This document shows positions 1 through 32,000 of a DNA stretch of 32,000 bases, one piece after another. Location: contig CAZONA010000005.1 in the NCBI GenBank assembly GCA_964581025.1, forward strand, positions 19,228 to 51,227, read 5' to 3'. The stretch's first letter is position 1, and each line of letters starts with the position of its first letter. The notes beneath the pieces are model-generated. The model did no database searches and was not told the DNA's origin. It saw nothing but the letters and a program-made list of their open reading frames with translations. Both the position numbers and the translations under genes were made by a program. The stretch comes from an uncultured Lachnospiraceae bacterium. GTDB taxonomy: Bacteria > Bacillota > Clostridia > Oscillospirales > CAG-272.

Positions 1-1432
1 TATAAGGCTGATAGCCGTCAAAGAGGGTATTGATAAGTCCCTCTCCTCTGGTATCCGTGAGGAATTCCGAGCGGTAGCCGAAGAGGCAACGGGAGGGGAT
101 GGAATATTCCACTCTCATTCTGCTTCCGACCGACGTCATCTCGATAAGGTCGCCCTTACGTCTGCCGAGCTTCTCGATGACAGAGCCGACGTAATCCGTG
201 GGAACGTCGATCGTTACTCTCTCCATCGGCTCGCATTTGACGCCGTCTATCTCACGGTAGAGCACACGGGGATTGGAGCACATAAGCTCAAAGCCCTCTC
301 GGCGCATATTTTCTATAAGTATGGAAAGGTGCATCTCGCCCCTGCCTGCGACCTTGAAGGAATCCGTCGTGTCGCCGTCGCTGACACGGAGCGAAACGTC
401 CTTAAGGAGCTCACGGTAGAGCCTGTCCCTGATCTGACGGGACGTTACGAGCTTACCCTCACGCCCCGCGAGAGGTCCGTCGTTGACGGAGAAGGTCATC
501 TCCATCGTCGGCTCGCTGACCTTTACGAATTCAAGCGGCTCGATGCAGGTCGTGGAGGTTATGGTATCGCCTATGGTGATATTCTCCGCACCGGAGAAGC
601 ACACGATGTCTCCTATGCTCGCCGAGTCGACCTGAACTCTTCCGAGTCCGTTTATCTGATAGAGCGAAATTATCTTCGCCTTTTTGGGTGCTGCCTTTGA
701 ATGGTAATTGGAGATCATTACCTCCTGTCCCTGCTTGACCGTTCCTCGCTCGATGCGTCCGATACCGATACGTCCGACGAAATCGTTATAGTCTATGGAC
801 GATATGAGGAGCTGAAGCTCGCCCCCCTCGTCGCCCTCGGGTGCAGGAATGTAGTCGAGTATCTTATCGAAAAGGGGCTTGAGGTCCGTTCCGACGGTGT
901 TCATATCGTCGCTTGCAGTTCCGGCTCTGCCCGAGCAGAAAAGGAAGGGACTGTCGAGCTGCTCGTCGTTTGCGCCAAGATCAATAAGAAGCTCAAGGAC
1001 CTCGTCGATGACCTCGGAAATTCTTGCGTCGGGCTTGTCTATTTTATTTATGACGACTATAACTCTGTGATTGAGCTCGAGTGCTCTCTGGAGCACGAAG
1101 CGTGTCTGGGGCATAGGTCCTTCCGCCGCATCGACGAGAAGTATTACGCCGTTTACCATCTTGAGAACACGCTCGACCTCGCCGCCGAAGTCCGCATGTC
1201 CGGGGGTGTCGACTATGTTTATCTTTACTCCGTTGTAATGAACCGCCGTATTCTTGGCAAGGATCGTTATGCCTCTCTCACGCTCGAGGTCGTTCGAGTC
1301 CATAACTCTCTCCTCCGTGGCTTGATTTTCTCTGTAAATTCCGCCCTGCTTGAGAAGCTGGTCGACGAGAGTCGTCTTGCCGTGGTCAACGTGTGCGATT
1401 ATCGCTATATTTCTGAGGTCTTCTCTAACCAC
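1..1432 (-). CDS. typA: Translational GTPase TypA/BipA, partial (C-terminus lies beyond the window start)
   Basis: The gene is absent from the ORF track because it has no stop codon inside the window. Reverse-strand translation from GTG at 1432 reads [27 protein letters not shown]...[14 protein letters not shown]...NKIDK, which covers the G1, G3 and G4 boxes. Further on it reads [31 protein letters not shown] sits 8 nt upstream of the GTG. The plus-strand ORFs 329-700 and 701-1474 are antisense shadows of this gene. Confidence 0.9.
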
Positions 1433-1473
1433 TTCATTTTTCCTCCGTATTGTATAAGTTGGATAACTAAATA

Positions 1474-1502
1474 ATTATATCACTTTTTGCAAAAATATAA
1501 TA
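1474..1502 (-). promoter_or_regulatory. Putative typA promoter with an extended -10 and a weak -35
   Basis: On the minus strand the sequence reads TATTAT, a 17-nt spacer ATTTTTGCAAAAAGTGA, then TATAAT. The TGa immediately before TATAAT forms an extended -10. The -35 hexamer is poor. The spacer contains the palindrome TTTTTGCAAAAA. Confidence 0.4.
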
Positions 1503-1592
1503 TAGTAATTTGCACGGAATTTTCGACTTTTTTGAACTATTTTTTGTGTTTTTTGACGGTTAATATCTCAAAAAGAGAAAATTTAATGCCGA

Positions 1593-1621
1593 TTGACAAA
1601 GCGGAAAAAGTATGATATAAT
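1593..1621 (+). promoter_or_regulatory. Sigma-A type promoter for the HAD/PAP2 genes
   Basis: TTGACA lies at 1593-1598, followed by a 17-nt spacer ending in TGa, then TATAAT at 1616-1621. It is about 30 nt upstream of the GAGGAG RBS and the ATG at 1652. Confidence 0.65.
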
Positions 1622-1651
1622 CGTAGCAACGACAAAATTGAGGAGTTTTTT

Positions 1652-2314
1652 ATGCGCTCTTACATAAAGGCATTGATATTTGACCTCGACGGGACGCTGG
1701 CGGACACCGTTCCCGCAATCTGCGAGGCGGTCAACATGACGATGCGCTCGCTCGGTATGCCCGAGCTGACGGAGGCGGAGGTGAGGCTCAACATCGGGCA
1801 CGGTCCTCGCCACCTGATCACACGCTCCCTGCCCCGTTCGGCACTCACTGCCGATCCGACGCTTGCGGACAGGGCACTTGAATTATACGATGAGGCTTAC
1901 GGGCAGACGTATCTTCACACCGACTCTCTCTATGGGGGGCTCGGAGAGGTGATAGAGGAGCTTTCGAAATATTACAAAATTGCGGTGCTCTCGAACAAGC
2001 AGGACGAATACGCCCGTGCTCTCGTCGAAAAGCTTTTGCCGCCCGGAATCTGCTCTGCGGTACGGGGCACGCTTGACGGCGTTCCGGCAAAGCCCGAGCC
2101 GGATGCGGCTCGGGCGCTCGTTGCGGAGCTTGGTCTTTCCCCACACGACTGTATGCTTATCGGGGACAGTGGGGTGGACGTTTTGACAGCGGAGAATGCG
2201 GAGCTTGACATTCTGTCCGTGTCGTGGGGGTACACCTCGAAAACAAAGTTAATAATGAGCGGTGCTATGGAGATAGTGAACGATCCCTCGGAGCTGCTCG
2301 AATATTTCAAATAA
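1652..2314 (+). CDS. HAD-superfamily hydrolase, phosphoglycolate-phosphatase-like (subfamily IA)
   Basis: The N-terminus carries the HAD motif I, ALIFDLDGTLADT. Later motifs are LSNK and a C-terminal GDSGVDV. A GAGGAG RBS lies 6 nt upstream of the start. Confidence 0.8.
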   Translation: MRSYIKALIFDLDGTLADTVPAICEAVNMTMRSLGMPELTEAEVRLNIGHGPRHLITRSLPRSALTADPTLADRALELYDEAYGQTYLHTDSLYGGLGEVIEELSKYYKIAVLSNKQDEYARALVEKLLPPGICSAVRGTLDGVPAKPEPDAARALVAELGLSPHDCMLIGDSGVDVLTAENAELDILSVSWGYTSKTKLIMSGAMEIVNDPSELLEYFK

Positions 2315-2325
2315 CGGAGGAAAAA

Positions 2326-2970
2326 ATGAAGGATCTTACCAAACCGTCAAACAAATGCTTAAAATACGCCATTTGCGTGCTTTGCGTCGCCGCTCTCGTT
2401 GGGATCGGCTTTCTGTTGCGGCTTATCGACTGGGATATTCTCTATTTTATTCAGAACAATCTCAGGTGCGGCTTTTTGGACGTTGTAGTTCCCCTTTTCA
2501 CCACGCTCGGCGAGTGGGCGATCTGCTGGATAGTCATCGGGCTTGTGATGCTCATTCCGAAGAAAACGAGAAAATGCGGCTTTTGGACGCTCGTATCGCT
2601 CGTTGCGGTGATGCTTATTTGCAACATTGCACTCAAAAATCTCGTGGCGAGAGACCGTCCGTGCTATCTCGTTGACGAGGCGTTTTGGGAATCCATAAGG
2701 CTCGTCGGCAACCCCTCTGAATATTCGTTCCCCTCGGGGCATTCCGTTTCGGGAATGGCGTCCGCACTCACGATATATTTCCATCACAAGAAGCTCGGCA
2801 TTGCCGCCATCGTCGTTGCGGTGCTTATGGGGCTTTCTCGTCTGTACGTTTTCGTGCACTTCCCCACGGATATTTGGGGCGGATTTCTCATCGGTGCGGC
2901 TATCGCTCTCGGCGTTCGCTTTGCGGAGCTGAAGATCACCGCCTACCGTCAGAGCAAGGCAAATGCTTAA
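2326..2970 (+). CDS. PAP2-family membrane phosphatase (phosphatidic acid or undecaprenyl-diphosphate phosphatase-like)
   Basis: The three PAP2 motifs are present: KNLVARDRP, PSGH and SRLYVFVHFPTD. Several hydrophobic helices are visible. The start was set at the internal ATG 2326 (MKDLTK...), which has a GGAGG 5 nt upstream, rather than at the track start 2224, which overlaps the HAD gene. Confidence 0.8.
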   Translation: MKDLTKPSNKCLKYAICVLCVAALVGIGFLLRLIDWDILYFIQNNLRCGFLDVVVPLFTTLGEWAICWIVIGLVMLIPKKTRKCGFWTLVSLVAVMLICNIALKNLVARDRPCYLVDEAFWESIRLVGNPSEYSFPSGHSVSGMASALTIYFHHKKLGIAAIVVAVLMGLSRLYVFVHFPTDIWGGFLIGAAIALGVRFAELKITAYRQSKANA

Positions 2971-2998
2971 CGGCTTACGCATTAAAATCAAATATCGA

Positions 2999-3033
2999 AA
3001 TACGCCTCGGTCGCCCGAGGCGTATTGATTTTT
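2999..3033 (+). terminator. Rho-independent terminator after the PAP2 gene
   Basis: AATACGCCTCGG, loop tcgc, CCGAGGCGTATT form a 12-bp stem. The stem is followed by GATTTTT. Confidence 0.7.
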
Positions 3034-3051
3034 GGGAATCTGAAAATTGTC

Positions 3052-3080
3052 TTGACATTCGGCGCTTGATTTGGTATAAT
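3052..3080 (+). promoter_or_regulatory. Sigma-A promoter for holB-ricT
   Basis: TTGACA lies at 3052-3057, followed by a 17-nt spacer and TATAAT at 3075-3080. AGGAGG at 3098-3103 sits 7 nt before the ATG at 3111. Confidence 0.65.
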
Positions 3081-3110
3081 AATTACATATAGCTTTTAGG
3101 AGGTCATGCA

Positions 3111-4148
3111 ATGGGAAACGGTTTTTCCGATATTGTCGGCAACAGCGAGCTCTGCTCGTATTTTGAGCGTGCCGCACGGGACGACCGACTTTCGCACGCA
3201 TACATTCTGCTCGGTCCGCACGGCACGGGAAAGCGGACGCTTGCCCGTCGCATTGCCGCCGCCGCAAACTGCGAAAGGCGCAAGGACGACGGCTCTGCCG
3301 TTCCCTGTGGGGCATGCGATTCCTGCAAAAAAATACTCGGCTCGGACTCGGCGGACGTAGTCTTTATCTCACGTGAGGCGGGCAAGGCGACGCTCGGTGT
3401 GGATTCCGTAAGATTCATACGCTCGGACATGGCTTTTGCGCCGAACGACGGGGATTTCAAGCTATACATAATCGAGGATGCGGACACCATGACTCCGCAG
3501 GCGCAAAATTCCCTGCTTCTCACGCTCGAGGAGCCGCCGGAATATGCGATATTTCTTTTACTTTGCGAGGATTCGGACGCTTTACTCGAAACGGTCAGGA
3601 GCCGTGCGCCGATACTGCGTATGAGGATACCCGATCGGGATGCGGCGATCGAATATTTACGCAAGAACGACTCGGGGGCGAGGGCATTTATTGATTCCTC
3701 ACGTGAGAAATTCGACAGACTCTATGCGATATCGGGCGGAAGCATCGGCAGGGTGCTTGAGCTTATTTCCTCTGCGGAGAAGGATCAGCTTTTGCAAAAT
3801 CGGGAAGCCGCAACGCTCTTACTCGAGGCACTTGCGCACGGGACGCAGGCTCGGGATATTGCGAGCATTTACGCCGCTTTCTCTGCAAAGAGGGACGAGA
3901 GGGACAGAGTCATTGACAGGCTCTCCGCTTTGAGTGCCGCCGCAAGAGATCTTATGCTGATCAAGAAATCCGATGCGCCGCATCTGATATTTTTCACGGA
4001 TCAGGGCTATGCGGAGGAGCTTTCGTACTCTTTTTCCGTGCAGAAGCTCACCGAGCTTATTGAACGCACGGAGGAGGCTCGCATTTCCCTACTCAAAAAC
4101 GCCAACGTGAGACTGACGATCACAAATCTTCTCACGACTCTTATATAA
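3111..4148 (+). CDS. holB: DNA polymerase III subunit delta' (clamp-loader AAA+ protein)
   Basis: The P-loop region reads HAYILLGPHGTGKRTLARRIA. A Cys-rich zinc module CGACDSC follows. The sensor region is LLLTLEEPP...SRA. The gene also shows synteny with the downstream yaaT/ricT. Confidence 0.85.
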   Translation: MGNGFSDIVGNSELCSYFERAARDDRLSHAYILLGPHGTGKRTLARRIAAAANCERRKDDGSAVPCGACDSCKKILGSDSADVVFISREAGKATLGVDSVRFIRSDMAFAPNDGDFKLYIIEDADTMTPQAQNSLLLTLEEPPEYAIFLLLCEDSDALLETVRSRAPILRMRIPDRDAAIEYLRKNDSGARAFIDSSREKFDRLYAISGGSIGRVLELISSAEKDQLLQNREAATLLLEALAHGTQARDIASIYAAFSAKRDERDRVIDRLSALSAAARDLMLIKKSDAPHLIFFTDQGYAEELSYSFSVQKLTELIERTEEARISLLKNANVRLTITNLLTTLI

Positions 4149-4160
4149 ACGGAGATAAAT

Positions 4161-5294
4161 ATGGAAAACGATAAGAACATTCAAAATAACAAGGTCGACG
4201 GCTCGACCGAGGGCAGGAGATCGGAAAAGAAAAAGCACCATCGCAGGTTTAATCGCAGGCGCAAGCCAAAGCGTGAGGGCGGCGAGGGCTCTCCCGAGCT
4301 TCGGGATACGGAGCTGACGGAGTCCGCAGAGGCGGAGACGTCGGAGGGCGGCTTTTCGCAGAGCGAGGAGGAGCTGGAATTTTTGGAGGACGGCTCTCTC
4401 GAAAGCTCCGAGGAGACCTCCGCAATTTTCAAAAAGCCCGAGCCCGATCCCGACGAGGAAAAGGTCGAGGTCGTGGGCGTAAGGTTCAAGCGTGCGGGCA
4501 AGGTATACTATTTCGCACCCGAGGGCATTCAGGCGCAGAAGGGCGATTTTGCGATAGTCGACACGGCTCGAGGTCCGGAGTTCGGAGAGATCTTCATTCC
4601 GAACAGGCTCGTGGGCATTTCCGAGATAGTTCCGCCGCTCCGCCCGGTAATACGCATTGCGACGGCGGAGGATATTACTCACGACGCCGAAAATTCGAAA
4701 AAGGAGCGTGAGGCTTTTGCCGCCTGCCTTGAGCAGATCGAAAAGCACGGGCTTGATATGAAGCTCGTCGACGCTCAATACACCTTTGACAACAGCAAGC
4801 TCCTGTTCTATTTCACCTCTGCCGGCAGAGTCGATTTCCGTGAGCTTGTCAAGGACCTTGCCGGAATTTTCAGAACGAGAATAGAGCTTCGCCAAATCGG
4901 TATCAGAGACGAGGCAAAGCTCATCGGAGGTCTCGGCGCATGCGGCAGACCGCTGTGCTGCTCCACGTTCCTCTCCGATTTCGTGCAGGTATCAATAAAG
5001 ATGGCTAAGGAGCAGGGGCTGTTTCTCAACTCTTCGAAGATCTCGGGCACGTGCGGCAGGCTTATGTGCTGCTTGCGCTACGAGCACGAGACGTATGAGT
5101 ACGAGATCGCTCGCACGCCTGCTGTCGACACGACGGTCAAGACTCCCGACGGACTCGGCGTCGTGGTGGAATCACGTCCCATTTCGGGCACGGTGAAGGT
5201 CAGGCTCGCAGGCAAGGACGACGAAGCTCCGAGGGTCTATCCCCGTGGGGACGTTAAGGTCGTTTCGGCGACAAAAAAGTCCGCCAAGGCTTGA
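4161..5294 (+). CDS. ricT: PSP1-domain protein, RicT/YaaT family, with a long charged N-terminal extension
   Basis: The C-terminal two-thirds matches the PSP1 signature, including GACGRPLCCSTFL and GTCGRLMCCLRYEHE. The gene follows holB, as it does in Bacillus. The first 100 aa or so are low-complexity, K/R-rich and then E-rich. Confidence 0.85.
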   Translation: MENDKNIQNNKVDGSTEGRRSEKKKHHRRFNRRRKPKREGGEGSPELRDTELTESAEAETSEGGFSQSEEELEFLEDGSLESSEETSAIFKKPEPDPDEEKVEVVGVRFKRAGKVYYFAPEGIQAQKGDFAIVDTARGPEFGEIFIPNRLVGISEIVPPLRPVIRIATAEDITHDAENSKKEREAFAACLEQIEKHGLDMKLVDAQYTFDNSKLLFYFTSAGRVDFRELVKDLAGIFRTRIELRQIGIRDEAKLIGGLGACGRPLCCSTFLSDFVQVSIKMAKEQGLFLNSSKISGTCGRLMCCLRYEHETYEYEIARTPAVDTTVKTPDGLGVVVESRPISGTVKVRLAGKDDEAPRVYPRGDVKVVSATKKSAKA

Positions 5295-5330
5295 TTTGAT
5301 AAAAAATTCAAAAAAGTTTTCGCAAAGCTA

Positions 5331-5360
5331 TTGCTTTTTTATATCGGACTGTGTTATAAT
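5331..5360 (+). promoter_or_regulatory. Sigma-A promoter for the ferredoxin gene
   Basis: TTGCTT lies at 5331-5336, followed by an 18-nt spacer, then TGt and TATAAT at 5355-5360, giving an extended -10. Confidence 0.6.
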
Positions 5361-5392
5361 TGTTTAACAAATACTAATGGAGGTATTTTATC

Positions 5393-5563
5393 ATGGCTTA
5401 TAAGATCACAGATGCATGCATCGCTTGCGGCGCTTGCGCCGAGGCTTGCCCCTGCGGAGCTATCTCCGAAGGCGACGGCATGTACGTTATCGATCCTGAC
5501 GCTTGCGCAGAGTGCGGCGCTTGCGCTGACGTTTGCCCTGTAGGAGCTCCCGTTCAGGAATAA
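5393..5563 (+). CDS. fdx: Small 2x[4Fe-4S] ferredoxin (56 aa)
   Basis: The gene is not in the ORF track because it is short. The translation is MAYKITDACIACGACAEACPCGAISEGDGMYVIDPDACAECGACADVCPVGAPVQE. It contains two CxxCxxCxxxCP clusters. A GGAGG RBS lies upstream, and the gene is flanked by its own promoter and terminator. Confidence 0.9.
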   Translation: MAYKITDACIACGACAEACPCGAISEGDGMYVIDPDACAECGACADVCPVGAPVQE

Positions 5564-5578
5564 TCAGATCGTGTTTCA

Positions 5579-5613
5579 AAAATACGGAGCAGACCGTCTG
5601 CTCCGTATTTTTA
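5579..5613 (+). terminator. Rho-independent terminator after the ferredoxin gene
   Basis: TACGGAGCAG...CTGCTCCGTA forms a stem flanked by an A-run and followed by TTTTT. Confidence 0.75.
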
Positions 5614-5641
5614 ATTTTCGGAAAATAGGAGTGTGCTTTAA

Positions 5642-6397
5642 GTGGATGCGATTTTATGCGAGGGGGAAGCTCTCACGCAGGTAAATGAAAATATAAGGCT
5701 CATACAGAAGAGGAGGGGCTTGACGTTCGGGACGGACGCCTTTTTGCTCGCCGCCTTCATAAAGAAAAAATCGAATTCCTACGCCGTCGAGCTTGGCGGC
5801 GGAACGGGGATCGTTTCCCTGCTCTGCGCCTCTCGAGAAAAGCTCTCACGCATAAACTGCGTTGAGCTTCAGCCCGATTTTGCCGACATTATCGCACGGA
5901 ATGCGGAGCTGAACGGTCTTTCGGATCGGGTATTTTCCGTTTGTGCGGACGTTCGGGATCTCAAGGCGTCGGTGCTCGGCAAAGAGGCGGACGTGGTTTT
6001 CGCAAATCCGCCGTATATGAAGGCAAACTGCGGCAAGCGCAACGAGCACGACGAAAAATATCTCGCTCGCCACGAGGTCTGCGGCACGGTTGCGGATTTT
6101 TGTGCATGTGCGAGCAGGCTTCTAAAGCACGGCGGCTTCTTTTACTGCGTTTGGCGTCCGGACAGGCTCACGGATCTTATCTGCGCTCTGCGTGAAAATC
6201 GGCTCGAGCCGAAGGAGCTTTGCTTCGTTCACGCTTCTGCGAGCTCCGCACCGTCGATGGTGCTCGTAAAAGCCAAAAAGGGTGCGTCCTCCTCATCGGT
6301 CATTCTTCCTCCTCTGTTTTTGAGCGAGGTGGGCGATCCGAGCGTGATGACGGAGCGTGCGAGAAAAATTTACGAGGTGTGTGATTTCAATGAATGA
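5642..6397 (+). CDS. Class I SAM-dependent methyltransferase, tRNA1(Val) (adenine37-N6)-methyltransferase-like (YabB/TrmN6 family)
   Basis: The SAM-binding region is VELGGGTGIVSL and the N6-adenine motif ANPPYMK is present. The start is a GTG with AGGAG 10 nt upstream. The position matches the Bacillus holB-yaaT-yabA-yabB synteny. Confidence 0.75.
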   Translation: MDAILCEGEALTQVNENIRLIQKRRGLTFGTDAFLLAAFIKKKSNSYAVELGGGTGIVSLLCASREKLSRINCVELQPDFADIIARNAELNGLSDRVFSVCADVRDLKASVLGKEADVVFANPPYMKANCGKRNEHDEKYLARHEVCGTVADFCACASRLLKHGGFFYCVWRPDRLTDLICALRENRLEPKELCFVHASASSAPSMVLVKAKKGASSSSVILPPLFLSEVGDPSVMTERARKIYEVCDFNE

Positions 6398-7166
6398 ACT
6401 TAAAAGAATACTCAGCTACACCCGTCGTGCCGTTGACGACTATTCGATGATAGAGGACGGCGACAGGGTTGCGGTCGGCGTTTCCGCCGGCAAGGATTCG
6501 CTCACGCTTCTTGTGGCACTTGCGGAGCTGAGGAGATTTTATCCCAAAAAATTCGAGCTTATTGCGATAACGGTCGATATGGGCTTTCCCGAGACGTCTT
6601 TTGAGGGCATCTCGAGGCTTTGCGATGAGCTCGGCGTCGAATATCATATCGTGCCGACGCAGATATACAGTATAATTTTCGAGGAGAGAAAGGAAAAGAG
6701 CCCCTGCTCCCTTTGCGCAAAGATGCGTCGGGGCGTGCTCTACGGCACGGCAAAGGAGCTTGGCTGTAACAAGGTCGCACTCGGACATCATTTCGACGAT
6801 GCGATCGAGACCTTTATGCTCAATCTCTTCTTCGAGGGCAGGATCGGTTGCTTTTCGCCCGTAACGTATCTTTCGAGAAGAGACGTAACGATGATCCGTC
6901 CCCTGCTCTATGCAAGTGAAAAGTGCGTAAGGCAATTTGCGACCGCAGCGGAGCTTCCCGTGGTCAAGTCCTCCTGTCCTGCGGACGGGAACACGGAGCG
7001 TGAGGAGATGAAGCAGCTGCTTCACTCGCTTGACATAAAGTACAAGGGCTTGCGCTACCGGATTTTCGGTGCGATGCAGAGGGGCGAGATAGACGGCTTC
7101 AAGCCTGCCGGCTCGAATGCGAAATTAAAGGATTATTTTGACGGGGAGGACTCGGACGATGAATAA
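6390..7166 (+). CDS. PP-loop ATP pyrophosphatase, TtcA-like tRNA thiolation enzyme
   Basis: The PP-loop variant is VGVSAGKDSLTLL. Downstream motifs are CSLCAKMRRG and GHHFDD. The start was set at ATG 6390 (MNELKR...), which overlaps the upstream stop by 8 nt, rather than at the track start 6357. Confidence 0.75.
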   Translation: MNELKRILSYTRRAVDDYSMIEDGDRVAVGVSAGKDSLTLLVALAELRRFYPKKFELIAITVDMGFPETSFEGISRLCDELGVEYHIVPTQIYSIIFEERKEKSPCSLCAKMRRGVLYGTAKELGCNKVALGHHFDDAIETFMLNLFFEGRIGCFSPVTYLSRRDVTMIRPLLYASEKCVRQFATAAELPVVKSSCPADGNTEREEMKQLLHSLDIKYKGLRYRIFGAMQRGEIDGFKPAGSNAKLKDYFDGEDSDDE

Positions 7167-8022
7167 ATATTCGTACACGGAGGATATGCTCCCCTCCCTT
7201 TTACCGAAGCGTGATGAGCGCTCGCACAAGGGCAGCTGCGGTAGGGTTCTCGTGATCGGCGGCTCGCCGTGCATGAGCGGTGCACCGTATTTTTCCGCAA
7301 AGGCGGCATACCGCATGGGTGCAGGACTCGTTGAGGTCTTTACCCACGAGAGCAACAGGGTGATAATGCAGACGCTTCTGCCCGAGGCGGTGCTCTCCGT
7401 TTGGAGCGAGGGTGCGCTTGATTTTGCGGCATTTGAGAGATCGATTAAAAAAGCTAAGGTCATAGCGATCGGAATGGGACTTTCGCAGAGCGAGGGGGCG
7501 CTTGAGATACTGCGTTTCACGCTCAAAGCTCGCACCTGCCCCATAGTCATAGACGCAGACGCACTCAATCTTATCGCAGGCAACCCAAATCTTGCGTCGC
7601 TTATCGGCGAAAACGCCGTGCTGACGCCCCATCCGCTCGAGGCAGCAAGGCTTTTGGGGGCGGAGGTCGGCGATATCGTTGCCGATCCGCCGCACTTTGC
7701 GAAAGCTCTCGCCGACAGATCGGGGGCGGTATCTCTTTTGAAGGATCACCGCACGGCTGTGGCAGATCCTCACTCCGATGATATATATATCAATTTGAGC
7801 GGAAACAGCGGAATGAGCACGGGTGGCTCGGGGGACGTTCTCGACGGCGTCATCGCAGGGCTGATCGCACAGGGCAAATCTCCGCTCGACGCCGCATGCC
7901 TCGGTGCGTATATCCACGGTCTTGCCGGCGACGTCGCCGCCGATAAGCTCTCCGAATATTCCGTCATGGCGAGCGATATCGTCGACGCAATATCCGCAGT
8001 CTGCAAAAAAGCCCATTGCTGA
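7159..8022 (+). CDS. nnrD: ADP-dependent NAD(P)H-hydrate dehydratase (YjeF C-terminal domain type)
   Basis: The motifs HKGSCGRVLVIGGS, GAGLVEV and GGSGDVLDGVIAGLIAQG are present. The start was set at ATG 7159, which has GGGGAGGA upstream and overlaps the preceding stop codon. Confidence 0.85.
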   Translation: MNKYSYTEDMLPSLLPKRDERSHKGSCGRVLVIGGSPCMSGAPYFSAKAAYRMGAGLVEVFTHESNRVIMQTLLPEAVLSVWSEGALDFAAFERSIKKAKVIAIGMGLSQSEGALEILRFTLKARTCPIVIDADALNLIAGNPNLASLIGENAVLTPHPLEAARLLGAEVGDIVADPPHFAKALADRSGAVSLLKDHRTAVADPHSDDIYINLSGNSGMSTGGSGDVLDGVIAGLIAQGKSPLDAACLGAYIHGLAGDVAADKLSEYSVMASDIVDAISAVCKKAHC

Positions 8023-8037
8023 GCAATGGGCTTTTTT
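8005..8037. terminator. Bidirectional terminator between the convergent nnrD and GH78 genes
   Basis: The sequence reads AAAAAA, GCCCATTGC, tga, GCAATGGGC, TTTTTT. This is a perfect 9-bp stem with an A-run and a T-run on its flanks. It overlaps the nnrD stop codon. Confidence 0.8.
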
Positions 8038-8040
8038 ATT

Positions 8041-10605
8041 TTACACGGTATATGTGTATTCTCCGGTGCTGACCGTTTTCGCTTCGCCGTTCGGCAGGAT
8101 GATCTCGGCACTGCAATTGGCAGGGATCTTGACCGTGTAAACGGTCTTTTCTCCCCGTCTCTCCCAGCCGCTTTCGACAAGTCCGTAAATGCTTCTATAG
8201 CTTGCTCTTGCGTATGTCAATGTGCCGCCGACGGTGGGCTTGATCACGAAGGTATTCGGCTTCTCACCCATTTTTATTCCGCACATCGAGCCTATCAGCC
8301 ATTCGCAGAGTGCGCCCTTTGAGTAATGGTTAAGCGATGCGATTCCTCGGTCGCTCGTCATATTCCCCTCCCAAGACTCCCAAATGGTCGTTGCGTCGTT
8401 TTTCGGCATAAAGAGCCAGCCGGGGCATTCCTCGTTTTCAAGCAATTTATATGCATATTCGGGATCTATATCCGCAAGAATATCAAGAATATGCGGCGTT
8501 GACAAAAATCCCGTACCGAGTCGCCAGCCGTAATTTTCAAGTGCTTTGACAAGACGCAATCTTGCGTATTTCTCCTGCTCGTCCGTCAGAAGTCCCATAT
8601 AGAGAGGTCTGACGAGCTTTGCCTGTCTGTCGGTATCGAGGGTGTGTCCCTTTTTGGTTATAAGCTCTCTATACGCCTCTTTTGCGCCCTCGGAATACTC
8701 TCTTATTTTTTCAAGGCGGACGTCGTCGGATCTTCCCAAGATGTCCGCTATCTTCAGGACGTGCTTTAGGGTAAAGTACGTATAAGCCGTTGATTCCTCG
8801 GGATGGGGCGATGCGAAATCGTACCATTTGAACGCCATCACGTCGTTTGGCTCTGCCCATTCGCCGTAGGACTGCCCTGCGTTAACGGTATATTTTCTGT
8901 TTCTTTCAGACATAAAGAGCGGCTTTGCGTAAGGTCCGCCCCATCTGCCTGCACGGCGGATCATAAAGCTTGCGTATTTGAGCATTCCCTCGTAGTGCTC
9001 GGAAAGTATTCTCTTATCTCCGTATTTTAAGTACATTCCGTAAGGGATATAAACGCCTGCGCAAGCCCAGCCGACCGAGCCGTTCATTACCCACATAAAC
9101 CAGTCCTCGTTTGCGAAGGGGGCTATCTGCGGCAGGCGTCCGCTCTTCCACTGTCTGTCGTAGATATCCCGGACATGCTTTTTCGCAAACGGTGCATAAT
9201 CGACAAGGTACGATGCGGTATTGAAGAAAAGCTGACTGTCGCCCGTCCAGCCCATTCTCTCACGTGTCGGGCAGTCGGAGGGAAAATCGGTCGAATTGCT
9301 CTTGAGCGACCAGAGGGTGTTTTTATAAAATTGATTGATAAGGGGGTGCGAGCACTCGAAGGCGGAGGCTTCTTCAAATGCGCTGTACACCGCTACGGCT
9401 TCAAAATCGTCCTTTTCAAAGGGCACTTCCGTATCAATTTGCGCATACCGAAAGCCGCCGTAAAAATATTTCGGCGTATATTCGTTCAAGCCCTCCTTGC
9501 AAACGTACGTGATCTCCTGTCGGGGCGTTTTTTTACCTTTATGGGTGCACTGTATATTTTCGAGGGTGAGCTCCCCGTTCTTATCCAGCATTTCACCGAG
9601 AGTGATATGTATTTTATCTCCCCTGTGCGCATTGAGCTTGAACGAGATATATCCCGAAAGGTTTTGGGGGAATTTCAACACCTTGTTGCCCGACGGGGTG
9701 ATAATAAGCTCGGTCGGCCCAAAACGCTCGTGCTCCTTGACCGACACGTTATTCGACGCCGTCAGGTTAGCGGTAAACGGTACGGCTTTCGCTTTGCCAT
9801 CATACGACGGGGATCTGCTTGCGTTCACACGCTCGCCGTCCTTCAAATCTGCAAATTCGATCGCACCGTCCCTCGACCACTTCCAAGATTCGTCCGTACA
9901 CACCATTACCGTTTCGCCGTTTTTGCGGATGATCTCAAGCTGCATACGCAACTTGGTCTGCACACCGTAGGTATTCGTGCGTCCCTTTGCGCCGCTCGAG
10001 CCTCTGTACCAGCCGTCCGCAAGCTCGGCAGTAAAAATATTTTTGCCGTCATTCAAAAGATGCGTTACGTCGTAGGCTTGATACTGTATTCTTTTTCGGT
10101 AATCGGTAGAGCCGGGGGCGAGGACGAAATCTCCAATGCGGACGCCGTTCAATTTTGCCTCGTAAAGACCGCAAGCAGTCGCATAGAGTCTTGCGTGCTT
10201 GACGTCCGAGCACGAAAATTCTTTTTTGAAGGAATCAACTCCATAGCGTTGATTTTTCTTCGGCTTATAATCGCCCGATATCCATTTTGCCGTCCAATCG
10301 TCCGCACAAAGAAGTCCGAGCTCGAAGCAGGCGACGGAGGGCTCGCCCTCGTTGCCGTTTTCGTCCCAAAACGTAATGCTCCATTCCACACGCTGACGGG
10401 ATATGAGGGGATGGGGATATTCCGCACGCATAGCGTCGGAGGCGACTCTTCCGCTGTCCCAAACCGTTTTTCCGTCGGAGGTGGCGACAATTCTGTACGC
10501 CGTTTGCTTGATTCCGCCGTCGCACGTCCACGTAAGGCGCGGATTTTGAACATCTATGCCGATCGGATCTGACAAATATTCCGTTCTGAGATTAACCGCT
10601 CTCAT
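8041..10605 (-). CDS. Alpha-L-rhamnosidase, glycoside hydrolase family 78
   Basis: The 854-aa product has the characteristic GH78 N-terminus NLRTEYLSDPIGIDVQNPRLTWTC...QTAYRI. No signal peptide is apparent. An AAGGAGAG RBS lies upstream. Confidence 0.9.
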   Translation of the reverse strand: MRAVNLRTEYLSDPIGIDVQNPRLTWTCDGGIKQTAYRIVATSDGKTVWDSGRVASDAMRAEYPHPLISRQRVEWSITFWDENGNEGEPSVACFELGLLCADDWTAKWISGDYKPKKNQRYGVDSFKKEFSCSDVKHARLYATACGLYEAKLNGVRIGDFVLAPGSTDYRKRIQYQAYDVTHLLNDGKNIFTAELADGWYRGSSGAKGRTNTYGVQTKLRMQLEIIRKNGETVMVCTDESWKWSRDGAIEFADLKDGERVNASRSPSYDGKAKAVPFTANLTASNNVSVKEHERFGPTELIITPSGNKVLKFPQNLSGYISFKLNAHRGDKIHITLGEMLDKNGELTLENIQCTHKGKKTPRQEITYVCKEGLNEYTPKYFYGGFRYAQIDTEVPFEKDDFEAVAVYSAFEEASAFECSHPLINQFYKNTLWSLKSNSTDFPSDCPTRERMGWTGDSQLFFNTASYLVDYAPFAKKHVRDIYDRQWKSGRLPQIAPFANEDWFMWVMNGSVGWACAGVYIPYGMYLKYGDKRILSEHYEGMLKYASFMIRRAGRWGGPYAKPLFMSERNRKYTVNAGQSYGEWAEPNDVMAFKWYDFASPHPEESTAYTYFTLKHVLKIADILGRSDDVRLEKIREYSEGAKEAYRELITKKGHTLDTDRQAKLVRPLYMGLLTDEQEKYARLRLVKALENYGWRLGTGFLSTPHILDILADIDPEYAYKLLENEECPGWLFMPKNDATTIWESWEGNMTSDRGIASLNHYSKGALCEWLIGSMCGIKMGEKPNTFVIKPTVGGTLTYARASYRSIYGLVESGWERRGEKTVYTVKIPANCSAEIILPNGEAKTVSTGEYTYTV

Positions 10606-10619
10606 TTTGCACTCTCCTT

Positions 10620-12482
10620 TTACTGTATTGCGGCAAGCTCCGCTTGTATTTTAAGATAGTACGCTTCGCCCCTCTCACGTTCAAGTGCCCAAGCCGCCTC
10701 GTCGTGCTCGGACTGCTTTCTCTGCCTTGCTTCCTTTGCCGCAAGCTGTTTCGGGGTGAGGGACGAGAGCTTAGCCGCTCTCTTTTGCTCGGTTTTCTTT
10801 AATCTTGCGGCATTTTTCTCATTCGCCAAGCGTTGCTTTTGTGCCTGCTTTGCCGCTTTTTCGGCGACCTGCTTTTTGTGCTTTTCAAGCTCAGCGTCAA
10901 AGCTCAAGCCCCGTCTTTCGCATTTTACACGCAGCTGCTCCTCAAAGGCTCTCTCGTTATCGAGGCGGTATTTTTCCTCGTCAAGCCTTGCCTGCTCCTC
11001 ATCGGATATCCACGCCTTGCCCTGCGACTGTGCCAGAGCTCTTTGGCGCTCCTTGATGATCGCCTGCTTTTTCTCCACGTTTTTTTCCACGTTGAGAAAT
11101 TTAAGGAGCACGGCAAGCACTATTCCGGTTATCGTTTCAAGTCCGACAAATGCAAACGTTATAACGCTCTTTACATTTTCCGACTGCTCCGCCGCTACGG
11201 TTACGCCGTCCACGATGCTCGGAGCGATATATCCTGCGCCCGAAAGCATAGCGTTAAACATGCCCGTTGAGACGCCTGCGACACAGCAGGCGATGATGCC
11301 GTATACCGACATTGCCGTTCCGTCGCATCTTACGCCCGTTTTCCATTCGATATGGTCGAGCGTATCGGCAAACAGAGCCATAAAGACGTAGGCACAGGGC
11401 AAGCCGCCCATATTTTTAATAAACTGTCCTACTATGACTATATAAAGATCCGTGGGGAAAAGCCAGCATATCGCACTTCCCACGGAATAGAGAACAAAGC
11501 CCCACATGGTAACGTTGCGCTTGCCGAATTTTTTGGCGAGCGGCCAGATAAGAAAGATTCCTATGCCCATCGGAACTCCGCCGACGACGGAAACGAGCAT
11601 TTGAGTTATGCCGTCGTTATACGTGCCGAGAACGTAGTTACAGTAGTACACGAGCCCGAGATTTTTCAGTCCCGAAGCAAAGGTATATATGAGAAAATAG
11701 GCAAAAATTATGATCAGATATTTATCCGTGAACACTATCTTCAAGCTCTTAAGGAACGGGAGCTTTTTTTCCTCCGATCCGACGCTCTCCTCGGTAACTC
11801 TTTCCTTTGTGTAGTAATATTCAAGCAGGGTGAGCGGAAGTGCAAGGACACTCAGCAGGCTCATAACGCTTATCCACGCAGACTTATTTACACCGAGCAT
11901 CGGCATTATCGCCATCGGAAAGACGAGTGCGACCAATATTCCGCTCATCATGATCGTGGCTATCTGATTGAACACCGAAAGTCCGCCTCTCTGGATCGTA
12001 TTACGAGTCGAAAGGGGCACCATAAGGTTATGGTTCATATTGTAGATGGTATAGGCAAACGAATAGAAAAGGTTATAGGACACCATTACCCACGCAACCT
12101 GAAGTCCGACGCTTCCCGTGGGAACTGTAAAGAGCAAAATGCCCGTTAGGGTGATGAGCGGTGCGGAAATGAAGATCCACGGTCTTGCCTTGCCCTGCTT
12201 TGATTTCGTTCTGTCGATTATGTAGCCCATAAGTACGTTCGTTATGGCGTCGATTATTTTCGAAACTATCGGAAAAACCGTGAGAAAGACTCCGCCCCAG
12301 ACTCCTGTGAGATTCAGAACGTCGGTATAATAAACGTTAAGGTAGGTTGCCAAGACTGCATTCAAAAGAAGTGCGCCGCACGGTCCGATCAGATATCCGA
12401 GCCATTTTTCCTTGCCCGTTACGTTTTGAGAATGCACACGGCTGTTAAAAAGCTTGCCGCTCAGCATTTTTTCGGTTTTCAT
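10620..12482 (-). CDS. Glycoside-pentoside-hexuronide (GPH) family cation symporter with a C-terminal coiled-coil extension
   Basis: The N-terminal roughly 455 aa are polytopic and MelB/GPH-like ([11 protein letters not shown]..., multiple hydrophobic helices). The last 165 aa or so are K/E/Q/A/R-rich. The start overlaps the GH3 stop as ATGA. Confidence 0.85.
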
Positions 12483-14920
12483 TGTTTTTTCTCCTTTTCC
12501 TTTGGTAATGCGGGGGCTTTTATCCCGACGCAGAAGTCCCGTATAGCCTTAAATATTTTGCCGTTTGCAAGGTCGACGAAGCCCTCTGCGAAATTGTACG
12601 GGAATCCGTCCTGTCCGGACATTGACATGGTAATTATCGAGTTGCTCTCGAGAATACGCCCAAGGAACACCGCTCCCTTTATTTTATTATCACGCTCGAC
12701 TCCCTCGGGGAGCTTTTTTGCTTTTTTCATATCGTTTTTTGCAACCGAGAGAACGGCGGCAAAAAGTATTCTGCCGAAGAAGGTCTCCCGCAGATCCGAA
12801 AATCTGCTTTCCATATTTATCGGAAGCTTCGGCATCTCGGGCGGTATCTTCAGTCCCGACATCTGCTCGAAGATGCGGTCGTCGACCTTATCCATATCCG
12901 CATTTTCATATACGGATGCGACCTCCCGTGTATACGGCGAGAGGATGTTCTCGCCCTGCAAGGTCAGCTTATGAGAGAGCTTTACCGTGCGGCAGTCGGA
13001 GCAGAGCTCAAACACATATTCTCCGCTTTCCAAAGCGTATCGCTCCTCTTTTATATTCCAATAGCGCAGATCGTCCTTTTTTATATTGACGGATATGCGT
13101 TTACTCTCGCCGCTTTTAAGATAGACCTTAGTAAAGCCCCGAAGCTCCTTTTGCGGCTTGAACACGTCCGTTTTGGGTGCTCTCACATAGAGCTGTACTA
13201 TCTCCGCACCGTCATATTTGCCGATATTTTGCACCATGCAGGATACGGTGATATTCTCTTTTTCTTCATCAACATTGATATCTCGGTAGTCGAACGAGGT
13301 ATACGAAAGACCGTATCCGAACGGATAGCGGACGTCCTTATTTGCGGTGATATAATAGCGATAGCCGACCATTACGCTTTCCTTATAGACCTCGTTTGTG
13401 CGAACTCCGAAATCATTGCCGAACGGGACGTCGGAATAGCTTTTCTGCCACGTTTCCGCAAGCTTACCGCAGGGCGTCCTGTTGCCGAAAAGCAGCTCCG
13501 CCGTTGCTCTGCCGCATCCCTGCCCGGGGAGATACATATTTAACACCGCTCCCACGTCATCCGCAAACGGAAGCGTTATCGGAGAGCCGCCGAAAAGCAC
13601 GACGGTGATCCTTTTATTCATTTTCAAAAGCGCATTCACGAGTGCGAGCTGATTTTCGGGCAGATCCGTATTTTCACGGTCTGCGCCCTCGCTCTCCACG
13701 TAATCGGTAAGCCCCAAAAACACGAGCACCCGTTCGTAATTTTCCGCAAGCTTCGTTGCTTCCGAAAGAAGAGCGTCGTCCGCCGCCGCCTCGTTCTCTA
13801 TGTATCCCTTTGCATAGGAATATTTTATTCCCATTTCGTCAAATGCGGCACGGGGCGTCGAAAGCGACGTCGGATTTATCATCGAGCTGCCCGAGCCCTG
13901 ATAACGAGGCTTTTCAAAAAGCTCACCGACGACGCAATATTTTTCATTTTCGGAGAGAGGCAGCTCGCCGTCGTTTTTCAAAAGCACCGCACTGTCGGCG
14001 GCTATCTCCGCAGCAAGTTCATCGTGGACCTTGAAATCCGCCGCCCTTCGTTTTTTGCCCTCGTGGCGTGCGACAAGGCGCAAGACGTTTTCCACCGCTT
14101 TATCGAGATCCGACATTGCAAGCGTGCCGTCGGCTATTCCGTCCGCGATCATTTTGCGGCATATTTTCGTATCTCCCGGCATTTCAAGATCAAGTCCCGC
14201 ACGGAGCATTTGAAGTCGGTCGTGGGTTGCTCCCCAGTCGGTCATTACAAGTCCCGAAAAGCCCCACTCCTTGCGAAGAACGTCGGTCAAGAGCCACTCG
14301 TTTTGGCAGGAATACGTGTCGTTTATCTTGTTATAGGAGCACATGATCGATTCGGGCGTGCTCTCTTTTACTATTATTTCAAAGGGTTTGAGATATATCT
14401 CTCGTATGGCACGCATGTCGCAGACGCTATTGCCCATGAAGCGATAATTTTCGCTGTTATTCAGCGCAAAATGCTTAACGGAAGTACCTGCGCCGCCGTC
14501 CTGAACGCCTCTTACCTCTGCCGCCGCCATTTTGCCCGAAAGCAAGGGATCCTCGGAAAAATACTCGAAATTTCTGCCGCCACGGGGGTTGCGCTTTATA
14601 TTCGTTCCCGGGCCGAGCAGGATATCAATGCCGTAGTGGGCACATTCTTCGGCTATTGCGAGCCCCATTTTATACGTATTCTCGGGATTCCAGCTTGACG
14701 CCACGGTCGCCGCAGTAGGAAACGCCGTTGCCGGCTCGCTTCCACTCACGCCGTTATCTCCTCCCTCGGCTTGCACTCGAAGTCCGTGCGGTCCGTCGGA
14801 CATACGGATCGACGGAATATTCAATCTCGGGATCGGGTTCGTGTACATAAAATCCGTTCCTGCGACAAGCGCCGCTTTTTCCTCGACCGTCAGCTCGGCG
14901 AGCATTTTTTTGATATCCAT
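12479..14920 (-). CDS. Beta-glucosidase, glycoside hydrolase family 3
   Basis: GH3 signatures are [15 protein letters not shown] and the nucleophile region GLVMTDWGA. An Fn3-like region follows, plus an extra C-terminal domain. A GGGGGAG RBS lies upstream and no signal peptide is apparent. Confidence 0.9.
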
Positions 14921-14951
14921 AATTCTCCCCCTTTTTTATTTTCTTAATTTT

Positions 14952-14960
14952 ATTATACCA
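14952..14960 (-). promoter_or_regulatory. Extended -10 element for the GH3 operon, probably activator-dependent
   Basis: The minus strand reads TGgTATAAT. No acceptable -35 lies at 16-18 nt, which fits an AraC-activated promoter. Confidence 0.35.
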
Positions 14961-14978
14961 CTTGTTTTGAGTTAGCAC

Positions 14979-15007
14979 TTGCAAAATTGTATGAAATCGG
15001 TTATAAT
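14979..15007 (+). promoter_or_regulatory. Sigma-A promoter for the AraC-family regulator
   Basis: TTGCAA lies at 14979-14984, followed by a 17-nt spacer and TATAAT at 15002-15007. The spacer contains ATGAAATC at 14991-14998. Confidence 0.55.
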
Positions 15008-15029
15008 TGTATTGTTTAAGGAGGAATTT

Positions 15030-16238
15030 ATGAAAAATATTGATTATAATTATCTTTGCACGGTTATCGGAAACCTTTCGGGCATTCCGATACGGGCTTA
15101 TCGGGGAGGAGAGCGGATATTCTTTTATTCCACGGTTGAGCTACCGAGCGATCCGCTGACGCCGTATCTCGAGGACGTTCTCGGGATAGAGTCCAACGTG
15201 GGTTACTTCATAACGCCTCTGTTTCATTACTACGGCGTGGTGAGCCGTCCGCCCTACAAAATAGTTATCGGTCCGACAAGGCAAACGGAATTGAACGAGC
15301 AGGACATACGGGAGCTTGCATTTCAATGCGACATTGGGACGGGTGATGTTGAAAAATTTATTTCCTCCGTAAAAAGCATAGTGCCGATGCCGCTTGCGAG
15401 CATAATACAGATCCTTTGCACGATGAATTACGTAATGAACGGCGAGAAGCTGTCGCTAAATGACGTAATGATATACGCCACAGAGCAGGAGGACATTAAA
15501 AAGAGACTGGAAACGGAGCGTGCGAACAGCGATTTTGATGCGGATTCCGACCTCACGAAAGCACAAAGCGGCATTCACAACACGCTTTCTCTTGAGCAAT
15601 CGCTTGTAAACATAGTGAGCAAGGGGGACGTTGCCGCCTTGCGTCAATGGATGAAAAACGCCCCCGCAGTTCGCGGAGGCACGCTTGCATCGGATCAGCT
15701 GAGGCAGATCAAAAACACGTTTATAGTAACAGCCACTCTGATTTCCAGAGCGGCTATACGGGGCGGAATGGATGCAAACGATGCGCTTTCCCTTTCCGAC
15801 GAATATATTCAAAGGTGCGAGCTGTGCTCAAGCATTGATCACATAACGAACATTCAATATCAGATGGTGTTTGAATACACCGAAAGAGTTGAGAGGCTGA
15901 GGCACGGCGGCTCGCCCTCGAAGCTCGTAATCGACGTCGGAAATTACGTTCAGCATCACCTCTCCGAGCCGATAAGCGTTGAGCGACTGGCAAAATCAAT
16001 GTTTTTGAGCAGGACCTACCTCGCCGCAAAATTCAAAAAGGAATCGGGCACTACGCTGACCGACTTTATACTTCGGGAAAAGGTGGAGGAGGCAAAACGC
16101 CTTTTGCGCTACACGGATAAGCACGCAACCGCCATTGCCGCATATCTCGGCTTTTCGTCCCACAGCCACTTTACCAACGTTTTCCGAAAATACACCGGCA
16201 CGTCGCCTGCAGAGTACAGAAAGCTGCACGGGGGGTGA
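15030..16238 (+). CDS. AraC-family transcriptional regulator (N-terminal sensor domain plus C-terminal double helix-turn-helix)
   Basis: The C-terminus reads ISVERLAKSMFLSRTYLAAKFKKESG...IAAYLGFSSHSHFTNVFRKYTGTSPAEYR. The start was set at ATG 15030, which has AAGGAGGA 5 nt upstream, rather than at the TTG at 14979. The gene is divergent from the GH3 operon. Confidence 0.85.
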   Translation: MKNIDYNYLCTVIGNLSGIPIRAYRGGERIFFYSTVELPSDPLTPYLEDVLGIESNVGYFITPLFHYYGVVSRPPYKIVIGPTRQTELNEQDIRELAFQCDIGTGDVEKFISSVKSIVPMPLASIIQILCTMNYVMNGEKLSLNDVMIYATEQEDIKKRLETERANSDFDADSDLTKAQSGIHNTLSLEQSLVNIVSKGDVAALRQWMKNAPAVRGGTLASDQLRQIKNTFIVTATLISRAAIRGGMDANDALSLSDEYIQRCELCSSIDHITNIQYQMVFEYTERVERLRHGGSPSKLVIDVGNYVQHHLSEPISVERLAKSMFLSRTYLAAKFKKESGTTLTDFILREKVEEAKRLLRYTDKHATAIAAYLGFSSHSHFTNVFRKYTGTSPAEYRKLHGG

Positions 16239-16245
16239 GTAGGTT

Positions 16246-16420
16246 AATGAAATCGTTCGCACAGCTCACGATGAAATCTTCAGCCTACGACTGCAGATGA
16301 AATCCTCGGTTGCACCTCGGATGAAATTAAATCCACCCATCCGCCGTCCGAGGCGGATTTCATCCCCGAAGGGGATTTCATCATCGAAGATGATTTATCC
16401 CACCCGTTAGGGTGGATTTA
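16246..16420 (+). repeat. Cluster of 8-mer motifs and short hairpins (ATGAAATC x4 direct, GATTTCAT-like x4 inverted)
   Basis: ATGAAAT(C) occurs at 16247, 16271, 16297 and 16321. GATTTCAT occurs at 16356 and 16374, with degenerate copies GATTTAT at 16392 and GATTTA at 16415. Hairpins are 16339-45/16352-58, 16362-67/16371-76, 16380-85/16389-94 and 16400-05/16410-15. TAAATCCACCC at 16328-38 is perfectly complementary to GGGTGGATTTA at 16410-20. Confidence 0.7.
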
Positions 16421-16428
16421 GTTGAAAG

Positions 16429-16457
16429 AAGCGGATTGCGTTGCAATCCGCTTTTTT
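16429..16457. terminator. Intrinsic terminator hairpin shared by the araC-side transcript and ssrA
   Basis: AAGCGGATTGC, loop, GCAATCCGCTT is followed by TTTTTT on the plus strand. On the minus strand the hairpin starts 2 nt after the tmRNA CCA end and is followed by CTTCTTTC. Confidence 0.7.
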
Positions 16458-16458
16458 C

Positions 16459-16849
16459 TGGTGGACCCGAGGAGAATCGAACTCCTGTCCGAAAACCCCT
16501 TGATACGACCTTCTCCGTGGGCAGTCGGCTTTTTTTATTTCCCACCCGTCGCCGTCAGTCGACGGACTGCGACAGGTCCGTAGCACTTTTTTGCTTGATC
16601 GGTTCAAGTGCGAAACGCCGATGCAAGTTCACCGCTGACTTGACGTTCAGTCCGCAGTCGCGGTTCTCTGCGGAGGAACGGGTAGCCCGCAGGCTACGGC
16701 ACTGCCATTGAAGCCCCGAGGGGCATCAATTAGGCAGCCATTGCAACAGTATTGTTGTCGTTTATTTTTTAATTTGAGCAGTTATCGGGATTACTCAGCC
16801 CGCCACGCTTATCGTACCTCAGAATCCCCGTCGAAACCATTACGAGCCC
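16459..16849 (-). ncRNA. ssrA: tmRNA (SsrA), one-piece
   Basis: The 5' end reads GGGCTCGTAATGGTTTCGACGGGGAT. The 3' end reads GGACAGGAGTTCGATTCTCCTCGGGTCCACCA, which gives a T-arm, an acceptor stem with a G3:U pair, and an encoded CCA. An internal tag frame ends ...AAC GAC AAC AAT ACT GTT GCA ATG GCT GCC TAA (..NDNNTVAMAA*). smpB lies 1.6 kb upstream on the same strand. Confidence 0.9.
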
Positions 16850-16864
16850 TTGGGGTACTTTAAT

Positions 16865-16893
16865 ATTATACACTATTTTTGCAAAATAATCAA
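16865..16893 (-). promoter_or_regulatory. Putative ssrA promoter
   Basis: The minus strand reads TTGATT (16893-16888), a 17-nt spacer ATTTTGCAAAAATAGTG, then TATAAT (16870-16865). The -10 ends 15 nt upstream of the mature tmRNA 5' end, which is compatible with a short RNase P-processed leader. Confidence 0.55.
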
Positions 16894-16913
16894 TAGCTTT
16901 TGCAAAAATAGTG
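16871..16913. repeat. Perfect 16-bp inverted repeat overlapping the ssrA promoter and lying downstream of the DUF1846 gene
   Basis: CACTATTTTTGCAAAA at 16871-16886 and TTTTGCAAAAATAGTG at 16898-16913 are exact reverse complements. They are separated by 11 nt. Confidence 0.85.
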
Positions 16914-16921
16914 TACATAGG

Positions 16922-18418
16922 TCAGTCTATAAATATTTCTCTTATCTGATACTGCGGCTCGCTCGTTACGTTCATACCGAGCTTTTTGAGCACCTCGACG
17001 TCCGAGGCGGAGAGCATTACGGTTGAATGTATATCGCACCCAGAGAGCTTCGGGAGCTGCTTTAGCGCATGCGCCGCCGTTGCGGAGGTATGTGCCGAAA
17101 TTGAAAGTGCTATAAGTATCTCATTGACGTTCAATCTCTTATATGTTCTCGAGAGGTACTGGCATTTGAGCTTTTGCACGGGTTCGATGACCTCGGGGGC
17201 GAGAAGGTGAATTTCATCGGGGATACCGGTGATTGTTTTAAGTGCGTTAAGGAGCATTGCGGAGACGGACTCGAGCAGCTCGCCCGATTTTCCCGTGATA
17301 ATTCGACCGTCGGGAAGCTGCATTGCGCTTGCGGGGACTCCGCTCTGTGCGCTCTTTTGCTCTGCGGCGGCGACGACGGGGCGATAATTTTTATTTATCC
17401 CTGCCTCCTGCATAAGAAGCTCTATCTTACTCACTGCGGCTCTGTTTTTCTCGGTATCGTCCTCACGGCATGCGCAAAGTGCGTCGAAATACCGTCTTGC
17501 GATCTCGCCGCAGGCGGCTTTTCGCACGGCTTCGTCATCGACAATACAATTTCCTGCCATATTGACGCCCATATCGGTGGGCGAGCCGTAGGGCGACGAT
17601 CCGTCGTATATTTCCTTGAATATTGCGTCGAGCACGGGGAAAATTTCGACGTCCCTATTATAGTTTACTGCGGTGATCCCGTATTTTTCAAGGTGGTAGG
17701 GATCTATCATATTCACGTCGTTAAGATCCGCCGTTGCCGCCTCGTATGCGAGGTTGACGGGGTGGCGGAGGGGCAGATTCCATATCGGGAAGGTTTCGAA
17801 CTTCGCATATCCTGCCTTTATTCCTCGCCTGTTATCGTTGTAGAGCTGTGAGAGGCAGACTGCCATTTTTCCGCTTCCCGGTCCGGGACCGGTAACGATC
17901 ACAAGCTCCCTTTGCGTTTCGATATAATCGTTTTTGCCGTAGCCCTCGTCGCTCACGATGACCTTAAGGTTTGAGGGGTAGCCGGGGATGCTGTAATGGT
18001 GGTATATTTTCACGTTGCGCTCTCTGAGCCTGCGCTCGAATTTCTCGACTGCCGGGTGGGAGGCTTCAAACCGTGTGAGCACCACGCTTCCGACGTAGAG
18101 TCCGACGTTGCGGAAGGCGTCGATAAGTCGGAGGACGTCGAGGTCGTAGGTTATTCCGAGGTCGCCTCGCATCTTACTCTTTTCGATATCGTCCGTATTT
18201 ACCGCTATCACTATCTCCGCTCTGTCCTTAAGACGCAGGAGCATTTTGAGCTTGGAATCGGGCATAAAGCCCGGCAAAACTCGGCTTGCATGGTAGTCGT
18301 CAAAGAGCTTTCCGCCGAATTCGAGGTAGAGCTTACCGCCGAATTTCGCTATCCTATCGCCTATATGCTTGGATTGGAGCTCGATGTATTTTTGATTGTC
18401 AAAGCTTATGTTATTCAT
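16922..18418 (-). CDS. DUF1846 / UPF0371 family protein (function unknown)
   Basis: The product is 498 aa. Its N-terminus FDNQKYIELQSKHIGDRIAKFGGKLYLEFGGKLFDDYHASRVLPGF, and the later segments GYAKFETFPIWNLPLRHPVNLAYEAATADLNDVNMIDP and SPTDMGVNM, match my recollection of the UPF0371 family. A GAGGTG RBS lies upstream. Confidence 0.8.
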   Translation of the reverse strand: MNNISFDNQKYIELQSKHIGDRIAKFGGKLYLEFGGKLFDDYHASRVLPGFMPDSKLKMLLRLKDRAEIVIAVNTDDIEKSKMRGDLGITYDLDVLRLIDAFRNVGLYVGSVVLTRFEASHPAVEKFERRLRERNVKIYHHYSIPGYPSNLKVIVSDEGYGKNDYIETQRELVIVTGPGPGSGKMAVCLSQLYNDNRRGIKAGYAKFETFPIWNLPLRHPVNLAYEAATADLNDVNMIDPYHLEKYGITAVNYNRDVEIFPVLDAIFKEIYDGSSPYGSPTDMGVNMAGNCIVDDEAVRKAACGEIARRYFDALCACREDDTEKNRAAVSKIELLMQEAGINKNYRPVVAAAEQKSAQSGVPASAMQLPDGRIITGKSGELLESVSAMLLNALKTITGIPDEIHLLAPEVIEPVQKLKCQYLSRTYKRLNVNEILIALSISAHTSATAAHALKQLPKLSGCDIHSTVMLSASDVEVLKKLGMNVTSEPQYQIREIFID

Positions 18419-18427
18419 TAAGACACC

Positions 18428-18898
18428 TCAATCGTTTCCCGACTTGAATGCACGCTCGATATCCCGTGCCGCCGCATTTCTTGCCATATCATCACGCTTA
18501 TCGTAGAGCTTTTTGCCTCGGCAGAGTCCTATTTCCACCTTTACTCTCGAGCCCGACAAATATATACTGAGGGGCACGAGGGTATAGCCCTTCTGCGAGA
18601 CCTGTCCGAAAAGCTTAAGTATTTCACGCTTATGGAGCAAGAGTCGCCTCTGGCGCAGGGGATCTCTGTTATAGACGTTTCCCTGCTCGTAGGGGCTGAC
18701 GTGCATTCCGACGACGAAAACCTCGCCGTCCTTGATGTCGCAATACGCTTCTTTTATATTGACTCTCCCGGCACGTATGCTTTTGACCTCCGTACCGAAA
18801 AGCTCGATGCCTGCTTCGTACCGCTCGTCGACGAAATAGTCGTGGTACGCTTTTTTATTTTGTGCTATGAGCTTTACGGAGCTTTTCTTTTCAGCCAT
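18428..18898 (-). CDS. smpB: SsrA-binding protein SmpB
   Basis: The sequence reads [36 protein letters not shown]...LLLHKREI. The start was set at ATG 18898, with GAGAGGTGAGG 6 nt upstream, rather than at the GTG at 18910. Confidence 0.9.
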
Positions 18899-18931
18899 GA
18901 TCCGCCTCACCTCTCTTATCTGTTTTTATTT

Positions 18932-19474
18932 TCATTCATTTTCATTTTGTGAGCATGTCGGGCACTCGTCGAAAAAGCCGAGTGTGCGGGCAAGTGCAAT
19001 ATTACCCGAATACACCGTGCTCTCGCCGTCAAGCTTCTCGCATTCTGCGGAGCGGTGGTAGCACGAGCCGTCCCTTACGAAGAAAACGTCGCCCGTCTGC
19101 GCTTCTCTGGCATCAAGTGCCGCCCAAATCTCCTCACCGTCCGCACTCACGGCACCGCAACGGCTACACGCACCCGTTTTTCCTGCGAGCAATGCCTCGT
19201 CGAGCGAGCCGTGTATTATATTCTTGGAATTTCGTATATAGGAACAATTATAGGTCGAATGCCAGAGCGTGCCCGACTCCGTCCAAAAGACGTCGCCCTC
19301 GGCGGCAAGGAGGGAGTTCTTTTTATTTTCAATCTCCGCACGCACCGACGACACGGCGTCCGCATCCGCTCTGATGCCCGTATTCCTTTCCTCCTTCGGC
19401 GTGCACGAGGGCAAAAATATCCCGAGCGTCAAGCAGACCGATATCAAGATGAGCGTCGTTCTTATATTTTTCAC
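18932..19474 (-). CDS. Predicted lipoprotein with two tandem His/Cys (H-x4-C...C-x2-C) modules
   Basis: The start is GTG 19474 with GGAGG 6 nt upstream. The signal peptide and lipobox read VKNIRTTLILISVCLTLGIFLPSC. Two modules of about 47 aa follow: GDVFWTESGTLWHSTYNC...ACSRC and GDVFFVRDGSCYHRSAEC...ECPTC. The longer track ORF (start 19597) would overlap the GH13 gene and lacks an RBS. Confidence 0.7.
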   Translation of the reverse strand: MKNIRTTLILISVCLTLGIFLPSCTPKEERNTGIRADADAVSSVRAEIENKKNSLLAAEGDVFWTESGTLWHSTYNCSYIRNSKNIIHGSLDEALLAGKTGACSRCGAVSADGEEIWAALDAREAQTGDVFFVRDGSCYHRSAECEKLDGESTVYSGNIALARTLGFFDECPTCSQNENE

Positions 19475-19505
19475 GGTGCACCTCCGAGAACGGTTTACTA
19501 TGGTA

Positions 19506-19534
19506 ATATTATCACAATTTTGCGAATATATCAA
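19506..19534 (-). promoter_or_regulatory. Sigma-A promoter for the lipoprotein-smpB-DUF1846 unit
   Basis: The minus strand reads TTGATA (19534-19529), a 17-nt spacer ending in TGa, then TAATAT (19511-19506). Confidence 0.5.
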
Positions 19535-19557
19535 TCGTTTTTTTGAATTTTCACAAA

Positions 19558-19593
19558 TTTTTTCGGAGCTCCGGCATAAGAGCTCCGAAAAAA
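19558..19593. terminator. Terminator-like hairpin immediately after the GH13 stop codon
   Basis: The sequence reads TTTTTT, CGGAGCT, a 10-nt loop, AGCTCCG, AAAAAA. The arms are symmetric with A and T runs. The U-tract beyond the extended stem is weak on either strand. Confidence 0.5.
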
Positions 19594-21507
19594 TCATATT
19601 TGCTTCATTATTCTCGCCGTATGCGGATGGGCGACGAGGTCGTTTTCATACGTTTCGTAGGTGAGCATATCTATCCACCTTCCGTCTATCCTCGTGCGGT
19701 AATCCTCATCTCCGCCGTTTGCGATCACGACGACACGGGAGCCGTCCCGATATCTTTCGTAAACGAGGGCACGCTCGTCGTGCTCGAGAACACGGAAATC
19801 TCCTCTGTTGAAGGCGATCTCGAGCTTTCTCAGCTCTCCGAGCCTGCGATAATGCTCAAGCAGGGATTTATCCTCCCTGCCCCACGGGTATGTTTTGCGG
19901 CAGAAGGGATCGTGGTATCCCTCGACTCCCGCCTCGTCCCCGTAAAATACCGAGGGGACGCCGTAGACGGTATACTGTATTATTGCCGCCATTTTCAAGC
20001 GTTCCACGGCACGTGCTCTGTCCTCCCACGACATACGTGCGGTGGCAAGCTGGTCGTTCGACATATCGGGGCGATAATTATCGCCGAGGACGGTGAGTAT
20101 TCTTTCCGTATCGTGAGTGCCGAGAATATTCATAAGCGAATCGCTCACGACTCTCGGGTACGAGGAATATATCTCAACGAGGACGTTATAGAGCATTTCC
20201 GCACTTCCGCAGGTAACGAAGTCGATAATTCCGTTGCGGAGGGGGTAATTCATAACGCTATCGAGCTGTCTGCCGTGGAAATAGTGTCTGCGTTTACCGT
20301 AGGCGCATTTGACTGCGGCGTTTTCCCAAACCTCGCCGATGACGATGCCCTCATTATCGGAGCAGGCGTGTACTCGCTCACGGAGCTTATACAAAAATTC
20401 GTCGGAAAGCTCGTCTGCGACGTCAAGCCGCCAGCCGCCGATGCCCATTTTCGTATATTTTTCGATAACTCCGCCCTCGCCGAGAAAAAATTCCTTACAG
20501 GACTCCTCGCCGAGATCGAGCTTTGGGAGGACGTCGATATTCCACCACGATGCGTAGGTATTCGGATAACTTCTGAAGGTATACCAGCTACGGTAGGGGG
20601 ACGTGGGATCACGGTATGCTCCTCCCTCTCCGTACTTACCGTACCTATTGAAATAAAGGCTATCGTCGCCGGTATGGTTGAACACGCCGTCAAGTATTAT
20701 GCGTATTCCCTTCTCCCCTGCCTTAGATATCAGCTCACGCAGAGCCTGCTCGCCGCCGAAGCCCTCGTCGACGGTCATATAGTCGCCCGTATCGTATTTA
20801 TGGTTGGAATACGCCTTGAATATCGGACTTAAATATATCACGCCGACGCCGAGGGACTCGAGGTAGTCGAGCTTTTCCGCAACGCCGAAAAGGTCGCCGC
20901 CGAAGAACATATTATTATCGAGTCTATCCCCGGGGTTTCTTGCGTACTGGGGGACGCCGTTATACCAATCGCCGTTATAGACTGCGTCGCTCCTGTGGGG
21001 CAGCTCGTGCTCACCCTTTGCGAAGCGGTCGACGAAGATATGGTACATTATTCCGCCACCGAACCATTCCTTAGCTCCAAAATCGTCCTCATAGACGAGC
21101 AGGGAGAATTTTGAATCGGAATGGTACGAGAGCTCGAAATCGTAGTTATTTACGCTACTCGTAAAGAGCGTTCTCGTCCCTCGAAGGAGCAAAAATTCAT
21201 AGAAAAACAGCGCAGGAACCGGACCGCAGAGCTTACGCATATTGAGCTCGACAAAATATTCCTCTCGTCCGACCTCAAGGCTCATCACGGAGAGCGGAAT
21301 ATCCCAATACCCCTCCGTATCTCGATTTATTCTGAGCACGACGCCCTGTACTCCCATTCCCGTAGGCACGCTCACTCTGAAGCGCACGTCGTCGCACACG
21401 GAAAACGCCCCGCAGTGCGAGGCGTTTTTCCATGACGCATCAAGCTTAATTTCTTTTATTATTTCAACGCCGTTCACAGAGGCATTGTCCTTGAGCTGAC
21501 CGTACAT
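19594..21507 (-). CDS. Cytoplasmic GH13 alpha-glucan hydrolase (neopullulanase / cyclomaltodextrinase / alpha-amylase-like)
   Basis: The GH13 conserved regions are present: DGVFNHTG, GWRLDVADEL, GEVWEN and LGTHDTER. An N-terminal beta-domain of about 150 aa precedes them. No signal peptide is apparent. This is the last gene of the glg operon. The Shine-Dalgarno is weak, so the start is less certain. Confidence 0.82.
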   Translation of the reverse strand: MYGQLKDNASVNGVEIIKEIKLDASWKNASHCGAFSVCDDVRFRVSVPTGMGVQGVVLRINRDTEGYWDIPLSVMSLEVGREEYFVELNMRKLCGPVPALFFYEFLLLRGTRTLFTSSVNNYDFELSYHSDSKFSLLVYEDDFGAKEWFGGGIMYHIFVDRFAKGEHELPHRSDAVYNGDWYNGVPQYARNPGDRLDNNMFFGGDLFGVAEKLDYLESLGVGVIYLSPIFKAYSNHKYDTGDYMTVDEGFGGEQALRELISKAGEKGIRIILDGVFNHTGDDSLYFNRYGKYGEGGAYRDPTSPYRSWYTFRSYPNTYASWWNIDVLPKLDLGEESCKEFFLGEGGVIEKYTKMGIGGWRLDVADELSDEFLYKLRERVHACSDNEGIVIGEVWENAAVKCAYGKRRHYFHGRQLDSVMNYPLRNGIIDFVTCGSAEMLYNVLVEIYSSYPRVVSDSLMNILGTHDTERILTVLGDNYRPDMSNDQLATARMSWEDRARAVERLKMAAIIQYTVYGVPSVFYGDEAGVEGYHDPFCRKTYPWGREDKSLLEHYRRLGELRKLEIAFNRGDFRVLEHDERALVYERYRDGSRVVVIANGGDEDYRTRIDGRWIDMLTYETYENDLVAHPHTARIMKQI

Positions 21508-21519
21508 TGGTTAAATAAA

Positions 21520-23946
21520 TTACTCCGTTATCTTTTTGATATTCCAGAACTTGCCCGCATATTCCTCGATGCATCTGTCGGCTGCGAAGTAGCCGGCGGA
21601 GGCGATATTCATAAGGGACATTCTGTTCCATTTTTCCTTATTTGCATAATCTGCGATCATGCGCTCGTGAGTCGTGCGGTAGGATTCGAAGTCCGCAAGG
21701 CACATAAAGGGATCGGCAACGCCCATACCGGTGAGAAGGTATCTCGAGATATGTGCGAAGGACTGTCCGGCAAAGCCTCGGTTGAGGCAATCAATTATCT
21801 TACCGAGTCTGTTATTATTAGCGTAGAACTCGTTGGAATGGTAGCCTCTTGCCCAGATATCCTCGACCTCCTTTGCGGTGAGTCCGAAGATATACATATT
21901 TTCCTTACCTGCGGCGTCGAGCATTTCGATATTTGCGCCGTCAAGCGTACCGATGGTGAGTGCGCCGTTGATCATAAGCTTCATACAGCCCGTGCCGCTC
22001 GCCTCCTTACCTGCAAGTGAGATCTGCTCGCTTATCTCGGCGGAGGGGATGAGGCATTCTGCCATGCTTACGTTATAGTTCTCAAGGAACACCACCTTGA
22101 TCTTATCTCTTACCTGCGGATCCTGCTCGATCTCACGGCTGATGAAGCAGATAAGCTTGATTATCTCCTTAGCCATCTGATATCCCGACGCCGCCTTTGC
22201 TCCGAAGATGAAGGTCTGGGGCTGGACGTCGAGGTTGGGATTTTCCTTTATATCAATATAGAGGTTGATTATATTGAGCGCATTGAGAAGCTGACGCTTA
22301 TACTCGTGAAGTCTCTTGATCTGAACGTCAAAGACGGAATGGGTATCGAGGACTCTGCCGGTCTTTTTATAGATATGCTCGGCGAATTCCTTCTTATTCT
22401 CGTGCTTGATCGCTCTCACTCTCTCGAGAGTTGCGGGATCGTCCGCAAATTTCGCAAATTCTGCGAGCTGCTCGGGGTTATGGCGGTAGCCCGTTCCGAT
22501 CGACTCGTCAAGCAATGCGGCAAGGCGGGGGTTGGAATAGCAGAGCCATCTGCGGTGTGCGATACCGTTCGTAACGTTATCGAATCTATCGGGATACATA
22601 CGGTAGAAGTCCTTGAAGGTGCTCTCCTTAAGTATCTCCGAGTGGAGCTTCGAGACGCCGTTCGTGGAATGCGAACCGATGACGGAGAGGTTAGCCATTC
22701 TGACCTGACCGTAGCCGATGATGCTCATATTCGAAATTCTGTCCCAGTTGCCGGGGAAGGTATTCCAGGCCTCCTTACAGAATCTCTCGTTGATCTCCTT
22801 GAGTATCTGATAAATTCTCGGGAGCTTGAGCTTGAAGAGGTCCTCATTCCAAGTTTCAAGTGCTTCGGGAAGGACGGTATGGTTAGTATAGGAAACTATT
22901 CTCTGCACCATATCCCACGCTCTTTCCCAAGAGATATGGTAATCGTCGAGAAGTATTCTCATAAGCTCGGGAATGCAAAGTGCGGGGTGGGTATCGTTGA
23001 TATGGATAGCCACCTTATCGGGCAGATTATCTATCGTGCCGTAGACTGCCATGTGGTCTCGGATGATGCTCTGTATTGATGCGGAAACGAGGAAGTACTG
23101 CTGAGTCAAGCGAAGTATCTTACCCTCGGTATGGTTATCGGAGGGATAGAGCACCTTCGTAAGTATCTCCGCATTCGTGCTCTCCTCAAGAGCTTTCGCA
23201 TACTGTCCCTGCGAGAAAAGTCCCATATTAAAGTTATTGATATCTCTTGCCTTCCAGAGTCTGAGCAGCGATACTGCCTTCGAATCCGCGCCCGAGATCA
23301 TCATATCGTAGGGTACAGCCTCATACTCCTCGCAGCTGTCGTAAATGACCTCCATGTGATCCTCACGCCATTCCTCGCGGACGTGTCCGCCGAGCTTGAC
23401 CTTAAAGATCCTATCGGTTCTGGGTGTGAGCCACACCTCTCCGCCGGGAAGCCATACGTCGGGGAGCTCGATCTGCATACCGTCGACGATCATCTGCTTA
23501 AACAAGCCGTACTCATAGCAAAGCGAAAATCCGGTTGCCGGATAATCAAGCGACGAGAGAGAATCCATAAAGCACGCTGCAAGGCGTCCGAGTCCTCCGT
23601 TACCGAGTCCGGCGTCGGGCTCGCACTCATAAAGCTCCTCAAGATCAAAGCCGAGCCCCTCGAGAGCGCTCTTATAATTTCCTACGAGTCCGAGGTTACA
23701 AAGATTCGTCTTGAGCGATCTTCCGAGCAGAAATTCCATGCACATATAGTACACTCTTTTTCCGCCTGCGGCGTTAACGAGCTTCTTATATTCTCCTCTT
23801 TTTTCGCCGAGAATATCCTTAACGGTCATGGCAGCCGCCTTATACATCTGCTCCCTCGTTGCTTCTGCAGATGTACATCCAAAGTATCTGGCAAGCTTGC
23901 CCTCCAAATTTTCCGTGATTTCGTTCACTGTGGGTTGGTAATTCAT
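21520..23946 (-). CDS. glgP: Glycogen/maltodextrin phosphorylase (GT35)
   Basis: The product is 808 aa. The pyridoxal-phosphate lysine region reads EASGTGCMKLMINGALTIGTLDGANIE. The motifs GNGGLGRLAACF and NDTHPAL are also present. A GGAGGAC RBS lies upstream. Confidence 0.92.
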   Translation of the reverse strand: MNYQPTVNEITENLEGKLARYFGCTSAEATREQMYKAAAMTVKDILGEKRGEYKKLVNAAGGKRVYYMCMEFLLGRSLKTNLCNLGLVGNYKSALEGLGFDLEELYECEPDAGLGNGGLGRLAACFMDSLSSLDYPATGFSLCYEYGLFKQMIVDGMQIELPDVWLPGGEVWLTPRTDRIFKVKLGGHVREEWREDHMEVIYDSCEEYEAVPYDMMISGADSKAVSLLRLWKARDINNFNMGLFSQGQYAKALEESTNAEILTKVLYPSDNHTEGKILRLTQQYFLVSASIQSIIRDHMAVYGTIDNLPDKVAIHINDTHPALCIPELMRILLDDYHISWERAWDMVQRIVSYTNHTVLPEALETWNEDLFKLKLPRIYQILKEINERFCKEAWNTFPGNWDRISNMSIIGYGQVRMANLSVIGSHSTNGVSKLHSEILKESTFKDFYRMYPDRFDNVTNGIAHRRWLCYSNPRLAALLDESIGTGYRHNPEQLAEFAKFADDPATLERVRAIKHENKKEFAEHIYKKTGRVLDTHSVFDVQIKRLHEYKRQLLNALNIINLYIDIKENPNLDVQPQTFIFGAKAASGYQMAKEIIKLICFISREIEQDPQVRDKIKVVFLENYNVSMAECLIPSAEISEQISLAGKEASGTGCMKLMINGALTIGTLDGANIEMLDAAGKENMYIFGLTAKEVEDIWARGYHSNEFYANNNRLGKIIDCLNRGFAGQSFAHISRYLLTGMGVADPFMCLADFESYRTTHERMIADYANKEKWNRMSLMNIASAGYFAADRCIEEYAGKFWNIKKITE

Positions 23947-24001
23947 GTGTCCTCCAAATTAAATAAATAGGTTGCGATGGGTGCTAACTCACACCCGAGC
24001 C

Positions 24002-25435
24002 TTACATTCTTTCGTAAAGCATATAGTACTTTCTTGCGGACGTGCCCCAAGAGAAGTCCGTATCCATTATCTTCTTCACGAAGAGAGGATAAAGCTCATT
24101 ATTATGATAAAGCTCCAGAGCCGCAGAGGTGCGCTCGTAAAGCTCATCCGACGAATAGTTGGCAAAGGTAAAGCCGTTGCCGAGTATAGTTCCGTTAAGA
24201 AGCCAATAGCCCTTAATGGAATCGTAAAGTCCGCCCGTTTCTCTGACGACCGGTATTGCTCCGTATCTCGATGCGATCATCTGCGAGAGTCCGCACGGCT
24301 CGCTCTTCGAGGGCATAAGGAATATATCTGCCGCTGCATAGACGCATTTCGACAGGTCTCTGTCGTACATCATAAGCGCACGCACCTTATCGTTCCTGCA
24401 TCTCTCGAGATCGGTGAAGAAGTTCTCGTACTGAGCCTCTCCCTTTCCGAGCACGACGAGCTGTATATCGTAATTATCCACAAGTCTGTATGCGACGTCT
24501 CGCACGAGGTCAAGTCCCTTATGCGACGCAAGTCTCGAGATTATGGCGACGAGCGGAACGTCCTCACGCACGGGCAGACCGAGGCTCTTTTGGAGCTCCG
24601 TCTTATTGACTCTCTTTTTCTCGATCTCACCCGAGCCGTAATTATTATATATTGCGTAGTCCGTGCGAGGATCGTAGTAATCGTAGTCTATACCGTTGAG
24701 TATTCCCGTGAGCTTATGCGCATTCTTCTGAAGCATCGGCGCAAGCCCGTGGGCGTACTCGTCGGTCTTTATCTCCTCGGCGTATTTCGGGCTGACGGTG
24801 GTTACGACGTTTGCCATCTCGATGGCGCATTTCATAAGGTTGACGCAGCCGTTATAATCGAGGTAGTCCGAATGTCCGAAGCCGAACACGAAGCCGACAA
24901 TATTGCTCGGGAACTGTCCCTGATATTCGATATTATGGATGGTGAACACCGTCTTGATATTCTGGTATTCCCTTCTCCAGCGGAACTCAAAATTGAGATA
25001 AGTGATGGAAAGCGCCGCCTGCCAATCGTGTGCGTGGAGCACGTCCGGATAAAAGCCTATCTCGCCGAGCATCTGCACGCTCGCTTTACAGAAGAAGGCG
25101 TATCTTTCGCCGTCGTCGCCGAAGCCGTACAGATTTCCTCTCTTGAAATACTGCTCGTTATCTATAAAGTAGTAGGTAACTCCGTCCTTCTCGAGGCTGA
25201 GCACTCCGCAATAGAGATTTCTCCACGAGAGCTGGACGTTAAAGCTCTTTTCGAATTTCATTTTCGAACGCCACTCGGGCTTGATAGCGTCGTAGAGTGG
25301 CATAACGACTCTGACGTCGATATCCTCCCCGTATTCACGCTTAAGAGCTGTGGGAAGCGAGCCGAGAACGTCTCCGAGTCCTCCAGTAGCCGCAAACGGC
25401 ATTACCTCGGAGCCTACGAATAATATCTTTCTCAT
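24002..25435 (-). CDS. glgA: Glycogen synthase (ADP-glucose type, GT5)
   Basis: The N-terminus reads MRKILFVGSEVMPFAATGGLGDVLGSLP. The C-terminal region reads PSKSEPCGLSQMIASRYGAIPVVRETGGL. Confidence 0.92.
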   Translation of the reverse strand: MRKILFVGSEVMPFAATGGLGDVLGSLPTALKREYGEDIDVRVVMPLYDAIKPEWRSKMKFEKSFNVQLSWRNLYCGVLSLEKDGVTYYFIDNEQYFKRGNLYGFGDDGERYAFFCKASVQMLGEIGFYPDVLHAHDWQAALSITYLNFEFRWRREYQNIKTVFTIHNIEYQGQFPSNIVGFVFGFGHSDYLDYNGCVNLMKCAIEMANVVTTVSPKYAEEIKTDEYAHGLAPMLQKNAHKLTGILNGIDYDYYDPRTDYAIYNNYGSGEIEKKRVNKTELQKSLGLPVREDVPLVAIISRLASHKGLDLVRDVAYRLVDNYDIQLVVLGKGEAQYENFFTDLERCRNDKVRALMMYDRDLSKCVYAAADIFLMPSKSEPCGLSQMIASRYGAIPVVRETGGLYDSIKGYWLLNGTILGNGFTFANYSSDELYERTSAALELYHNNELYPLFVKKIMDTDFSWGTSARKYYMLYERM

Positions 25436-25481
25436 ATTTTACTCCTTTAACCGCAAATTTCAAAATTTTTCCGATATTCTA

Positions 25482-26618
25482 TCAAACGGTTCTTCCCTTA
25501 TCTATATAGAACGGAAGCGTTTCGTGTCCGGAGAGCATCTTACCGCTCTTGACGGTAACATCCTTATCGGTAACAACACAATTGAGGTAGACGTCGTCGC
25601 CGGTATAGGTATTCTGAAGAAGTATCGAATTCTTGACGACCGTGCCCTTACCGACTCTTACGCCTCTGAAGAGTATCGAATTTTCGACCACTCCTTCGAT
25701 GACGCAGCCGTCGGCGATGATGGAATTGGTAACCTTGGCGTTTTCCGTATATCTCGTGGGAGCGGAATTGCGAACCTTGGTATATATCGGTCTGTTCTTG
25801 ACGTGGAAAACGAGCTTTCTCTTGCTCGTATCGAGCATTTTCATATTGCAGAAGAAATATTTCTGCATTGAATCAATATAATTGAAATATCCGTCGTACT
25901 CGAATGCGAAGAAGCGGTGGGACTCTATATTCGGTCTGATGATATCACGGGTGAAGCTCGTATATCCTCTTGCCTGCGCCTCTCTGACTGCGGAGATGAG
26001 GTAGGAGCGTTTGACGATCATCATATTCGTTCCTATATGAAGCTCTCCCTCCTCAGTATCGTAGGGTGCGTAATCGGTCATTCTGCCGCCATCGGTGCTG
26101 CTTACTATATTGATATACTTATCGAGCGGGAATTTCAGCTCGTGCGTATTTACGAGCTTCGTGATGACGGTGATATCCGCATCGTTCTCGATATGAAAAT
26201 CTATTGCGTCCGAGAAATCTATATTGCAGATCATATTGCAATCGGTGATGACTATATTATCCGCATCGCAGTTGGCAATAAAGTTCTGAACTCCGATAAG
26301 TCCCTCAAGGCGAGTGGAATAAAGTCTGTCGCCGCCGTGCGAGCCGCTCGTGATAAACGGGGGCAGTATTCTGATACCGCCGGAGCGGCGTGCGAGGTCC
26401 CAGTCCTTACCCGTACCGATATGGTCGAGCAGGGACGAATAATTATTATGCGTGATAACTCCGACGTTGGTAATATCGGAATTTACCATATTGGAAAGAG
26501 CAAAGTCTATAAGGCGGTATCTTCCTCCGAAGGGGATGCTCGCAGTCGTGCGAGGCTTGGTGAGCTCGGGGATCGATCCGTCGTGTACGTTTGAAAAGAT
26601 AAGTCCTGCAGCCTTCAT
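25482..26618 (-). CDS. glgD: Glucose-1-phosphate adenylyltransferase, regulatory GlgD subunit
   Basis: The gene is a paralogue of glgC that lacks the GGxGxRL motif (it reads IPFGGRYRLIDFALSNMVNS). It sits immediately downstream of glgC, as in Firmicutes glg operons. A left-handed beta-helix C-terminus is present. Confidence 0.85.
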   Translation of the reverse strand: MKAAGLIFSNVHDGSIPELTKPRTTASIPFGGRYRLIDFALSNMVNSDITNVGVITHNNYSSLLDHIGTGKDWDLARRSGGIRILPPFITSGSHGGDRLYSTRLEGLIGVQNFIANCDADNIVITDCNMICNIDFSDAIDFHIENDADITVITKLVNTHELKFPLDKYINIVSSTDGGRMTDYAPYDTEEGELHIGTNMMIVKRSYLISAVREAQARGYTSFTRDIIRPNIESHRFFAFEYDGYFNYIDSMQKYFFCNMKMLDTSKRKLVFHVKNRPIYTKVRNSAPTRYTENAKVTNSIIADGCVIEGVVENSILFRGVRVGKGTVVKNSILLQNTYTGDDVYLNCVVTDKDVTVKSGKMLSGHETLPFYIDKGRTV

Positions 26619-26627
26619 ATCATCACC

Positions 26628-27809
26628 TCATTCAGAATATATCATTTGGTTATCGGGAACGTCCTCGCCGTCCGCAACCTTAACGCCTGCACCGATGACG
26701 GTAATGCCCTCGGCACATTCCTTAGGTCTGCCGACCTTGGCGGACGCACCGACGCTGACGTCCGAGTCGAGTATCGAATATTCGACCGTTGCGCCCTCGC
26801 CGACGCTTACGTGGTGCATGAGCACGGAATCCTTCACGACTGCGCCCTTGCCGACGCTTACGCCGTAGCCGAGCACGGAATTTATGACCGTTCCGTATAT
26901 CTCACAGCCCTCGGTGATGGACGAATTTTCGATCACCGCACCCTCGCCGACGTACTGGGGAGCTTCGTTCTCGTGGCGTGAGAACACTCTCTTGCCCTCC
27001 CCGAGATCGAGCACGGGCTTGTCTCCGAGAAGATCCATATTAGCCTCCCAAAGAGATGCGATCGTTCCGACGTCCTTCCAATAGCCCTCAAAGGCGTAGG
27101 CGAACATTCTCTCGCCGTTTGCGAGCATCTTGGGGATTATATTCTTGCCGAAATCGTTGCTCGACGTGGGATCTGCTTCGTCCTCCTCGAGATATTTGTA
27201 AAGCTTTTCAGCCGAGAAAATGTATATTCCCATCGACGCAAGGTCGCTGTCCGGCTGCTTCGGCTTTTCGGTGAATTTATATATCGAATCGTCGGGATTA
27301 ACGCTCATGATTCCGAAGCGGCTCGCTTCCTCCATCGGTACCTTGAGCACGGCGATGGTGCAATCCGCACCCCGCTTCTTGTGGTACTCGAGCATTTTTG
27401 CGTAGTCCATAGTGTAAATGTGGTCGCCCGAGAGGATGAGGACGTACTCCGCCTGATACCTCTTGATAAATTCGATATTCTGATATATCGCATTGGCAGT
27501 TCCCTTGTACCAGTCCGCACCGTCGTGCCCCTGATACGGGGGAAGGATCGAAACGCCGCCGTAGGTTCTGTCAAGATCCCACGGAAGTCCGTTTCCTATG
27601 TATTCATTGAGAACGAGGGGTTGGTATTGCGTAAGGACACCCACGGTGTCGACGCCCGAGTTTATGCAGTTGGAAAGCGGAAAGTCTATTATTCTGAACT
27701 TTCCACCGAATGAAACTGCGGGCTTGGCGGTCTTTTTGGTAAGTGCGTAAAGTCGTGAGCCCTGTCCGCCCGCAAGCAGCATGGCTACACACTCTTTTTT
27801 CTTAAACAT
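26628..27809 (-). CDS. glgC: Glucose-1-phosphate adenylyltransferase
   Basis: The motifs [48 protein letters not shown] and a hexapeptide-repeat C-terminus are present. The start was set at ATG 27809 (MFKKKE...), which has AAGGGAGA upstream, rather than at 27827, which has no RBS. Confidence 0.9.
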
Positions 27810-27875
27810 ATCAAAGTCTCCCTTCATAAACGTTATGGACTGCCCCGATAATAACAGGCATACTCATACATTGTT

Positions 27876-27904
27876 ATTATATTACGAAATCTCCGCTTTT
27901 TCAA
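27876..27904 (-). promoter_or_regulatory. Sigma-A promoter of the glg operon
   Basis: The minus strand reads TTGAAA (27904-27899), a 17-nt spacer, then TATAAT (27881-27876). The predicted leader is about 60 nt. Confidence 0.6.
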
Positions 27905-28010
27905 GTGCTTTTTTTATATTTTTGACACATTTTTTCCTTTTTGGTGATATTTCACAAATGCCGCACCCCATATTTGCACTCCTCGCAAGGAAAATCGGGG
28001 GATTTGGGGC

Positions 28011-28042
28011 AAAACAGATACGCCTCGGGTTACCCCGAGGCG
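28011..28042 (-). terminator. Terminator after the T4CP-like ATPase gene
   Basis: The minus strand reads CGCCTCGGG, gtaa, CCCGAGGCG, a 9-bp stem. It is followed by TATCTGTTTT and lies 22 nt downstream of the stop codon. Confidence 0.6.
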
Positions 28043-28063
28043 CACTGATCTTACTTTATTCAA

Positions 28064-29758
28064 TTAAAACCAATCGAAGTCCGTCTTTGTCGATTTGGAC
28101 AGTGCTCTTGCCTCATCCAAGCTCTTCTCTATGTCGTAGACATACATACTCGAGATATAATCTCTGAACGGAACGCTTTCAAGCGGAATAGCCGGCGGAA
28201 CGTCGGTGCGCTTGAAATACGGGAGCATATACGTTTTGAGCCTTTGCGGATTACGCTTGACGTAAAATTCGCCGAGCTGCAACGCCGCAAGGTCGCTCAT
28301 TCTGATAAGGGATACGTCAACGGACGACTGATGCACGGAGAGCTCTCCTCTATTATCCGTATTTGCCGTTGTTTCCGTGCCGATGGTAGAGCCCATGTTC
28401 TTAACGAACGCCTCGTTCGTCTCATAGTTATTTGAGCCGAGAAAGGGCTGTGTATCGCAGTTTATCTCTATCGTCTTTCTCACGTCCTCGCCGTAGACCA
28501 TATCAAGCTGATGCATTGACTGAAGGGCAAGCATCATATAAATTCTCCTCGAGCGAAGAGTGGTTATCTGATTTACGAAGTTCGGCATTTTGGGCATATT
28601 ACAAAACTCATCCGCAAGGATCAAGACGTCGCGGTCAAGTGCATTTTCGTTCCTCTTCTTGCATATATCCGTAAGCTCGCCAAGCAGCTGATCTATGAGC
28701 ATCGAACAAATACTATTGGTACAGTTGCAGCTTTCGTCCGTTACGATGAATATCGCATAGGGCTCGTCGCTGTGAACGGTGGATATGATATCCGACTCAC
28801 GGTCGCTTGCGGTCATTGCGAGAATATTCTCGGTCAGGTACTCCCCGAGCTTTGACGTCATGCTCGCAGTATATCCGTCGCGAGTAACCTTGGCGTTCAT
28901 TCCGACGATATTGATCGCCTGCTGGACGGAAAGATCACTCTTATAACGCTCGAGAAGAGTCAAGAGATCTCTGTAATCGTTGTCGTTATGGAACACCAGC
29001 CTTGCGAGGTTGCTTATCGTAAAGTTATCCACGGTCATTCTCGTATTAGGCTCCGCAGACTCGAGGAGCATCATCCAGATCACGCCCGTGCAGAAGTTTC
29101 TCGCTCCCGATACCCAGCTTGCATCCTTGGGATCGGTAGAAGGAATCAAAACGGTGGCAAAATCCTGCACAAGCTTCGATACCTTGGATATAAGGCGATT
29201 TCTCTCCTCCCTTGCCGCCTCCGCAGCCTCTCGCAAGGTACTGTATTTTCTTCCGTCAAAGGTCCTTCCCACCTTATTCTTCGATATGAGATAGGATATA
29301 TTGAGATACCTATGATAATTCTCGTAGATGGTCTGAAGAGGATTGAAGGGGTTTGACCTATAAGGTCTTGAAAAGTCAAATATCTTGATCTTATAATTTC
29401 TCGCCTCGAGAACTCCGCAAAGATTTCTGTATATCATACCCTTGCTCGTGTCGGTAACGATGAAGCTCGGCTTTTTGTCATCGGGCAGACGGGAAAGCAG
29501 CTCAAGCTGGTTCATAATGTAAACGTAGCTCTTGCCCTTACCGGTCGCACCGACGAGAAGGTTATGAGAATACTTGGTCATCAAAATATTTTCGCCGTCG
29601 AAATATTCGACGAATCCGATATTGTCGGAATCAAGCGTTCTTATGCCCTGAATATCAGTCCAAACTCCGCCCTTTATGTCCTTTCCGGGCTCACATTTCA
29701 CGAGCTCCAACGCTTCGTGGTTTGCAACGTTAAAATTAGTTAAAAAGCTTTTTTTCAT
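28064..29758 (-). CDS. VirD4/TraG-type (type IV coupling protein-like) P-loop ATPase lacking an N-terminal membrane anchor
   Basis: The product is 564 aa. Walker A is HNLLVGATGKGKS (aa 65-77, nt 29528-29551 for the core). Walker B is DVLILADEF (aa 377-385). The C-terminal block LRSRRIYMMLALQSMHQLDMVYGEDVRKTIEINCDTQPFLG is typical of TraG/TraD coupling proteins. Only about 69 hydrophilic residues precede the P-loop. An AGGAGGG RBS lies 8 nt upstream. Confidence 0.8.
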   Translation of the reverse strand: MKKSFLTNFNVANHEALELVKCEPGKDIKGGVWTDIQGIRTLDSDNIGFVEYFDGENILMTKYSHNLLVGATGKGKSYVYIMNQLELLSRLPDDKKPSFIVTDTSKGMIYRNLCGVLEARNYKIKIFDFSRPYRSNPFNPLQTIYENYHRYLNISYLISKNKVGRTFDGRKYSTLREAAEAAREERNRLISKVSKLVQDFATVLIPSTDPKDASWVSGARNFCTGVIWMMLLESAEPNTRMTVDNFTISNLARLVFHNDNDYRDLLTLLERYKSDLSVQQAINIVGMNAKVTRDGYTASMTSKLGEYLTENILAMTASDRESDIISTVHSDEPYAIFIVTDESCNCTNSICSMLIDQLLGELTDICKKRNENALDRDVLILADEFCNMPKMPNFVNQITTLRSRRIYMMLALQSMHQLDMVYGEDVRKTIEINCDTQPFLGSNNYETNEAFVKNMGSTIGTETTANTDNRGELSVHQSSVDVSLIRMSDLAALQLGEFYVKRNPQRLKTYMLPYFKRTDVPPAIPLESVPFRDYISSMYVYDIEKSLDEARALSKSTKTDFDWF

Positions 29759-29782
29759 GAATAATTCCCTCCTGTTAAATCA

Positions 29783-30496
29783 TCAAACGAAGCCTATCTG
29801 GCGTTCGTGCTTCATAATAAATCGAATCGCATTTTCGACCTGCATATCAAGCTCATCAAGTCTTTCTCCGAAAACGGACGGACGCAGACCGTTCAGAGTG
29901 CTTGAAACGTAGGTCGGTACGCTCCACCCGAGGCAGCTGCGATAGATGCTTTCCGCAAGGGAAAAGCTGTAATACGCTCTCTCCTTGTTCCCTATCTCAA
30001 GACAGATCGCACCGAGCAGCTTAACGGCACGTATGGATCCTATACGTGCGAGAAGCTCGAGGTCCTCGAGTGCTCCCTCTACATTTCCGAGCGAATACTG
30101 CTTAAATGCTCTGCTCAAGCGTTCCGAATCGTTCTTAGGGGGTTTGTTGATAACAGCAGAGATGTTTTCAAGCTCGAGATTGCGGATACCGTTCTCGGAA
30201 AGCACCTTCTCAAGCTCCTCAGCCGCACACTTAAGGATGATATTATCGTCCTCCGTGTTGTCAAGGCTGCAGATGAGCAAGAAGTTGCGAGCCGAGCTAA
30301 GGCTGCGGTCTATTCCCTCCGACTCGATGACGTCAAATGCGGCGCAGAACGCCGACCTGTATTCATCGCTCTCGGGGAATATTCCCTCCGATCTCAAAAT
30401 AAGTCCGAGCAGGCTTTTGCGCTGCTCCAAATCATACAAGCCGTCAAATACAGCACGGTAATACGACTTGAATGATTCCGAAAAAATTTTTTTCAT
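29783..30496 (-). CDS. Hypothetical 237-aa helical protein with a TPR/Sel1-like C-terminal segment
   Basis: The ORF has an AAGGAGAG RBS 7 nt upstream. Its stop lies 24 nt before the ATPase start, which suggests coupled expression. I recognise no catalytic motif. The composition looks helical and no signal peptide or TM segment is visible. The segment AFKQYSLGNVEGALEDLELLARIGSIRAVKLLGAICLEIGNKERAYYSFSLAESIY resembles TPR/Sel1 repeats. Confidence 0.6.
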   Translation of the reverse strand: MKKIFSESFKSYYRAVFDGLYDLEQRKSLLGLILRSEGIFPESDEYRSAFCAAFDVIESEGIDRSLSSARNFLLICSLDNTEDDNIILKCAAEELEKVLSENGIRNLELENISAVINKPPKNDSERLSRAFKQYSLGNVEGALEDLELLARIGSIRAVKLLGAICLEIGNKERAYYSFSLAESIYRSCLGWSVPTYVSSTLNGLRPSVFGERLDELDMQVENAIRFIMKHERQIGFV

Positions 30497-30624
30497 GTTT
30501 CTACTCTCCTTTCATTTTTGAGTGGGCAGTCTTATACACCTCCTTTATAGTTTTGGGGAATAATTGCCCCTCGGTCGAGGCATCACGAACACGAGTCGGG
30601 CGATATTTTTCCCCTTCCAATACC

Positions 30625-30652
30625 ATTGTAACACGAAAAATGAAAAAGTCAA
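30625..30652 (-). promoter_or_regulatory. Sigma-A promoter for the 237-aa / ATPase operon
   Basis: The minus strand reads TTGACT (30652-30647), a 16-nt spacer ending in TGt, then TACAAT (30630-30625). The predicted leader is about 120 nt. Confidence 0.55.
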
Positions 30653-30682
30653 TCTAATCGCCGTAAGAGTTGGATGTTGTAC

Positions 30683-30722
30683 AAAATCACCCCCGAAAGC
30701 GAGCTTTCGGGGGTGATTTTTG
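30683..30722. terminator. Strong hairpin terminator between the LRR gene and the downstream operon
   Basis: ATCACCCCCGAAAGC, ga, GCTTTCGGGGGTGAT have perfectly complementary 15-nt arms. TTTTT follows on the plus strand and TTTGT on the minus strand. The hairpin lies 17 nt downstream of the LRR gene stop. Confidence 0.65.
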
Positions 30723-30734
30723 ATATTTGACAGT

Positions 30735-31949
30735 TTATTTACCATCTCTTTTAAGTAGTCGAAAAGGATTTCTCGGCGAGATTTTCGCTTTCTTGTTTGG
30801 ATTGAAAATAAGCTTCGTGCCCGAATCAAAGGCGTTTCCCTCTATGCGCTTAACGTTTTTGGGGATGGTTACGGATTTTAGAGATGGACAGTTTTCGAAT
30901 GCGCCGTCGCCTATTTCTATTACCCCGTTTCCGATGGTTACCCTCCTTAGCGAAGTGCAGCCCCAAAACGCACACTCGCCTATGCTTGTTACGCTATTTG
31001 GTATTTTTATATTAATCAAGGAGCTGCAACACCAGAACGCCAGATTTCCTATATTCATTACGTTCTCCCCGATCGTTACGTTCTTTAATGCAGAGCAAAA
31101 TCCAAATGCACCGTAAGATATACTTACCACGCTGCTCGGTATTACAACACTTGTCAATTTTTCACAAGCGCAGAATGCACCGGCATCTATTATCTTGGTA
31201 TTCAAATTAATATTGAAGCTTTCTATTTCCTTATTCTTAACTCTTACCAATGCTAAATAAGGATTAGTACTATTACCAAGGTAATATGCATTGTCGTATT
31301 CATTGTATTTCAATGAAGGGCAGTCGGAAAATGCCCCCTCGGCAATGCTTTCGACAGTATTCGGTATTTCAATTTTTTTCAGATCACCGCAATTGTAAAA
31401 TGCATTGCGTTCTATTGCTTTTACATAAGGCGGAATAACGCTATTTGCCGTACCGCGAAGTAAGGCGTTATCGGACGTTCTTATTATACAACCGTTCTCC
31501 CACTTGATGTGAGTATTATTTTCTATTTTCGCATCAACAAGATTAACAAGATCAGAAACGTTCTCCGCATATTCAGAGTTATCGTAATGAATGTGAAGAA
31601 ACTTTATATACGGGGATCCGGATTTGAAAACCTTCGAATAAGTATCCCCCGACCTTTTGTTCAAGCAAAGATATTCGTCATCGAGACATCCACCGGTAGC
31701 ACCAAGCAAAATATAGAAATGGCTCAATTTATATTCGTGAGATTTCAAAAGCTCACTTCGGATCATTTCAAGCGTTACGTCGCTCTCGCTTTCTCCAACC
31801 ACTACAAAAGCTTCAGCTAAAAGCCTCGCAAACCGCATTTCCTCACGCCGTCTTTCTTTATATATACGCTCTTCCGGATACATATCCTCATCATCGAAGT
31901 ATGAATCTTCATCATATTCTTCATCGAATCGCTCCTCATAATAAGGCAC
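30735..31949 (-). CDS. BspA-type leucine-rich-repeat (LRR_5) protein with an acidic N-terminus; the 5' end may extend beyond the window
   Basis: The C-terminal half carries repeats of about 23 aa: IPNTVESIAEGAFSDCPSLK, IPSSVVSISYGAFGFCSALKNVTI, IPNSVTSIGECAFWGCTSLRRVTI and IPKNVKRIEGNAFD. The N-terminus is D/E/Y-rich. No signal peptide is seen. The track start is GTG 31949, with GGAGGAG 11 nt upstream. The frame has no stop between 31950 and 32000, so the true start could lie off-window. Confidence 0.72.
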   Translation of the reverse strand: MPYYEERFDEEYDEDSYFDDEDMYPEERIYKERRREEMRFARLLAEAFVVVGESESDVTLEMIRSELLKSHEYKLSHFYILLGATGGCLDDEYLCLNKRSGDTYSKVFKSGSPYIKFLHIHYDNSEYAENVSDLVNLVDAKIENNTHIKWENGCIIRTSDNALLRGTANSVIPPYVKAIERNAFYNCGDLKKIEIPNTVESIAEGAFSDCPSLKYNEYDNAYYLGNSTNPYLALVRVKNKEIESFNINLNTKIIDAGAFCACEKLTSVVIPSSVVSISYGAFGFCSALKNVTIGENVMNIGNLAFWCCSSLINIKIPNSVTSIGECAFWGCTSLRRVTIGNGVIEIGDGAFENCPSLKSVTIPKNVKRIEGNAFDSGTKLIFNPNKKAKISPRNPFRLLKRDGK

Positions 31950-32000
31950 TTCGGGCAGCTCTCCTCCAAGCTTGCTTTTTATATACGCTGCGAGGAAAAA

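Follow-up and report, generated by a model that had tools for sequence, protein, structure and literature searches.

Organization of the operon

The window analysed is a 32-kb stretch of a gut Clostridia chromosome, and all coordinates are positions within it. On its reverse strand, a gene for a 237-amino acid (aa) protein, here called the partner, is followed by a gene for a 564-aa ATPase. The features of this two-gene operon and its borders are as follows.

30683..30720, no strand assigned: 17-bp palindromic hairpin, terminating the upstream leucine-rich repeat (LRR) gene and insulating the operon
30625..30652, reverse strand: sigma-A-type promoter, TTGACT, 16 nt and an extended -10 element TG-TACAAT (10 of 12 matches, with the TG)
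30497..30624, reverse strand: 5′ leader of about 120 nt, including the ribosome binding site AAAGGAG
29783..30496, reverse strand: partner gene, 237-aa ORF
29759..29782, reverse strand: 24-nt spacer between the partner and ATPase genes, carrying the ATPase ribosome binding site AGGAGG
28064..29758, reverse strand: ATPase gene, 564-aa ORF
28018..28045, reverse strand: terminator-like hairpin with a 12-bp stem, 8 G-C pairs and a weak T-tract, 19 nt past the ATPase stop codon

The two ORFs are those delineated in a first-pass annotation of this DNA. Sequence inspection places each ribosome binding site 9 nt ahead of its ATG, which bears out the strong sites claimed for both genes. The promoter and leader of about 120 nt attributed to the pair were also found, the promoter reading from 30652 to 30625, as were the terminators said to bracket it (the 17-bp hairpin at 30683-30720 and the 12-bp hairpin at 28045-28018). 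The hairpin at 30683..30720 is a boundary mark that lies outside the two-gene module.

Motif scans of the window yielded 13 promoter-like sites (6.6 ± 2.7 in shuffled controls) and 5 terminator-like sites (3.6 ± 1.8). Because shuffled controls also yield many sites, such scans alone are weak evidence. The predicted promoter is instead supported by conservation, both of its hexamers being kept in the orthologous region of the closest relative (locus L001). The leader matches no Rfam family at gathering score and its fold is ordinary (z-score -1.18); a riboswitch or other structured leader was rejected on these two results.

The LRR gene upstream was considered as a possible third component. It is separated from the pair by a terminator, its GC3 is 0.40 versus 0.59 for the operon, and it is absent from most homologous loci. 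On these observations it was rejected in that role, and the gene is probably unrelated.

The ATPase and its helical partner

On profile and model evidence, the 564-aa protein is a VirD4/TrwB-fold ATPase of the VirD4/TraG/TrwB coupling-protein (T4CP) family. Pfam models for T4SS-DNA_transf (PF02534, E 1.6e-25), TraG-D_C (PF12696, aa 378-493, E 2.2e-23) and TrwB_AAD_bind (PF10412, E 4.3e-13) all match, and an AF2 model (pLDDT 87.5) gives Cagβ (E 4e-16) and TrwBΔN70 (TM 0.70-0.74) as best Foldseek matches, with PDB 8dol on top. The chain consists of a short β-rich domain at the N-terminus (aa 1-62), nucleotide-binding and all-alpha domains, and a tail at the C-terminus. Both the insertion of the all-alpha domain in the nucleotide-binding domain and the TrwB-like overall fold are present (PF10412, AF2/Foldseek). 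Specific protein features map to the window as listed here.

29528..29551, reverse strand: ATPase Walker A GATGKGKS, aa 70-77 (G70, G73, G75 and K76 invariant in 30 family members)
28604..28630, reverse strand: ATPase Walker B DVLILADEF, aa 377-385 (D383, E384 and F385 invariant; aligns to the TrwB Walker B)
29789..29797, reverse strand: partner C-terminal tail Ile234-Gly235-Phe236 (IGF), invariant in two family alignments (A2, A3)

Residues K76, D383, E384, R402 and Q413 are invariant in an alignment of 30 family members. The two Walker motifs and the TraG/VirD4-type C-terminal block reported previously are all present, and the T4CP fold recognized at that stage is one on which Pfam and AF2/Foldseek agree.

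The ATPase lacks a membrane anchor. Transmembrane (TM) calls here rest on a Kyte-Doolittle 19-residue (KD19) hydropathy scan, in which the ATPase reaches a maximum of 0.97 and has no TM segment, as had been surmised from its hydrophilic N-terminus. None of the 23 family ATPases has a TM-like segment in the same scan, whereas TM helices occur in 141 of 144 scoreable other T4CP relatives. The full T4CP nucleotide-binding and all-alpha domains are retained in the ATPase, and the two TM helices at the N-terminus have been lost.

The best family-level match is NCBIfam NF045973, the CD1115 family (199 bits, E 1e-58, in two stretches), a score that misses the equivalog cut-off of 250 bits. By tblastn, VirD4 proteins of the pLS20/CD1115 type are about 25% identical over 78-89% of the ATPase; they share its nucleotide-binding, all-alpha and TraG-D_C organization, and the stretch just before Walker A aligns. 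However, CD1115-family VirD4 proteins measure 729-738 aa, carry two TM helices at the N-terminus and a long tail at the C-terminus, reside in pLS20-type conjugation operons together with pLS20_p028-family membrane proteins and relaxases, and are not accompanied by any homologue of the 237-aa partner. The 442-position length of the CD1115 model had suggested that this family itself is TM-less, a notion dismissed by the annotated plasmid genes (729-738 aa, two TM helices). A Bacilli clade of T4CP relatives adjoins TrbL-like and VirB4-like genes. TrwBΔN70 from R388 superposes on the predicted fold of the ATPase (TM 0.70-0.74), and sequence alignment pairs the Walker B and Q-loop segments of the two, but sequence identity to TrwB and to Helicobacter pylori Cagβ is only 16-17%. 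Furthermore, these two proteins are membrane-anchored T4SS subunits, whereas in the ATPase a family-specific β-rich N-terminal domain (about 60 aa) occupies the position of the TM domain.

The partner is modelled as a 12-helix protein (AF2, pLDDT 80.5) and has no catalytic motif. A search of 1.84 billion representatives returned 85 matches at E<1e-3, and the partner is the founding member of a small, previously undescribed family of about 75 clusters that has so far gone without annotation. Its C-terminal half is weakly TPR/Sel1-like: Pfam TPR_9 scores 15.7 bits (cut-off 35), the family profile matches SRP72 TPR at E 0.0026, the partner itself gives a weak LcrH/SycD match at E 0.05, and the best Foldseek matches (E 0.1 in PDB, 0.06 in a viral library) are all to TPR/Sel1 proteins below significance, PcrH and other peptide-binding TPR domains being among the sub-significant fold matches. 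TPR_9 and the LcrH/SycD chaperone, both sub-threshold, were dropped as identities for the partner. Of the initial description of a small helical, TPR-like protein, the helical part stands, and the TPR label is only weakly backed (TPR_9 at 15.7 versus 35 bits, Foldseek E 0.1).

The IGF tail falls below pLDDT 50 in the model, which indicates that it is flexible, and it may serve as a docking motif. The partner in the window has no TM segment (maximum KD19 1.58), and partners are soluble at 22 of 23 loci by hydropathy scan; the single exception (L002) has an N-terminal TM anchor, which is consistent with a tethering or adaptor subunit. Overall, the partner is probably a binding or regulatory subunit of the ATPase.

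Linkage, distribution and neighbourhoods

To define linkage, 171 fetched loci holding a T4CP relative were divided into 23 family-level loci and 148 others. A partner HMM detects the partner at 23/23 family loci, where it is always directly upstream on the same strand, and at 0/148 other T4CP loci. The two genes are spaced by 3-24 nt or overlap slightly at 21 of the 23 loci, and the ORFs are intact at all 23. Anchor loss and partner gain are strictly coupled across these relatives. The first-pass annotation had described the small protein as dedicated to the ATPase, and this strict co-conservation confirms that the two genes are kept together.

The family is very rare: a survey of 185,579 species representatives gave 8 close loci, and the family was found neither in the JGI metagenome collection nor in the phage and plasmid collections searched. 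Specifically, the partner is missing from 72,556 plasmids, and the plasmid collection holds no ATPase homologue above 26% identity. A partner-profile scan of viral contigs gave no match, and in JGI metagenomes and IMG/VR the ATPase profile retrieved nothing but canonical T4CPs with TM segments, at ≤28% identity.

Sequence evolution at the locus is ordinary. The dN/dS values of the pair (0.07-0.24) are close to those of neighbouring genes and indicate purifying selection, operon GC3 (0.59) compares with 0.59-0.70 in host genes, and the locus is syntenic across four congeneric species with identities like those of flanking core genes. The genomic position of the pair differs between lineages. 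Because of the synteny, the ordinary evolution rates and the retention in four related species, the pair looks more like a lineage-specific core function than like an immune gene with fast turnover. These properties, together with mixed neighbourhoods, do not bear out the role in defence or DNA surveillance that had been suggested from the window.

There is no T4SS, relaxase or integrase gene in the 32-kb window. None of the annotated family loci has a T4SS gene (VirB4, VirB6), a relaxase gene or an oriT-processing gene within ±10 kb. The pair had been placed outside conjugative elements, and this holds for every annotated homologous locus. The concern that T4SS genes might adjoin the pair is met by their absence from the window and the homologous loci, the latter serving as a proxy for sequence beyond position 32,000.

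A third gene that often accompanies the pair encodes an XRE-family HTH regulator. At L009/L178, cas9-cas1-cas2-csn2 lie directly downstream; a PDC-S37-like helicase (1e-80), a kinase, a PP2C and a transglutaminase-like protein are encoded near the pair at L175, kinase-VWA-PP2C genes at L085, and Macro, ARH, serine recombinase and phage BppU_N genes at L089, the only locus with an integrase or recombinase nearby. These conflict-type neighbours are per-locus observations. Also, one family ATPase carries a C-terminal Imm53 domain. About half of the annotated loci have purely housekeeping flanks, including the window, L082 (parA/parB nearby), L087 and L088. The host genomes of homologous loci encode SpoIIE, and the hosts can on this basis be considered spore formers. 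In the window and at L001, L006, L085 and L088, LRR_5 genes lie close to the pair. Divergent upstream genes (355-393 aa) were considered as one conserved family, but only those of L006 and L008 are homologous and the rest share a weak HTH/Zn-ribbon likeness.

Possible functions of the pair

The architecture of the operon and its independence from a T4SS can be stated with high confidence. What the pair does is far less certain. Our leading reading, offered tentatively, is a T4SS-independent operon that encodes a soluble hexameric motor derived from a coupling protein together with its dedicated partner, most likely for conflict with mobile elements. The ATPase may derive from a conjugative VirD4 of Firmicutes (pLS20/CD1115 lineage), and the partner would have arisen with it. 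Ancestral T4CP specificity is for relaxosome-type substrates. Because this ancestry favours such substrates and many loci lie beside defence-type genes, mobile-element conflict is the likeliest role, although we hold the anti-mobile-element function itself with slightly greater reserve than the overall reading.

In this proposal, the partner would bind the ATPase 1:1, with the flexible, invariant IGF tail and the TPR-like groove as likely contacts, and could be a receptor for substrates or a gatekeeper. Once released, or once a substrate is bound, the ATPase would assemble into a ring and spend ATP on engaging cytoplasmic DNA or protein-DNA complexes; the likeliest targets would be DNA-relaxase complexes arriving by conjugation, or phage DNA. 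A mechanistic precedent is provided by CagZ, likewise a small, all-helical protein encoded beside a T4CP, which binds the all-alpha domain of Cagβ, blocks hexamerization and ATPase activity, and keeps an inactive monomer (PMC9886983). However, CagZ acts inside the complete Cag T4SS, and the partner shows no likeness to it either among the top 50 PDB fold matches listed or among sequence and profile matches.

Among known defence systems, Sir2-HerA and DUF4297-HerA follow the same two-gene logic of ATPase plus partner, their ATPases are ring translocases of the same ASCE P-loop superfamily, and they appear as lower-ranked structural matches (E ~1e-5). They differ in that their motors are of the HerA family rather than VirD4 and in that the motor is paired with an enzymatic effector (Sir2, nuclease). 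Neither protein of the present pair is matched by a HerA model of PADLOC. More broadly, the locus matches no defence system in PADLOC-DB v2.0.0, so it does not duplicate a named system there, and the partner is without any match. A mad8 match of the ATPase (E 4e-5) was discarded as generic P-loop likeness, since an unrelated AAA+/FtsH-like protein matches the same model. The literature searched, which is incomplete, contains no account of this module, whether as an orphan or soluble T4CP or as a T4CP in defence.

A defence role is plausible. In its most specific form, which we consider possible but doubtful, a domesticated coupling protein, often accompanied by an XRE regulator, would constitute an immune module. 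In the cytoplasm of the recipient, a soluble VirD4-like ring would detect incoming ssDNA with relaxase bound, or complexes of phage DNA and protein; the helical partner, via its IGF tail, would serve as the sensor or latch; and ATP-driven translocation would strip or sequester the invader or abort its establishment. If the pair had such an anti-plasmid or anti-phage role, it would represent a new mechanistic class of bacterial immunity and the first T4SS component exapted for defence against its source elements.

Coupling proteins are defined as the membrane-bound gate set between the relaxosome and the channel for type IV secretion. That one clade has shed the anchor, acquired an obligate new partner and departed from conjugative elements indicates that the VirD4-type motor is re-usable for another job, and raises the question of what a VirD4 ring does without a channel. 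Full-length membrane T4CPs are hard to purify, and the pair would offer a naturally soluble T4CP for biochemistry.

Mobile-element conflict has to be weighed against other explanations. An unlikely one, yet the strongest, is a lineage-specific housekeeping motor for endogenous DNA or protein handling in these Clostridia, for example in chromosome or sporulation-associated DNA processing; SftA, a soluble FtsK paralogue of Bacillus subtilis, offers an analogy. Host-like GC3, the dN/dS range, a sigma-A-type promoter, retention in four congeneric species at core-like identities, the housekeeping flanks (window, L082, L087, L088) and spore-forming hosts all fit this explanation. Counting against it are the great rarity of the family (8 close loci, none in JGI metagenomes), a position that changes between lineages, the frequent adjacency of conflict-type genes and dedicated XRE regulators, and the existence of an ATPase fused to Imm53 and of a partner version with a membrane anchor. 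If true, it would add a new lineage-specific DNA/protein motor in abundant uncultured gut and rumen Clostridia.

Slightly less likely is a conjugation component that acts in trans, recruited, perhaps via the partner, to a T4SS elsewhere as an alternative coupling protein or mobilization helper. T4CPs that lack a TM anchor and depend on a partner form a recognized class (Llosa and Alkorta classes, as cited in PMC7431656), and pIP501 TraJ/TraI is such a pair, with a TM-less T4CP and a separately encoded partner. TraI is a membrane protein, the L002 partner variant is membrane-anchored, and the 'TraM recognition' region (TraG-D_C) is still present in the ATPase. However, TraJ/TraI belong to a plasmid tra operon, whereas the present pair is chromosomal with no tra operon or T4SS, core synteny and, except at L089, no integrase or recombinase; its partner is soluble at 22/23 loci, and the plasmid searches and the ±10-kb surveys described above also argue against an in-trans role.

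It is very improbable that the two proteins form a cytoplasmic chaperone-ATPase pair for protein export or handling, in which the partner would resemble a class II type III secretion chaperone and the substrates could be the upstream signal-peptide-less BspA-type LRR protein or polymorphic toxins. The LcrH/SycD match, the PcrH-type TPR domains among fold matches, the LRR_5 genes near five of the pairs and the Imm53 fusion point in this direction, but every chaperone or TPR likeness is sub-significant and the pair has no conserved companion that is a membrane channel component. Set off by a strong terminator, the LRR gene has a foreign GC3 (0.40) and is absent from most loci; LRR genes of the BspA type also seem to be frequent in these genomes, such that proximity may be chance. 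Finally, a decaying, functionless remnant of an integrative conjugative element, to which the detection of ATPase homology only to conjugative coupling proteins might point, is effectively refuted by purifying selection and strict partner co-conservation, and the intact ORFs, invariant catalytic residues, conserved promoter and host-like GC3 also stand against it.

Membrane anchor and partner gene in the ATPase family

By fold and motifs, the 564-aa ATPase is a member of the superfamily of type IV coupling proteins (T4CPs). It matches the Pfam families T4SS-DNA_transf (1.6e-25), TraG-D_C (2.2e-23) and TrwB_AAD_bind (4.3e-13). The Walker A (GATGKGKS, aa 70-77) and Walker B (DVLILADEF, aa 377-385) motifs reported by the first-pass annotation are present, as is its C-terminal block, which falls within TraG-D_C. 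A confident AlphaFold2 model (pLDDT 87.5, pTM 0.85), built from an alignment of 30 family sequences, finds its top PDB matches in the cytosolic portion of Helicobacter pylori Cagβ (E 4e-16) and in TrwBΔN70 (target-normalised TM 0.70-0.74); DotL, HerA and VirB4 rank far below these. The family-wide invariance of K76, D383/E384, R402 and Q413 predicts that the ATPase should be active.

The protein had also been described as anchor-less. Its 19-residue Kyte-Doolittle maximum is 0.97, and no family ATPase reaches 1.6, the threshold for a transmembrane (TM)-like segment. In the model, residues 1 to ~62 form a small β-rich domain. Most family ATPases carry an HE-x3-C-x2-C motif in this domain (family alignment A1, window aa 14-22), a possible metal site; the motif is degenerate in the window ATPase, where Leu takes the place of the first Cys, as it does in the protein of the closest relative, L001. 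In some family ATPases the C-terminus is extended by about 170-260 aa. One of 824 aa, P0029, has a C-terminal Imm53 domain (residues 672-742; 32.5 bits against a Pfam cut-off of 25), a predicted polymorphic-toxin immunity family (PMC3482391).

Profile HMMs of the ATPase and the partner were run on all ORFs from 180 sequences (the window and 179 fetched loci), a T4CP relative being present in 171. The ATPase scores show two modes, with 23 loci at 755-931 bits and the rest at 358 bits or below. Partner matches occur in precisely these 23 loci (about 17 distinct loci once de-duplicated), directly upstream and on the same strand in all, and in 0/148 of the other T4CP loci, which bears out the earlier proposal of a dedicated partner. 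The two genes are 3-24 nt apart or overlap briefly in 21/23 loci. TM-like segments are found in 0/23 family ATPases, whereas 141/144 other T4CP relatives have one before Walker A, and of the three exceptions at least two appear to be ORFs truncated at a contig end. This coupled loss of the TM segment and gain of the partner marks the pair as one unit.

The closest conjugative relatives, the pLS20-type ‘CD1115 family’ VirD4 proteins (about 25% identity), differ in having 729-738 aa and two TM helices, and are encoded in operons alongside relaxases and membrane proteins of conjugation. The window ATPase scores 199 bits on the CD1115 equivalog, under the 250-bit cut-off. A Bacilli clade of about 24% identity adjoins TrbL-like and VirB4-like genes. 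The nearest out-group T4CP, in locus L010 (9722-11710; 31% identity), has two TM helices and is flanked by ComEC and by 2123-aa and 921-aa proteins without a Pfam match, with no recognisable T4SS (type IV secretion system). Two features that define functional coupling proteins, a TM anchor and a T4SS/relaxase context, are missing for the window ATPase.

The 237-aa partner matches no Pfam, NCBIfam, PHROG or PADLOC family and has no sequence relative in the PDB. A word-indexed search of 5.8 billion proteins returned only the partner itself and one homologue of 57% identity. An ORF of 224-258 aa lies directly upstream of every related ATPase, and alignment of these ORFs reveals a real, fast-diverging family (20-38% identity). 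Its profile, searched against 1.84 billion cluster representatives, matched 85 proteins at E<1e-3, of which 63 reach E<1e-10; almost all of them are 215-260 aa long. The partner's AlphaFold2 model has 12 helices (pLDDT 80.5). Fold searches gave generic TPR/Sel1 matches and no significant structural relative (best E values 0.1 for the PDB and 0.06 for a viral library), and the family profile reaches the SRP72 TPR at E 0.0026; we therefore call the partner helical and, in its C-terminal half, weakly TPR/Sel1-like. What stands out most is that the partner's extreme C-terminus carries an invariant Ile-Gly-Phe, on a flexible, low-confidence tail. The partner in L002 (8750-9928; 392 aa) is the sole membrane-anchored variant among those seen, with an N-terminal extension that contains one or two TM helices (KD19 2.60).

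Operon layout and regulators

The ORFs lie exactly where the first-pass annotation placed them, with 24 nt between them and a strong Shine-Dalgarno sequence 9 nt before each ATG, and the promoter and bracketing hairpins it described were found:

30683-30720, 17-bp hairpin
30652..30625 (-), promoter TTGACT, 16 nt, TG-TACAAT (extended -10)
29783-30496 (-), partner, 237 aa
28064-29758 (-), ATPase, 564 aa
28045-28018, 12-bp hairpin

Consensus scans by themselves are weak evidence for a promoter (13 promoter-like sites observed against 6.6 expected). Both hexamers are, however, kept in the orthologous region of L001. The leader of ~120 nt matches no Rfam family at gathering score and has no unusual structure (fold z-score -1.18). 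A stretch just 3′ of the -10 box (30560-30620, -) is partly kept in L001 (about 520-600), unlike the remaining leader, which has diverged; this stretch could be an operator for a regulator.

In many loci an XRE-family HTH gene lies directly upstream of the pair; there is none in the 32-kb window.

XRE-family genes upstream of the pair, by locus
Same strand, 160-190 aa: L002 (7969-8547), L004 (8517-9032), L007/L083, L085, L087 (8521-9009)
Same strand, 107 aa, Cys-rich: L082 (8614-8937), L088 (8767-9090)
Divergent: L006, L008

The proteins compared, those of L002, L004 and L087, are 33-41% identical despite differing surroundings. Conserved motifs are YxYYCSxxC in the longer type and CSGEC-x2-CE in the shorter, and the cysteine-rich nature of both same-strand types hints at metal or redox sensing.

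Genomic setting and distribution

The whole window is of housekeeping character (holB, a PSP1/RicT-like gene, glycoside hydrolases, SmpB and a glycogen operon), and the end of glgC lies 236 nt downstream of the ATPase gene. The glycogen cluster is complete (19594-27827, -; an α-amylase-family enzyme, glgP, glgA, glgD and glgC) and follows the pair on the same strand, beyond the hairpin at 28018-28045 and the intergenic region. Four related species share the gene order SCIFF, radical-SAM maturase, decarboxylase, HTH, partner, ATPase. Among them ATPase identity is 77-83%, within the 54-93% range of flanking genes, and dN/dS is 0.07-0.12 for the ATPase, 0.11-0.24 for the partner and 0.04-0.17 for neighbours, values that are approximate because dS is near saturation. 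The GC3 of the pair (0.59) is in line with that of host genes (0.59-0.70).

Upstream of the operon lies a BspA-type LRR_5 gene (30735-31949, -; 404 aa) with GC and GC3 of 0.40, whereas all other genes checked have GC3 of 0.59-0.70. Its product lacks a signal peptide and is highly acidic at the N-terminus. The gene looks like a recent insertion, which possibly displaced the XRE regulator found ahead of the pair in other genomes.

No VirB4, VirB6, relaxase or pilus genes were found within 10 kb on either side of the annotated family loci, and only one of these, L089, has recombinase and phage genes nearby. Searches of 72,556 plasmids and 50,697 phage records, and of IMG/VR and the JGI metagenome collection, gave no close family relative. 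Among 185,579 species representatives only 8 carry the family, all of them MAGs of gut or rumen Clostridia. The module is rare, confined to uncultured Clostridia, conserved and well defined. The pair sits on the chromosome, is under selection and does not depend on an adjacent T4SS.

Possible roles and conflict-type neighbours

These analyses establish a soluble, VirD4-fold ATPase, predicted to be catalytically intact, whose pairing with a new helical protein is obligatory. No PADLOC v2 model matched the pair; a weak mad8 match of the ATPase was dismissed as generic. Full-text literature searches, within the limits of the library searched, found no account of such a clean, conserved module, whose partner protein is without annotation.

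CagZ offers the best precedent: this small helical protein, whose gene adjoins that of the T4CP Cagβ, grips the all-α domain and traps Cagβ as an inactive monomer (PMC9886983). The pIP501 pair TraJ/TraI shows that TM-less T4CPs can depend on a separate partner (PMC7431656). By analogy, the partner is probably a stoichiometric subunit of the ATPase, and its invariant, flexible Ile-Gly-Phe tail is the obvious candidate docking peptide. The partner would act as a latch or adaptor that holds or targets the ATPase; after a trigger, ATPase rings would assemble and engage DNA or DNA-protein substrates, driven by ATP.

Conflict-type genes are recurrent, non-universal neighbours of the pair. In L009/L178 a full type II-A CRISPR-Cas operon (cas9, cas1, cas2, csn2; L009 12586-17710, L178 13287-19073) lies directly downstream. 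Elsewhere we found a PDC-S37-like helicase of the Upf1 type (1e-80) alongside a kinase, a PP2C and a transglutaminase-like protein (L175); PP2C, transglutaminase-like and AAA+ genes (L003/L005); kinase-VWA-PP2C genes (L085); and MoxR-DUF58-BatA-VWA genes (L083).

Of the possible roles, conflict with mobile elements is tentatively the likeliest. It is suggested by the specificity of ancestral T4CPs for relaxosomes, by the XRE regulators dedicated to the pair, by the fusion to Imm53 and by neighbours of defence type. Host-like composition, synteny and the many housekeeping contexts leave some room for a lineage-specific housekeeping role, which we consider unlikely, and for a role in conjugation exerted in trans, which ranks just after it as improbable. 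A decaying remnant of an integrative conjugative element is effectively excluded.

The CRISPR-Cas operon starts about 380 nt 3′ of a long, 739-aa ATPase variant, an arrangement identical across three contigs. A PP2C_2 phosphatase followed by a ~220-aa transglutaminase-like protein recurs upstream or downstream of the pair (L005 1875-9165, L003 3021-9185, L175 13829-21628, L004 13794-17415). These genes are accompanied either by a 966-aa AAA_2+AAA+M41 ATPase (FtsH-like, apparently TM-less) or by a Ser/Thr kinase and a 1260-aa Upf1-like helicase (PADLOC PDC-S37), and the cluster may be a separate, uncharacterised conflict system.
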